DNA of 64,000 nt from Rhodospirillales bacterium (GTDB lineage Bacteria > Pseudomonadota > Alphaproteobacteria > Rhodospirillales > UBA2165). The notes under the pieces are model-generated. The model did not search any database. It had not been told where the DNA came from and saw only the letters and a list, made by a program, of their open reading frames with translations. The stretch is taken from assembly GCA_022822205.1 (NCBI GenBank), contig JAJECC010000047.1, positions 6,628 through 70,627 on the forward strand, written 5' to 3'. Position 1 is the first letter of the stretch. Every line of letters starts with the position of its first letter. Position numbers and translations under genes: made by a program. Of this stretch, positions 1 to 64,000 are shown one piece after another.

Positions 1-45
1 CGGGTCTTTCAGTTCGTGCATCGTATAAACGACATATGCCGCCAT
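1..45 (-). CDS. DUF1330-like small protein, 5' part only (runs off window start)
   Basis: Minus strand AAGGAGG-N5-ATG at 45, translation MAAYVVYTMHELKDP resembles DUF1330 N-termini; not in ORF track because truncated. Confidence 0.55.
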   Translation of the reverse strand, partial: MAAYVVYTMHELKDP

Positions 46-224
46 CCGTACCTCCTTCGCTGGCGAAGAGACTGTAGTACAAGGACGGCGTGGGTGGAAC
101 GGCGGCCGGTTACCGCCCCGGCAATGCCCGGCCGCCGTTGGCGCGGATAGTATCTTCGCCTTTACGCGCCGGATTCGCGTGATTAGGCTTTTGCCCGGAT
201 TGTCTAGTGATTGGGAGGTGGTTG

Positions 225-1346
225 ATGCCCGACATGCCGTCCATGGAATCCCTGCTCGGCGTCGAGACCGTCGATGACCTGCGGGGCTTGGCCCGCGACG
301 ACCTTCTCGACGCCCACGCCCGGGCTTGGGATTGGATCGCCGGCCCCGGCACGTGGCTTACCGGCGCCGAGCGCCTTGCCGTTGTGCTCGAAGTCCGGCA
401 AGCGGCAAAATGCGATTTTTGCCAAGCCCGCAAAGATGCGCTTTCACCCCTGGCCGTCGAAGGAGAGCATGACCATCTCGGTGAGCTGGACGATGCGTGG
501 GTCGAGGCGATCCACCGAGTTGCAACGGACTCGGGCCGCCTGTCGGCATCATGGGTGGACGGACTGATTGCCGACGGGTTGAGCGACGGAGCCTATATCG
601 AAATCGTCGGCTTGACCGCAATGACCAAGATGATGGATGCCTTTGCCTGGGCCGCCGATGTCGAGCCGCCCCTCCTGCCCCAACCCAGGGACGGTGCGGC
701 AAGCGGTTACCGCCCGCCCGGTGCGAAGAAATCCGACGCCTGGGTTGCCGTCGTCAAGCTGGAGGATGTCAGTGAAACCGACGGACCGCTCTACGGCGCG
801 ACCGCCGGCGGCGTCCATCAGGCCCTGTCCCTGGTACCTGACAGCAAGCGGGCGTTCTGGGCGTTAGGCGAACCGCACTACATCCCCATGGACGAAATCC
901 GCAATACGGACACCCGGGTGCGCGCGATCAGCCGAGCCCAGATCGAGATTTTGGCGGGCAGGACCTCGGCGCTTCACCAGTGCATGTACTGAACGACCTC
1001 GCACGCGATGATGCTCCGTGCGAGCGTCCAGGACACCGGCGCTGAATTCGACCTGACCTCTCTGTCCGGCGACGACGCCAAGGGCACGGTGCCGCACCAG
1101 AACCTATTGCTCGACTTCGCCGAAGCAGTGGTTCTCCGGGACCGGGACACCGCAGCGGCGTTGCGGCCCAAATTAATCGAGGCACTGGGACCCGCGGGTT
1201 ATCTCGACGCCTGCGCGGTTGTCGCCGGTTTCCACGGATTTACGCGCATCGCCGATGCATCCGGCGTACCTCTTGATGAACGCTATCTCGGCGACGCAGA
1301 GGATGTGAAGGCGCAGACAGGGGTGCGGGAATACGACCCGCGTTAG
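225..1346 (+). CDS. AhpD/carboxymuconolactone-decarboxylase-like alkylhydroperoxidase-related selenoprotein (about 373 aa, Sec at codon 256); merges ORFs 207..992 and 1008..1346
   Basis: Both ORFs are in the same frame, separated only by TGA 990-992; read-through gives SALHQCMY-U-TTSHAMMLR, matching the AhpD SxxNxCxYCxxxH motif; hairpin immediately 3' of the TGA; GGGAGG 213-218 before ATG 225; second CDFC motif near the N-terminus. Confidence 0.85.
993..1027 (+). promoter_or_regulatory. Bacterial SECIS-like hairpin
   Basis: CTCGCACG 998-1005 pairs perfectly with CGTGCGAG 1017-1024; GA 1007-1008 pairs with TC 1015-1016; loop UGAUGC 1009-1014 starts 16 nt after the UGA with G at position 2; ACG 993-995 pairs with CGT 1025-1027. 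Confidence 0.7.
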
Positions 1347-1351
1347 CCGGC

Positions 1352-2569
1352 CTAACGCCCCAGCAGCGCCCGGCCGCCGTTGGTGCGGGCGATATCCCAG
1401 TTCAATCCGAACTGCCGGCTGCCGGTCTGGGCATCGCGGAAGCAGCGCTCCAGAAAACCGCCGCCGACCATCTCACTGGCGCCCGCCGCATAAAACACCC
1501 GGTCGATGGCTTTCAGGGCCAGTTGGGCCACGAAGGCGTTGGCCAGGAGTCCCGGGCCCCGCTCCGGCGGAAACGGCGCGTTGCCGCCGGGAGAGAAATC
1601 GATCCCGCCCTCGCCGGTGGGCGGCGGCGCCTTCTCAAGCTGTGCCATGACTTTTTTCACGTGGCTGCGCAGCAGGGTCTCCGCGGCGTCGACTTCCACC
1701 GCCGACTCGCCGATCCGCATCTGCATACTCTGGAAATCGCCGACCCGGGCGCCGAAACGGGAGGCGCGTGACCGGGTCGTCTCAACGAAGTCGTCCACGG
1801 CGCCCCTTGCCAGCCCGACCATCACCGAGGCCAGCGAAAACGGCCCGCCGGGCGCGGTGACGCGAAACGCGGGCATGTCGATGATCCCGCCGGACGGCCT
1901 CCTGCCCGGGGAACGCACCCGGTGCTCGGGCACGAAGACATTGTCGAATTTGATGTCGTGGCTGCCGGTTCCCGCCAACCCAAGGGCGTCCCAGGTATCC
2001 AGGATCTCGATCTCGCTCTGTTTGACGATGGCGCCGATTGCTCCGTCCTCGCCGTCGACGGGCGCGCCGCCGATCAGCACCCAGTCCGAATGCAGGCACC
2101 CGCTCGAGAAAGTGGAGACCCCGCTGCCCGCATAGCCGCCGTCCACTTTCCTGAAGCTGCCCTCGATGTGCTTGGACGAAGACATCAGGGCGTCGGGGTT
2201 TTCGCGCCAGATATCGTCCATGGCGTCGATGCCGAACCGGTTCATGATCAGTGCGTGCTGACCGACGACGCCGTACACCCACCCGGTGGACCCGCAGGCG
2301 CGGGACAGGATCATGACCAGTTCGCAGAACACGTCCCACCCCATCTCGTAGCCGCCGTAAGCGCTGGGCTTGATCACGTTGAACAAGCCGGCCTCATGCA
2401 ATGACCGCATGGTCTCCTCGGGGATGCGGCGCTCGGCCTCGCATCGGGCGGCGCGCTCGCGGAGCTCCGGCAACAGCGCCAGCGCACGCCGCTTCAATTC
2501 ATCGGGTGTCGGGATGTCGCGGGCGGCGGCGCCATCGCCACCCTCGTTCTCGGCAGTAAACTGGTCCAC
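1352..2569 (-). CDS. Acyl-CoA-dehydrogenase-fold flavin-dependent monooxygenase, oxygenase component (HsaA/C2-HpaH-like)
   Basis: LRERAARCEAERRIPEE, FSSGCLHSDW, WDALGLAGTGSHD motifs; GTG start. Confidence 0.8.
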   Translation of the reverse strand: MDQFTAENEGGDGAAARDIPTPDELKRRALALLPELRERAARCEAERRIPEETMRSLHEAGLFNVIKPSAYGGYEMGWDVFCELVMILSRACGSTGWVYGVVGQHALIMNRFGIDAMDDIWRENPDALMSSSKHIEGSFRKVDGGYAGSGVSTFSSGCLHSDWVLIGGAPVDGEDGAIGAIVKQSEIEILDTWDALGLAGTGSHDIKFDNVFVPEHRVRSPGRRPSGGIIDMPAFRVTAPGGPFSLASVMVGLARGAVDDFVETTRSRASRFGARVGDFQSMQMRIGESAVEVDAAETLLRSHVKKVMAQLEKAPPPTGEGGIDFSPGGNAPFPPERGPGLLANAFVAQLALKAIDRVFYAAGASEMVGGGFLERCFRDAQTGSRQFGLNWDIARTNGGRALLGR

Positions 2570-2840
2570 GGAATTTTCCCCCGGAAGAAATAAATCGGCT
2601 TGAAATGCGAACTTGAAAAAATGAAATCGGAAATGAGTTGGGATCCTGGACGTAATTCTTAGCCCCTCGATCGGCCGAGGACAATCTGGTTAGCTCGGAC
2701 CATGAGCCGGCTGGCGGCGCCGATACCGGTTTGGAACTGAAGGCCGGGTATTTTTTTTCCATCGCTTCGACCGGCATTGCGGGGCGCGCGATTCCGGGCC
2801 AAACTTCCCGCGGGAAGAAGACAAACCACGGAGGGCAAAG

Positions 2841-4424
2841 GTGACAGACCATACCGTCACCATCGACCGCTCGGCGTCGCCGGCGACACTCGATTTTTCC
2901 GATACCTTCAACTGCGCGGTCCACATGATCGACCGCCATCTGGCCGAGGGACGCGGCGGCAAGGTCGCCTTCCGCGAGGCGCAGACGGGCCGCGACATCA
3001 CCTTTGCCGAGCTGGCCGAAAATGTAAACCGCACCGGCAACGCGCTTCTCGGACTGGGGCTCGAGCCCGGCGAGCGCATGCTGATGATGGTCAAGGACTG
3101 TCACGAGTTCGTCTATCTGTTCTACGGGGCCATCAAGGTAGGCGTGATCCCCGTGCCGTTGAACACCCTGCTGCGGGCCAAGGACTACGCCTTCATGATC
3201 GGGAACGCCGAAGCCGCCGGCGTGATCTACTCGCCCGAATTCGCCGGCGAGGTGGAACCCGCCCTGGATGACTGTCCGTACAAACCCGCTGTCGTCCTGC
3301 GGGTCGACGGCGACGGCGACACCCTGGCCGGCAGGATCGGCGCGGCCTCGGCGGAGGTCGAAGCCGCCGCCTCCGGCCCCATGGACGATTGCTTCTGGCT
3401 CTATTCCTCGGGCTCGACCGGCAACCCCAAGGGCGTGATCCACGTCCACCGGGATATCGCGGTTACCTGCGAGCAGTACGCCGTCGGCGTCCTCGGCTGG
3501 CGGGAAGACGATGTGGTGCTGTCCGCGGCCAAGCTGTTCTTCGCCTACGGCCTCGGCAATGCGATGAACTTCCCCCTGTGGATGGGCTCGACCGCCGTGC
3601 TGTTCGACGCCGCGCCGACGCCCCGGGGCATGCACGACACCATCGAGGCGTTCAAGCCCACCATCTTCTTCGGCGTCCCTACCCTGTATGCGGCGCAATT
3701 GAAGGAGTTGGAGCGGGGCGCATCGCCGGATCTATCGTCGCTCAGGCTCTGCGTCTCCGCCGGCGAGGCCCTGCCCCCTGATATATTGGATCGCTGGAAA
3801 GAGCGAATCGGCATCGACATCCTGGACGGCATCGGCACCACGGAAATTCTGCACATCTTCATCTCCAACCGGCCGGGCGACATCAAGCCGGGCGCGTCGG
3901 GCAAGCTGGTGCCGGGCTACGAGGCGCGGATCGTCGATGACGACGGCAATGACGTTCCCGGCGGCGAGGCCGGCGGGCTGATGATCAGGGGCGACTCGCT
4001 GCTCCGGGAATACTGGCGAAATCCCGAGAAAACCGCCGCCTCCCTCAAGGACGGGTGGATCGTCACCGGCGATACCTACGAACGGGACGGGAACGGCTTC
4101 TTTACCTGCCACGGGCGGTCGGACGACATGCTCAAGGTGGGCGGCATCTGGGTCTCGCCGGTGGAGATAGAGTTGAAACTCTCCGAGCATCCCAAGGTGC
4201 TGGAGGCCGCCGTCGTGGGGCGGGCCGACGACGACGATCTGATCAAGCCCGAGGCCTTCGTTGTCCTGAACGAGCCTTCGGATGCGGGCGACGATCTGGC
4301 GGTCGAATTGCTCAATCACTGCAAGGACGGGCTCGCCCGCTACAAGTATCCGCGCTGGTTCAACTTCGTCGATGACCTGCCAAAGACGGCGACCGGCAAA
4401 ATTCAAAGATTTCGCTTGAGATAA
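2841..4424 (+). CDS. Benzoate-CoA ligase family aromatic acid-CoA ligase
   Basis: YSSGSTGNPKG AMP-binding motif, KLFFAYGLGN, DGIGTTEILHIF, KTATGKIQRF; GTG start after GGAGGG. Confidence 0.9.
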   Translation: MTDHTVTIDRSASPATLDFSDTFNCAVHMIDRHLAEGRGGKVAFREAQTGRDITFAELAENVNRTGNALLGLGLEPGERMLMMVKDCHEFVYLFYGAIKVGVIPVPLNTLLRAKDYAFMIGNAEAAGVIYSPEFAGEVEPALDDCPYKPAVVLRVDGDGDTLAGRIGAASAEVEAAASGPMDDCFWLYSSGSTGNPKGVIHVHRDIAVTCEQYAVGVLGWREDDVVLSAAKLFFAYGLGNAMNFPLWMGSTAVLFDAAPTPRGMHDTIEAFKPTIFFGVPTLYAAQLKELERGASPDLSSLRLCVSAGEALPPDILDRWKERIGIDILDGIGTTEILHIFISNRPGDIKPGASGKLVPGYEARIVDDDGNDVPGGEAGGLMIRGDSLLREYWRNPEKTAASLKDGWIVTGDTYERDGNGFFTCHGRSDDMLKVGGIWVSPVEIELKLSEHPKVLEAAVVGRADDDDLIKPEAFVVLNEPSDAGDDLAVELLNHCKDGLARYKYPRWFNFVDDLPKTATGKIQRFRLR

Positions 4425-4442
4425 GGGTTATAAATATAAGAA

Positions 4443-5366
4443 ATGATTGAAAAAATTTGCTCTTTGAGTGACGCCGTCCGGGACCTGGTCCGGGATGGCG
4501 ACGGCGTGGTCATCGGGGCCTCTCTCGAGACCGCCATTCCCTTCGCCGCCACCTACGAGATCATCCGTCAGGGAAAGAAGAACCTGGAGATGATCGCTCC
4601 CATCTCGGATGCGTCCACGGACATGCTGATCGGCGCGGGCTGCGTCGGCACGGTGACCGGCGCCTGGGTCGGCAATGTTTCCGGCGGGCTTGGCCACAAC
4701 TACCGCCGGGCCGCGGAAAATCAGATTCCGCACGCCCTGGACATCAACGACTACTCCAACTTCACCATCGGCATGGCCCTGTTCGCCGGCGCCTATGGAC
4801 TGCCTTACGCGCCGGTGCGCTCGATCCTGGGCTCGGACATCATCAACTCCAACCCCGCCTTCAAGATGGCGACCAACCCCTTTTCCACCGAGACCGAGCC
4901 GGTGGTCCTGGTGCCGCCGGTGAAGCCGGATGTCGCGATTTTGGGCGTTCAGCGGGCCGATGCGGCGGGGAACAATCATTATTGGGGCTCGTCGGGCCTG
5001 GCCCAGGAGGCGGCGCTGGCCGCCGAACGGGTGATCATCGTCGCCGACGAAATCGTCGAGCCCGATGTGATTTCGTCCGATCCTTCGCGAGTCCTGGTGC
5101 CGGGATTCCGCGTCGCCGCCGTCTGCCACGTGCCGGCGGGCACCCACCCTGCCCCGCTTACCGGACGCTGGCAGCGGGACAGCGCCTTTTTCAACGATTA
5201 TCACGCACGCTCCCGCGACGTGGACGGCTACAAGGCCTGGCTCGATGAATGGGTGTTCGCCGTCGAGGACGCACCCGGCTATGCGAAAAAGCTCGGCGAC
5301 CGATTGTCGGCGCTCAAGATCGCCGGCAGCCAGGATGCGGCTCATGCCAATTACGCCGCCGAGTAG
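4443..5366 (+). CDS. Family I CoA-transferase subunit A (GctA/PcaI-like)
   Basis: SLSDAVRDLVRDGD, DYSNFTIGMALFAGAYGLP, PDVAILGVQRADAAGN. Confidence 0.85.
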   Translation: MIEKICSLSDAVRDLVRDGDGVVIGASLETAIPFAATYEIIRQGKKNLEMIAPISDASTDMLIGAGCVGTVTGAWVGNVSGGLGHNYRRAAENQIPHALDINDYSNFTIGMALFAGAYGLPYAPVRSILGSDIINSNPAFKMATNPFSTETEPVVLVPPVKPDVAILGVQRADAAGNNHYWGSSGLAQEAALAAERVIIVADEIVEPDVISSDPSRVLVPGFRVAAVCHVPAGTHPAPLTGRWQRDSAFFNDYHARSRDVDGYKAWLDEWVFAVEDAPGYAKKLGDRLSALKIAGSQDAAHANYAAE

Positions 5367-5398
5367 AATAAACAAGAAATAACAAATAGTTACGCGAT

Positions 5399-6157
5399 AT
5401 GGCCGACTATTCCACCCAAGAGCTGATGATTATTGCGGCAGCGCGGGAGATTCGTGACGGCGAGCTGGTGTTCGTCGGGATGCGCCTGCCGATCACCGCC
5501 TACGGCGTCGCCCGGCTGACCCACGCCCCCAACGCGGTCGGCATGTTCGAGGGCGGCGTGACGCGCTACGCGCCGGCGGAGGAAACCCTCTACACCATGT
5601 GCGATCCCGCCAATCAGCGAAATGCGGCGTGGACCACCGGCCTGATCCAGGTGATGGGACACCTGCAGGCGGGCCGGGTCGATGCGGGCTTCATCGGCGG
5701 CGCAGAAATCGACAAGTGGGGCAACATCAACACCTCCTATATCGGCGGCCATGAGGACGTCCAGGTGAAGCTGCCGGGCTCCGGGGGCGCGGCGGACATC
5801 GCCGCCATGTCGAGAAGGCTGATCGCCATCATGAACCACGAGAAGCGCCGTCTGGTGGAGCGGGTGTCCTACATCACGTCCCCCGGCTACATCGATGGCG
5901 AGGGCGGACGCGCCGAAGCCGGGATCGCCGTCGGCGGCCCCGCCGCGGTGATTACCGACAAGGCGGTACTTCGGCCCCACGGACCCCAGAACGAGCTTCA
6001 CCTATCGAGCGTGCATCCCGGCCACACGGCGGACGAGGTGATCGAAAACACCGGCTGGGAGCTGAAGACGGCCCCCGGCATGAGCGAAACGCCGGCCCCC
6101 GGCGAGACCGAGATGACGGCGCTGCATCAGGTGGACCGGGAGGGGTTCTGGCGGTAG
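5399..6157 (+). CDS. Family I CoA-transferase subunit B (GctB/PcaJ-like)
   Basis: FVGMRLP, MFEGG (catalytic Glu region), GGAEIDKWGNINTS, LPGSGGAADIA. Confidence 0.85.
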   Translation: MADYSTQELMIIAAAREIRDGELVFVGMRLPITAYGVARLTHAPNAVGMFEGGVTRYAPAEETLYTMCDPANQRNAAWTTGLIQVMGHLQAGRVDAGFIGGAEIDKWGNINTSYIGGHEDVQVKLPGSGGAADIAAMSRRLIAIMNHEKRRLVERVSYITSPGYIDGEGGRAEAGIAVGGPAAVITDKAVLRPHGPQNELHLSSVHPGHTADEVIENTGWELKTAPGMSETPAPGETEMTALHQVDREGFWR

Positions 6158-6163
6158 AGCGGA

Positions 6164-6625
6164 TCAATCCTGGCCGGTGAATTCTATGGCGCCGCCGGGC
6201 AGCAAATAGAGCACAAGAGCCTCGCCGCCGGAGACCGTCGGCTTATGCGCCGAGTCGGGCTCGTAGACCACCCAGCCGGCGCCGCTGCCGTCGAATTCGG
6301 CATCGCCCGACAGCGGCATCACCATGTCCACCTCGCCATTGGGATGCCGGTGGTGCGGGCCGACCACATCCTTCATCCGAACCACATCGACGGAGAACCC
6401 GTCGATATCCTTGATCACCCGGCCGAACTTGATGCCGCCCATCTCCCGGTCGCACATCCACCCCTCGGCCACCGCCGCCTCGCAGGCCGCCTGGATGGAT
6501 TTGAACGTTGCGCCGCCGGCGGGAAACCGGGCGTTGAGTTCGTCGGCCAGCGCGCCGGACACCTCCTTGCCGGAAATCGCGCCGGTGACCTCGCCGATTA
6601 GCGACTGAAAGTCTTCGAGTGACAT
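6164..6625 (-). CDS. DUF4863 family cupin-like protein (PnbB-like; often beside box/benzoate-CoA genes)
   Basis: GFSVDVVRM, GPHHRHPNGEVDMVMP, AHKPTVSGGEALVLYLLPGGAIEF. Confidence 0.75.
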   Translation of the reverse strand: MSLEDFQSLIGEVTGAISGKEVSGALADELNARFPAGGATFKSIQAACEAAVAEGWMCDREMGGIKFGRVIKDIDGFSVDVVRMKDVVGPHHRHPNGEVDMVMPLSGDAEFDGSGAGWVVYEPDSAHKPTVSGGEALVLYLLPGGAIEFTGQD

Positions 6626-6638
6626 GGTGTTCTCCCAT

Positions 6639-7085
6639 CTAAGTCATGCGTTTGCCGGCCGCCCGGTAGGCCTCGATGTTTTTCCGGAAATCATCGGGCG
6701 GCCGCACCGGCTTGAACCCGTCCAGGGTAATGAAACAGGCGGTGTGATTGAACCTGAGATAGTGGCTCCCGTCATCTCCCACCGCATCGACGATGAAGCT
6801 GATCGAAGCGTTGCCCAGGCGTTCGACGAAGACGTGGAGGTCGACTTCGCAGCCCGGCTTCAGGGGCAACATGAACTGGCATTCCTGCCTCACGCTCGGC
6901 ATGGCCATGTGCCGCTCGTACTTCAATCCGCCGAAATCGAGGCCCAGCACCTTCAGGTACCATGCTTCGAGGGTCTCCAGCAGGTAGTCGTAGACCCGGA
7001 CCGTGTAGATCATGCCCTCGGGGTCGCAGTCGCCCCACCGGACCCGGCGGCGGTAGGAAAACGGAACGTCGGTGTATGGACTCAC
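6639..7085 (-). CDS. Hotdog-fold acyl-CoA thioesterase (4-hydroxybenzoyl-CoA thioesterase family)
   Basis: 3' end of ORF 6639..7673; RVRWGDCDPEGMIY and VERLGNASI motifs; GTG start at 7085 avoids overlap with hcrC. Confidence 0.75.
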   Translation of the reverse strand: MSPYTDVPFSYRRRVRWGDCDPEGMIYTVRVYDYLLETLEAWYLKVLGLDFGGLKYERHMAMPSVRQECQFMLPLKPGCEVDLHVFVERLGNASISFIVDAVGDDGSHYLRFNHTACFITLDGFKPVRPPDDFRKNIEAYRAAGKRMT

Positions 7086-7129
7086 GGGTAATCGCAGGTG
7101 AATTGTGGTTGTTCTGTCGGAGCGGCTTG

Positions 7130-7149
7130 AATATGATGCATCACATATT
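7130..7149. promoter_or_regulatory. Palindromic operator candidate in the thioesterase/hcrC divergent promoter
   Basis: AATATG 7130-7135 and CATATT 7144-7149 are inverted; TGATGCATCA 7134-7143 is a perfect palindrome. Confidence 0.45.
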
Positions 7150-7214
7150 GTTCGTCTACCAAACAATTTCAAAAATCCGGTCCGCGAACCGGATCGGCTA
7201 CGGGATCTTGGATC

Positions 7215-7721
7215 ATGAGTGATGACGCGAAGCAATCGATCGTGCGCTCTACCCTGAACGGGCGGCCGCGGCGGGATTTCGTCCCCGACAATATGTTGCT
7301 GGTGGATTTCCTGCGCGAGACCGTGGGCCTCACGGGGACGAAGATCGGCTGCGACGGCGGCGAGTGCGGCTGCTGCACGGTCTTGATCGACGGTGAGCCC
7401 CGCCACGCCTGCCTTACCCTCGCCGCGGTTTGCGACGGCACCGAAATCGAGACCATCGAGAGCCTCGATACCGGGGGCCGGCTGGCGGCGATCCAACGCG
7501 GCTTCAACGAAAAGCTGGGCGCGCAATGCGGGTTCTGCACGCCGGGCATGGTGATGGCCGCCGAAGGCCTGCTGCGTGAAAACCCGAACCCGACCGACGA
7601 TGACATCCGGGCGGGCCTCGCCGCCAACATCTGCCGCTGCACCGGGTACGTGAAAATTCTCGAGGCGGTCCATTTCGCCGCCGATGAGCTCGCCGGGCGC
7701 AACAAGGAGGCCGCGGCATGA
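7215..7721 (+). CDS. hcrC: 4-hydroxybenzoyl-CoA reductase gamma subunit (2x[2Fe-2S])
   Basis: [16 protein letters not shown] and QCGFCTPG...NICRCTGY; overlaps next gene by 4 nt. Confidence 0.85.
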
Positions 7722-10084
7722 ACGAGATCAAAAAGGACGTCAAACCGGCGAAGGTCATCGGCGTTCCGCGGCCGCTGATCGACGGCCCGGAAAAAGTCTC
7801 CGGCAAGGCGCTCTACGCGGCGGACTTCATCCCCTATGACCACATGGTGGGCCGGATTTTCCGGAGCCCCGTCGCCCACGCCAACATCATCGAGGTGGAT
7901 ACCTCCAAGGCCGAGGCGCTGTCGGGCGTATTGGGCGTGGTCACCGGCGACGATTGCGACGAGGGGTTCGGCGTGCTCCCCATTGCCCGCTACGAATACC
8001 CCTTGGCCCGGGAACGGGTGCGGTACCGCGGCGAGCCGGTCGCCGCCGTGGCGGCGGTGGATGTCGAGACGGCACAGAAGGCCCTCGACCTGATCGAGTT
8101 CAAGTACGACGAACTCCCCGCCTACTTCACCTCCGAAGAAGCCATGGCCCCCGACGCCGTCTCGCTGCACGAGCACCGGGAAGGCAATATCGAACGGGAC
8201 GTGGATTACGATCTCGGCGACGTGGATGGCGGATTTGCCGACGCCGATCTCGTCCTGGAGCGCGAGTACAATTGCGCGGAGATTTGCCAGGTCCAGTCCG
8301 AACCCCATGCGGCGATCGCCGAGTACGACGCCGAGCGGGACTACATGACGGTTCGCGCCTCCACCCAGGTGCCGTTCTACGTCCACCTGATGCTGGCCAA
8401 GACCCTCAAGATGGACCAGTCCCGCATCCGGATGATCAAGCCCCATATCGGCGGCGGGTTCGGCTGCCGGACCGAGTGCCTGAACGTCGAACTGATCTGT
8501 GCCCTCCTCGCCCGCAAGGCCAAGGGCACCGTGCGTTTGGTGGTCAACCGCGAGGAGACCTTCATCACCCACCGCGGCCGGCCCGAGACCGACGTCAAGC
8601 TGAAGGTCGGAATGAAGAAGGACGGCGCCATCACCGCCGTCGACTGCCAGGCCATCCAGCGGGGCGGCGCCTATGGCGGCTACGGCATCGTGACCATTCT
8701 CTACGCGGGCTCGCTGATCAACGGCATCTATCAACTGGATGCGGTCCGCTACAACGGCCTCCGGGTGCTGACCAACACCCCGCCGCCGGGCGCCATGCGC
8801 GGCCACGGAACGGTGGACGTACGCTACGGGTTCGAAGCGATTCTGGACGAACTCTCCGTGGAGCTCGGCCTCGACCCCATCGAGGTGCGGCGAAAGAACC
8901 TGCTCAAGGAGCCTTACGAAACCTTGAACGAGATGTTCATCAACTCGTACGGCCTGCCCGAAGCCCTCGATATCGTCGAAAGGGAATCCGGCTGGAAGGA
9001 CAAGCGCGGCAAACCGGGCAAAAGCGGCGACGGCAAGTATCGCGGCCTGGGCGTCGGATGCGCCCACTATCCCTGCGGCGCCTCCAAGCCGGTCAACTGG
9101 ACCGGGGAGCCCCACGCCACGGTTCACCTGAAACTGGATTGGGACGCGTCCATCACGGTGCTGACGGGCGCCCCGGAAATCGGTCAAGGCTCATCGACCA
9201 TGGTCGCCCAGTGCGCCGCCGAGGTGCTTGGGCTCGACATGACCCGCTTCCAGGTTCACTCGGGCGACTCCAAACTGGTGCCCAAGGACAACGGCGCCTA
9301 CTCGTCCCGGATCACCTACATGGTCGGCAACGCCTCCATCGAGGCGGCGCAAAACCTGAAGACCATTCTGGTCGAAGCGGCGGCGAGAAAGCTCGACGCC
9401 AGGCCCGAGGACATCGAGTGTTTGGGCGAGGTCTACCGGGCCGCCAGTCAGGACGAAGGCCTGACCTTCGAGGAAGTGGTGATGGCGGCGCTCGAGGGCA
9501 CCGGCACGATCACCGTGAAGGGCAATTTCGATACGCTCCCCGAAAGCCACGGCACCAGGAAGTTCCGGGGCGGCGCCATCGGCGGCTCCATGGCCTATGC
9601 CTATGCCGCCGAGGTGGTGCAGGTCGCCGTCGATCCGGACACGGCCGAGGTCGAGGTCGAACAGGTCTGGGTCGCCCAGGATGTCGGCCGGGCGCTCAAT
9701 CCGCTCTCGGTCGAAGGCCAGATTCAGGGTTCGGTCTGGATGGGCATGGGACAGGCCTTCTGCGAGGGCACCCGCTTCCACAACGGGCTGCCGATCACCG
9801 GCAATATGCTGGACTACCGGGTGCCGTCCATCGTCGAGTCGCCGCCCATCGACACCCATATCGTCGAAAGCGTCGACCCCAACGGCCCCTATGGCGCCAA
9901 GGAAGCGGGCGAAACGTCCCTCGCGGCGTTCATCCCCGCCTACACCAACGCCATCGCCGATGCCCTGGGCGTGCGGCCCATCGATCTCCCGGTCACGCCG
10001 GACCGGCTGATGGAGCTGATCGAGGCGAAGGAAACCGAAGAGCGGGTCGCGGCCGCCCGAGATTCGTCCGTGGCCGCGGAATAG
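7718..10084 (+). CDS. hcrA: 4-hydroxybenzoyl-CoA reductase alpha subunit (Mo-binding, xanthine oxidase family)
   Basis: [43 protein letters not shown]; flanked by hcrC- and hcrB-type genes. Confidence 0.85.
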
Positions 10085-10094
10085 GAGCAGGCCG

Positions 10095-11069
10095 ATGGAA
10101 TTCATGCCCGACTTCAAGCTCCACCGCCCCGACAACATCGAGGACGCGGTCAGGCTGCGCGCCGAGGAACCGGATGCCCTGTTCGTCGCCGGCGGCACCG
10201 ACATGATCGTCAACGTCCGGCGCGGCATCGAGCAGCCCAAACACCTGATCGATATCACCGCCATCGAGGAGTTGAAATCCATCCTCCCGGACGGCGACGG
10301 GCTGCACATCGGCGCCGGTGTCTCGTTGAAGGAACTTCAATCCGACGAGGACGTGCTCCGTGATTACCCGGCGGTCGCAGAGGCCGCCCGGGCCGTGGCG
10401 GGACCGACCCACCAGGAGTACGGCACCGTCGGCGGCAATCTCTGCCTCGACACCAGATGCCTGTTCTATAACCAGTCCGAATGGTGGCGGCAGTCCAATG
10501 ACTACTGCCTCAAGGAGCGGGGCGATACCTGTCACGTGGCGCCCGGCGGCAAGCGCTGTTTCGCGGCGTTCTCCGGCGACGTTGCGCCCTCGCTTCTGGT
10601 CTACGGAGCCGAAATCGATGTGGTAGGCCCCAATGGGCGGCGCCGGATGCCGCTCACCGATCTCTACCGCAACGACGGCATGGCGCACCTGACCCTCGAG
10701 GCCGGCGACATGCTGACCGCGGTCCACCTGCCGAAGGCGTTGGCCGGATCACCGTCCAGGTACGAAAAGGCCCGGGTCCGCGGCTCCATCGATTTTCCGC
10801 TGGCGGGCGCCGCCGTCCGGCTGGAGACGGACGGAAAGACGGTGAAGGACTTCGTCGTCGCGCTCACCGCGGTGAACCCCTATCCGCAGATCGTCAAGGG
10901 CACCGATGCCTATGTGGGCAGGGAGCTCACCGGCGAAGCGCTCGATGAAATCCGCGAACTGGTCCGCAAGCAGGCCAAGCCCATGCGGACCACCACCGTC
11001 GCGCCCTGGTACCGCCGCCGGGTCGTCGGCGCCCTGGCCCGCCGCCTCACGGAGGAATTGGCCGGTTGA
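10095..11069 (+). CDS. hcrB: 4-hydroxybenzoyl-CoA reductase beta subunit (FAD, [4Fe-4S])
   Basis: VAGGTDM, TVGGNLC and the diagnostic insert C-x15-C-x7-C-x8-C (RCLFYNQSEWWRQSNDYCLKERGDTCHVAPGGKRC). Confidence 0.9.
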   Translation: MEFMPDFKLHRPDNIEDAVRLRAEEPDALFVAGGTDMIVNVRRGIEQPKHLIDITAIEELKSILPDGDGLHIGAGVSLKELQSDEDVLRDYPAVAEAARAVAGPTHQEYGTVGGNLCLDTRCLFYNQSEWWRQSNDYCLKERGDTCHVAPGGKRCFAAFSGDVAPSLLVYGAEIDVVGPNGRRRMPLTDLYRNDGMAHLTLEAGDMLTAVHLPKALAGSPSRYEKARVRGSIDFPLAGAAVRLETDGKTVKDFVVALTAVNPYPQIVKGTDAYVGRELTGEALDEIRELVRKQAKPMRTTTVAPWYRRRVVGALARRLTEELAG

Positions 11070-11087
11070 GCACCGCTGGCCGTTTCG

Positions 11088-12110
11088 TTAGGCGTTTATT
11101 TCGTCCTCAAGATTCGTGAGCCGGGTTATGAATTCGCCAAATTCCGGTGGGGCGTCGAAAATTATCCCATTGTCGATCATTGTCTTGTAGTCCCGCTCAA
11201 GCATGTTTCGCAGGTCGTCGCGGGGCGTCAAATGCAATGATCCAGGCCGGGCTGCCTTATAGTTCGCCCAACCTGACCGGAAGAATACTTGCTTGTGTTC
11301 GGCGACCGCAGTCAGCAAATCGATGTTTTCCAACGCCTCAGTTTTGATAGCAGTCGCCGCCATCATGACCAGATCGTAGTAGTGCCTTGATTGCCGGTCG
11401 GCATCGGCCTTCGCCTCGGGCCGATGGAATTCCGCGTGAAGGATCGTTGCCTTCTCCCAGAACGTCCGTTCGGCTCTCAGGACTGTGACTGGCGTATCGG
11501 GCTTCTCGAATTGATCCGGGAATGCTTCCGCCGCATAAGGTATGACTGAGCGCCTATCAGACGGCCAGATTTCGCCACGCGCTCCGAACTCCAGACGTAC
11601 TGCCGGCTGAAGGTAATTCGATCCGTCAATCGAATTCGTCGCTATGGGGTAGTGAAAGAGTATGGTCGCCGGATCATCTTCAGATAACTTTAGCGCCCAG
11701 CCATCTTCACCCAAAAGCCCAGCCATAATTCCCTGGAGTTTGGGCATCAATACCTTCTCCACGTTTTCATTCAACGCGGCGGCAATTTGTTTCAGTAGAC
11801 GTGCCCGCTCGTTGCCGGAAAGGTCTTCATTCATCGGGTCCCTTTCCGCCGAAAAACCGAAATGGCTCCGATCTATCGAGAGGTCGATGTCCTCCGAGAA
11901 TCGTTTTATCACGTCGTAGACCTTCGAAAGGGAAGTTCCACCCTTGAAAATAAGGTGTATGCCGGGATCAAGATCGGCAAATAGCCGTCTAAGCACCCAA
12001 CACACCCAAAAATCTTTTTCGATGATTTCGGCTCTAAGGTTTTTTGCCGCCGAAACCTCGTTGAATAGATCGCGGCGATCATCCAGGGACCACCCCGCGA
12101 CCTCATCCAC
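11088..12110 (-). CDS. AbiEii/AbiGii-family nucleotidyltransferase toxin (type IV TA)
   Basis: IIEKDFWVCWVL, FKGGTSLSK, RFSEDIDL, ERTFWEKATILH, SRHYYDL; 8-nt overlap with upstream gene. Confidence 0.88.
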   Translation of the reverse strand: MDEVAGWSLDDRRDLFNEVSAAKNLRAEIIEKDFWVCWVLRRLFADLDPGIHLIFKGGTSLSKVYDVIKRFSEDIDLSIDRSHFGFSAERDPMNEDLSGNERARLLKQIAAALNENVEKVLMPKLQGIMAGLLGEDGWALKLSEDDPATILFHYPIATNSIDGSNYLQPAVRLEFGARGEIWPSDRRSVIPYAAEAFPDQFEKPDTPVTVLRAERTFWEKATILHAEFHRPEAKADADRQSRHYYDLVMMAATAIKTEALENIDLLTAVAEHKQVFFRSGWANYKAARPGSLHLTPRDDLRNMLERDYKTMIDNGIIFDAPPEFGEFITRLTNLEDEINA

Positions 12111-12735
12111 TTGCTGCGCCTTGGGTAGGAGCCGAGTCCCGGGCGTTCAGCCGATCAAAGAACCTTGTCTGAGCCCAGGATGGAACATTTCTAAGCAAGA
12201 GACCTGTAACCTGCCGGGAGTGGGCAATCCGCAGAATTCTGTCAGCCACCTGATCGTCGAAACCATCTCGCCCAACGAAATTCAAAGCCTGCCGAGCAAA
12301 TTGAACCCACCTATCCTTGTTCCCGGAACCGACACTTCTCGTATGTTGAAATACGAATTGGCGATTACCGATTTGCAACTTCTTTGACGGGCCATCCGTA
12401 AGATAGACGGGCTTTGCGGATAGTTGGGTTGTCAATCCAAGAGCGTTGGCGGCTTGCGCATCGGATACATACAATTTGCTATTTGTTTTCCTCGCAATAG
12501 CCATAGCAACGCTGACATCGGAAGGGGAGAGTACGCCGAGACGCTTACTGACCTTCGGGAAATCATAGATCCCACGTGCAATGCGACGAATCTTGCCTGC
12601 CCGAACAAGGCGCGACAAAGCCTGATCCACGGCCGCGCGACTGCCGAAATCCAAAAAGTCTTTTGGAGTGAAGACCCACCCGCGGCCCTTGCCGCGAACC
12701 CGGCGAAGAATTCTATCGGTAACGGTGGAACGCAT
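12103..12735 (-). CDS. DUF6088/AbiEi-type antitoxin (wHTH transcriptional regulator)
   Basis: VFTPKDFLDFGSRAAVDQALSRL...RRIARGIYDFP; AANALGLTTQ; VYLTDG; start re-set to ATG 12735 after AAGGAAG. Confidence 0.82.
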   Translation of the reverse strand: MRSTVTDRILRRVRGKGRGWVFTPKDFLDFGSRAAVDQALSRLVRAGKIRRIARGIYDFPKVSKRLGVLSPSDVSVAMAIARKTNSKLYVSDAQAANALGLTTQLSAKPVYLTDGPSKKLQIGNRQFVFQHTRSVGSGNKDRWVQFARQALNFVGRDGFDDQVADRILRIAHSRQVTGLLLRNVPSWAQTRFFDRLNARDSAPTQGAASG

Positions 12736-12751
12736 GATGCTTCCTTCTTTA

Positions 12752-12788
12752 ATAATGTCAGATAATAACATTATTTTTCTGACATTAT
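12752..12788. promoter_or_regulatory. Inverted repeat, likely antitoxin autoregulation operator
   Basis: ATAATGTCAGA 12752-12762 and TCTGACATTAT 12778-12788 (perfect 11-bp arms, 15-nt spacer) 17 nt upstream of the antitoxin start. Confidence 0.6.
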
Positions 12789-13006
12789 ACAAAAAAAATT
12801 TCCTCGGGAAATTATCGTAACTGTTTGATATACTTTCATTAATTATCTAATTTTTTCTAAAAAAAACAAAAATATAATCAAATGATATAGAAGGCACTTT
12901 GGAAAGCCGTTAAGGATCGATTGAGAAAATCGAGAACTGAAGCTCACGCTTTACCGATTCCGCCAAAGAGACTAGTTTTTCTGCCTCTTTAGGCACAAAG
13001 TGCACC

Positions 13007-13423
13007 ATGAGCGATTTTGAACAACTACTGCCCGACGGCTGGAAGCAGCCGGTCGGCTACGCCAACGGCATCGCCGGACCGGTGAACGGCCGGCCGGTGT
13101 TCATCGCCGGTATGGTCGGCTGGACGGCGGAGGAAAAGTTCGAAACCCGCGACATGGCCGACCAGTTCGGCCAGGCGGTCAGAAATATCCTGGCGGTGCT
13201 GGCGGAAGCCGGCGGCAAGCCCGAGCATATCTGCCGGATGACCGCCTACTGCACGGACAAACCCGCCTACTTGACCGCGCGCAAGGCGCTCGGCCCCATT
13301 TGGCGGGACCTCATGGGCGATCACTATCCGGCGATGGCGCTGGTATTCGTCGACGCCCTGCTGGAAGATGAGGCCCTGATCGAGATTGAAGCGACGGCGG
13401 TGATCCCCGCCGGAGGAGAGTAG
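13007..13423 (+). CDS. Rid (YjgF/YER057c/UK114) family protein
   Basis: [41 protein letters not shown]. Confidence 0.85.
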
Positions 13424-13425
13424 CC

Positions 13426-14622
13426 ATGGACCAGACGGTGAGCGCCAAAAAGGCGGATTTTCAGTGGGACGATCCGTTCTTCTTCGAGGATCAGCTGGAG
13501 GAAGACGAACGCCTGGTCCGCGACACGGCCCGGTCCTATGCCCGGGAAAAGCTCATGCCGCGCATCCTGGAGGCCAACCGCAATGAGACGTTCGACCGAG
13601 ACATAATCCATGAAATGGGCGAGCTCGGTCTGTTCGGCACCACGCTGCCGGAGGAATATGGCGGGGCCGGCCTGAACCACGTCTGCTACGGGCTCGCCGC
13701 CCGGGAGGTGGAGCGCGTCGATTCCGCCTACCGCTCGACAATGAGTGTCCAGTCCTCATTGGTCATTCATCCCATCCACGCTTACGGCTCCGAAGAGCAG
13801 CGGAGGAAGTACCTGCCCGGCCTCGCCTCCGGCGAACTGGTCGGCTGCTTCGGCCTCACCGAGCCCGATCACGGCTCCGATCCCGGCGGCATGAAAACCC
13901 GCGCCGAGAAGATCGACGGCGGCTACAAGCTCACCGGCAACAAGATGTGGATCTCCAACAGCCCTTATGCCGACGTATTCGTGGTCTGGGCCAAGCTCGA
14001 CGGCCGCATTCGCGGCTTTATCCTCGAAAAGGGCATGGGCGGGCTGTCCGCGCCGAAGATCGAGGGAAAATTCAGCCTCCGGGCATCCCCCACCGGCGAG
14101 ATCGTCATGGACGGCGTCGAGGTGCCGGAAGAGAACCTGATGCCCAACGCCTCCGGTCTCTCCGGTCCGTTCGGCTGCCTCAACAAGGCGCGGTACGGCA
14201 TCGCCTGGGGTGCGTTGGGGGCGGCCGAGTTCTGTTGGCATGCGGCCCGGCAATACACCCTCGACCGGACCCAGTTCGGCCGGCCGCTCGCCGCCAACCA
14301 GTTGATCCAGAAGAAGCTTGCCGACATGCAGACCGAGATTTCGCTCGGCCTGCAAAGCGTCCTTCGCATGGGCCGGCTGATGGACGAAGGCCGGTGCGCG
14401 CCCGAGATCATCTCGCTGCTTAAGCGCAACAACGCCGGCAAAGCGCTCGACATCGCGCGGACGGCGCGGGACATGCACGGCGGGAACGGCATCGTCGACG
14501 AGTTCAATGTCATCCGGCACGTGATGAACCTGGAGACGGTCAACACCTACGAGGGCACCCACGACATCCACGCCCTCATCCTCGGCCGTGCAATTACCGG
14601 AATCCAGGCGTTCACCAACTAG
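13426..14622 (+). CDS. gcdH: Glutaryl-CoA dehydrogenase
   Basis: FQWDDPF N-terminus, [46 protein letters not shown]. Confidence 0.88.
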
Positions 14623-14820
14623 CCGAACCTGCGCGGGTCTTGGTCAAAACCCTCGCCGTCGTCACCTGCCCCGTCTGCGGCCATAGGGAACTTCCGCAGC
14701 GCGCGGAGGATTCTGGACATCAATCCGGATCGCGGCTAGCCTTCCTGAGGTAGGAGTCCTGACGGGCGCGGTCGACCGGGATAGCGCGCCGAGGTGTCGT
14801 TCGACTGTAACGGAGAAACG

Positions 14821-16209
14821 ATGGGGGATGGGATGGACCGGTTAAACGCAATCATCAGCGAGATTAACGCGTTCGCATGGGGCCCGCCCATGCTCGGCAT
14901 TCTGGGGGTGACGGGCTTGCTGCTCACCCTCGGCCTCATGTTCATGCCGTGGCGCAAGGTGGGGTACGGGTTCCGTCTGCTGTTCGACAAGGACGGCGCG
15001 ACGGGCGAGGGCGAGGTCAAGCCCTTCAACGCGCTGATGACGGCGCTGTCCGCCACGGTGGGTACCGGAAACATCGCCGGCGTCGCTACCGCGATCGCGC
15101 TTGGCGGCCCGGGCGCCATCTTCTACATGTGGCTGATTGCGCTGTTCGGCATGGCCACGAAATACGCCGAGGCGGTGTGCGCGGTCACCTATCGCGAGGT
15201 CGACGCGAACGGCAAGTATGTCGGCGGGCCGATGTACTATCTGCGCAACGGCGTCGGCGAGTTCGCGCCCGAACTCGGCAAGTGGCTGGGACTGGCGTTC
15301 GCGATTTTCGGCGCCGTGGCGGCCTTCGGCATCGGCAACGCAGTCCAGGTCAACTCGATGGCCGCTGCGCTCGACAACAGCTTCGGCATTCCGGAATGGT
15401 CCACCGGGGTGGTCGTCGCGGCGCTGGTCGGCGTCGTCGTGATCGGCGGCATCCGGCGCATCGGCGAAGTGGCCGGAAAGCTGGTGCCGGCGATGATCGT
15501 GCTCTATCTCGGCGCAGCGCTGGTGATCCTCGCGATCAACGTGACGGCGATCCCTGGCGCGATCGGGCTGATCTTCACCCACGCCTTCACGCCGGCAGCG
15601 GCGACCGGCGGCTTTGCCGGGGCGGCGGTGGCGGCGGCGATCCGCTTCGGCATCGCGCGCGGCGTGTTCTCAAACGAATCGGGGCTTGGCTCGGCCGCCA
15701 TCGCGCATGCCGCGGCGCAGACCAACAGCCCGGTACGGCAGGGCATCATCGCCATGCTGGGCACCTTCATAGACACCATCGTGGTGTGCACGATGACCGC
15801 ACTGGTGATCCTGACCTCGGGCGCCTGGGTCATGACCGGCTCGGACGGCGGCGGGCTGACCGGGGCGGTGCTGACCTCGACCGGCTTCGAGACCTCGATG
15901 GCGGGCGGGCAGTACATCGTCACCGTCGCGCTGGCGGTGTTCGCCTTCACCACCATCCTCGGCTGGTCCTATTACGGCGAGCGGTGTTGGCAGTACCTGT
16001 TCAAGGAACGGAGCCTGGTGATCTATCGCGCGCTGTGGGTGCTGGCGGCTCTCGCTTTCGCGAACGTGAAGGTGGACCTGGTGTGGAACCTCGCCGACAC
16101 GCTCAACGGGCTGATGGCGGTGCCCAACCTGATCGGCCTGCTGTTGCTCGCGCCGATGGTGTTCAAGGTCACGCGCGAGTATTTCGAGGATTTGGGCAAA
16201 CCGCTCTGA
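14821..16209 (+). CDS. Alanine/glycine:cation symporter (AGCS family)
   Basis: LSATVGTGNIAGVATAI, GGPGAIFYMW, GGPMYY, RGVFSNESGLGS, GLMAVPNL; start uncertain (14794/14821/14833). Confidence 0.9.
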   Translation: MGDGMDRLNAIISEINAFAWGPPMLGILGVTGLLLTLGLMFMPWRKVGYGFRLLFDKDGATGEGEVKPFNALMTALSATVGTGNIAGVATAIALGGPGAIFYMWLIALFGMATKYAEAVCAVTYREVDANGKYVGGPMYYLRNGVGEFAPELGKWLGLAFAIFGAVAAFGIGNAVQVNSMAAALDNSFGIPEWSTGVVVAALVGVVVIGGIRRIGEVAGKLVPAMIVLYLGAALVILAINVTAIPGAIGLIFTHAFTPAAATGGFAGAAVAAAIRFGIARGVFSNESGLGSAAIAHAAAQTNSPVRQGIIAMLGTFIDTIVVCTMTALVILTSGAWVMTGSDGGGLTGAVLTSTGFETSMAGGQYIVTVALAVFAFTTILGWSYYGERCWQYLFKERSLVIYRALWVLAALAFANVKVDLVWNLADTLNGLMAVPNLIGLLLLAPMVFKVTREYFEDLGKPL

Positions 16210-16529
16210 TGACGGTGCGGCACTGCGGTCGCGGGTCTTCTGGAACTCCTCCACCGCCTTAATGCCGTCGGCCTGTGAGGGTTCACCACCCTCCTTCGGC
16301 CTTCCAGCGTCAGCGGGTGGCAGGCGTCCATCCCATTTTTCCGGTTCTGGACCTGCCGGTCGTGCAGCGAAACCACTTATGTGGACGACGGCGAATGCTG
16401 CATCTTTTGCGTTCACGGGAACCGCCGGATTTGTTCCGTTCGCCGGTCTCTTTGGGCGGGACTTCATTGCCCGCCGTATCCGATCGGCCTAGGCTTCCCG
16501 TCCAACCGAACCCCAGTTTAGAGTGACCG

Positions 16530-17429
16530 ATGAACGAACCCGCGTCCGGGGGCCCCCTCCACCAGCAATCACCCCTGCGCGGCGTCCTGTGGATGGCGGC
16601 GGCCGCCGTGTTTTTCTCGGTCTCGTTCGGCGTGGTCAGGCACCTGTCCGACAACGGCGATATCCACGCCTTCCAACAGGCTTTCTTTCGCCAGGTCTTC
16701 GGGACGCTGGTCTTTTTGCCGATTATCCTTCGCCACGGACTGTCGAGCATTCGTACCCGCCAGCCGATCGCCAATCTGACCCGTGTGGCCACCAACGCGG
16801 TCGCGCTCGTCCTGGCATTTTGGGGAGTTACGCTGATTCCGCTTGCTCAGGCGCTGACCCTGCAATCGACCGTACCGTTTTTCGCCATCATATTTGCGAT
16901 GCTGGTGGTGAATGAGCGGCCGGGGCCCCATCGCTGGGCCGCGGTGATGATCGGGTTTGCGGGTGCGTTGGTCATCCTGCGGCCGGGCATCATCGGGATC
17001 AGCCTGGGAATGACCGTGGCCGTGGCCTCCGCCGCCTTTTACGGATTTAGCGACGCCTTCCTGCGCAAGGTCGCCCGCACCGACGGAACCATCTCCATCA
17101 TCTTCTTCGGCTTTGCCGTTCAGGTGCCGCTCCTGCTGCCGCTGGCGATCATGCATTGGACCACACCGGCGTTGTCCGACTGGCCGTGGATTTTGGCGAT
17201 GGTGATCTTATCCTTCGGGGCGCAGTTCTCCCTCTCCAAGGCCTATATCAACGCCGAGGCGAGCATCGTCTCGCCGGTGCTTTTCATTCGGATACCCATG
17301 GTCGCGGTGATCGGGTTCATCTTCTTCGACCAGATCCCGGACATGTGGGTGTGGATCGGCGCCGCGGTTATTTTCGTCAGCACGGTCTATGCCGCCCGGC
17401 GGGAAGCTCTCATCCATCGCCGGGTTTAG
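16530..17429 (+). CDS. DMT (EamA) family transporter
   Basis: About 10 hydrophobic segments, two EamA repeats, ERPGPHRWAAVMIGFAGALVILRPG. Confidence 0.85.
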   Translation: MNEPASGGPLHQQSPLRGVLWMAAAAVFFSVSFGVVRHLSDNGDIHAFQQAFFRQVFGTLVFLPIILRHGLSSIRTRQPIANLTRVATNAVALVLAFWGVTLIPLAQALTLQSTVPFFAIIFAMLVVNERPGPHRWAAVMIGFAGALVILRPGIIGISLGMTVAVASAAFYGFSDAFLRKVARTDGTISIIFFGFAVQVPLLLPLAIMHWTTPALSDWPWILAMVILSFGAQFSLSKAYINAEASIVSPVLFIRIPMVAVIGFIFFDQIPDMWVWIGAAVIFVSTVYAARREALIHRRV

Positions 17430-17431
17430 CT

Positions 17432-17932
17432 CTAGGCGTTCGTCGGCGCGCCTTCCGGGAGGGGCAGCCGGTTCCAGGTGCATTTCACGTCGATGCCGCC
17501 GTCGCCCAGCAGCGTGCCGACCGGGCAGCGATCCTCGGCCAGGACCGCCAGCCGCTCCAGTTTGGCATCCGGCTCTTCGGTTTCGATGTCGATAATCATT
17601 TCCGCTTCGGTGAAGCGCAGAAGCAGGTTTTTCTCCTCGTCGCGGATCACCATGTTGGTGCCGATATCGGCGGTAATCCTTATGGCGCCGTGCTTGAAGC
17701 GCATGGCTTCGGCGACCTTCACCACCTGAACCATCTGGCACGACGCCAACGAGGCGGTGAAGTGCTCGAGGGGGGCGGCCCCTTCATCCCGGCCGCCCCG
17801 GGACGGCGGCTCGTCGACGATCCAGGAGTGACCGGTCGGAGTGGTGATCCTGCTTTGGACGCCGCCGTCGCTCTCGGCGACGGCCGTGCGGGTGGAAGCG
17901 GTAACCACTTCCTTCAATCGGGCTTGAGCCAT
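17432..17932 (-). CDS. OsmC/Ohr family protein
   Basis: DEPPSRGGRDEGAAPLE, SLASC and DRCPV conserved cysteines. Confidence 0.8.
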   Translation of the reverse strand: MAQARLKEVVTASTRTAVAESDGGVQSRITTPTGHSWIVDEPPSRGGRDEGAAPLEHFTASLASCQMVQVVKVAEAMRFKHGAIRITADIGTNMVIRDEEKNLLLRFTEAEMIIDIETEEPDAKLERLAVLAEDRCPVGTLLGDGGIDVKCTWNRLPLPEGAPTNA

Positions 17933-18086
17933 TTCCCCTCCAGGGATTTCGTTTGCGCGTTGGCCGGCACTTTAGGCGGCTCGCGCGGATTATCAAGCCG
18001 CCCGGCGGACATCCGGGAGAGCCGCATTTCGGCGGAGACGCGGGGTCTCTATAAGCGAAGCCGACGAACCACGGGAGAACGAAAAG

Positions 18087-18698
18087 ATGCCGATGAGCGA
18101 CGAAATGATCGAGCGCCTTACGATCCGCGAGCTTGTGGAAAACTGGGCCATATGGCGGGATTCGGGCGATTGGGAGCGGTTCCGCACGGTCTGGCACGAT
18201 GACGGGCGGATGATGGCGACCTGGCTTCAGGCCGATCGCGATACGTTCATTGCCGGTTCCAGGAAGGTGTTCGAGAGCGACGTCAGCATCATCCACTTTC
18301 TGGGTGGCACCACATCGGATATCGCCGGCAACCGGGCCATTGCGCAGACCAAGATGACCATCAACCAGCGGGCCGAGGTCGAGGGTGTGTGGTGCGACGT
18401 GGTCTGTCTCGGCCGGTTTTATGATTTCCTGGAAAAGCGGGACGGCAGGTGGGGGTTCGTGGTGCGTCAGCCGATCTACGAAAAGGACTGGATCGCGCCT
18501 CTCGACCCGGGCGCGACGCTCACGCTGGATCAATCCATTCTCGACAGCTATCCCGTCGGCTACCGGCATCTGGCCTATTTACAGGCCGGTCTCGGCTATG
18601 ACGTCAAGCGGGACATGCCCGGCCTCAAGGGGCCGGAGGTCGAAGCGCTTTACGCGCACGGCAAGGCCTGGCTGGAGGGCAAGCCGCTGGAAATGTGA
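18087..18698 (+). CDS. NTF2/SnoaL-like protein
   Basis: IRELVENW, DWERFRTVWHDDG, HFLGG, GRFYDFLEKRDGRW, YEKD. Confidence 0.75.
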   Translation: MPMSDEMIERLTIRELVENWAIWRDSGDWERFRTVWHDDGRMMATWLQADRDTFIAGSRKVFESDVSIIHFLGGTTSDIAGNRAIAQTKMTINQRAEVEGVWCDVVCLGRFYDFLEKRDGRWGFVVRQPIYEKDWIAPLDPGATLTLDQSILDSYPVGYRHLAYLQAGLGYDVKRDMPGLKGPEVEALYAHGKAWLEGKPLEM

Positions 18699-19331
18699 CT
18701 ATGACTGGCGTTTCGAAAACGCGAGCCACACGCCGCCGGCGATCAGGAACGTGCCGCTGATCCGCTCCAGCAGTTTCAGCCGCGGCGCGGTCAGCCACTT
18801 TCCCAAGCCGCCCGCGGCCAAGGCGTAAACGCCGTCGGAAATCGTCGAGATAACCATGAACGTGACACCCAGAAACAAGGTTTGGGCGAGCGCGCCGCCG
18901 CCGGGCGTAATGAACTGCGGGATCAGCGCCCCGAATAACAGCAACGCCTTGGGATTGGAGAGCAGTACCAGCGCACCTTGCCAGACCAGGGAATGGGTTT
19001 TGGGTGCGTCGGACCCGTCACCCTCGGCCGGATTGAATCCGCCGGAACGCCAGAGCTTGATGCCCAGCCAAATGAGATAGGCGGCCCCCGCCAATCGAAT
19101 TATCTCGAACACCCAGGCAGCCTGCCGGACGACCACCTCCAATCCGGCCGCGAGTATCGCCAACAGCAACAGCAGGCCGACCTGCGTTCCCGCCACAACG
19201 AGCATGCCCGCACGCGGGCCGTGGCGGAGGGAGTTTGCGACGATCACCGTCAGCGTCGGCCCCGGCGCCAGGACGATGGCGATGCAGGCTAGGACGTAGG
19301 TGACGTAGGCGGCGAACTCGATACCGAGCAT
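18699..19331 (-). CDS. LysE family translocator
   Basis: APGPT, GAAYLIWLG, LSNPKALL motifs. Confidence 0.88.
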   Translation of the reverse strand: MLGIEFAAYVTYVLACIAIVLAPGPTLTVIVANSLRHGPRAGMLVVAGTQVGLLLLLAILAAGLEVVVRQAAWVFEIIRLAGAAYLIWLGIKLWRSGGFNPAEGDGSDAPKTHSLVWQGALVLLSNPKALLLFGALIPQFITPGGGALAQTLFLGVTFMVISTISDGVYALAAGGLGKWLTAPRLKLLERISGTFLIAGGVWLAFSKRQS

Positions 19332-19336
19332 GGAAC

Positions 19337-20182
19337 CTAGGCCAGCGCGCCCGACTGGAAATCCCGCACCGCCTGCTCCAGTTCCCGGCGGGTATTCATG
19401 ACGAACGGCCCGTAACGGGCCACCGGCTCATTGATCGGCCGGCCCTCGCAATAGAGGATTTGCGCGCCGTCAGGTCCCGCCGTGACGCTGACCTCTCCTT
19501 CGCCGTGAAACACCGCCACCGAGGGCGCCGGCGCCTGCTGATCCCGTCCCAAATTGTCGGCGGCGGTGATGGATCCCTCATGAACGCACATGAAGAGACC
19601 ATTGCCGGTATCGGTCATGGCCGTCCAGTCGGCGTTCGGCTCCAGGGTTACATCCAGCAAACGGATCGGCGTATGCGCCCGGGCCGGGCCGGTGATGCCG
19701 TCGTACTCCCCGGCAAACACCCGGACCACGCCGCCTTCGACATGGGCCGAGGGCACGTCGTTCGCCGGAATATCCTGATAGCGGGGCTCGGTCATCTTGA
19801 GCGCCGCCGGCAGATTGACCCAGAGCTGGAAGCCGCGCAGCCGGCCCTCGATCATCTCCGGCATCTCGGAGTGGATGATGCCCTTGCCCGCGGTCATCCA
19901 CTGGATGTCGCCCGGGCCCAGCACGCCCTCGTTGCCCACCGAGTCCTTATGCCGCACCAGCCCCTCGAACATGATGGTCACGGTCTCGAACCCCCGGTGG
20001 GGATGGTCCGGAAACCCCGCCATATAGGTGTCCGGGTCGTCATTGTTCATCCTGTCGAGCATGAGAAACGGGTCGACCATGTCGAGGGACGGGGTGCCGA
20101 TCATTCGGGTCAGCTGGACGCCGGCGCCATCTGAAGTGGGCATGCCGGCGTGAACCTGGGTCAGCGTACGCTTTTCGGACAT
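19337..20182 (-). CDS. Pirin family protein
   Basis: DPFLMLD, FPDHPHRGFETVT, WMTAGKGIIHSE, FQLWVNLP, GPFVMNT. Confidence 0.92.
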   Translation of the reverse strand: MSEKRTLTQVHAGMPTSDGAGVQLTRMIGTPSLDMVDPFLMLDRMNNDDPDTYMAGFPDHPHRGFETVTIMFEGLVRHKDSVGNEGVLGPGDIQWMTAGKGIIHSEMPEMIEGRLRGFQLWVNLPAALKMTEPRYQDIPANDVPSAHVEGGVVRVFAGEYDGITGPARAHTPIRLLDVTLEPNADWTAMTDTGNGLFMCVHEGSITAADNLGRDQQAPAPSVAVFHGEGEVSVTAGPDGAQILYCEGRPINEPVARYGPFVMNTRRELEQAVRDFQSGALA

Positions 20183-20207
20183 TTCCTGGATTCCCTATCC
20201 CCCTGAG

Positions 20208-20246
20208 CGATCAAGCTGGCCGATCAAGCTGGCCGATCAAGCTGGC
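20208..20246. repeat. Tandem repeat, 3 x 13 bp CGATCAAGCTGGC
   Basis: Exact copies at 20208-20220, 20221-20233 and 20234-20246, no spacers. Confidence 0.9.
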
Positions 20247-20318
20247 GTGAGCGATATTGTGAGACTACCTGCTCAGGAGGTAGTCTTTTCACCGCATCCA
20301 CGCAAGAAGGAACGGAAA

Positions 20319-21137
20319 ATGCTCGACCAGCCGGAAACCATCACGGGGACTCTCACCTTCGCCGTCGATATCGGCGAAAAACCGGTCACCTACCCGGAAA
20401 AGGACGTCAACGACCCGACCCGCGCCACCGGCAAATATGAAGACCGGGAGGTTGAGCTCCACAACGGGCGCCTGATCCGCGATCGGCTCAGCCTCGACAC
20501 CGAAGGTTTCCTGCTGATCGACAGCAAGACGGCGACCACCGATTTCTACGACGAAGACGCCGTCAAAGGCGCTTACTACGACGAATGCATGGCCATCGTG
20601 AAGGAACATACCGGCGCCGATGAGATCGTGGTCATCGACCACACCATCCGGGTTCAGGACGAGGCAAAGCGCAAGGCGATGGATGTCCGCGCGCCGGTGC
20701 CGTCGGTGCACAACGACTTCACCGACTGGTCCGGACGCAAACGGGTGCATGACATCTTTCCCGAGGACGAGGCCGAAGACCGGCTGACCCGCCGGGTGGT
20801 GAGCGTCAATGTCTGGCGGCCGATCATGGAGCCGGTGATGACCGATCCCCTGGTTCTCTGCGATGCGACGACCCTCGGCGAAGGCGATCTCATCGCCGCC
20901 GATCATATCTACAGCTATCGGCGGGGCGAAACCTTCCGGGTCGCCCATTCGGACGGCCAGAAATGGTACTTCTTCCCCGAGATGACCATGAGCGAAGCGG
21001 TTCTGATCAAGTGCTTCGACACCGAGACCGACCGTACCCGGTTCAATGCTCACGGCGCCGCCCGCATTGCCGAGCCTGAGGGCGTCGCCCCTCGGGAAAG
21101 CATCGAGGTCCGCACTCTCGCCTTCTTCAACGACTAG
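20319..21137 (+). CDS. CmcJ/NvfI (AsaB-like) Fe(II)/2OG-type oxidoreductase
   Basis: LDTEGF, VHNDFT (HxD), NVWRP, PLVLCD, AHGA, RESIEVR; start re-set to ATG 20319. Confidence 0.78.
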   Translation: MLDQPETITGTLTFAVDIGEKPVTYPEKDVNDPTRATGKYEDREVELHNGRLIRDRLSLDTEGFLLIDSKTATTDFYDEDAVKGAYYDECMAIVKEHTGADEIVVIDHTIRVQDEAKRKAMDVRAPVPSVHNDFTDWSGRKRVHDIFPEDEAEDRLTRRVVSVNVWRPIMEPVMTDPLVLCDATTLGEGDLIAADHIYSYRRGETFRVAHSDGQKWYFFPEMTMSEAVLIKCFDTETDRTRFNAHGAARIAEPEGVAPRESIEVRTLAFFND

Positions 21138-21148
21138 GAGGACCGCCA

Positions 21149-21691
21149 ATGGCAAAGGCTGTTTGGAACGGCGAGGTGATCGCCGAGAGCGACGACATCG
21201 TCATGGTCGAGGCCAATCCCTATTTCCCGATCGGCTCGGTGAAGGACGGGGTGCTGACCAAGAGCGACAGCCCCCGCACCTTTTGTCATTGGAAGGGCTT
21301 CGCCGATTACTATGACGTAACGGTGGGCGAAGCGGCCAACGAATGCGCGGCCTGGTACTACGATGAACCCTACGAGCAGGCGACCGAGATCAAGGGCCGG
21401 GTGGCGTTCTGGAACGGCGTCGAGATCGAAGGGGCGCCGGAGGACAGGGGCAAGTTCGAACCGGAACCCAGCCGGCTCGGCAACCTCACCGGCTGGCCGG
21501 CCCTATGCTGGCTGTTGCGGCACCCGGAGAAAGCCGAGTTCACGGCGTCCGAAGTGGAGGAAATCACCAAGATCCCGGCGGCGGACCTGCCGGCGGCGTT
21601 CCAGGTCTTCGACGTCCAGCGCTACGCCACCCGCTACGAGTGGTCGCTGGAGGGCGAAGGCGCCGGCCTACTGCTCAAGAAGGCGGTCTAG
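21149..21691 (+). CDS. DUF427 domain protein with C-terminal extension
   Basis: KAVWNGEVIAESD, YFP, TFCHWKGFADYYD, AAWYY, IKGRVAFW, then about 85 extra residues. Confidence 0.78.
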   Translation: MAKAVWNGEVIAESDDIVMVEANPYFPIGSVKDGVLTKSDSPRTFCHWKGFADYYDVTVGEAANECAAWYYDEPYEQATEIKGRVAFWNGVEIEGAPEDRGKFEPEPSRLGNLTGWPALCWLLRHPEKAEFTASEVEEITKIPAADLPAAFQVFDVQRYATRYEWSLEGEGAGLLLKKAV

Positions 21692-21745
21692 GTTCAGGAC
21701 TCGATTGAGACACCGTAGGAGTGGTGCGGCGATATGGACAGCGCT

Positions 21746-21862
21746 GGGTGAGGGGGAATTTCTTTATCACCCCCACACTCTTCTTCACCCCCACCCCAAC
21801 CCGCCCCCTTCGAGGGGGAGGGGAATTTTTCCTTAAGCCTCTCCGTCAGGGAGGGAGAGGCG
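21746..21862. repeat. REP-like GC-rich palindromic element(s) between convergent genes
   Basis: CCCCACCCCAACCCGCCCCCT-TCG-AGGGGGAGGG core (hairpin 21804-21818) plus flanking GGGTGA/TCACCC and CCTCTCC/GGAGAGG arms. Confidence 0.45.
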
Positions 21863-21864
21863 GC

Positions 21865-22512
21865 TCAGCCGAGGGCCTCGAGATCGGCCAGGGTCTTTTC
21901 GGGCTCGGGCCGGGTCGTGTAGTTCGGGTGAATATCGGCCGCCCGGACGACGCCGGAGCCGTCGATCACCAGCCGCGAAGGTATGGGCAGCGTCCAGCTG
22001 TCGTCGCCGTTGGTTCCCGGAAGGTCGAGACCGAAACCCTCGTAAATCTTCTTCACTTCGTCCGGCACCTGGAACTTGATGCCGAGTTCGGCGGCATAGT
22101 TGTTGCCGGCGTCGGTGAGGATGTCGAAGGTCAGGTCGTGCTTCTCGACCATGGCCTGGGTCTTTTCGGCCAGCTGGGGGCAGAGCGCCAGCAAGGTCGC
22201 GCCGGCGGCTTCGATCTGGTCCTGTACTTCCTGCAAAGCATACAGCTCCGCATTACAGTAGGGTCACCATTCCCCCCGATAAACGGTCAGGACCACCGGG
22301 CCCTTGGCCAGCAGATCGGCCGAATTCACCGTCTCGCCCCGCGAATTGGGCAGCGAGAAAGCCGGCAGGGTGTCGCCGGCCTGGATGCAGGTATCGAGGA
22401 TACCGGATTCCGCCAGTTCCTTGGTCGCGGCGCCCATGACGGCCCGAACCTCTTCCGGCATCCGCTTGGCGCCGGCCTCGCGGATGGCGGCAAGTTTTTC
22501 TTCTAAGCTCAT
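21865..22512 (-). CDS. Peroxiredoxin-like (AhpC/TSA-redoxin) selenoprotein, 215 aa, U83-x-x-C86; merges ORFs 22264..22512 and 21865..22236
   Basis: Same frame across TGA 22266-22264: VYRGEW-U-PYCNAELYALQ, equivalent to the family RGxWCPYC motif; LPAFSLPN upstream and LPIPSRLVIDGSG downstream complete the fold. Confidence 0.9.
22225..22263 (-). promoter_or_regulatory. Bacterial SECIS-like hairpin
   Basis: mRNA after UGA: UGCGGAGC (+12..+19) pairs with GCUUUGCA (+25..+32), including two G-U pairs; loop UGUAU with G at position 2, 19 nt from the UGA. Confidence 0.62.
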
Positions 22513-22635
22513 TTAATTCTCCACGTTTCACTCAGGTCTTGATCCTGAGACTGTCTCCACTTTAGAGCAGGGATCGAGCCTTGGCGATAACGTTCCAGGC
22601 GGTGCGTTCCGCCGCATCCGGTCCGCGGAGCCGGG

Positions 22636-23640
22636 CTATTCGGCGGCGTCAAATTCGCCGTAATGGGGATAGGTGTTGGCCATGTACCAGCGATAGAATT
22701 CCCAGTAGGACTCGGTCGGGTACTTGGGCGGATTATCGGGCCCGGTACAGGTGGGCAGACATTCGCACACCGGCTCGAACGCACTGTTCACAAACAGCGC
22801 GATGGAGTAGCGGTCCGCGTCCCTGGGCGGAATGACCCGGTGGGGCGTGGCGCGGAACCGGTCGTTGGACCAGCGCTCCAGAAACTGACCGGTATTGACC
22901 AGAATGGCGTCGTCCATGCGCGGCGGGCGGAACCAGTTGCCGTCCACGTCGAGAATTTCCAGCCCGTCCACGTCGGCCTGCGGCAGAAAGGTCATGAAAC
23001 CCGTATCGGCATGGGGGCCGAGGCCGAACTCGTTGTCCCCCAAATCCGGCACCGGCGGATAGTGAGCCATCCGGAAATAGGTGTAGTTGTTCTCGAAATA
23101 CGGTTTGAAGAAGTCCTTCTCCAAATCCAGCGCCGTCGCCCAAACCGGCAACAGTGTCTTGCCGAGATTCGTCAGCGTGGTCATGTAGTCCCGAACCGTT
23201 TCCCGGAAACCTGGCAGATCGTCCGGCCACTGGTTTTCATCGTAGAAGAATTTGCCTGCCTGCCGGTTGGGGTCGTCTTCGGGATATTCGGTCGCGAACA
23301 CCATCACTTCGGTGCTGTCGAACTTGGTGTTCTCGTTGTAGGTGGAGTGCTTGACCATGGTGAAGCCGGGCTTGATATAGCCCCGCTGATTCATGTTGAT
23401 CTCGAGCTTCATCTTTTCTTCGATGGGCAGATCGTGAAAGCGCCGGGTCTCGGAGAATATCCGCTCGATCAGGTCGTCACCGACGCCATGATTGCGGATG
23501 AAAAAGAAGCCGACATTCTCGCACGCATCGCGGAATTGATCGGCCAATGCTTCCAGCGCGCCCTCCCCGCCCGCGAGAAAGGGGCCGATATCGAGCACCG
23601 GCAGCTCACCGATTTCGACTAAGCGATCGTCACTTGCCAT
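22636..23640 (-). CDS. Isopenicillin N synthase family 2OG-Fe(II) dioxygenase
   Basis: GFFFIRNHGV, GPHADTGF (HxD), ATPHRV, RYS motif. Confidence 0.88.
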   Translation of the reverse strand: MASDDRLVEIGELPVLDIGPFLAGGEGALEALADQFRDACENVGFFFIRNHGVGDDLIERIFSETRRFHDLPIEEKMKLEINMNQRGYIKPGFTMVKHSTYNENTKFDSTEVMVFATEYPEDDPNRQAGKFFYDENQWPDDLPGFRETVRDYMTTLTNLGKTLLPVWATALDLEKDFFKPYFENNYTYFRMAHYPPVPDLGDNEFGLGPHADTGFMTFLPQADVDGLEILDVDGNWFRPPRMDDAILVNTGQFLERWSNDRFRATPHRVIPPRDADRYSIALFVNSAFEPVCECLPTCTGPDNPPKYPTESYWEFYRWYMANTYPHYGEFDAAE

Positions 23641-23773
23641 GACCTAAGGCTCCCAGTTGGCCGTCCACATGCGTTCGATACTTGGCCACTCTTCTTCGGG
23701 TGGACATTTGCCTGCTATTGAACGCTAATTCAACCGGAATTTGAAGCCATATCGAACTTTGAGGATAAACGGA

Positions 23774-24667
23774 ATGGGACAAGTGGCGGGCATCATCGGC
23801 TTGGGCATCATGGGATCGGCCTTCAGCCGAAATATGATGAAGAACGGCGTACAGGTCGTCGGTTACGACATCGATGACGGCAAATTGAGCGGCCTGGCCA
23901 AGGAGGGGCTGACGCGGGCCGGGTCTCCGGCCGACGTCGCCCGCCAAGCGGACGTGGTGGTCACCTCCCTTCCCTCGCCGGCCGCTTTCCACGCGGTGAT
24001 GACCGGGGAGAATGGTCTCGCCTCGTCGGGCAAGGCCGGTCTGGTGGTCGCCGACACCTGCACCCTCACCGTCGAGGACAAGCAGACGGCGTTCGATGCC
24101 CTCGCGCCCCATGACGTCATCCTGCTTGACTGTCCGGTGAGCGGTACCGGCGCGCAGGCCGCCAACGCCGATCTGGCCATACTCGGGTCGGGCGACGAGG
24201 CGGCCTTCCGGAAAGCAAAACCCATACTCGAGAGCTTTTCGCGAAACGCACACTATGTCGGCGCCTTCGGCAACGGCTCCAAGACCAAATACGTCGCCAA
24301 CCTGCTGGTTGCCATCCACAACGTGTCGGCCGCCGAGGCATTGGTGTTGGGACAAAAGGCGGGGTTGGACCCGGCAACCTTGCTGGCTGTCCTTCAGGAT
24401 GGCGCCGGGAACTCCCGCATGCTGGAAATGCGGGGACCGATGATGGTGGCCAACGACTACGATTCGAAGGTGTCCGCCACCATGATCACCCAGGACAAGG
24501 ACATGGGGATCATCGACGCTTTCATCGACGGCGTGGGCGCGCCCGCCCCGTTATTCAAGGCAACGCTGGACCTGTACAAGGCCGCGCTGTCCCAGGGATG
24601 GGAGAACAGCGATACCGCCTCGGTCTGCGCGGTACTGGAGAACATGGCGGGCATGGAACGCGATTGA
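23774..24667 (+). CDS. NAD(P)-dependent beta-hydroxyacid dehydrogenase (3-hydroxyisobutyrate dehydrogenase family)
   Basis: IGLGIMG, LDCPVSG, TKYVANLL motifs. Confidence 0.85.
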   Translation: MGQVAGIIGLGIMGSAFSRNMMKNGVQVVGYDIDDGKLSGLAKEGLTRAGSPADVARQADVVVTSLPSPAAFHAVMTGENGLASSGKAGLVVADTCTLTVEDKQTAFDALAPHDVILLDCPVSGTGAQAANADLAILGSGDEAAFRKAKPILESFSRNAHYVGAFGNGSKTKYVANLLVAIHNVSAAEALVLGQKAGLDPATLLAVLQDGAGNSRMLEMRGPMMVANDYDSKVSATMITQDKDMGIIDAFIDGVGAPAPLFKATLDLYKAALSQGWENSDTASVCAVLENMAGMERD

Positions 24668-24742
24668 TTCGGCCCGGCCGATCGACAAATCCCGACAGGC
24701 GCGGCCATGGTCACGGCCCGGGAAACGCGCTAAACCAGACAG

Positions 24743-25531
24743 GTGAACGAAACGGCAAATCCCAAGATCCGGCTCGAGGGCGTGACCAAGAGCTTTGGTG
24801 ACGAGCATGTCCTGCGCGGCATCGATTTGGAAGTCGGCGACGGCGAGTCGGTGGTGCTTGTCGGCCCGTCGGCCTGCGGCAAGACCCTGTTGTTCAAATG
24901 TATACTCGGACTGATCCCGCCCGATTCCGGTTCGATCAAGATCGACGGCGAGGAAACCGTCGGCCTCGCCCCCGACGAGAGGGAACCGCTATTGCGGCGG
25001 GTCGGTATGCTGTTTCAGCAGTCCGCCCTGTTCGACAGCTTGAGCATTTGGGAGAACGTCGCCTTCCGGCTGATTCAAAGCAATCGGGTGCCGCGTACCG
25101 AGGCGCGCCGGCTGGCGGTGGAAAAGCTCTCACAAGTAGGAATGGACCCGGAGGTCGCCGACCTGTTGCCGGCGGAACTTTCGGGCGGCATGCAGAAGCG
25201 GGTCGGATTTGCCCGGGCGATTGCAGGCGATCCCGAGATCGTCTTCCTCGACGAGCCCACCGCCGGCCTCGATCCGATCATGAGCAATATCATCAACGAG
25301 TTGATCCTGGACGGGGTCCGCCGGCTAGGCGCGACGACGCTGTCGATCACGTCGGACATGTCGGGCGCCCGGAAGATTTCCGACCGTATCGCCATGCTCC
25401 ATGACGGCAAGATCATCTGGCAGGGACCAACGGATCAGGTGGATGCCGCCGACAACCCCTATCTCGATCAGTTCATCCACAGCCGCGCCGAAGGCCCCAT
25501 CGAGACGGTGATCACCCCCGACCCTGCCTGA
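24743..25531 (+). CDS. MlaF/Mkl-type ABC transporter ATP-binding protein
   Basis: Walker A GPSACGKT, LSGGMQKRVGFARA, DEPTAGLDPIM; the H-loop position reads TSDM instead of THDM. Confidence 0.85.
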   Translation: MNETANPKIRLEGVTKSFGDEHVLRGIDLEVGDGESVVLVGPSACGKTLLFKCILGLIPPDSGSIKIDGEETVGLAPDEREPLLRRVGMLFQQSALFDSLSIWENVAFRLIQSNRVPRTEARRLAVEKLSQVGMDPEVADLLPAELSGGMQKRVGFARAIAGDPEIVFLDEPTAGLDPIMSNIINELILDGVRRLGATTLSITSDMSGARKISDRIAMLHDGKIIWQGPTDQVDAADNPYLDQFIHSRAEGPIETVITPDPA

Positions 25532-25580
25532 CAGCCGCCAAGTGCTTGCCGCTCCCCCGCTGAAGTGATAGCCAAATTGA

Positions 25581-26378
25581 ATGTCCAGCCCTACGCCGAG
25601 ACCCCTTGTCGGAATTCCCACCAGCGTCATGGAGATTACCGGCCGCAGTCATCGGGCCCATTACATCGGCCTGAACTACCCGGAGGCGGCGGCTGTGTTC
25701 TCCGGAGCGATGCCCGTCCTCCTGCCCGCCCGCGCGCATGACCTCGACGTCGAAGGAACCTGCGCACAGATCGACGGACTGCTGCTCTCCGGCGGGCGCG
25801 CGAACATCGAGCCTCATCACTACGGGGGGCCGCCGTTTCCCGACGACGAACCCATCGATCCCGATCGGGACAACGTGGTCCTGCCGCTGATCCGCGGCTG
25901 CGTCGATGCCGGTGTGCCGGTCTTCGGAACCTGCCGCGGCCTGCAGGAGATGAATGTCGCTCTCGGCGGAAGCCTGCACTACCGGATTCATTTGCTGCCC
26001 GGCAAGTTGGACCACCGGATGCCGCGGGGCGACGACGTCACCACCGAAGAGGTCATGGGTCTCAAACACACCGTCAAACTGACGAGCGGCGGCCTGTTTC
26101 ATTCCCTCGTCGGCAAAGACGAGGTGATGGTCAATTCGCTGCACGGTCAGGGCGTGGACCGGCTCGCGGGCGGCTTGGAGGTGGAAGCCGTATCGCCGGA
26201 CGGGGTCATCGAAGGAATTAACCTGGTGGGCGCCAAGTCGTTTGCCATCGGTGTGCAATGGCACGCCGAATGGAAGCCCGGCGAACATGAACTGTCGAGA
26301 AAGCTGTTCAAGGCCTTCGGGGACGCGGCGCGGGAACGGGCCGCCAAACGGCGCAACGGCGTCGGGTCAATCGATTAG
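25581..26378 (+). CDS. Gamma-glutamyl-gamma-aminobutyrate hydrolase family (PuuD-like, peptidase C26)
   Basis: DGLLLSGG, GTCRGLQEMNVALGGSL, VNSLHGQG, GVQWHAEW. Confidence 0.88.
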   Translation: MSSPTPRPLVGIPTSVMEITGRSHRAHYIGLNYPEAAAVFSGAMPVLLPARAHDLDVEGTCAQIDGLLLSGGRANIEPHHYGGPPFPDDEPIDPDRDNVVLPLIRGCVDAGVPVFGTCRGLQEMNVALGGSLHYRIHLLPGKLDHRMPRGDDVTTEEVMGLKHTVKLTSGGLFHSLVGKDEVMVNSLHGQGVDRLAGGLEVEAVSPDGVIEGINLVGAKSFAIGVQWHAEWKPGEHELSRKLFKAFGDAARERAAKRRNGVGSID

Positions 26379-26385
26379 CAGGCGG

Positions 26386-26844
26386 CTAGGAGGCCGGTAG
26401 GTTGTCTTCCAGCGCGGTTCGCAGGTCCCCCTCGATCCGCGATGCCTTCCCCGTCTCCGCATCCACGCTGACGGTGATGGTCTCGGCGACGGCGATGCAT
26501 TTGTCTCCCTGAAATATCCCCTGCCCCATCGTATAGGAACTGCCGCCGACCCGCAGGACGACGGTTCCCACATCAACCTCACCCGGGTAGCTCAACTCCG
26601 AAACATATTCCACGGTGAACTTCACCACCACGAAGCCGGCGAGAATATCCACGGCGTCGCCAGGCATCTTGACAATACGGAAGTCGACCCGGCCGTCCTC
26701 GAAGAATTGGTTGATGGCGATGTTGTTGACATGGTTGTTGGGGTCGAGATCGTTGTAGCGGATTCGCTCGGTGACCCAAGTCGCATAGCCCCCGCGGGTT
26801 CGCAATGCGGGGTCGGGGGCCGGTGCAGGTGTCGTGTCGTTCAT
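26386..26844 (-). CDS. Acyl-CoA thioesterase (hotdog fold)
   Basis: RIRYNDLDPNNHVNN, RVGGSS. Confidence 0.82.
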   Translation of the reverse strand: MNDTTPAPAPDPALRTRGGYATWVTERIRYNDLDPNNHVNNIAINQFFEDGRVDFRIVKMPGDAVDILAGFVVVKFTVEYVSELSYPGEVDVGTVVLRVGGSSYTMGQGIFQGDKCIAVAETITVSVDAETGKASRIEGDLRTALEDNLPAS

Positions 26845-26965
26845 GGAAGCGTTTTACTTGGCCGGAACCGTTTCGGCGAGCACGGATCGCATGGACGCCG
26901 CCAAGCCCATTTCATCCCGCAGGCGATCGCGGGAGTCCGGCGCCCGGCGCGGCATCCGTTGCCGG

Positions 26966-27961
26966 CTAACCTCGGACCTCGGACTGTTTCCGCGCCGCCT
27001 TGACCCGTGAAACGCGGCCCTTGGCTTCGGTCACATCCTTCTTGGTCCGGGTGGGCGGCAGACGCTTGCCCTTGGGCAAGCCGGTCAGGAACCACTCGGC
27101 GAAGGTATCGGGATGGGGGTCGTAGCTCTTGGGCTTCCAGTTCTCGGTGCAGAAGTCCTCATCGCAGAAATATTCGTTGGGAGCGCCGACGGGGCTCTGG
27201 ACATACCAGAAGTAGCACGACGAGACGATATGCCGGCCGGGTCCGACAGCGGTTTCCCAGCCGTTCTTCTGCATATACTGGCCGCCGCCGATCATCTCGC
27301 TGACGTCGCGCACCGCGAAGGCCAGATGGTTGAGGCCCGGCGCATCGTCGTGAAGAAAAAACACTTGATGATGTCCGGCGCGGATGGCCGACCGGAGAAA
27401 CACGCCGCGGCCGGTGTAGCGGTCGGTGAGGTGGAATCCCAGCCGCTTGCGGTAAAAGTTCTCCATCGCCTTCAGGTCGGGGACATTAAAGACGATGTGA
27501 CCGATTCCCACCGGTTTGGCGCGGTCGTAATAGATCGCGCGCTCGTCGACCCGGTGGACGTTTTCCGGACCGTTCATCGGGATGATCACAGGCTTCACGT
27601 TGATCCGCCGGCTGACCCGGAAGCCGAGGCACAACCCAACCGGATCGGTCACATAGAACGTGCCGTCCTCGTCCTCGGTGATTTCGTGATCCCTTGCGAG
27701 ATCGGCCTTGAGCGCCTTCAGGTTGTCCCGGGTATCGACGCCCCAGACCAAAATCCGAATGGTGGAGCCTTTCTCGAAGGCCGGCGGCAGGTGCTTCGCC
27801 GTCCGCGGAAAAATTTCGACGCGGGATTTATTGGACGCTTCGTAGATCGAATGCTTCGGCGAGCTCTTGATCTTCTTGAGCCCGAAGTCGGTATAGAACT
27901 GCTGCGCCTTCTTCATGCTCTCAACGCCGAAGACCACGCGATCGACACCTACAATAGCCAT
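26966..27961 (-). CDS. VOC family protein, type I extradiol-dioxygenase-like
   Basis: GIGHIVFNV, HHQVFF, GLNHLAF, GPGRH, PNEY (His-His-Glu triad). Confidence 0.8.
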   Translation of the reverse strand: MAIVGVDRVVFGVESMKKAQQFYTDFGLKKIKSSPKHSIYEASNKSRVEIFPRTAKHLPPAFEKGSTIRILVWGVDTRDNLKALKADLARDHEITEDEDGTFYVTDPVGLCLGFRVSRRINVKPVIIPMNGPENVHRVDERAIYYDRAKPVGIGHIVFNVPDLKAMENFYRKRLGFHLTDRYTGRGVFLRSAIRAGHHQVFFLHDDAPGLNHLAFAVRDVSEMIGGGQYMQKNGWETAVGPGRHIVSSCYFWYVQSPVGAPNEYFCDEDFCTENWKPKSYDPHPDTFAEWFLTGLPKGKRLPPTRTKKDVTEAKGRVSRVKAARKQSEVRG

Positions 27962-28058
27962 GTTTCCTCACCCGCGATGGACGATTGTTGTTCGCGGCGG
28001 ACATTAGCACCCGCGGGCGGCCGCCCAAATTAGGCCGCCCCGGTTGTCCGTCGCTCGG

Positions 28059-28541
28059 TCAGCTATTGAAGTCCAGCAGGGCCGGCGAGATCAAGACGCC
28101 GAAGGCTTCGCACCAGATGACGACGCTCTTGAAGTCCTTCAGGTTCACCGAGGCGGGGATGCCATAGTTCTGGCTGCCCTTGAAGGCGCGAAGCCCGCCG
28201 AGGTCGAAATACTCGGCGTTCTTGACGTCCGCCGAACGTTTGATGCCGGCTGCCTTCGACAAATAGACGTGGTACTTCGGCCCGGGGCCGACGTTGAAAT
28301 CCTTGCCCAGATGAACCTCGTCGGCGAAGACCGTCACTTTGCCGGAGCCGAAATGCACCGGATCGGCGGGATTTGCGTGAATGAACGTGCCGGTTGCGAC
28401 CACCGCCTTGGTGTCGGCTATGGCTTCATCGGCAACGATATCCGACTGGAATATGAACGGGAACACGAAGATGCCGGCCGCAAACCCGAAACCGGTGCCG
28501 GCGACACCGCCCAAAAGGAACCACAAGATAATCTTCTTCAT
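28059..28541 (-). CDS. DM13 domain protein with N-terminal membrane anchor
   Basis: GPGPKYHVYL, DLGGLRAFKGSQNY, SVVIWCEAFGV. Confidence 0.85.
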   Translation of the reverse strand: MKKIILWFLLGGVAGTGFGFAAGIFVFPFIFQSDIVADEAIADTKAVVATGTFIHANPADPVHFGSGKVTVFADEVHLGKDFNVGPGPKYHVYLSKAAGIKRSADVKNAEYFDLGGLRAFKGSQNYGIPASVNLKDFKSVVIWCEAFGVLISPALLDFNS

Positions 28542-28591
28542 CGCGTGCTCTCCATCAGCAACAGTGTGCTCCCGCTCCGCTGATAAATGAC

Positions 28592-29494
28592 CTACACCAG
28601 TTGGTATTCCCCATCCGGCGAGATTTCTCCCACGGACACCAGCTGGCCCGTGTCGACCATATGGATGATGTGGGCGAGAACCGAACGCCGGGCCGCGGGA
28701 ATAAGCCGCTCATCGAGCCCCTGGTACATGGAACTAACCATCTCGGGAATATGATTCAACCCCCGTTCGATGCACTTGGCGATCTGGGTCTCCCGCTGCC
28801 GGCGGTGCGCAATCAACGCCCGGACGTATGACCTCGGATTGTCCACGGGATGGCCGTGGGTCGGCCAATAGATGGCTTCATCCCGTTCGGTGAGACGTTG
28901 GAGACTCGCCATATAAGCGCCCATGTCGCCGTCCGGCGGAGAGACGACGGTGGTCGACCAGCCCATCACATGGTCCCCGGGAAACAGTGCGTTCTCTTCC
29001 GGGAGCGCGTAACACATGTGGTTCGAGGTGTGGCCCGGCGTGAAGACGCATTCCAGGCTCCACCCCCCGCCCTCGATGACATCGCCGTCGCGGACCTCCA
29101 CATCGGGGATGAAGTCCCGGTCTCCTCCTTCCTCCAGCGTCGGGCTGTCACCCGTCTGGCCCGAACCGTGAGGGCCATAGGCATAGGTCATGGCGCCGGT
29201 CGCCTCCTGCACCGGTCCGGCCGCCGGGGAATGATCGTGGTGCGTATGGGTGACGACGATGTGCGACACGGTCTCGCCGGAGAGCGCCTTCAGTTGGGCG
29301 TCGATATGTTCCGCCAGGTCCGGACCGGGATCGATGATCGCCACCTCTCCATGGCCGACGATGTAGGTCCCGGTCCCCTTGTAGGTGAACGGGCCGGGAT
29401 TGCGGGCGACGATGCGCCGGATCAGCGGTGAAACCGTCTCGATCACCGCATACTCGGCATCGAAGTCACGCCGGAATTTGAGCTCGCCGGTCAT
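28592..29494 (-). CDS. MBL-fold metallo-hydrolase
   Basis: NPGPFTYKGTGTY, THTHHDHS, TPGHTSNH, GDHVM, PTHG. Confidence 0.88.
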   Translation of the reverse strand: MTGELKFRRDFDAEYAVIETVSPLIRRIVARNPGPFTYKGTGTYIVGHGEVAIIDPGPDLAEHIDAQLKALSGETVSHIVVTHTHHDHSPAAGPVQEATGAMTYAYGPHGSGQTGDSPTLEEGGDRDFIPDVEVRDGDVIEGGGWSLECVFTPGHTSNHMCYALPEENALFPGDHVMGWSTTVVSPPDGDMGAYMASLQRLTERDEAIYWPTHGHPVDNPRSYVRALIAHRRQRETQIAKCIERGLNHIPEMVSSMYQGLDERLIPAARRSVLAHIIHMVDTGQLVSVGEISPDGEYQLV

Positions 29495-29509
29495 GTGCGG
29501 AGTATACGG

Positions 29510-30889
29510 TTATTCCCCGGGGTTTCGAGACGGGAGACGCAGGGACGCCTTCACGCCGGGCCGGGCATCTTCGAGGCGGAGCTCTCCATCGTGCAGGTGG
29601 GCGATCGCGCGGACCAGGCTCAGGCCCAGGCCGCTGCCGGTACTGTTGCGGCTGGCTTCGAGCCGGACAAATCGTTGAGTTACCCGCTCGCGATCGTTTT
29701 CGGGAATTCCCGGGCCTGAATCGGTCACCGAGATTTCGACCGCGTCCCCGGACCGATCGGCGCGAATCACGATGGCGCCGCCGTTTTCCGAATACTTGAT
29801 GGCGTTGTCGATGAGATTGGCCAGTGCTTGGGACAGCAGCTGCCGGTCGCCCGCGAAGTCGATTTTCCCGTGAACCGCCGCCGAAAGGCCGAGGCCCTTC
29901 TCCGCTGCCGACGGCTCATAGAGTTCGGCGAGATCGTCGATGAACGGGCCGAGGTCGATTGTCTCCGGGGAAATCTCCAGTTGCCCCGCCTCGGCCTTGG
30001 CGATGTTCAGCAATGCGTTGAAGGTGGCCAGAAGATCATCGGCTTCGGCGATCGTCGCCTCGAGCGCGTCGCGGAATTGTTCGGCGCTCCCCTCGCCCAT
30101 GAGCGTGACTTCAAGACGGCTTCTGAGCCGGTTCAAGGGACTGCGAAGATCGTGGGCGATATTGTCGGTAACCTCGCGGAGGCTGTTCACCAGCCGCTCG
30201 ATCTGGTCGAGCATCTCGTTGAGATTAAGCGCAAGTTGGTCCAACTCGTCGTTGGCGCCCCGAACCGGGATTCGCTGATCCAGTTCGCCGGCCATGATTT
30301 CCCGGCTGGTCCGGTTGATGACCTCCACGCGGCGCAGCAGATTGCGGCTCATGAGAATGCCGCCCGCCAAGCCCAGCGCCAAGGTCAACGCCAGCGCCCA
30401 TGCGAGCGAAGTGCGGATGAACTCGATAACCTCGGATTGGCCGTGGATGTCGCGGCCGACCAGCAGCTGAAATTCACCGGGAACGATCAGGTGCCGCGCG
30501 CGGGCCGGGTGGGTCTCGACCCTGCCCCCGACGGGCCGCCGATAGGGAAATTCCAGCCATCCGCCCGGCCGGGTTTCCACCTCGGGCCAGGCGTTCAGGT
30601 TCCCGGCAATCACGAACCGGTTGCCGTCGGTCAGCAGGTAGAGGCTCTGGCGCTGATTGCGGCTGCGCTCCCGAACGACGTCGGCGAGCCCCACCAGCCC
30701 TGAACGGCGATACTGTTCCGACAGGCCGGTAATCTCCGCGGCGATGGTTTCATCGGTCTGCGACGTGGTGAGCCGGGCGGTCGACCAGTAAATGAAGCCA
30801 AGCAGCAACAAGACCGAAGCGCCGAACACCGACAGGTAGATCAGCGACAGCCGAAAGGTCGACGTCTTGAACAGCTTAGGAAGGTTCAC
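29510..30889 (-). CDS. HAMP-domain sensor histidine kinase
   Basis: NIAHDLRSPL, NLIDNAIKY, DSGPGI, GSGLGLSLV; GTG start at 30889 overlapping the response regulator stop. Confidence 0.9.
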   Translation of the reverse strand: MNLPKLFKTSTFRLSLIYLSVFGASVLLLLGFIYWSTARLTTSQTDETIAAEITGLSEQYRRSGLVGLADVVRERSRNQRQSLYLLTDGNRFVIAGNLNAWPEVETRPGGWLEFPYRRPVGGRVETHPARARHLIVPGEFQLLVGRDIHGQSEVIEFIRTSLAWALALTLALGLAGGILMSRNLLRRVEVINRTSREIMAGELDQRIPVRGANDELDQLALNLNEMLDQIERLVNSLREVTDNIAHDLRSPLNRLRSRLEVTLMGEGSAEQFRDALEATIAEADDLLATFNALLNIAKAEAGQLEISPETIDLGPFIDDLAELYEPSAAEKGLGLSAAVHGKIDFAGDRQLLSQALANLIDNAIKYSENGGAIVIRADRSGDAVEISVTDSGPGIPENDRERVTQRFVRLEASRNSTGSGLGLSLVRAIAHLHDGELRLEDARPGVKASLRLPSRNPGE

Positions 30890-31553
30890 GAAGACAATAC
30901 CCCGCCCCCCGGACCGTATGAAGCAATTGCCGGCCGAAGTCCTTGTCGATCTTGGCCCGCAACCGGCTGATATGGACATCGATAACGTTGGTCTGGGGAT
31001 CGAAGTGATAATCCCAGACGTTCTCCAGCAGCATGGTCCGCGTCACCGTCTGACCGGCATGGCGCAAGAGATACTCCAGGAGCCGGAACTCCCGGGGCTG
31101 CAGGGTGAGATCCACTCCCGCACGCCTGACCCGGCGGCTCAGCAGATCCATTTCCAGATCGGCGACGGACAGTTGGGTTTCCACCTGCTCGGGATTGCGG
31201 CGCCGGACGAGCGCCTCGATCCGCGCCAACAGTTCGGCGAACGCATACGGCTTTACGAGATAATCGTCGCCGCCGGCCTTCAGTCCCTTGACCCGGTCGT
31301 CGACATCGCCGAGGGCGCTCAGAAACAGGATGGGCTCGTCTATGCCTTCGGCGCGCAGCCGGTTGACCACGCTCAGGCCGTCCATTTTGGGCAACATGCG
31401 GTCGATCACCAAAACATCGTAGCCGCCCTCGGCCGCCAGGGCATAACCCTCCTCGCCGTCGGCGGCATGATCGGCCACATGGCCGCTCTCGGACAGGCCC
31501 CGCCGCATGTAGTCGGCGGCTTCCAGATCATCCTCGATCACCAAAATACGCAT
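30876..31553 (-). CDS. OmpR-family response regulator
   Basis: MRILVIEDD, IDRMLP, DDYLVKP, TNVIDVHISRLR, TVRGAGY. Confidence 0.92.
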   Translation of the reverse strand: MRILVIEDDLEAADYMRRGLSESGHVADHAADGEEGYALAAEGGYDVLVIDRMLPKMDGLSVVNRLRAEGIDEPILFLSALGDVDDRVKGLKAGGDDYLVKPYAFAELLARIEALVRRRNPEQVETQLSVADLEMDLLSRRVRRAGVDLTLQPREFRLLEYLLRHAGQTVTRTMLLENVWDYHFDPQTNVIDVHISRLRAKIDKDFGRQLLHTVRGAGYCLREPS

Positions 31554-31627
31554 GGCGGCTTTCATTCTCCGGGCTACCCTAAGGTAGTTCAATTTTCGGC
31601 GGATTTCACCTGGGCCTAAAAGGGGAC

Positions 31628-31651
31628 GGCGCCCGGCCCCGATCGGGCGCC
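31628..31651 (-). terminator. GC hairpin downstream of the protease gene, possible terminator
   Basis: GGCGCCCG/CGGGCGCC 8-bp stem; only a short U-run follows. Confidence 0.3.
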
Positions 31652-31680
31652 GGACACCGCTACCCCGTCCCGAGGCAGTA

Positions 31681-33219
31681 TTAGGCGTTGCGGAGAGGCA
31701 GCGCGACGAAGCGCTCATTGCCGCGCCGCTCGATAAGCAGCAGCACCGCGGATCGGTCAACGGCGCCGGCCCGTTCAATCGCATCGGCGACATCTCCGGG
31801 GGTTTCGACCGCTTGGCCGGCGACCGAGAGGATCACGTCGCCCCGGCTGAGGCCTTGGCGCGCCGCGGGACTGCCGGGCTCGATGGCGGTGATCACGACG
31901 CCTTCCGTATCCCGGTCCAGCCCGAAGGCGCGGCGGGTCTGCGGGTCCAGCGCCGCCAAACCGAGGCCCAGCTCGTCGCCGGTCTCCGCCTTGGCAACCG
32001 GTTCGGCCTCGGGCGAGCTTCCGATACGCGCCTCGATGGTACGCTTCCGGCCGTCGCGCCAGATCTCCATCTCGGCCTCGTCCCCCGCCTGCAGGGAACC
32101 GATGATCCGGGGCAGATCCTTGAGGCGCCCGACGGTCTCGCCGTTGACCTCCAGGATCACATCGCCCCGCTTCAGTCCGGCCTCATCCGCCGGGCTGTCA
32201 TCGGTCACCCGGGACACCAGCGCGCCGGCGGCCTCTTCAAGATCGAGACTGGCCGCCAGTTCTTCGGTGACCGCCTGGATATGAACGCCGAGCCAGCCCC
32301 GCTGGACCTTCCCATCGTCCTTCAAGTCTTCGATGACGGTCTCGGCGAGCGACGAAGGAATGGCAAACCCAATACCCACGTTGCCGCCCGACGGCGAGAA
32401 GATGGCGGTATTTACCCCGATCACCTCGCCCCGCAGGTTGAAGGCCGGACCACCGGAATTGCCCTGGTTGATCGGCGCGTCGATCTGCAGGAAGTCGTCG
32501 AACGGTCCCGCGCCGATGTCACGATCGCGGGACGAAATAATTCCGACCGTCGCCGTCTTGCCGACGCCGAACGGGTTGCCGATCGTCACGATCCAGTCGC
32601 CGACCCGCATATCGGCGGAGGATCCGAATGAAACCGTCGGCAGATCACGCTTGGCGTCGATTTTCAAAAGCGCGAGATCGGTCTTGTCATCCTGTCCGAC
32701 GAGCTTCGCCTCGTACGTCTTGCCGTCATGCATGACGACCGTGATTTCGTCGGCATCATCGATGACATGGTGGTTGGTGACGATCAGCCCGTCCTTTTCG
32801 ATGATGAAGCCGGAGCCGAGCCCCTGGGTCCGAGGCCCCCGCGACTCACCTCGGAATTTGGGCCGTTCGGGCATTCCGAATTGCTTGCTTCCGTCTTCGC
32901 CGAAGAAGCGCCGGAAGAACTCTTCGAATTGGGGCGGCATCTGGCCGGACGACAACGCCGGACCGGCGGCCCGTTTCTCGACCCGGATGGTGACCACGGC
33001 AGGGCTCACCCGCTCCACCACATCGGCGATATTTACCGGCATCGCCGGGACGGGCGCCGCCTGGACGGATTTCACCGCTTCGGCGGAATTCACCGCGGAT
33101 TTCCGGTCCAATTGGTCGGCGAATGCGATCCCGCCGGCGATCGTGCCGGTCGCGAGAGCCGTGATTGCCATCACGCCGAGAAGTTTTGACTTCGGTGTAG
33201 GTAAGAGTCGTCTTCGCAT
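31681..33219 (-). CDS. DegP/DegQ (HtrA) periplasmic serine protease with two PDZ domains
   Basis: GLGSGFII, TNHHV, DLALL, NQGNSGG; signal peptide; ATG 33219 after GGAG. Confidence 0.92.
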   Translation of the reverse strand: MRRRLLPTPKSKLLGVMAITALATGTIAGGIAFADQLDRKSAVNSAEAVKSVQAAPVPAMPVNIADVVERVSPAVVTIRVEKRAAGPALSSGQMPPQFEEFFRRFFGEDGSKQFGMPERPKFRGESRGPRTQGLGSGFIIEKDGLIVTNHHVIDDADEITVVMHDGKTYEAKLVGQDDKTDLALLKIDAKRDLPTVSFGSSADMRVGDWIVTIGNPFGVGKTATVGIISSRDRDIGAGPFDDFLQIDAPINQGNSGGPAFNLRGEVIGVNTAIFSPSGGNVGIGFAIPSSLAETVIEDLKDDGKVQRGWLGVHIQAVTEELAASLDLEEAAGALVSRVTDDSPADEAGLKRGDVILEVNGETVGRLKDLPRIIGSLQAGDEAEMEIWRDGRKRTIEARIGSSPEAEPVAKAETGDELGLGLAALDPQTRRAFGLDRDTEGVVITAIEPGSPAARQGLSRGDVILSVAGQAVETPGDVADAIERAGAVDRSAVLLLIERRGNERFVALPLRNA

Positions 33220-33419
33220 CTCAATTCTCCTTGAAATCGAAAGAATTTCCGGGCATCGGAAGCGCAAACTCGCTTAATTTCCAATGCCGTCGAGAATTGA
33301 GACTAGCTATTGCCGTCTAACCGCTACCTGTCCGGCGGATTACTATTCGGTAATATTTGTCCAAGAACAATCGAAGACGAGGACGCTGAGGAAAACCCCG
33401 ACGCCCGAGCCCGTCCCGC

Positions 33420-34583
33420 CTAACCCAGCACTTTCTCAACCAACCGCACCCAGAACGATGCTCCGATGGGAAGAATCTCGTCGTTGAACTCGTAGCGCGT
33501 ATTGTGGAGCGGATATGTTTCCCGGTCCGGGAATCCGGCGCCAAGGCGGACAAAGGTGCCCGGCCGCTCATTCAGCATGAACGCGAAATCCTCGGACGCC
33601 ATGGTCGGCGGATAGGCCTGTTCCAGATTTTCCTCACCGACCACGTCAACCGCCACCGAACGGGCAATCTCGCTTTCCGGGCCGTTATTGACCAACACCG
33701 GATAGAGCTGCTCGTACGAGACGTCCGCGCTGCCGCCGTGGGCCGACGCGATGCCGCCGGCGATCTGCTCGATCTGCGGTTTGATGGTCTTCTCCGGATC
33801 CAGGGCGAAGGACCGGACCGTTCCGCCCAGCACCGCCTGATCGGGGATCACGTTCATTGCGTCACCGGCATGGAACTGCGTTACCGATACGACGATGGCG
33901 TCGATCGGATTGGTGGCCCGGCTCGAGATGGTCTGAAGTCCCGAGACGATTTCCGCACCGATCACCACCGGATCAATCCCCTGGTGGGGGGCGGCTGCGT
34001 GGCTGCCGCGCCCTTTCACGACAATCTCGAATTTCGCCGCCGATGCCATTCCCGGCCCCTCACCGATGCTGATCTTGCCGGCCGGCATGTTGGGCCAGTT
34101 ATGCATGCCGTAGACGGTGTCGGCGGGAAACTTGTCAAACAGCCCTTCCTCCACCATCACCTGGCCGCCGCCCGCCATCTCCTCTGCCGGCTGGAAGATG
34201 AAATGAACGGTGCCGTTGAAATTTTTCGTCTCCGCGAGGTGCTTGGCGGCGCCCAACAGCATGGTCGTGTGCCCGTCGTGCCCGCAGGCATGCATCTTGC
34301 CGGGCACCTGGGATTTGTACGGAAGGTCGGTCTGCTCGGGCATGTCGAGAGCGTCCATGTCGGCGCGAAGGCCGATGGAGGGTCCGTCGCCATTGACCAG
34401 CGTACCGACGACGCCGGTCGTCGCCATGCCCCGATCGATCCCGATGCCGAATGCCGAGAGCTTTTCGGCCACCAAATCCGACGTCCGATGCTCTTCAAAC
34501 GCCGTTTCCGGATGAGCGTGAATATCCTGCCGCCAGGACGCCATTTCGTCCTTGAGGGCGTCGAGTTCCTTGATGACCGCCAT
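33420..34583 (-). CDS. M20 aminoacylase/hippurate hydrolase family amidohydrolase
   Basis: HAHPETAFEE, LRADMDAL, MHACGHDGH, QPAEE, GMHNWP, SEDF. Confidence 0.9.
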   Translation of the reverse strand: MAVIKELDALKDEMASWRQDIHAHPETAFEEHRTSDLVAEKLSAFGIGIDRGMATTGVVGTLVNGDGPSIGLRADMDALDMPEQTDLPYKSQVPGKMHACGHDGHTTMLLGAAKHLAETKNFNGTVHFIFQPAEEMAGGGQVMVEEGLFDKFPADTVYGMHNWPNMPAGKISIGEGPGMASAAKFEIVVKGRGSHAAAPHQGIDPVVIGAEIVSGLQTISSRATNPIDAIVVSVTQFHAGDAMNVIPDQAVLGGTVRSFALDPEKTIKPQIEQIAGGIASAHGGSADVSYEQLYPVLVNNGPESEIARSVAVDVVGEENLEQAYPPTMASEDFAFMLNERPGTFVRLGAGFPDRETYPLHNTRYEFNDEILPIGASFWVRLVEKVLG

Positions 34584-34713
34584 CGTATTTCCCGTTCCAG
34601 ACCATGCCCCGGGAGTTTGGCCAATACGGGCCGTTTGCTCAACCACCGCCTTGGCCTTGACTTGCCGTTTCCATGGGCCAAGTTGCTATTCCTACGCCGC
34701 TCACGGGATTCTC

Positions 34714-35571
34714 ATGACCACCAATCTGCCAGCCGACCTTGATGCCGACGAGGTCAACCGAATTGTCGATGCGGCCATCGCCGAAGATGTGGGCAAGGGC
34801 GACATCACATCCCGGGCCGTCATTCCCGAGGAAACGGATTTCGAGGGCGTCATGGCGGCACGGGAACCCGTTGTCGTCGCCGGGCTGGGGATCGCCCAGC
34901 TGGTTTTCGAAAAGTTTTCCCCTGAGATTTCATTCGATGCACTCGTCGCCGAGGGCGAAGCGGTTGAAACGGGAACCGCCCTGGCCCGGATTTCCGGTCC
35001 CGCGGGCGAGCTTCTCGCCGCGGAACGCACGGCCATAAATTTCGTCCAGCATCTTTCCGGCATTGCAACGCTCACGCGGGTCTACGCCGACGCCATTGCC
35101 TCCGAAAACACGATGCTTCTGGACACCCGCAAGACCATTCCGGGCCTCAGGCAGTTGGAGAAATACGCGACCCGGATGGGCGGGGCGACCAACCACCGCA
35201 TGCGCCTCGACGACGGCGTGCTGATCAAGGACAACCACGTGGCGGTCGCGGGCGGCATCGGCGAGGCGGTCCGCCGGGCCATCGATGCCCGCCTGAAGCA
35301 TGTCGAAGTGGAGTGCGACACGTTGGAGCAGGTCGCCGAGGCCGCGGCATCTGGCGCGGAGCGCATTCTGCTGGACAACATGAGCCCGGACGGCATGCGC
35401 CGGGCCATCGAAATCATCGATAACCGCTGCACCACCGAGGCTTCGGGCGACGTGACCCTGGACAACATCAAGGCGGTGGCGGCGTCCGGCGTCGATTACG
35501 TATCGGTAGGGCGGCTGACCCACTCTGCGCCCGCGGCGAATATCGGGCTCGATTGGACCCCGGCGAGTTAG
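34714..35571 (+). CDS. nadC: Nicotinate-nucleotide pyrophosphorylase (carboxylating)
   Basis: EDVGKGDIT, AERTAINF, LDTRKT, NHRMRLDDGVLIKDNH, LLDNM, EASG. Confidence 0.95.
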   Translation: MTTNLPADLDADEVNRIVDAAIAEDVGKGDITSRAVIPEETDFEGVMAAREPVVVAGLGIAQLVFEKFSPEISFDALVAEGEAVETGTALARISGPAGELLAAERTAINFVQHLSGIATLTRVYADAIASENTMLLDTRKTIPGLRQLEKYATRMGGATNHRMRLDDGVLIKDNHVAVAGGIGEAVRRAIDARLKHVEVECDTLEQVAEAAASGAERILLDNMSPDGMRRAIEIIDNRCTTEASGDVTLDNIKAVAASGVDYVSVGRLTHSAPAANIGLDWTPAS

Positions 35572-35577
35572 CCGGCC

Positions 35578-37242
35578 CTATGACATCCCCACGATCTCGC
35601 CGTCCGAACCAATCGAAATCGCATTGGCCGCCGGTTCCCGCGGCAGCCCGGGCATGGTCATCATGTCGCCGCAGACCGCGACGATGAATCCGGCCCCGGC
35701 GCTGAGCCGGATTTCCCTCACCGGGAACGGAAAATTCGTCGGCGCCCCGAGCGCTTTCGGGTCGGTCGAGAAACTGAATTGGGTTTTGGCGATGCACACC
35801 GGCACATTGCCCCACCCGGCAGCTTCCAAATCCCGAATTCGAGCGGCCGCCGCGTTCGAAAGCTCGATGCCGCCGGACCGATAAACCTTGCGCGCAATGG
35901 CGCCGATTTTCTCGGCAATGGGGGCCTCCAGATCGTAGGTGAAGTCGGGCTCGGCCGGCTCCCCGGCCGTCATCTCGACGACGGCGCGGGCCAGGCTTTT
36001 GGCGCCGGCGCCGCCGTCCGCGAAGTGCGTGCATTCCTCGAAGCGAAAATCGTCGGCCGCGCAGAGTTCGGCCAGTTTCGCCACCTCGGCATCTCCATCG
36101 GCCGCGAAGCGATTTAGGGCGACGATCACCGGCAGCCCAAATTTCCGCATGTTTTCCGCGTGACGGCCCAGGTTCGCAAACCCCGCGCCGACGGCATCGG
36201 CGTTTTCGGTTTCGATGTCGCCCAATCCCACGCCGCCATGGGATTTGAGGGCGCGGATTGTCGCGACAATCACCGCCGCCGACGGGCGAAGACCGGCAAG
36301 CCGGGATTTGATGTCGATAAACTTTTCCGCACCGAGATCGGCGCCGAAACCGGCTTCGGTCACCACAAAGTCGGCGAGCTTCAAGCCCGCGCGCGTCGCC
36401 GCGACGGACGAGCACCCGTGGGCGATGTTGGCGAAGGGGCCGCCATGAACCAGGGCCGGCGTGCCCCCGGCGGTCTGAACCAGGTTCGGCCGGATGGCAT
36501 CCTTCAGCAGGACCGCCATCGCTCCCGCCGCGTCGATATCCCCGGCGGTGATCATCTCCCGCCGCCGGGTCCGGCCGACGACAATGCGGGACAGCCGCCG
36601 GGTGAAATCATCCAATCCTTCGGCGAGGCAAAGGATGGCCATGACCTCGGAAGCCGCGGTGATATCGAACCCGCCCTCCCGGGCAAATCCATTCGAGACC
36701 CCGCCGAGCGAGAGGGCGACCTGCCGAAGGGCCCGATCGTTCATGTCGAGGACTCGCGGCCAACTGACCCGCCGAGAGTCCAGGCCGGTCCCGTTTTCCC
36801 AATAGATGTGATTGTCGATCATCGCCGCCAACAAATTATGCGCGGCCGTTACGGCGTGGAGATCCCCGGTGAAGTGCAGGTTGATGTCGTCCGACGGCTC
36901 GATGGTCGACTTGCCGCCGCCGGTCCCCCCGCCTTTCATGCCAAAGACGGGGCCCAGGCTGGGTTCGCGGAGGCAAACGACCGCCCGTTCACCGATCCTT
37001 GAGAGACCGTCCGCCAATCCGATGCTGGTGGTCGTCTTTCCCTCGCCGTAGCGGGTGGGGGTCATCGCCGTGACGAGAATCAGTTTGCCGTCGGTTTGCC
37101 CGTCGAGGCGATTTAGAAACTTCAAGGAGAGTTTGGCCTTTCGAGTACCGTAGGATTCAAGGGCATCCGCCGGAATGTCGAGCAGCGCGCCGATCTCATC
37201 GATCGGCCGCAAAAACCGTCCTTCGTCCGCCTCCCCGGCCAT
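35578..37242 (-). CDS. fhs: Formate--tetrahydrofolate ligase
   Basis: TPTRYGEGKTT, REPSLGP, HFTGD, HGGPFANIAHG, TEAGFGADLG, MTMPGLP. Confidence 0.95.
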   Translation of the reverse strand: MAGEADEGRFLRPIDEIGALLDIPADALESYGTRKAKLSLKFLNRLDGQTDGKLILVTAMTPTRYGEGKTTTSIGLADGLSRIGERAVVCLREPSLGPVFGMKGGGTGGGKSTIEPSDDINLHFTGDLHAVTAAHNLLAAMIDNHIYWENGTGLDSRRVSWPRVLDMNDRALRQVALSLGGVSNGFAREGGFDITAASEVMAILCLAEGLDDFTRRLSRIVVGRTRRREMITAGDIDAAGAMAVLLKDAIRPNLVQTAGGTPALVHGGPFANIAHGCSSVAATRAGLKLADFVVTEAGFGADLGAEKFIDIKSRLAGLRPSAAVIVATIRALKSHGGVGLGDIETENADAVGAGFANLGRHAENMRKFGLPVIVALNRFAADGDAEVAKLAELCAADDFRFEECTHFADGGAGAKSLARAVVEMTAGEPAEPDFTYDLEAPIAEKIGAIARKVYRSGGIELSNAAAARIRDLEAAGWGNVPVCIAKTQFSFSTDPKALGAPTNFPFPVREIRLSAGAGFIVAVCGDMMTMPGLPREPAANAISIGSDGEIVGMS

Positions 37243-37275
37243 GCCGCGCGCTCCCAGTCTTTAACCCTGTCCCGT

Positions 37276-38241
37276 TTGCCCGGAATCATATCAGTTCACG
37301 GGACGAAGAAAAGAATCTACAACTGGATGCCGCAGCCGGAATGGGCGGCTTCCCAACGCCGTCTTGCCCTCTCATCCTCAACGGCCGGGGTGCCGGAATT
37401 GGCCCGATCCGCTTTCAAGCTCCTCCATATGGCGATCTCGACGGTGCTGGGAATTCAGCCGAAGGGGTATTTCATTCCGTACCGCTATGCGGCGGACATG
37501 CCGCCGCCGGGCTCGACCGCCTATCCCGCCATCGAGGAACTGTTCGATGCCGCCGGCGAGCGTCAGCGGGAATTCGTAACAAACATAAAGAAATACGTTG
37601 AAGATATTGAAAAACTTGACGAAAACAATCCGCCGGAACCTCGCTGGAATCAGGATTGGTTCCCCCGGATGGACGCCGTGGCCGCCTATGTCATGGTGCG
37701 TGAATTCCAGCCGCGGCGGATCATCGAAGTCGGCTCCGGCCACTCCACCCGCTTTATGGCGCGGGCGGTCCGGGACGGAGCTCTTCCGACCCGAATAACA
37801 GCCGTCGATCCGGGGCCGCGCGCAACGATCGACGGCTTGGATGTGGAGACGGTCTCCAAACTGGTCCATGAGGTTCCCCCGGAGTTGTTCGGGGAACTCG
37901 GAGCCGGAGACATTTTGTTCATCGACTCGAGCCACATCCTGATGCCCGGTACCGATGTCGATTACCTGTTCAACTCCGTTCTGCCCCGCCTGCCGTCCGG
38001 CGTTCTGATCCACATCCACGACATTCTGTTGCCGGACCCCTACCCCGATAGCTGGACGTGGCGCGGGTACAACGAGCAATTGGGTGTTGCCGCGCTGCTT
38101 CAGGGCGGCGCGTACGAAATTCTATTTTCCAGCCGCTACGCGGTGACGCGGCTGAAAAATTCCTTCGAGGAAACGGCAGCGGCCGGCTTGCCCCTCAACA
38201 AAGGGGCCCTTGAAACCAGCCTGTGGCTACGCAAGCTCTGA
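37276..38241 (+). CDS. Class I SAM-dependent methyltransferase (Methyltransf_24-like); true start probably 37390-37429
   Basis: IIEVGSGHST, LFIDSSH, IHIHDI, NEQ. Confidence 0.8.
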   Translation: MPGIISVHGTKKRIYNWMPQPEWAASQRRLALSSSTAGVPELARSAFKLLHMAISTVLGIQPKGYFIPYRYAADMPPPGSTAYPAIEELFDAAGERQREFVTNIKKYVEDIEKLDENNPPEPRWNQDWFPRMDAVAAYVMVREFQPRRIIEVGSGHSTRFMARAVRDGALPTRITAVDPGPRATIDGLDVETVSKLVHEVPPELFGELGAGDILFIDSSHILMPGTDVDYLFNSVLPRLPSGVLIHIHDILLPDPYPDSWTWRGYNEQLGVAALLQGGAYEILFSSRYAVTRLKNSFEETAAAGLPLNKGALETSLWLRKL

Positions 38242-38745
38242 GGCGGGCGCCCGGCTGGCGCGGGTGAGGATGTAAATCGAGACCGGCGCCATGACCAGGA
38301 ACATCAATGCCGGGGCCACCCAATCCTCGGCCACGAACAGGCTCACATAGACCAGACTCGCGGTCATGGAACCGATGGCCAGGGCCTTGGCGTAGACCGG
38401 GATAACTCTGTGCCGTTCCCAATTGATCAACAACGGGCCAAAACGCGGCCGGCTGTATAGCCAGCCATAAAATCGCGCCGACGAACGGGCGAAACACCAA
38501 GCGGCAATAATCAGGAAGATTGTCGTCGGCAATCCGGGGACAACGGTGCCGACGGCGCCGAGGACGACAAAGAACACGCCCGCGCCAATCAACACCGGCC
38601 TGAGCACGGGGCCGACGACGGGAACCGGGCAGTTGTCCCTCGGCCCTGGTGCGCCGCTATCTTTGCCCGGATTTTCGATCACGTTCATACTCCATATATA
38701 TGAACGGTCTTGTCGCTCAACAACCACCGTGACCAATAATACCAA
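38227..38745 (-). CDS. YbaN (DUF454) family membrane protein
   Basis: GTVVPGLPTTIFLIIAAWCFARSS. Confidence 0.85.
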   Translation of the reverse strand: MVLLVTVVVERQDRSYIWSMNVIENPGKDSGAPGPRDNCPVPVVGPVLRPVLIGAGVFFVVLGAVGTVVPGLPTTIFLIIAAWCFARSSARFYGWLYSRPRFGPLLINWERHRVIPVYAKALAIGSMTASLVYVSLFVAEDWVAPALMFLVMAPVSIYILTRASRAPASELA

Positions 38746-38747
38746 GG

Positions 38748-39485
38748 TCAGTCGTTGACGCCCAATTCCTCGCGTTCATGCCATTTCATACGGGTCTCCC
38801 GGATCGTCCGATCGGTCCCGGCCGCTTCCGCGCCCAATTTTTGGGCCCAGGCCCACCAATTGTCCTGCACCTCGAAATTGCCATAGTCCGGATGCTGGGT
38901 GACAAGCAGCCGGTAGACGGCCTCTATATGGGGAACCGACACCTCCTCCCGGCTGAGGCTCCGCACGGTAATTCCGTCGCTCTGCATCCGGCCGGGATGT
39001 TTTCCCATCGTCCACGCATAGTCGTCGAACAACAGCCAGCCGCCGGGCCGCAGGAGTTTGTCCACCAGAAAATACGCCAGCCCGTCGATGGTCCAATTCT
39101 TCGCGCCGTCGATGAAACAGAAGTCGTAGCATGGCTCGCACACCCCGTTCCCGGAACGCGCCTCGATCCGCTTTTTCAGAAACCAGGTGTATGAGTTCTT
39201 TTCCCGGTGAATGGTGACCCGGCTGCCGAGCCCGGTCCTTTCGAGCAACCTTTCGAGATTGGGGTCCCGCTCGCCGGCGGTGAGCAGGTCGACCGTATCG
39301 AGGTGTCCGCGGCCTTCCTCTTCCATGGCCGCGGCCAAATAGACCGATGACACGCCATGGGCATGGCCCAGTTCCAGGCACCGCTCGGGGCGATGGTTGA
39401 CGACGAACTGGTAAAGCTCCCAGCCCTCATCGACGCCCAGGTACGGAATGCCGTCCAATGCGGCGCGGACATCGTCAAATTTCAT
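38748..39485 (-). CDS. Class I SAM-dependent methyltransferase (Methyltransf_24-like)
   Basis: LELGHAHGVS, DFCFIDGAK, LLRPGGWLLFDD. Confidence 0.8.
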   Translation of the reverse strand: MKFDDVRAALDGIPYLGVDEGWELYQFVVNHRPERCLELGHAHGVSSVYLAAAMEEEGRGHLDTVDLLTAGERDPNLERLLERTGLGSRVTIHREKNSYTWFLKKRIEARSGNGVCEPCYDFCFIDGAKNWTIDGLAYFLVDKLLRPGGWLLFDDYAWTMGKHPGRMQSDGITVRSLSREEVSVPHIEAVYRLLVTQHPDYGNFEVQDNWWAWAQKLGAEAAGTDRTIRETRMKWHEREELGVND

Positions 39486-39957
39486 GGACGAAACTTAGAG
39501 CAGTATCGGGCCAGATTGAACCATTTGACCGGGATTAATTCGTGTCGTGGCCAGGCGCGCCGCGAACGGCGATGCAGGCCCATCGGCGGCCATCGACGGA
39601 GTGACGCAACGCCGCCACGGCGCGAAGGAACCCGGCCTCCGGTGGCGCTCCCCGGTCCCCCGGGTGCGTTGCGGGCCTCGTCCGATGCACACACATCGCA
39701 CTTCGGCCCGCGCCTGCCCGGCCAACCGATGAGCGCCATCAAATTGATCCAATCTGGCCGGATACTGCTCTAATTATCCACAGATTTCCGCGCCTCCCGC
39801 GGAGGTTCTTGTTGCGCGCCGTAACGCCTTCTGGCAGGCTAACCCTTGTAGGATAGATGTCCCACACCCCCTATATGTAGGTAATAACCATATATATGGG
39901 GGTATTTCACCTGTCCTTCGAAACAGCAGGCGCCACCGCTTCCGGAAGGCTTCCGCC

Positions 39958-40458
39958 ATGGCACATTTGGATCTACAGACAACCACCTACTCCTCTCATC
40001 CGCTGGACGTCGTCGAACACGTGATGCAGGAGCAAAACTGGCGTTTTGACCGCAGCTGCGACGACGAAGTGTCGGCCGAGTACCGCGGCAATTGGTGCGA
40101 CTACGGCGTCCATTTTGCCTGGTCGACCGAAGTCGACGCCATCCACTTCACCTGTGCCTTTGATATGCGGGTGCCCGAGGCGCGCAAATCCTCGGTTCAC
40201 CAGCTCTTGGCCCTGGTCAATGATCGCCTTTGGCTGGGACATTTCGGACTTTGGAACAACGAGGGCCTGCCCATGTACCGGCACGCCGTGCTGCTCCGGG
40301 GCGCCAGTATTTCTTCACAGCAGATCGAGGATCTGCTCGACGTGGCGGTCTTCGAGTGCGAACGGTTCTATCCCGCCTTCCAGTACGTCATCTGGGGCGG
40401 CAAGCCGGCCGACGAAGCCATCGAGGCGTCGATGATCGAGCCCATGGGAGAGGCCTAG
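39958..40458 (+). CDS. YbjN domain protein
   Basis: HPLDVVE, VNDRLWLGHF, FECERFYPAFQYV; upstream of proC as in many Alphaproteobacteria. Confidence 0.82.
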   Translation: MAHLDLQTTTYSSHPLDVVEHVMQEQNWRFDRSCDDEVSAEYRGNWCDYGVHFAWSTEVDAIHFTCAFDMRVPEARKSSVHQLLALVNDRLWLGHFGLWNNEGLPMYRHAVLLRGASISSQQIEDLLDVAVFECERFYPAFQYVIWGGKPADEAIEASMIEPMGEA

Positions 40459-40485
40459 GCGGCGCCTCCCGGGAACCATGAAGCC

Positions 40486-41283
40486 ATGAAACTCCTACTC
40501 GTCGGCTGCGGGAACATGGGCGGCGCGCTCCTGGCCGGGTGGCTCGATACCGGTGTGAGTCCGGGTGATGTCGTCGGCGTCGATCCGGCCCCGGCGCCGG
40601 CGGCCGCCGCGCTTGGGCCGGATATCGTCGGCTCGGCCAAGGAAATACCCGCCGCGTTCAAGCCCGACATGATCATCATCGCGGTGAAACCGCAGGGAAT
40701 CGAAGACGTGGTGCCGGCGTTCTCGAACCTCGCCGCCGGCGCCGCCACGCTCTCCATCGTTGCGGGAACGACGATCGGCAAACTGAGCGGCCTGATCGGC
40801 GGATCGCCGGCGATTGTCAGGGCCATGCCCAACACGCCGGCCGCAATCGGGCGCGGCATCTCGGTGCTCTGCGCCAACGAACGGACATCGGCCACGGCGC
40901 GCGAGACGGCCGGAAAGCTCATGTCCGCCGTCGGCGAAGTGGCCTGGGTCGAGGACGAGTCGCTCCTGGATCCGGTGACCGCCGTTTCCGGCAGCGGACC
41001 CGCCTATATCTTTCTGCTCGCCGAATGCCTGGCCGAGGCGGGCGTGGCGGCCGGCCTCCCGGGTAACCTGGCGCGGCAGCTCGCCCGGGCGACGGTGGCC
41101 GGGGCGGGCGAAATGCTGCACCGGACGGACACCCCGGCGGCGGCCCTGCGCGAAAATGTGACCAGCCCGGGCGGCACCACCGAAGCGGCCCTCGGCGCCC
41201 TGATGGCCGATGACGGCATGCAGCCGCTGCTCACAGAAGCGATCCGGCGGGCGACGGAACGCTCCCGGGAACTGGCCGGGTAA
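40486..41283 (+). CDS. proC: Pyrroline-5-carboxylate reductase
   Basis: GCGNMG, AVKPQ, RAMPNT, TAVSGSGPAY, VTSPGGTT. Confidence 0.95.
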   Translation: MKLLLVGCGNMGGALLAGWLDTGVSPGDVVGVDPAPAPAAAALGPDIVGSAKEIPAAFKPDMIIIAVKPQGIEDVVPAFSNLAAGAATLSIVAGTTIGKLSGLIGGSPAIVRAMPNTPAAIGRGISVLCANERTSATARETAGKLMSAVGEVAWVEDESLLDPVTAVSGSGPAYIFLLAECLAEAGVAAGLPGNLARQLARATVAGAGEMLHRTDTPAAALRENVTSPGGTTEAALGALMADDGMQPLLTEAIRRATERSRELAG

Positions 41284-41286
41284 AGG

Positions 41287-42138
41287 TTATTTGGGGAGCC
41301 GGACGTTGGCCTCGGCGATGGCCGGTTCCAGAAACTCGCGCAGCATCTCCAAACCCTTGGCCTCCAATTGCCGGACCCTGTCCTTGGAGAGGTTCAGTTC
41401 CTTGCCCAGGGCGGCGAGGGTGTGACGCGCCTCGTCCAGGTAGCGGCGGCGGATAATGAACTGCTCCCGGTCGGGCAGCATTTCAAGCGCCTTGGCCAAC
41501 AAATCGTTGAGCGTCTTTGCATCGCCCTCCTCGGCCAGCCGGTCTTCGGCCGATGCCTCGGGAGACACCAGCGCGTCGAGCCACGACCGTCCGGCCTCGT
41601 CACCGGTCCCGCCGTCGAGCGACTGATCCCGCTGGGCGACCCGGCGGGCAAGCCCGCGCACCTCGGCGGCGGTGGTCTCGAAGCGTTCGGCGAGCTTGCT
41701 CACGATGTCCTCGCCGAGGGCGTCAGCGCCGTCGATCAGCTCCGAAGTCATGCGGCGCAGGTTCAGGAATAGCGACTTCTGGGCCGAGGTCGTGCCGAGC
41801 CGCACCAGCGACCAGGAACGCACGACGTGATCCTGGATAGCGGCGCGGATCCACCACGCCGCGTAAGTCGAAAGCCGGACGTCCTTGTCGGGGTTGAACC
41901 GATTCACCGCCTGGATCAGGCCGACCATGCCTTCCTGCACCAGATCGGGCATGGGAACCCCGGATTGCCGGTAATTGGCGGCGATCTTGGCGACGAAGCG
42001 GACATGGCTGGTAATCAGCCGGTCGATGGCGTCCGAATCCCCCTCGCCGGCCAAGCGCGCGAGGCGGCGCTCCTCTTCGCGTTCCAGCGGCGCGGTGGCG
42101 CGGCCGGCATCCAGCAGGGATCGGCGATCACGCGTCAT
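41287..42138 (-). CDS. rpoH2: Sigma-32 family RNA polymerase sigma factor (RpoH2-like)
   Basis: DLVQEGMVGL, RLSTYAAWWIRA, RpoH-box-like QKSLFLNLR, SKDRVRQLE; start uncertain. Confidence 0.75.
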   Translation of the reverse strand: MTRDRRSLLDAGRATAPLEREEERRLARLAGEGDSDAIDRLITSHVRFVAKIAANYRQSGVPMPDLVQEGMVGLIQAVNRFNPDKDVRLSTYAAWWIRAAIQDHVVRSWSLVRLGTTSAQKSLFLNLRRMTSELIDGADALGEDIVSKLAERFETTAAEVRGLARRVAQRDQSLDGGTGDEAGRSWLDALVSPEASAEDRLAEEGDAKTLNDLLAKALEMLPDREQFIIRRRYLDEARHTLAALGKELNLSKDRVRQLEAKGLEMLREFLEPAIAEANVRLPK

Positions 42139-42324
42139 GAGATGATACCGGACCGGCAAACGGGCCCGCCTCCTCAAGTCGGGGATCATATCGCCGTTCC
42201 GCCGCCAACCCCATAGGAAATTGCGGCAATCCGCGGGTCCGGCCGATGCGGGCATGGGAACGCTTGGTGCCCCCCGGAATACGCGATAGAGTGGGTCATC
42301 AAAACAGCACCAGGGTTCGGAAAA

Positions 42325-42942
42325 ATGGCGAAACGGCCGTCACCCCGAAACAGGATCATCACGGCGGCGCTCAAGCTGGCGGCGGACAATCCGTGGCGGG
42401 ACGTCCGCATGGACGACATTGCGGAGGAAGCCAATGTCAAGATGGACGTCCTCACCAGGGAATTCCGGTCGAAATCGGCAATTCTCGGCGGAATTAATTC
42501 GATGATCGACGAGGCCATGGTCAAATCGGCGGGGAAGGCGGACCCCGAAGAGACGGTTCGCGACCGGCTCTTCGAGCTTCTGATGGCCCGGTTCGACGCG
42601 CTGCAGCCCAACAAGGCGGCCATTCTCTCGATGCTGCGCGGTACCGTCGGCATCGACCCCGGGGCGACGCTGGCGGGTGCCTGCGGCCTCGCAGGTTCCA
42701 TGCGGATGGCCCTCGACGCGGCGCCGGTGAATACGGGAGGCCGCCTCGGCCGGCTCAAGGTCAACGGGCTGATCGGGGTCTACCTGGCGACGGCGCGAAT
42801 TTGGATGACCGACGAGACGGACGATCTCGCACCGACCATGGCCGCGCTGGACAAGAATCTCCGGCGTGCCGGCCAGTGGGCCGACATGCTCGAAAAGGGA
42901 CCGTTCCGGCGGCCGCGCACCAACGCCGCCCAGGAGAGCTGA
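42325..42942 (+). CDS. TetR/AcrR-like protein
   Basis: N-terminal HTH (DIAEEA), RDRLFELLMARFDAL, TMAALDKNL. Confidence 0.72.
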   Translation: MAKRPSPRNRIITAALKLAADNPWRDVRMDDIAEEANVKMDVLTREFRSKSAILGGINSMIDEAMVKSAGKADPEETVRDRLFELLMARFDALQPNKAAILSMLRGTVGIDPGATLAGACGLAGSMRMALDAAPVNTGGRLGRLKVNGLIGVYLATARIWMTDETDDLAPTMAALDKNLRRAGQWADMLEKGPFRRPRTNAAQES

Positions 42943-42955
42943 GCGCGCCGGCGGC

Positions 42956-43297
42956 ATGTCCGATCACATTGCCTACGACGATTTCCTGAAAGTCGATATC
43001 CGCGTCGGCAAGGTGATCGACGCTCAGCCGTTCCCCGAGGCGCGCAAACCGGCCATCATTCTGGAAGTCGATTTCGGTCCCGAGGTCGGCACCCGGAAAT
43101 CGTCGGCGCAGATCACCAAATATTACGAGCCCGAACAGCTGATCGGGCGATTGGTCCTGGCGGTGGTCAACTTTCCCCCCAAGCAGATCGGGCCGATGAT
43201 GTCCCAATGCCTGGTCCTGGGGGTCCCGGACGAAGAGGGCGAAGTGGTGCTGATCGGCGCCGACCGTGAGGTCCCGCTCGGCGGCCGGCTCTTTTGA
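42956..43297 (+). CDS. csaA: CsaA tRNA-binding/export chaperone
   Basis: DFLKVDIRVG, RKSSAQIT, VVNFPPKQIG, LVLG; start re-set to ATG 42956. Confidence 0.88.
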   Translation: MSDHIAYDDFLKVDIRVGKVIDAQPFPEARKPAIILEVDFGPEVGTRKSSAQITKYYEPEQLIGRLVLAVVNFPPKQIGPMMSQCLVLGVPDEEGEVVLIGADREVPLGGRLF

Positions 43298-43306
43298 TTC
43301 GAGAAC

Positions 43307-44614
43307 TCAGATCGGCAGAATAACCCGGGCGCGCAGACCGCCCGAGGGCGATTGATCGAGATCGATATCGCCGCCGTGCCCTCGGATCACATCCCGGGCG
43401 ATCGACAACCCCAACCCGACGCCGCCCGTACCGGTGTTCCGCGAATTATCGAGCCGGAAGAACGGCTTGAACGCGTCGCTCCGCTGATCCTCGGGAATGC
43501 CGGGACCGTCATCGTCGATGGTGATCTCGATGGTCTCGCCGCGCTGGCCCGCCCGCACCGAAACGTGCTCGCCGTAGCGGCCGGCGTTTTCGACCAGGTT
43601 GGTGACGCAGCGCTTGAACGCGTTCGGGCGCACCGCGACCTGTATATCGCCCTCGGTATGGAGGTCGACGGCGGCGCCTCTGCGCCGGGATTGCCCGACC
43701 ACCTCGTCGAGCATGCCGCCGATGTCGGTCAGTTCCGGAGTTTCGTCACCCTCGCCGCGGGCAAAGGCAAGGTAACCCTCCAGCATATGCTCCATCTCGG
43801 CGACGTCCTCCTTGAGATCCGCCGCCGCCTGGCTGTCCTTGAGCATCGCCAATTGCAATTTCATCCGTGTCAACGGCGTCCGGAGATCGTGTGATACGCC
43901 GGACAACATGTCCGTCCGCTGCGCGATATTGCGCTGAATCCGGTCCCGCATGGCGAGGAACGCCGACGCCGCCCGCCGCACCTCGGCAGCGCCCTCGGGC
44001 TTGAAATTCGGGGCGTCCCGGCCCTTGCCGAAACTATCCGCGGCCGTCGCCAGACGCCGGATCGGCCGCACCTGATTGCGCATGAAGATGATGGCGACGG
44101 CGAACAGGATCAGCGACGTACCCACCATCCACATGACGAAAACATAAGTGGTCGAACTGAACAGCCGCTTGCGGCTGGCAACAATGTCCAGAATCCCATC
44201 CTGGAGTTGTATGGAAACCAGGACATGGCGGTCAACGGCTTCCATGTCGATGACGAACGGCTTCTTCACCACCTCATCCAAAGCCTCGAACAGCACGCTT
44301 TCGATAAAGCCGCTGGATACCTTGGCCGGAGCGTTGGCGAGAATTTCGCCGCGCCGCATGTTGATGTTCAGGCCCATGGTTTGGGCCGCCAAGCCGACGG
44401 TGCTGTTTCGGCCGGGCGGCGCATCCTGTTCCCGCAGCAGTAAAATCAGCGCGCTGATATCGCCGGCAAGGTTACGCGCAAGGCGCACGCTCACCTTGTC
44501 CCAGTGGCTCTCCCAGAATACCGCCGCCGAAACGACCTGCAGCAAAATCAGGGGCGTCACGATGATGAGCACCGATCTGCCGAGCAGGCTTCGAGGCAGA
44601 AACCGCTTGATCAC
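43307..44614 (-). CDS. EnvZ-like sensor histidine kinase
   Basis: GVSHDLRTPL, NLVENA, DDDGPGI, GVGLGLSIA. Confidence 0.9.
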   Translation of the reverse strand: MIKRFLPRSLLGRSVLIIVTPLILLQVVSAAVFWESHWDKVSVRLARNLAGDISALILLLREQDAPPGRNSTVGLAAQTMGLNINMRRGEILANAPAKVSSGFIESVLFEALDEVVKKPFVIDMEAVDRHVLVSIQLQDGILDIVASRKRLFSSTTYVFVMWMVGTSLILFAVAIIFMRNQVRPIRRLATAADSFGKGRDAPNFKPEGAAEVRRAASAFLAMRDRIQRNIAQRTDMLSGVSHDLRTPLTRMKLQLAMLKDSQAAADLKEDVAEMEHMLEGYLAFARGEGDETPELTDIGGMLDEVVGQSRRRGAAVDLHTEGDIQVAVRPNAFKRCVTNLVENAGRYGEHVSVRAGQRGETIEITIDDDGPGIPEDQRSDAFKPFFRLDNSRNTGTGGVGLGLSIARDVIRGHGGDIDLDQSPSGGLRARVILPI

Positions 44615-44641
44615 GTTTGGCCTCTCCTAAGCGTCGCCGCT

Positions 44642-45325
44642 TCAATCGGGGCGCAAAACATACCCTTTTCCGCGAACGGTTTGAAGATACCTTGGGGCCC
44701 GCGGCTCCGGCTCGATTTTGCGTCTCAGCCGATTGACCTGGACGTCGATGGCCCGGTCGCCGCCGCCCGGCGTGAACCGTTTGGCCAGTTCGGCCCGGCT
44801 GAAGACAGACCCCGGATTCTCCGCCAGGGCCTTGAGCAGCCTGCCCTCGGAAGCCGTAAGATGGATCGTCGACGCGCCACGCCGAAGTTCCTCGCGGCGG
44901 TGATCGAACACCACATCGCCCATCCGGGTTTCCGTCGGCACCTCGGTATCGGCGGGTAAGCGGCGCAGGATGCTTTCAATTCTCAGCACCAGTTCCCGCG
45001 GCTCGAAGGGTTTGGCGAGATAGTCATCGACCCCCGCTTCGAGACCCGCAATCCGGTCATCCGCCTCACCTCGTGCCGTCAACATCAGAATCGGCGTGCG
45101 CCCCAGCTCCCGCAGGGAAGCGGCAAAGTCGATCCCGTCCTCGCCGGGCATCATCCAATCGAGCACAACAAGATCGAAGGCGAGGCTTTCCATCTTTTGC
45201 CGGGCGTCTTCGGCACTCTCGGCCACCGTCACACGGAACCCCGCATCACTCAGGTATTGGTGAAGCAATTCCCGCAGCCGGTCGTCGTCATCGACGACCA
45301 GAATATGATTATTGTCGAGGCCCAT
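44642..45325 (-). CDS. OmpR-like response regulator (PetR-like)
   Basis: HILVVDDDDRLR, LDWMMP, DDYLAKPF, RAIDVQVNRLRRK. Confidence 0.92.
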   Translation of the reverse strand: MGLDNNHILVVDDDDRLRELLHQYLSDAGFRVTVAESAEDARQKMESLAFDLVVLDWMMPGEDGIDFAASLRELGRTPILMLTARGEADDRIAGLEAGVDDYLAKPFEPRELVLRIESILRRLPADTEVPTETRMGDVVFDHRREELRRGASTIHLTASEGRLLKALAENPGSVFSRAELAKRFTPGGGDRAIDVQVNRLRRKIEPEPRAPRYLQTVRGKGYVLRPD

Positions 45326-45411
45326 GGCTCACTATAGATCATCTCCGTTGACGGGACTCAAAAATGGTCTCCCCAGTCCGGCATGGAGACCCGGAGAAAA
45401 AGAGCGCCCAT

Positions 45412-45897
45412 CTAGCCTCCGCCGCCTCCTTTCGGCGGCCCCGAGATCATCAGGTCGAGAACGGTGCGAAATCCACGAACCGCGTCCGGTCCCGCGGTGC
45501 CGTAGGCGCGGGCGAAACGCCGGCGCTGATCCTCCGACAGGCGGCGCTCGAGTTCGGTCCCTTGCCTGGTCAGATAGAGACGGCGCTGCCGGCGGTCGGT
45601 CTCACCCTGGCGCTGTTCCACATATCCTTCCCGAATCAGCTGACTAAGCACCCGCGACAAGCTCTGTTTGGTGATCTGGAGAATATCGAGAAGTTGGCGC
45701 ACGGCCATGCCCGGGTACCGGCCGACGAAGAAAATGACCCGGTGATGGGCACGCCCGAAACCGTACTCGGTCAGGATTCTGTCCGGCCGGGCGATGAAAT
45801 CACGGTAGGCGAAGAACAGGTGCTCCATACCCGCCCGTAATTCCTCCTCGGCGTCGGGGGCGGCGTCGTCCGGTTGATCGGTAAGCGGAGTATCCAT
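45412..45897 (-). CDS. MarR family regulator (PetP-like)
   Basis: FGRAHHRVIFFV, ITKQSLSRVL, DRRQRRLYLT. Confidence 0.88.
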   Translation of the reverse strand: MDTPLTDQPDDAAPDAEEELRAGMEHLFFAYRDFIARPDRILTEYGFGRAHHRVIFFVGRYPGMAVRQLLDILQITKQSLSRVLSQLIREGYVEQRQGETDRRQRRLYLTRQGTELERRLSEDQRRRFARAYGTAGPDAVRGFRTVLDLMISGPPKGGGGG

Positions 45898-45936
45898 GGG
45901 GCGCCTAAGTAATCGTCCGGTAAATTAGAGCCGAAA

Positions 45937-45963
45937 ATATATGTCAGTGTTATTGACATATAT
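45937..45963. promoter_or_regulatory. Inverted repeat, candidate MarR operator in the marR/ilvE divergent promoter
   Basis: ATATATGTCA 45937-45946 and TGACATATAT 45954-45963, perfect 10-bp arms, 7-nt spacer. Confidence 0.6.
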
Positions 45964-46027
45964 GCCAGGGATTGATAAAAAACGCAATATGATTCCTGGG
46001 GTTAAGTTGACTTAGAAAGATAATTTC

Positions 46028-46930
46028 ATGGCTGGCTCTACGTTTGACGACCGCGACGGCCTCATCTGGTACGACGGCGAAATGGTGGAATGGCGAAGCG
46101 CCAATATCCACATTCTCTCACACGCCCTTCATTACGCCTCCAGCGTTTTCGAGGGTGACCGGGTTTACGGCGGTAAAATTTTCAAACTCACCGAGCATAC
46201 GGAACGGCTGATCAATTCAGGCCGCATACTGGGTTTTGAGATCCCGTACTCGGTCGAAGAAATCAACGCCGCCTGCATCCAGTGTTGCGAGGCCAACAAT
46301 ATCGTCGACGGCTACGTGCGGCCGGTTGCGTGGCGCGGCAGCGAGATGATGGGTGTCTCGGCGCAGGCCACCAAGATCCACTTGGCGATCGCAGTGTGGG
46401 ACTGGCCATCCTATTTCTCGCCCGAGGCGCGGATGAAGGGTATCCGTCTGAAGACCACCGAATGGCGGCGTCCGGCGCCCGATACGGCCCCGGTGCACGC
46501 CAAGGCGGCCGGGCTCTACATGATATGCACCATGTCGAAGCACGCGGCCGAAGCCGAAGGCTACGATGACGCCCTGATGCTCGATTGGCAGGGCCGGGTC
46601 GCCGAATGCACCGGCGCCAACATCTTCTTCGTCATGGAGGACGGCAAAATCCATACGCCGACGCCGGACTGCTTCCTCGACGGCATCACCCGCCGCTCGG
46701 TCATCGAGCTGGCGGAGAAGCGGGGCTATGACATCATCGAGCGGCGTATCATGCCGGAGGAAATCGGCGCCGCAGAGGAAGTGTTCGTGACCGGCACCGC
46801 CGCCGAGGTGACGCCCGTCGGCGCCATCGACGACCACGCCTTTACCGTCGGCGAGATCACCCGGACCCTGATGGCCGATTACGACAAGCTCGTCGGCAAG
46901 TCCGATGTCGACGCGGCGTCGGCCGCCTAG
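46028..46930 (+). CDS. ilvE: Branched-chain amino acid aminotransferase
   Basis: HALHYASSVFEG, AKAAGLY, ECTGANIF, LDGITR, TGTAAEVTP. Confidence 0.92.
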   Translation: MAGSTFDDRDGLIWYDGEMVEWRSANIHILSHALHYASSVFEGDRVYGGKIFKLTEHTERLINSGRILGFEIPYSVEEINAACIQCCEANNIVDGYVRPVAWRGSEMMGVSAQATKIHLAIAVWDWPSYFSPEARMKGIRLKTTEWRRPAPDTAPVHAKAAGLYMICTMSKHAAEAEGYDDALMLDWQGRVAECTGANIFFVMEDGKIHTPTPDCFLDGITRRSVIELAEKRGYDIIERRIMPEEIGAAEEVFVTGTAAEVTPVGAIDDHAFTVGEITRTLMADYDKLVGKSDVDAASAA

Positions 46931-46933
46931 GTC

Positions 46934-47272
46934 TTGAGCGGCTGGGAAACCGATCGCCTCAAATCGCGGATGCGGGTCCAAGCGCTGATCCGCCATTTCG
47001 ACCGGCAGAACATCAGCGCCGTGGTCCGGCGCAGCGGCGACGACGACGCAGGCGCGCTATTGATCGTCATCGACCGGCGGGAGGGAAGCCCGAGCATCCT
47101 TAGCGAGGTGCGCAATCCCGAGGGCGCCCTCGAATGGTCGGAACGCCGGCTTGCCGAGAATGAGGACCTCCCTGGAATCCTTGAAAAACAGGCCCATTTC
47201 GACCCCGACATCTGGATCGTCGATATCGACGATCCGGATTCTCGTGTCACCATCGACGGAATCGTGATTTGA
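46934..47272 (+). CDS. DUF1491 family protein
   Basis: RLKSRMRVQALIR, GDDDAGAL, FDPDIWIVDID. Confidence 0.8.
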   Translation: MSGWETDRLKSRMRVQALIRHFDRQNISAVVRRSGDDDAGALLIVIDRREGSPSILSEVRNPEGALEWSERRLAENEDLPGILEKQAHFDPDIWIVDIDDPDSRVTIDGIVI

Positions 47273-47331
47273 TGGCCGTTCAACCTGAATATCAGGCCAT
47301 ATGCTGAAAAGGGGCTGAAAAGGGGAATATC

Positions 47332-57440: not shown

Positions 57441-58564
57441 AGCGGCTCCACGTCGCCGAGCGCGCGGGCATTGGCGAAATCGTCGGCGAAGGCTTGCAGC
57501 GTGCCGGCCTCGATGGCGTCCCGAAGCCCGGTCATCAGGTCTTGGTAATATTGGAGGTTGTGCCGGGTCATCAGCATGGCGCCGAGAATCTCGTCCGATT
57601 TGACCAGATGATGCAGGTACGCCCGGGAATGGTCCGTGCATGCCGGGCATCGGCACGTTTCGTCCAGCGGGCGCGGGTCCCTGGCATGGCGGGCATTGCG
57701 GATATTGACCTCGCCCCGGCGGGTGAACGCCTGACCGGTACGCCCCGAACGGGTGGGCAGCACGCAGTCGAACATGTCGATGCCGCGGAGAACCGCGCCG
57801 ACGATATCGTCGGGCTTGCCGACCCCCATCAGGTAGCGGGGCCGGTCCCCGGGTAACGCCGGTACGGTGACATCGAGGGTCGCGAACATGGCCTCCTGCC
57901 CCTCCCCGACGGCAAGACCGCCGACCGCATATCCATCGAACCCGATATTCACCAACCCGTCGGCGGACCTGAGCCGCAGGTCCGGGTTGATCCCGCCCTG
58001 GACGATGCCGAACAGCCCGTAACCGTCCCGCTCGACGAACGCCTCCTTGCAGCGGGCCGCCCAACGTTCCGACAGGCCGACCGAGGCCAGAAGGTCCTCA
58101 TCCGACGCCGGCAGGGCAACGCACTCGTCGAGCACCATGGTGATATCGGAATCAAGCCGATGCTGGATTTCGACCGAACGCTCCGGGCTCAGCTTGTAGC
58201 GGCCGCCATCGATGTGGGATTGGAACTCGACGCCGTCTTCGGACATCTTGCGGAGTTTGGCGAGCGACATCACTTGAAAGCCGCCGGAATCGGTCAGGAT
58301 CGGTCCCGGCCAGTTCATGAACTCATGCAAGCCGCCCAAATCATCGATGAGTTCGGCGCCGGGACGCAGCATCAGGTGATACGTGTTGCCGAGAATAATC
58401 TGGGCGCCGGTCGCCGCCACCGCCTCGGGCGTCATCGCCTTGACCGTCGCCGCCGTGCCCACCGGCATGAAGGCCGGCGTCTCGACACTGCCATGCGCGG
58501 TGGTCAATCGTCCCCGGCGCGCTTCGCCGTCGACCGCCAACCGTTCGAACCCGATACCGGTCAT
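57437..58564 (-). CDS. tgt: tRNA-guanine transglycosylase
   Basis: [38 protein letters not shown], CxCxxC zinc site. Confidence 0.96.
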
Positions 58565-59592
58565 GAATGCGGCTCCAGCAGACAGCAGTCGCCGTATGAA
58601 TAGAACCGGTAACCCGACGCGACGGCGTGGGCGTACGCGCCTTTCATCCGCTCCATTCCGGCGAAGGCGGACACCAACATGAACAGGGTGGACCTGGGCA
58701 GATGAAAGTTGGTCAGCATCAGATCGACGGCCTTGAATTCGTATCCGGGGGTTATGAACAAATCCGTCTCGCCGTCAAAGCGATGAATCCGCCCATGCCC
58801 GTCCGACGCGCTCTCCAAAAGCCGCACCACCGTCGTGCCCACCCCGATGATGCGGCCGCCGGCGGCACGCGCCTCGTTGATCCGCCGGGCCGCGCCCGAT
58901 GACACCTCGCCCCACTCCCCGTGCATGACGTGGCCGTCCGTGTCGTCCGCCTTCACCGGCAGGAACGTACCGGCGCCCACGTGGAGCGTCAGGGTCGAAT
59001 GATCGATGCCCGCATCGGCCAATCGCTCCATCAGCGCAGGAGTGAAGTGCAGCCCGGCGGTCGGGGCGGCCACCGCGCCCTCACGCGCCGCGAACATGGT
59101 TTGATAATCCTCCCTGTCTTCGTCGTCCCCGGTCTTTTCCCGCTTGATGTATGGCGGCAACGGCATCCGGCCATGCGCCTCGAGGGCGGCAAACAGGCCG
59201 TTCCGGGTGGTTTGGAAATCCAGCACCACCTCGCCGGCATCCCGCTTCGCGGTTACCGCCGCGCGCAGACCGGGGGCGAACGCAATGGCATCACCCTCCT
59301 TCAGACGCTTTGCCGGCCGGGCGAAAGCCGCCCAAATCCCTTCCCCCTCCTCTTTGTGAAGGGTGACTTCGATGGACGCGTCGCCGCGCGATCCCCGCAG
59401 GCGGGCGGGAATAACCTTGGTGTCGTTGAAAACCATCAGGTCCCCCCGACGAAGCAGGCCGGGCAGGTCGCTCACCCGGTGATCGGCCAAGCCGCCGGAC
59501 ACATGCAGCAGCCGCGCGGCGTCACGCGGTTCCACGGGACGCTGTGCGATTGCCGAGGCGGGCAGCTCAAAATCGAATTCGTCGAGACGCAT
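58561..59592 (-). CDS. queA: S-adenosylmethionine:tRNA ribosyltransferase-isomerase
   Basis: [54 protein letters not shown]. Confidence 0.96.
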
Positions 59593-59718
59593 GGTTCGGG
59601 CCGTTGATGTGGCGGCGCGGACCCTATCCCAAACCGGCCCGGGCGAGAACCGCTTTGACGATCAATCCAGGCTGGGCACGGCCAAGGATGCGAACTATTT
59701 TGGGGTCATGGAGACCGC

Positions 59719-60159
59719 ATGATCGACAAAATCTACAACAAGGACGTGCTCCGGCTGGCGGGAAATATCGGGCGCATCGGCCGGTTGGAAGACCCCGATG
59801 TCAGCGTCACCCGGACCGCACCGCTGTGCGGCAGCGGCATCGTTGCCGACCTCGGGATCGAAGATGGCGTGGTCACCGACTATGCGCAGGAAATCAAGGC
59901 CTGTGCCTTGGGTCAGGCGGCCGCGTCGGTGATTGCCGAGCACGTCATCGGGTCCGATCTGACGGAACTCGGTGCTTTGCGGGACCGAATGGCCGCCATG
60001 CTGGCCGGCGACGGACCGCCCCCCGAGGGCAAATGGGCGGCGCTTGCCGCCCTGGCGCCGGCCAAATCCGCCACCTCGCGCCATGGCGCCATCATGCTGG
60101 CGGTCGACGCGGCTATCGAAGCGCTCGAACAGACAACCGTGACGACGGGCGCCGCCTGA
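59719..60159 (+). CDS. NifU/IscU N-terminal-like scaffold protein
   Basis: PLCGS and KACALGQAAAS motifs. Confidence 0.8.
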   Translation: MIDKIYNKDVLRLAGNIGRIGRLEDPDVSVTRTAPLCGSGIVADLGIEDGVVTDYAQEIKACALGQAAASVIAEHVIGSDLTELGALRDRMAAMLAGDGPPPEGKWAALAALAPAKSATSRHGAIMLAVDAAIEALEQTTVTTGAA

Positions 60160-60160
60160 G

Positions 60161-61885
60161 ATGCAGCACTCGCCGGTCCTGGCAGACGTCCTGATCTTCC
60201 TGGTCGCCGCCGTCGTCATCGTCCCCCTCCTCAAACGTCTGAAATCGAGCCCGGTGATCGGCTACCTGGCGGCGGGCATTCTCATCGGCCCCCACGGATT
60301 CGGCTTCATCGGCGATGCCGAGGGCGCCCAGGCGCTGGCCGAGTTCGGCGTGGTATTTCTGCTGTTCACCGTCGGCCTTGAATTGTCCTTCGGACGGCTC
60401 AAGCAGCTCCGGAATTATGTGTTCGGTCTGGGCACGGCCCAGGTCGCGCTCACCGGCGCCATCATCTTCGGGACCGCGCTGGCGTTCGGGATTTCCGTCA
60501 ACGCGGCAATCGTCATCGGGGCGGGCCTCGCCTTGTCGTCGACCGCGTTCGTCCTGCAACTGCTGACCGAGCGCGGCGAGCGGGCCACACCCTACGGCAC
60601 CATGTCTTTCGCCGTTTTGCTGTTCCAGGATTTGATCATCGTGCCGTTGCTGATCCTGGTGCCGTTGCTGAACGAGCAGGGCTCCTCCCTGCTGACGGCG
60701 ATCGGCGAGGCGGGCCTGAAGGCCGTTCTCGCACTGGTCGTCGCCGTCGTCGCCGGCCGGCTGGTGCTGCGGCCGGTCTACCGGCTGATCGCCGCGTCCG
60801 GCAGTACCGAGCTGTTCGTCGCCGCCACCCTGCTGGTCGTACTGGGTACGGGCTGGGTCTTCTCCGTGGTCGGCCTCTCCATGGCATTGGGCGCCTTCCT
60901 CGCCGGACTGTTGCTCGCCGAGACCGAGTACCGGCATCAGGTCGAGGCCGATATCCGGCCGTTCCGCGGGCTGTTTCTCGGCCTGTTCTTCATGTCGGTA
61001 GGCATGGTGGTCGATTTCCGGGTGGTCATCGCGGAGTGGCTGCCGATCCTCGGCATCGTCGCCGGCCTGCTGATCGGGAAGCCGATCGTCATCGGCCTTC
61101 TGTGCCGGGCCTTCGGCCTGTCGACCACCGTTTCGGGGCGGGTGGGCTTGATCCTTGGCCAGGGCGGGGAGTTCGGCTTCGTCATCTTCGGCGCGGCCAT
61201 GGCAGCCGGCATCCTCTCCCCCGAGATGGGCGCCATACTGTTCGCCGCGGTGACCATCACCATGGCGCTGACGCCCCTGATGGCCTATTTCGGCGACAGG
61301 TATGCCGAATGGCTGACCCCCGGCGTGGTCCCGCCCGCCTCGGACGTCAGCAAGGCCGGCGGCGAGCTGGAAGACCATATCATCATCATCGGGTTCGGGC
61401 GGGTCGGTCAGACCGTCGCCATGGTGCTCAATGCCACGAACACCCCCCACATTGCCCTCGACCGGGATTACCGGCTGGTCGCCCAGTGTCAGCATCACGG
61501 AACCGAGGTCTATTACGGCGCCGCCACCGAAATCTCGGTAATCACCGCGGCGGGTGCGGCCCGGGCCCGGGCGGTGGTCATCACGATCAACGAGCGGGAG
61601 GATGTCAGCCGGGCAGTGCGGGAACTGCGATCCGCATATCCGGACCTGGCGATTTACGTCCGCGCCCGGGACCTGACCCACGTCCGCCAGCTTGAGGATT
61701 TGGGCGCAACCGCCGTGGTTCCGGAAACCCTCGAGGCCAGCCTTCAGCTCGGCGGCATCATTATCCGCGCCATCGGCATCAGCGCCGAGGATAGCGCCGA
61801 CACGCTCGATGCGTTCCGCGAGGATGATTACGCCATGCTCCACGAAATCATCGCCTCCCGGAGCGGCACCCGGCAAAGCGGCTAG
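60161..61885 (+). CDS. CPA2 monovalent cation:proton antiporter with TrkA_N domain (KefB/C-like)
   Basis: AEFGVVFLLF, LSSTA, LLFQDL, LGQGGEF, IIGFGRVGQ. Confidence 0.9.
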   Translation: MQHSPVLADVLIFLVAAVVIVPLLKRLKSSPVIGYLAAGILIGPHGFGFIGDAEGAQALAEFGVVFLLFTVGLELSFGRLKQLRNYVFGLGTAQVALTGAIIFGTALAFGISVNAAIVIGAGLALSSTAFVLQLLTERGERATPYGTMSFAVLLFQDLIIVPLLILVPLLNEQGSSLLTAIGEAGLKAVLALVVAVVAGRLVLRPVYRLIAASGSTELFVAATLLVVLGTGWVFSVVGLSMALGAFLAGLLLAETEYRHQVEADIRPFRGLFLGLFFMSVGMVVDFRVVIAEWLPILGIVAGLLIGKPIVIGLLCRAFGLSTTVSGRVGLILGQGGEFGFVIFGAAMAAGILSPEMGAILFAAVTITMALTPLMAYFGDRYAEWLTPGVVPPASDVSKAGGELEDHIIIIGFGRVGQTVAMVLNATNTPHIALDRDYRLVAQCQHHGTEVYYGAATEISVITAAGAARARAVVITINEREDVSRAVRELRSAYPDLAIYVRARDLTHVRQLEDLGATAVVPETLEASLQLGGIIIRAIGISAEDSADTLDAFREDDYAMLHEIIASRSGTRQSG

Positions 61886-61941
61886 TTGCAGATGCCGCAA
61901 ATCATGTGACTCTTCCGGGGCGGCTGGCTAATCTCCGCCGC

Positions 61942-64000
61942 ATGGCTTCGACATCGATCCCCGGAATGCTGAAACCCCTGTCAGCCTTGTTCCTCGCGGC
62001 GGCTGTCCTCGCGGGCGCCGCTGCCGCGTCGGCGCAGCAGGCGCCTGCCGCACCGGCCGTCGGCCAAGCGGAGCTCGAGTCCCTGCTCAAGTCCGTCGAG
62101 AACGACGCCGAGCGGCAAAAACTGATCGATCAACTGAAGGCGCTGATCGCCGCCCGGCAGCCGGCGGGCGACGGGCCAAAACCGGCCGCGTCCGTCGGCA
62201 CCAGGGTCATTGGCACGCTCGCCCAGCGCGTGAAGGATGCCAGCGAGGCGTTTCTCGATGCGGGCACCGCCCTGGACGACGCGCCCAAACTGCTGGACTG
62301 GCTATCGGATCAGGTAACGGATACCGAAGCCCGCGAGCGTTGGCTGCGGATCATATTGAAGCTGATTGTGGTGGCGTTTGCCGCGGTCGCGGCCGGAATC
62401 GCCGCCGGGCGGGTATTGCGCCGGCCGCGGGACGCCATCGAACAGCAATCCAGCGAGTCCGTGCTCGTGCGCCTGCTGTTCCTCGCGATCCGCACGCTGC
62501 TCGACTTGATCCCGGTCGCGGCGGCGGCGGTTGCGGGTTACGCCATCCTCCCGATCACCGAGCCGGCCGATCTCACGCGCCTGGTGGTCGTCACCGTCAT
62601 CAATGCCTACGTCCTCGCCGGCGCCGTTATGGTCTTCGCGCGCATGATCCTCGCGCCCCGGGTACAGGGGCTGCGGTTCATTCCCGCCTCCGGCGAGACC
62701 TCCAACTACCTCTATATCTGGGTACGGCGATTTACGTTCATCTGGGTTTACGGCTCCTTCGGGATCGCCGCCGCGGGGTTCTTGGGTCTGCCCCGGGGCG
62801 GACAGGAATTCGCCATTACCTTCCTCGGCCTGCTGATCGCCGCCATGGCCATTATCTTCGTCCTCCAGAACCGCCGGCCGTTCGGGGAGTTCCTCCACGC
62901 GGGCGACGAGCGTCCCGAGCGCGGCCACCCCTTGACCGCGCTCCGCAACCGGATCGCCGATATCTGGCACGCGCTCGCGATCATTTATGTCGCCGCGGTC
63001 TATGGCATCTGGGCGCTCCGGATCGAGGACGGTTTCGAGAACTTCCTCGGCTCATCCGTGATCACGGTGGTTGCCATCGTGGCCGCAATTCTGGTCGGTC
63101 ACGGTATTCACCGGGCGATCCAACGGGGTTTCTCCATCAAGGACGAGATGAAAGCCCGTTATCCGGGCCTGGAACAGCGCGCCAACCGCTACCTGCCGGT
63201 CATGGAGCGGGTGCTGCGCGTCTTCGTCCTGATCATCGCGCTGACCGTGATCCTCCAGGCCTGGGGCCTCGATGTGGCCGCCTGGCTGCAAAGCCCGGCC
63301 GGGTTGCGGGTCGTATCGGCGGCCGCCAGCATCGCCATTGTCCTGATTGTCGCATTGGTGGTTTGGGAAGCCGCCAGCGCCGCCATAGAACGCTACCTCG
63401 ACCAGGCGGACGAAGGCGCGGAAGCGCTCGCCCGGCGCGACCGGGCGCGAACCCTGCTGCCGCTCCTGCGCAACGTCCTGTTTTTCTTCATCGCCGTTCT
63501 GGTGGTGCTGGTGGTGCTGGCCGAACTCGGGGTCAACATCGGGCCGCTGCTGGCCGGTGCCGGCATCGCGGGCCTGGCGATCGGGTTCGGCTCCCAAAAA
63601 CTCGTTCAGGACGTGATCACCGGCGCCTTCATGCTGTTCGAGGACGCGGTCGCGGTCGGCGACGTCGCTCGGGTCGCCGGAACGGCGGGAAAGGTCGAGG
63701 ACATGTCCATCCGGTCGATCCGGCTGCGGGACCTGTCGGGCAACGTCCACACCATTCCGTTCAGCGCCATCGACACGGTCACCAACATGACCAAGGAGTG
63801 GTCCTACTACGTCTTCGAGGTGGGCATCGCCTATCGCGAGGATGTCGACGAGGTGATCGGCGTACTGGAACAATTGGGAGAGGAAATCCGGGCCGACGAA
63901 GACTTCGGTCCTAAAATTCTCGAACCCCTGGAAGTCCTGGGTCTGGATTCCTTCGGCGACTCGGCCATCGTCATCAAGGCCCGGTTCAAGACCATGCCGA
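61942..64000 (+). CDS. Large MscS-family mechanosensitive channel protein (YbiO-like), truncated by window end
   Basis: Open frame from ATG 61942/61966 to 64000; signal peptide, LLAGAGIAGLAIGFGSQKLVQDVITG, VGD, GKVEDMSIR, SAIVIKARFKT; absent from ORF track because there is no stop. Confidence 0.85.
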   Translation, partial: MASTSIPGMLKPLSALFLAAAVLAGAAAASAQQAPAAPAVGQAELESLLKSVENDAERQKLIDQLKALIAARQPAGDGPKPAASVGTRVIGTLAQRVKDASEAFLDAGTALDDAPKLLDWLSDQVTDTEARERWLRIILKLIVVAFAAVAAGIAAGRVLRRPRDAIEQQSSESVLVRLLFLAIRTLLDLIPVAAAAVAGYAILPITEPADLTRLVVVTVINAYVLAGAVMVFARMILAPRVQGLRFIPASGETSNYLYIWVRRFTFIWVYGSFGIAAAGFLGLPRGGQEFAITFLGLLIAAMAIIFVLQNRRPFGEFLHAGDERPERGHPLTALRNRIADIWHALAIIYVAAVYGIWALRIEDGFENFLGSSVITVVAIVAAILVGHGIHRAIQRGFSIKDEMKARYPGLEQRANRYLPVMERVLRVFVLIIALTVILQAWGLDVAAWLQSPAGLRVVSAAASIAIVLIVALVVWEAASAAIERYLDQADEGAEALARRDRARTLLPLLRNVLFFFIAVLVVLVVLAELGVNIGPLLAGAGIAGLAIGFGSQKLVQDVITGAFMLFEDAVAVGDVARVAGTAGKVEDMSIRSIRLRDLSGNVHTIPFSAIDTVTNMTKEWSYYVFEVGIAYREDVDEVIGVLEQLGEEIRADEDFGPKILEPLEVLGLDSFGDSAIVIKARFKTMP

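Follow-up and report, generated by a model that had tools for sequence, protein, structure and literature searches.

Positions 225-1346 of the forward strand very probably hold one intact gene. As read from sequence comparison, it would encode a 373-residue, two-domain AhpD-like oxidoreductase, with the in-frame UGA at 990-992 decoded as selenocysteine (Sec, U256). Continuity of the gene, family membership, correspondence between Sec and Cys forms, a conserved RNA element and linkage of the family to selA and selB are directly supported. In what follows, the window is the whole 64-kb stretch of DNA that was analysed, and the bridged protein is the translation through the UGA. The following features define the gene and its predicted active site.

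213-218, + strand: Shine-Dalgarno-like GGGAGG, 6 nt 5' of ATG 225, read from the sequence
225-1346, + strand: probable complete AhpD-like selenoprotein gene, 373 codons plus TAG at 1344-1346, with codon 256 for Sec
411-422, + strand: N-domain CxxC (C63-D-F-C66), its columns invariant in family alignments A1, A3 and A5
945-947, + strand: codon for Glu241, the relay Glu 12 residues ahead of C253, invariant in A1, A3 and A5
981-983, + strand: codon for Cys253, first residue of CxxU, Cys in 73 of 73 sequences (TGC in 55, TGT in 18)
990-992, + strand: in-frame UGA, predicted Sec256, TGA in 85 of 85 sequences and Cys in full-length homologues
1002-1004, + strand: codon for His260 (CxxUxxxH), 3' of the UGA and ahead of the next ATG, His in all 73 sequences (CAC in 44, CAT in 29)

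One reading frame on both sides of the UGA

Two open reading frames, 207-992 and 1008-1346, share a frame on the + strand with the TGA at 990-992 as the sole stop separating them, as the preliminary description had stated and as direct reading confirms. The first opens with GTG, and ATG 225 is the likelier start; in a close relative (L085), the called gene starts at the equivalent of ATG 225. Translation through the UGA gives 373 aa, with the local sequence AGRTSALHQCMY-U-TTSHAMMLRAS and the motif E241-x11-C253-M-Y255-U256-TTS-H260. All nine sequences of alignment A1 have E241, C253 and Y255, and the first two of these residues are invariant in A3 and A5 as well.

Public gene calls hold the window gene as two separate proteins of 255 aa and 112 aa, just as had been expected of annotation pipelines, and public gene callers divide the genes of relatives likewise. 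Taken at face value, these calls describe one protein of 255 aa that ends at the UGA and a second of 112 aa initiated independently from ATG 1008. An ATG does stand 15 nt past the stop, and both pieces are distinct database entries. However, inspection of the sequence finds no AGGAG-like ribosome-binding site ahead of ATG 1008, in agreement with the preliminary description, and the codon at this position is Met in only 75% of 73 distinct sequences, being otherwise CTG for Leu. The split would also divide the E-x11-CxxC-x3-H active site between two proteins.

Comparison with protein families likewise speaks for one protein. The preliminary description had proposed an HMM search of the read-through protein, and with U replaced by C this protein matches NCBIfam NF041238 at 428.1 bits (E = 2.9e-128, cut-off 175). 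The match covers aa 24-370 and model positions 2-355 of 357, crossing the UGA junction. By its name and description line, NF041238 (AhpD_rel_CFYUT) is an equivalog model for an "alkylhydroperoxidase-related (seleno)protein". Its C-[F]-Y-U/C-T motif appears as CMYUT at residues 253-257, and C-x-Y-TGA-T is found in 73 of 73 family sequences. Against Pfam, the CMD family (PF02627) reaches 21.1 bits, below its gathering cut-off of 23, at aa 226-266; this hit straddles the UGA and appears only with the bridged protein, neither fragment matching CMD when searched singly. The bridged protein is also sub-threshold for TIGR01926 and TIGR00778.

Searching 5.8 billion proteins turned up hundreds of relatives. 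Nearly all are 230-260 aa long and end in QC-x-Y, because gene callers cut them at the UGA. A few full-length homologues of about 40% identity align along the whole read-through product and have Cys in the UGA column, for example QCFYCTSAHA and KCHYCSLSHA. Full-length Cys forms (P0027, P0029, P0033 and about 30 further sequences) carry CxYC where the UGA falls, and their alignment extends to either side. When P0029 was used as a query against 1.84 billion representatives, most of the best 150 matches stopped one residue before the UGA-column Cys, and about 35 full-length Cys forms were found. The second Cys of the AhpD motif had been expected at the UGA, and the full-length homologues have it exactly there. 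The possibility that homologues end at CxY and that the downstream part belongs to a family of its own is contradicted by these continuous Cys forms.

At the DNA level, we surveyed the Sec codon in 85 sequences: the window, four loci from Rhodospirillales metagenome-assembled genomes (MAGs; 82-98% identical) and 80 metagenome loci. The codon is TGA in all 85, down to about 45% identity, and the frame is open after it in every case. Sixty-nine loci extend to the following stop and have 115-131 further conserved codons (with L074 as an outlier at 156); in 15 loci the contig ends with the downstream frame still open. Across loci the sequence after the UGA begins T-[TA]-[AS]-H-x-x-[ML]-L-R-[AE]-S. 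The true terminator differs among family genes (TAG, TGA or TAA) while the internal TGA is constant. On this survey, such split ORFs are far beyond chance, with the frame going on in each of them.

Substitutions relative to relatives are dominated by third positions both 5' and 3' of the UGA. Between the window and L004, a relative of 82% identity, the 117 downstream codons differ 17, 10 and 63 times at codon positions 1, 2 and 3, respectively. This pattern indicates that the 117 codons downstream of the UGA are under purifying selection. In the same comparison, the five codons from the UGA to ATG 1008 show synonymous differences alone. His260 is invariant in the family while its codon varies, so the stretch before ATG 1008 appears to be selected as protein.

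These data also bear on a pseudogene, in which an AhpD-like Cys gene would have suffered a nonsense mutation from TGC or TGT to TGA and its downstream part would be decaying. Either Cys codon is one base change from TGA, and gene callers do give two pieces. Nonetheless, the constancy of the TGA down to about 45% identity, the selection on the downstream codons, the hairpin conserved at the nucleotide level (see below) and the linkage of the family to selA/selB all stand against it. As judged from the alignments, the conservation data effectively refute this reading, to which we attach a vanishingly small probability. Together, the conserved TGA, the downstream selection, the invariant His260 and the variable Met effectively exclude both a pseudogene and two independent genes. 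Since the Cys homologues are continuous and NF041238 spans the junction, the two-protein reading is extremely improbable. The expectation of one intact enzyme of about 373 aa is borne out, both by the 428-bit family match and by the conserved frame 3' of the UGA.

A conserved hairpin downstream of the UGA

Two stems can be drawn in the RNA that follows the UGA.

998-1024, + strand: lineage-specific 8-bp perfect stem, 998-1005 / 1017-1024, within the minimum-energy fold
1010-1028, + strand: family-conserved SECIS-like hairpin, stem 1010-1016 / 1022-1028 of 7 bp with loop CGUGC at 1017-1021, from RNAalifold

The evidence for the second comes from 68 distinct segments of 66 nt, aligned without gaps. 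Alignment columns 32-45 form a 14-nt block, UGCUCCGUG-N-GAGC, that is invariant or almost so. In the 68 sequences, 93.7% of cells are paired in the hairpin at 1010-1028, compared to 84.7% in shuffles (none of 500 shuffles equalled it), and pairing falls to 20-54% when the 3' partners are slid. Two basal pairs show compensatory changes, from CG to GC and from AU to CG; as the alignment reads, such changes arose independently only about twice among the clades, and the covariation signal is therefore modest.

The stronger argument for the hairpin lies in codon usage. Synonymous codons are frozen at positions +8 to +11 from the UGA: Leu+8 is CTC in 73 of 73 sequences, Arg+9 is CGT in 70 of 73, Glu+10 is GAG in 49 of 49 and Ser+11 is AGC in 71 of 73. 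In contrast, the invariant residues Arg-10, Ser-8 and Leu-6 upstream of the UGA each use four to six codons.

The preliminary description had pointed to the 8-bp stem that starts 6 nt after the UGA. This stem exists, and the minimum-energy fold of 990-1032 includes it (-19 kcal/mol, z = -3.3, none of 200 shuffles equally stable). It is not the conserved element, which lies 12 nt further 3'. We rejected 998-1005 / 1017-1024 as the SECIS of the family: 62% of cells are paired over the 68 sequences, no better than shuffles, and in L004 the stem has two mismatches. The two stems both use 1017-1024 and so cannot form together.

By itself, the hairpin at 1010-1028 has a folding energy of -9.3 kcal/mol. 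In the lineage of the window the competing stem is thus the stronger of the two (-19 compared to -9.3 kcal/mol), a point against the Sec reading. With the UGA in the ribosomal A site, 998-1005 would already be within the mRNA channel or at its entrance, leaving the loop of 1010-1028 free for SelB. This sequestering of one stem and exposure of the other is suggested by the known footprint of the ribosome together with the precedent of fdhF.

A G within a small apical loop is the hallmark of bacterial SECIS elements (PMC1088965). The hairpin at 1010-1028 stands 3' of the UGA and has such a loop, CGUGC. Like the SECIS of E. coli fdhF, it is an in-frame hairpin that closely follows the UGA and carries G(U) in its small apical loop. 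It differs from fdhF in starting 17 nt past the UGA, in its 5-nt loop CGUGN and in having no bulged U; the minimal fdhF element begins 11 nt past the UGA. Rfam gave no match at gathering thresholds over the whole window, nor at E <= 10 over 960-1080. Rfam is apparently without a model for this bacterial SECIS.

Probable selenocysteine decoding in the window and in relatives

We scanned the 64 kb for pairs of coding ORFs in the same frame parted by one TGA, which occur in only four places. One of them is the AhpD-like gene, and another is a peroxiredoxin-like (Prx-like) gene.

22512-21865, - strand: Prx-like gene of 215 residues, TGA at 22266-22264 in the context YRGEW-U-PYCNAEL

Pfam AhpC-TSA matches this gene at 88.7 bits, spanning the UGA. 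Its aligned homologues mostly have WCPYC at the UGA position, with one Trp and one Ser, and relatives of 63-67% identity keep the TGA together with an invariant 33-nt block, which folds into a hairpin with loop UGUAU. The gene stands 21 kb from the AhpD-like gene. At the remaining two places, 52182 and 55818 on the - strand, we took the TGA to be the normal end of one gene lying next to another, and not a Sec site.

The presence of two UGA genes within one window argues, at the level of sequence, that the organism decodes Sec, and we infer that Sec is inserted here. The genes for decoding were sought in the 64-kb window in several ways. ARAGORN found no tRNA and no tRNA-Sec, a six-frame motif scan found no SelA, SelB or SelD, tblastn with the SelA and SelB of L089 gave no match, and Pfam identified no sel genes among 30 of the approximately 55 window genes.

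That Sec machinery is not seen within the window could be taken to mean that a near-cognate or suppressor tRNA, or a reassigned code, puts one of the standard amino acids (Trp, Cys or Gly) at the UGA. The one Trp and one Ser at the Sec/Cys position of the Prx-like homologues point the same way. However, TGA terminates ordinary genes, namely the Prx-like gene itself (21865-21867) and the gene of L004, which rules out reassignment of the code. Furthermore, the position is a redox Cys in homologues, the downstream hairpin with a G in its small loop is a hallmark of SelB recruitment, and family members adjoin selA/selB. We therefore consider a standard amino acid at this codon to be very unlikely.

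The linkage to Sec genes is visible in the relatives. Of the 80 metagenome loci, 13 have selA and/or selB within 2.5 kb of the family gene. Such closeness goes far beyond what chance would give for single-copy genes in genomes of several Mb. For example, in L089 the family gene (called as 246 aa plus 117 aa) is back to back with selA and selB, whose products are confirmed by Pfam domains (PF12390 and PF03841 in SelA; GTP_EFTU, Beta-barrel_SelB and the SelB winged helices in SelB). After selA/selB follow an AhpC-TSA gene split into 44 aa and 109 aa (HW-U-PYC) and then a DsbA gene. L090 is similar, with a Pfam-confirmed SelA adjoining the gene and an uncalled selB located by tblastn. Split Prx-like UxxC genes adjoin family members in five loci (L040, L044, L045, L089 and L090).

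Besides selA/selB, the Prx-like gene and DsbA in a subset, no shared neighbours were found across loci. In the window the neighbours are an acyl-CoA dehydrogenase-like gene, an AMP-ligase, CoA-transferases, PnbB and a Mo-hydroxylase, an arrangement conserved in close relatives only. Such neighbours, from acyl-CoA and aromatic catabolism, give the selenoprotein gene no direct functional link.

Fold, predicted chemistry and place among known systems

As a stand-in for the window protein, we used an AF2 model of the Cys homologue P0029 (41% identical), built with 38 aligned sequences (pLDDT 95.4, pTM 0.94). The C-terminal half of the model has the all-helical AhpD fold. Its best match is Deinococcus radiodurans AhpD (6k40; target-normalised TM 0.77, probability 1.00), followed by 2prr, 2oyo, 3c1l and Bmp8. 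The family profile searched against the PDB agrees, its positions 168-349 matching 6k40 at E = 1.5e-18.

The N-terminal part, a helical domain of about aa 1-165 with the invariant C63xxC66, would precede this AhpD-fold domain. Aligned with hhalign, the N-domain and C-domain profiles match at a probability of 47% (E = 2e-4), and C63xxC66 falls on C253xxU256. Tentatively, the N-terminal domain may be a diverged AhpD repeat.

D. radiodurans AhpD (6k40) and the "peroxidase-related" AhpD-core proteins 2prr, 2oyo, 2pfx and 3c1l have the C-domain fold in common with our protein (TM 0.66-0.77, rmsd 3.3-3.8 Å). Against the family profile they score E values of 1.5e-18 to 7.6e-14, with LN-C-x-Y-C-x-x-S/A-H-x-x-x-LR aligned. 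These proteins consist of one domain of about 190 aa and use Cys, whereas the window protein has an extra N-domain of about 165 aa with a CxxC and Sec as the predicted second residue of its active-site pair. Sestrin2 (5dj4) is similar over the whole chain as a two-lobed, AhpD-like helical protein (TM about 0.48); an rmsd of 13-16 Å and 10-11% identity make this a likeness of architecture and not of membership.

The proton-relay motif of AhpD, E-x11-C-x-x-C-x3-H, is present as E241, C253, Y255, U256 and H260. The spacing of the relay equals that of Mycobacterium tuberculosis AhpD (MtAhpD; 1gu9/1knc; E118/C130/H132/C133/H137) and of Pseudomonas aeruginosa PA0269 (E36/C48/Y50/C51/H55) (PMC3141380). 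Direct similarity to MtAhpD, which partners AhpC and DlaT/Lpd, is weak (Foldseek E = 3.3, HMM E = 0.08).

We predict a thiol/selenol oxidoreductase. With the ribosome at the UGA (990-992), the hairpin 1010-1016 / 1022-1028 would recruit SelB-GTP-Sec-tRNA(Sec), a decoding step that follows established bacterial Sec biology. In the product, E241-x11-C253-x-Y255-U256-x3-H260 of the C-domain would form the AhpD relay set with Sec in place of the second Cys. The selenolate of U256 might then attack an oxidised partner to give a Se-S bond that C253 would resolve, after which the enzyme would be re-reduced. As for the substrate or partner, we infer that a peroxiredoxin-like protein in its sulfenic or selenenic state is the best candidate, a choice made most plausible by the AhpC/AhpD analogy and by the adjacency in the five loci named above. 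The outcome would be an AhpC/AhpD-type relay that detoxifies peroxide.

A wider proposal is put forward tentatively, as more doubtful than probable. The AhpD-like CxxU and Prx-like UxxC proteins could make up a selenium-based peroxide-reducing pair of AhpC/AhpD type and, with DsbA beside selA-selB, a "selenoprotein island" in several lineages. C63xxC66 could serve as an internal electron relay to C253xxU256, and in the lineage of the window the mutually exclusive hairpins at 998-1024 and 1010-1028 might also tune how efficiently Sec is inserted.

The preliminary description had called this selenoprotein hidden, which it is not. The family is already known, having been catalogued since 2005 and given a dedicated equivalog model at NCBI, so that the window gene is biologically of a familiar kind. 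AhpD-like (COG2128) CxxU selenoproteins were described from the Sargasso Sea in 2005 by Zhang, Fomenko and Gladyshev with 27 sequences (PMC1088965). The GOS survey of 2008 placed "AhpD-like 1" fourth by abundance, counting 299 Sec forms and 902 Cys homologues (PMC2398784). Surveys of bacterial genomes and BSepDB list AhpD-like selenoproteins as well (PMC1794560, PMC13326102), so that the CxxU AhpD-like family is both published and curated.

Our protein resembles the COG2128 CxxU / "AhpD-like 1" proteins in its CxxU motif and in a SECIS-like hairpin whose small apical loop contains a G. It differs in origin, the window gene coming from a Rhodospirillales-like genome whereas the COG2128 CxxU reports come from marine reads. 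It probably corresponds to "AhpD-like 1" rather than to "AhpD-like 2" (pfam02627). Relatives at JGI are named "alkylhydroperoxidase family enzyme", which we take to be the COG2128 label. With the NF041238 family it shares the C-x-Y-U-T motif, the two-domain length class and an end-to-end match; the motif in the family name is CFYUT and that of the window protein CMYUT. We know of no experimental work on the NF041238 family.

The practical consequence is one of annotation repair. The window gene and hundreds of relatives are called as a "hypothetical protein" of 230-260 aa plus a fragment of about 115 aa, and such split calls hide an intact redox enzyme and under-count selenoproteins in Alphaproteobacteria-like MAGs. 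To what was known, the analysis makes the modest addition of a sharply defined SECIS for the family, with a 14-nt near-invariant block and frozen codons; the possible duplicated AhpD architecture is a further, modest extra. Finally, the repeated adjacency to selA/selB and a Prx-like selenoprotein suggests a testable partner for this enzyme.

A second in-frame UGA gene in the window

The AhpD-like gene (225-1346, plus strand) may not be the only selenoprotein gene in the window, for which we propose a second candidate:

Window 21865-22512, minus strand: Prx-like (AhpC-TSA/Redoxin) gene, 215 residues, with an in-frame TGA at 22264-22266

Public calls cut this gene into pieces of 82 aa and 123 aa. 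The UGA lies in the context YRGEW-U-PYCNAEL, that is, a UxxC motif, and most of the aligned Prx-like homologues have WCPYC at this position. The TGA is kept in relatives at 63-67% identity. A block of 33 nt, invariant among these same relatives, folds as a hairpin, UGCGGAGC-UGUAU-GCUUUGCA, located 12 nt past the UGA.

In some homologues of both the Prx-like and the AhpD-like families, the redox position holds neither Sec nor Cys. The Prx-like proteins P0270 and P0271 display HW-W-PYC and HW-S-PFC, the Trp codon of the former being one base away from UGA, and the AhpD-like proteins P0122 and P0162 display SFY-G-TT and CFY-G-LY.

Genes around the AhpD-like gene and at 54991-56886

The AhpD-like gene adjoins a cluster for acyl-CoA and aromatic catabolism (window 1352-11069), which is syntenic in the close relative L085. 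On the other side lies a divergent gene, whose counterpart in L085 encodes a DUF1330 protein of 96 aa.

Window 1-56, minus strand: divergent gene starting at about 45 (ATG, GGAGG upstream) and extending beyond the window edge
Within window 1352-11069, minus strand: type-2 acyl-CoA dehydrogenase-like gene
Within window 1352-11069: AMP-dependent ligase gene
Within window 1352-11069: two CoA-transferase subunit genes
Within window 1352-11069: PnbB (4-hydroxylaminobenzoate lyase) gene
Window 7215-11069: molybdenum hydroxylase, three subunits (2Fe-2S, MoCo, FAD)

Between 54991 and 56886, the gene was chosen by GC3, giving ORF 55309-56430 on the plus strand (373 aa). This ORF has an odd GC1 of 0.83 and no Pfam match. 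On the minus strand, a TGA at 55816-55818 joins two ORFs that share one frame (55816-56886 and 54991-55761), and the true genes of this region are probably on that strand.

sel genes beside AhpD-like relatives

Several loci carrying relatives of the AhpD-like gene contain a 'selenoprotein island':

L089, 5498-11113
L090, 1989-7846
Also L040, L044 and L045

The island comprises DsbA, a split Prx-like gene (44 aa + 109 aa, motif HW-U-PYC), selB and selA, with the split AhpD-like gene divergent from them. In L090, no gene was called at 4736-6593, yet tblastn finds a full selB there.

In loci of another clade (L009, L010, L018 and L031), selB lies directly 3′ of the AhpD-like gene. Since it starts around 10 nt past the stop of that gene on the same strand, this arrangement suggests that the selenoprotein is co-transcribed with its own elongation factor.

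Follow-up and report, generated by a model that had tools for sequence, protein, structure and literature searches.

Does the minus strand between 22512 and 21865 of this 64-kb stretch of DNA (the whole of which is called the window here) carry two short genes, one broken gene, or a single gene in which UGA is read as selenocysteine (Sec)? Translation of the window gives a single frame of 215 residues plus a terminal stop from 22512 to 21865, and its sole internal stop is a TGA at codon 83. The codons TAT CGG GGG GAA TGG TGA CCC TAC TGT read YRGEW-U-PYC. A first-pass annotation of this DNA had proposed that reading, and direct translation reproduced the peptide at the same minus-strand codons, together with a frame that stays open to 21865 without another internal stop. 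The ORF listing breaks the frame, as that annotation had also remarked, into an 82-aa ORF (22264..22512) and a 123-aa ORF (21865..22236), the latter from a spurious TTG start. Taken together, the evidence makes it highly probable that 21865..22512 is a genuine Sec-encoding gene, one functional unit in which the UGA at codon 83 is decoded via SelB and tRNA-Sec. The features of the predicted gene are listed here.

21865..22512, minus strand: complete predicted selenoprotein coding sequence, with ATG at 22512..22510, Sec at codon 83 and a terminal TGA at 21867..21865
22266..22264, minus strand: codon 83, the in-frame UGA predicted to be read as Sec (U83), first position of the U-P-Y-C redox motif
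22257..22255, minus strand: TGT codon of Cys86, second residue of UxxC, aligned with the peroxidatic Cys of BCP/PrxQ
22519..22522, minus strand: Shine-Dalgarno-like GGAG, 6 nt 5' of the ATG, read by eye from the sequence

The Sec-spanning tryptic peptide of the product would be GEW-U-PYCNAELYALQEVQDQIEAAGATLLALCPQLAEK.

To which family does the protein belong? Profile searches used the 215-residue product with Cys put in place of the UGA. Matches were found to Pfam AhpC-TSA (PF00578; 3.7e-25, 88.7 bits vs a gathering threshold of 26) and Redoxin (PF08534; 5.2e-20, 72.2 bits vs 26.6), and no NCBIfam model, including every peroxiredoxin equivalog, scored above its cutoff. A search of 5.8 billion proteins returned two classes of relative. 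The first consists of full-length proteins of ~215 aa with 40-58% identity. The second consists of proteins of 122-123 aa whose match, at 63-98% identity, is confined to the C-terminal 57% of the query; many homologs have been shortened to this length by gene callers at the identical spot. In the full-length Cys relatives, RGxWCPYC stands in the same alignment columns as YRGEW-U-PYC. The UGA therefore occupies the first Cys of the CxxC motif, as first proposed, and the Cys homologs in the AhpC/TSA alignment do have the Cys that had been expected at codon 83. Cys86 is invariant across all homologs aligned. The Cys forms are named 'peroxiredoxin-like family protein' at NCBI, a family that we take to be CDD cd02970 PRX_like2 (CxxC). 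They resemble the window protein over its full length (215-225 residues, at the identity given above) and share its N-terminal two-helix extension and RGxWCPYC. They differ in having Cys at 83, variable residues after the motif (NIELQAL, NLELKAY and others), and DNA there that lacks the hairpin found downstream of the UGA.

How widely is the UGA shared? A scan of GTDB contigs, with one genome per species, found at least 573 related stretches, and the best 80 were examined. These 80 come from Rhodospirillales (94-98% identical to the window protein), other Alphaproteobacteria, Gamma- and Betaproteobacteria, and one Gemmatimonadota MAG. Most loci were retrieved by the peptide pattern CNAELYAL, so that conservation of this peptide is partly a selection effect. 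The TGA and the codon-level freeze described below are unconstrained by that pattern, and both are also present in four loci retrieved by the C-terminal fragment only (L001-L004) and in one retrieved by the database protein P0001 (L085). The homologous codon is TGA in 83 of 84 loci and TGC in the remaining one. After duplicates were removed, TGA was found at this codon in 83/83 distinct Sec-clade genes, with identities to the window protein of 44-100% and no other in-frame stops. The same layout of an 82-aa ORF, a TGA and a 122-123-aa ORF in one frame is seen in L001, L003 and L004, and the gene neighbourhoods of L003 and L004 are unrelated. One ortholog (L065; JABMOR010000145.1, 2.6 kb) is binned in a 'Nitrosopumilus sp.' MAG though it is 57% identical to proteobacterial genes; a contig this short has most likely been assigned to the bin in error.

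Substitution patterns are alike on the two sides of the UGA. Upstream of it, pairwise differences at codon positions 1/2/3 average 0.33/0.27/0.61, and downstream 0.34/0.23/0.57, ordered 3 > 1 > 2 on both sides; in the window's own lineage, pN/pS is 0.09 before the UGA and 0.22 after it. The stretch after the UGA is thus translated and under selection, which in practice excludes a pseudogene or an assembly error. A nonsense pseudogene, or a sequencing error, would require a recent mutation or miscall of a Cys (TGC/TGT) or Trp (TGG) codon. Such an origin would fit the two ORFs given by gene callers and GenBank records, and also the fact that Sec machinery is not seen within the window, but it is scarcely credible when this TGA recurs in 83 distinct, independently assembled genes whose proteins are as little as 44-48% identical, without other stops or frameshifts, and when purifying selection persists after the TGA. 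An assembly error at 22264-22266, which the first-pass annotation had named as one of two results that would overturn its reading, is rejected on the same grounds, since 83 independent assemblies share the TGA.

What could direct Sec insertion at this codon? A SECIS-like hairpin lies shortly downstream.

22252..22232, minus strand: SECIS-like hairpin, with 5' arm 22252..22245 UGCGGAGC, loop 22244..22240 UGUAU and 3' arm 22239..22232 GCUUUGCA

The hairpin has 8 bp and covers nt 12-32 after the UGA, leaving an 11-nt spacer; its 21 nt lie inside the coding sequence and encode N-A-E-L-Y-A-L. The local minimum-free-energy fold is built around it, and the 21-mer by itself folds at -10.1 kcal/mol. 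As a single sequence the local fold is unremarkable (z = -1.46 vs shuffles), and the significance of the hairpin comes from comparison across genes. In 77 distinct 72-nt segments, the eight stem pairs show standard pairing in 96.8% of cells, and the variation seen is compatible with pairing (A-U/G-U, G-U/G-C). A covariation test on these segments found two-sided changes at 0 pairs and did not beat shuffles, a statistic that is uninformative because the hairpin is nearly invariant. RNAalifold favours a slightly different register, which makes the exact structure of the putative SECIS ambiguous, and Rfam at its gathering threshold gave no SECIS match in the window. Synonymous-site conservation and the contrast between Sec and Cys forms were therefore relied on. 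In the 83 genes, codons 88-93 are frozen at synonymous sites, as follows.

Ala88: GCA or GCG only
Glu89: GAG in 83/83
Leu90: CTG in 83/83
Ala92: GCT in 79/83
Leu93: TTG in 76/83

Residues that are equally conserved elsewhere in the gene have near-free codon use, with a normalised codon entropy of ~0.6-1.0. Energies computed for the fixed hairpin set the Sec forms apart from the Cys forms, with a median of -10.2 kcal/mol over the 83 Sec genes against a range of +7.4 to -2.7 for the equivalent segment of five Cys-form genes; of the two groups, only the Sec forms have a stable hairpin. The stem with a UGUAU loop first noticed 12-32 nt downstream is thus borne out by the local fold, by the synonymous freeze and by its absence from the Cys forms; its conservation and its restriction to Sec forms also speak against a pseudogene. 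The hairpin and the encoded NAELYAL are nearly invariant across Alpha-, Gamma- and Betaproteobacteria and Gemmatimonadota.

Going by the E. coli fdhF element, SelB-dependent decoding calls for just what the window hairpin offers, a spacer of 11 nt and an apical loop whose G-U lies ~24-25 nt from the UGA. The fdhF-type SECIS of Escherichia coli is likewise a hairpin within the coding sequence that begins 11 nt after the UGA, with its apical G-U at that distance from the U of the UGA. The window hairpin differs from it in sequence and has no obvious bulged U in the simple 8-bp register, and it stands as a predicted element only.

The fold bears on whether the two halves of the frame belong together. 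An AlphaFold2 model was made of P0004, a gap-free Cys homolog 56% identical to the window protein. In this model (pLDDT 96.8) a strand at 73-77 is followed by a helix at 84-95, and residue 83 would therefore cap the active-site helix as in thioredoxin-fold CxxC enzymes. The UxxC motif accordingly maps to the N-terminus of the first helix after a beta-strand, as in ResA/TlpA-like proteins, and residues 1-41 form an additional helical hairpin. Could the locus encode instead two polypeptides, one of 82 aa and, from a start of its own, a redoxin fragment of 123 aa? The TTG start of the 123-aa ORF and the separate entry of the two pieces in databases would agree with this. Such a split is extremely unlikely, however, as the break would fall between the strand and the active-site helix of one compact domain and would part the two redox-motif residues. 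The TTG sits within the 3' arm of the hairpin, and a Shine-Dalgarno sequence is not visible upstream of it. Moreover, the 27-nt spacing and the frame are invariant in all loci, as compared in L001, L003 and L004.

A single continuous product could also arise if the UGA stood for a standard amino acid, by reassignment or by read-through, be it Trp or Gly (codes 4/25) or Trp or Cys by a near-cognate tRNA. The database protein P0001 (L085 208-852), which has Trp at position 83, seems to speak for this, but its Trp is the TGA translated with genetic code 4 by the gene caller. It is an annotation artefact that hides a selenoprotein. The terminal stops of the 83 Sec-clade genes are TGA in 35, TAA in 27 and TAG in 21. 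UGA is therefore also an ordinary stop in these genomes, and it ends the window's own copy as well as many other window genes. In addition, homologs have Cys, not Trp or Gly, at position 83, and tRNA-Sec, selB and selD adjoin the gene in relatives. Reassignment is accordingly judged very unlikely, and decoding as Sec is the reading followed here.

Serine is found at position 83 as well. The closest 'full-length' relative, P0002 (L086 102-770), has TCA (Ser) in place of TGA, one base apart, and its hairpin is half-decayed, with two upper-stem mismatches and the peptide NAEVCAL. By its sequence, it looks like a Sec-to-Ser derivative in which an SxxC Prx-like motif would have been created. P0005 is a second Ser form among the protein relatives.

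Can the host decode Sec? Within the 64-kb window, ARAGORN found no tRNA genes, Rfam gave no tRNA-Sec match at the gathering threshold, and selA, selB, selC and selD were not found. Ten window ORFs of appropriate size were considered as SelA, SelB or SelD and rejected; they are UvrC, PgsA, MoeA, a histidine kinase, Tgt, QueA, KefC, AgcS, an amidohydrolase and formate-THF ligase. The ortholog is preceded by a tRNA-Sec gene (anticodon UCA), at a distance of 25-140 nt, in three Gamma-/Proteobacteria MAGs.

L074, 12-6345: selB, esterase, tRNA-Sec and the Prx-like gene, then an Ndh-SelD fusion on the opposite strand
L075, 38-3645: selB, esterase, tRNA-Sec and the Prx-like gene
L060, 2880-3642: tRNA-Sec directly upstream of the Prx-like ortholog

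The selB and esterase regions of L075 read as a single 860-aa ORF. The window itself holds another gene of the Sec type.

207..1346, plus strand: second predicted selenoprotein gene, AhpD-related, with motif C-M-Y-U-T, TGA at 990..992 and a hairpin at 995..1028

Here the same-frame ORFs 207..992 and 1008..1346 on the plus strand are joined by the TGA, in the context ALHQCMY-U-TTSH. Reading through it gives a product with an end-to-end match to NCBIfam NF041238 (428 bits vs a cutoff of 175, E = 2.9e-128), a model titled 'AhpD_rel_CFYUT, alkylhydroperoxidase-related (seleno)protein' (NCBIfam). The hairpin right after this UGA folds at -20.9 kcal/mol. Since the first-pass annotation counted the Prx-like gene as its second hidden selenoprotein, the AhpD-related gene is presumably its first. 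With two independent Sec-type genes in 64 kb, the host very likely decodes Sec; a host without Sec decoding, the other result that the first-pass annotation had said would overturn its reading, is very unlikely, given the second selenoprotein gene and the purifying selection after the UGA of the Prx-like gene. Generic scans of the window for TGA-joined ORFs give many chance matches at 63% GC. The TGA-joined pairs at 55816 and 52180 were considered as selenoproteins and rejected, being merely adjacent same-frame genes.

Is the family new? In the GOS selenoproteome, 'Prx-like 1' (pfam00578, UxxC) was represented by 225 Sec sequences and 2,740 Cys homologs (Zhang and Gladyshev, 2008; PMC2398784, Table 2). 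A 'Prx-like thiol:disulfide oxidoreductase' (PF00578, UxxC) has been listed as a high-confidence predicted family in earlier and later surveys (review PMC13188914). The signature PYCNAELYAL is present in two U-containing GOS sequences, JCVI_READ_1565530 and JCVI_READ_1091141146517, which are placed between the '#Prx-like 1' and '#Prx-like 2' headings of the supplement (PMC2398784). One GOS Prx-like 1 example reads ...VFRGHWUPYCNAELYALQEV...NGDESWTLPIPSR...DPDYTARPEP, and sequences of this kind are clear orthologs of the window gene. The GOS / Sargasso Sea sequences share with the window gene the Pfam family, UxxC and an extended signature, ...FRGHWUPYCNAELYALQE...NGDxSWTLPIPSR...DPDYTxRPEP, and nothing substantive differs; the copy in the window comes from a Rhodospirillales-like genome of 63% GC and is an ortholog of full length. 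Prx-like 1 of GOS is a broad grouping that also holds shorter, unrelated-looking UxxC sequences, and the window gene represents one subfamily of it. Judged by sequence, then, the window gene is a member of a catalogued selenoprotein family and not new, because the same HWUPYCNAELYAL signature occurs in the 2008 GOS 'Prx-like 1' set. The earlier statement that Prx-like/redoxin UxxC selenoproteins are a known class was correct, and the exact subfamily is in the GOS 2008 dataset. No member of this family appears to have been characterised biochemically.

What reaction might such an enzyme catalyse? The closest solved folds to the P0004 model are BCP/PrxQ (TM-score normalised to target 0.87-0.90) and ResA-type thiol-disulfide oxidoreductases, at 14-22% identity. 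BCP/PrxQ (PDB 5epf, 3hjp, 2cx3) has the same fold as the model, with Cys86 on the peroxidatic Cys. It differs from the window protein in sequence (18-21% identity) and in motif, which is RGxW-U-xxC for PxxxT/SxxC; the window protein also has an extra N-terminal helical hairpin of ~45 residues. Alignment to the BCP structure 2cx3 (FFPAAFSPVC vs VYRGEWCPYC) places Cys86 on the peroxidatic Cys and residue 83 on the Ser/Thr of PxxxT/SxxC. The canonical peroxiredoxin motif is thus altered to R79-G-x-W-U83-P-Y-C86, in which Pro is replaced by Arg, Thr by Sec, and the Cys alone is kept. Arg79, at the Pro position of PxxxTxxC, is invariant in the homolog alignment. Since both the Pro and the Thr of PxxxTxxC are replaced, the protein is named 'Prx-like' and not peroxiredoxin. 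R180 lies in a 'PSRLVID' segment similar to the 'RxxFxID' segment of peroxiredoxins; it is invariant in the Sec clade and merely the majority residue in Cys forms.

The product would be a monomer-sized oxidoreductase of 215 residues with a thioredoxin/peroxiredoxin fold, in which UGA 83 would be decoded by a bacterial SelB/tRNA-Sec system as directed by the 21-nt hairpin that starts 11 nt downstream inside the coding sequence. Sec83 would cap the active-site helix at its N-terminal end, where a thioredoxin-type CxxC has its nucleophile. In peroxiredoxin terms, Sec83 would take the Thr/Ser position of PxxxT/SxxC and Cys86 the position of the peroxidatic Cys. The most likely course, as far as the motif indicates, has three steps. 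The Sec83 selenolate would attack an oxidised substrate (a disulfide, a sulfenic acid or a hydroperoxide), a Sec83-Cys86 selenenylsulfide would then form, and a thioredoxin- or glutathione-type reductant would re-reduce it. Selenium incorporation, the substrate and the reductant are all what we infer from the sequence. The enzyme could be a disulfide/sulfenate reductase that follows ResA-like logic, or a peroxidase that uses the Prx pocket with Cys86.

The latter option can be put more sharply. Selenoenzymes that have been characterised normally use Sec as their catalytic nucleophile. The protein may be a genuine selenoprotein and still act as a Prx-type peroxidase in which Cys86 is peroxidatic and Sec83 serves as activator or resolving residue. 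For this speak the alignment of Cys86 with the peroxidatic Cys of BCP and of residue 83 with the Thr/Ser of PxxxT/SxxC, the natural Ser83 (TCA) derivative that recreates an SxxC Prx-like motif, and the place of BCP/PrxQ among the closest folds. The Arg in 'PSRLVID' resembles the Prx catalytic Arg motif, which by motif inference points the same way. On the other hand, the Pro of PxxxTxxC is replaced by the invariant Arg79, ResA-type CxxC oxidoreductases are equally near in fold, and the usual role of Sec is that of the primary nucleophile. A Cys86 peroxidase is on balance an unlikely reading, if one to be taken seriously, and attack by Sec83 is preferred. Gene context gives no clue to the substrate, because no neighbour is conserved across the family; a search for conserved neighbours found no universal partner, with AspRS upstream in ~20 loci and an acyl-CoA synthetase downstream in ~14.

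The practical point concerns annotation. Standard gene calling splits the Prx-like selenoprotein gene, and no NCBIfam model covers the family. In public MAG records it is found as an 82-aa 'hypothetical protein' (e.g. MDE0537231.1) and a 122-123-aa 'redoxin domain-containing protein/peroxiredoxin'. The family is widespread, as the number of related stretches in the GTDB contigs attests. A dedicated model, combined with the highly conserved 21-nt hairpin, would recover many hidden selenoproteins, and would also offer a simple way to recognise uncultured Proteobacteria that have the Sec trait. Of minor interest are also the unusual invariance of the SECIS-like hairpin across phyla, the Sec-to-Ser derivative, and the fact that some Gammaproteobacteria have the gene beside selC, selB and selD. 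The invariance of the hairpin and NAELYAL, the adjacency to tRNA-Sec, selB and selD in some genomes and the want of a conserved metabolic partner invite a speculation, improbable as it is, that the gene belongs to a small mobile 'Sec island' and moves with the Sec machinery. On that view its product might be the core selenoprotein by which aerobic marine and soil Proteobacteria keep the Sec trait, and its task might lie in the handling of selenium itself and not in general peroxide or disulfide reduction.

Some minor observations concern the surroundings of the gene. Its neighbours in the window are a 2OG-Fe(II) oxygenase gene upstream and a convergent DUF427 gene downstream. A promoter and terminator scan found no sigma-70-like promoter 5' of the Prx-like gene. 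The 123-nt gap that follows the oxygenase gene contains, ~25 nt before the ribosome-binding site, a short inverted repeat, CTCAGG-ATCAAGA-CCTGAG (22540-22565, minus strand), which could be a small terminator or operator. The gap between the convergent Prx-like and DUF427 genes (21700-21864) is rich in G-runs and C-runs, with a hairpin of the CCCCTCCCCC/GGGGGCGGG type, and the scan placed a terminator-like site on the plus strand at 21805-21823 inside it. Its counterpart in L001 holds a GYD-domain gene and IS fragments. Elsewhere in the window, a low-GC island lies between high-GC genes at 11088-12792 on the minus strand. It carries an AbiEii nucleotidyltransferase toxin gene (PF08843, 2.4e-39) and a DUF6088/AbiEi_4 antitoxin-like gene, a type IV toxin-antitoxin or abortive-infection pair that was likely acquired horizontally.
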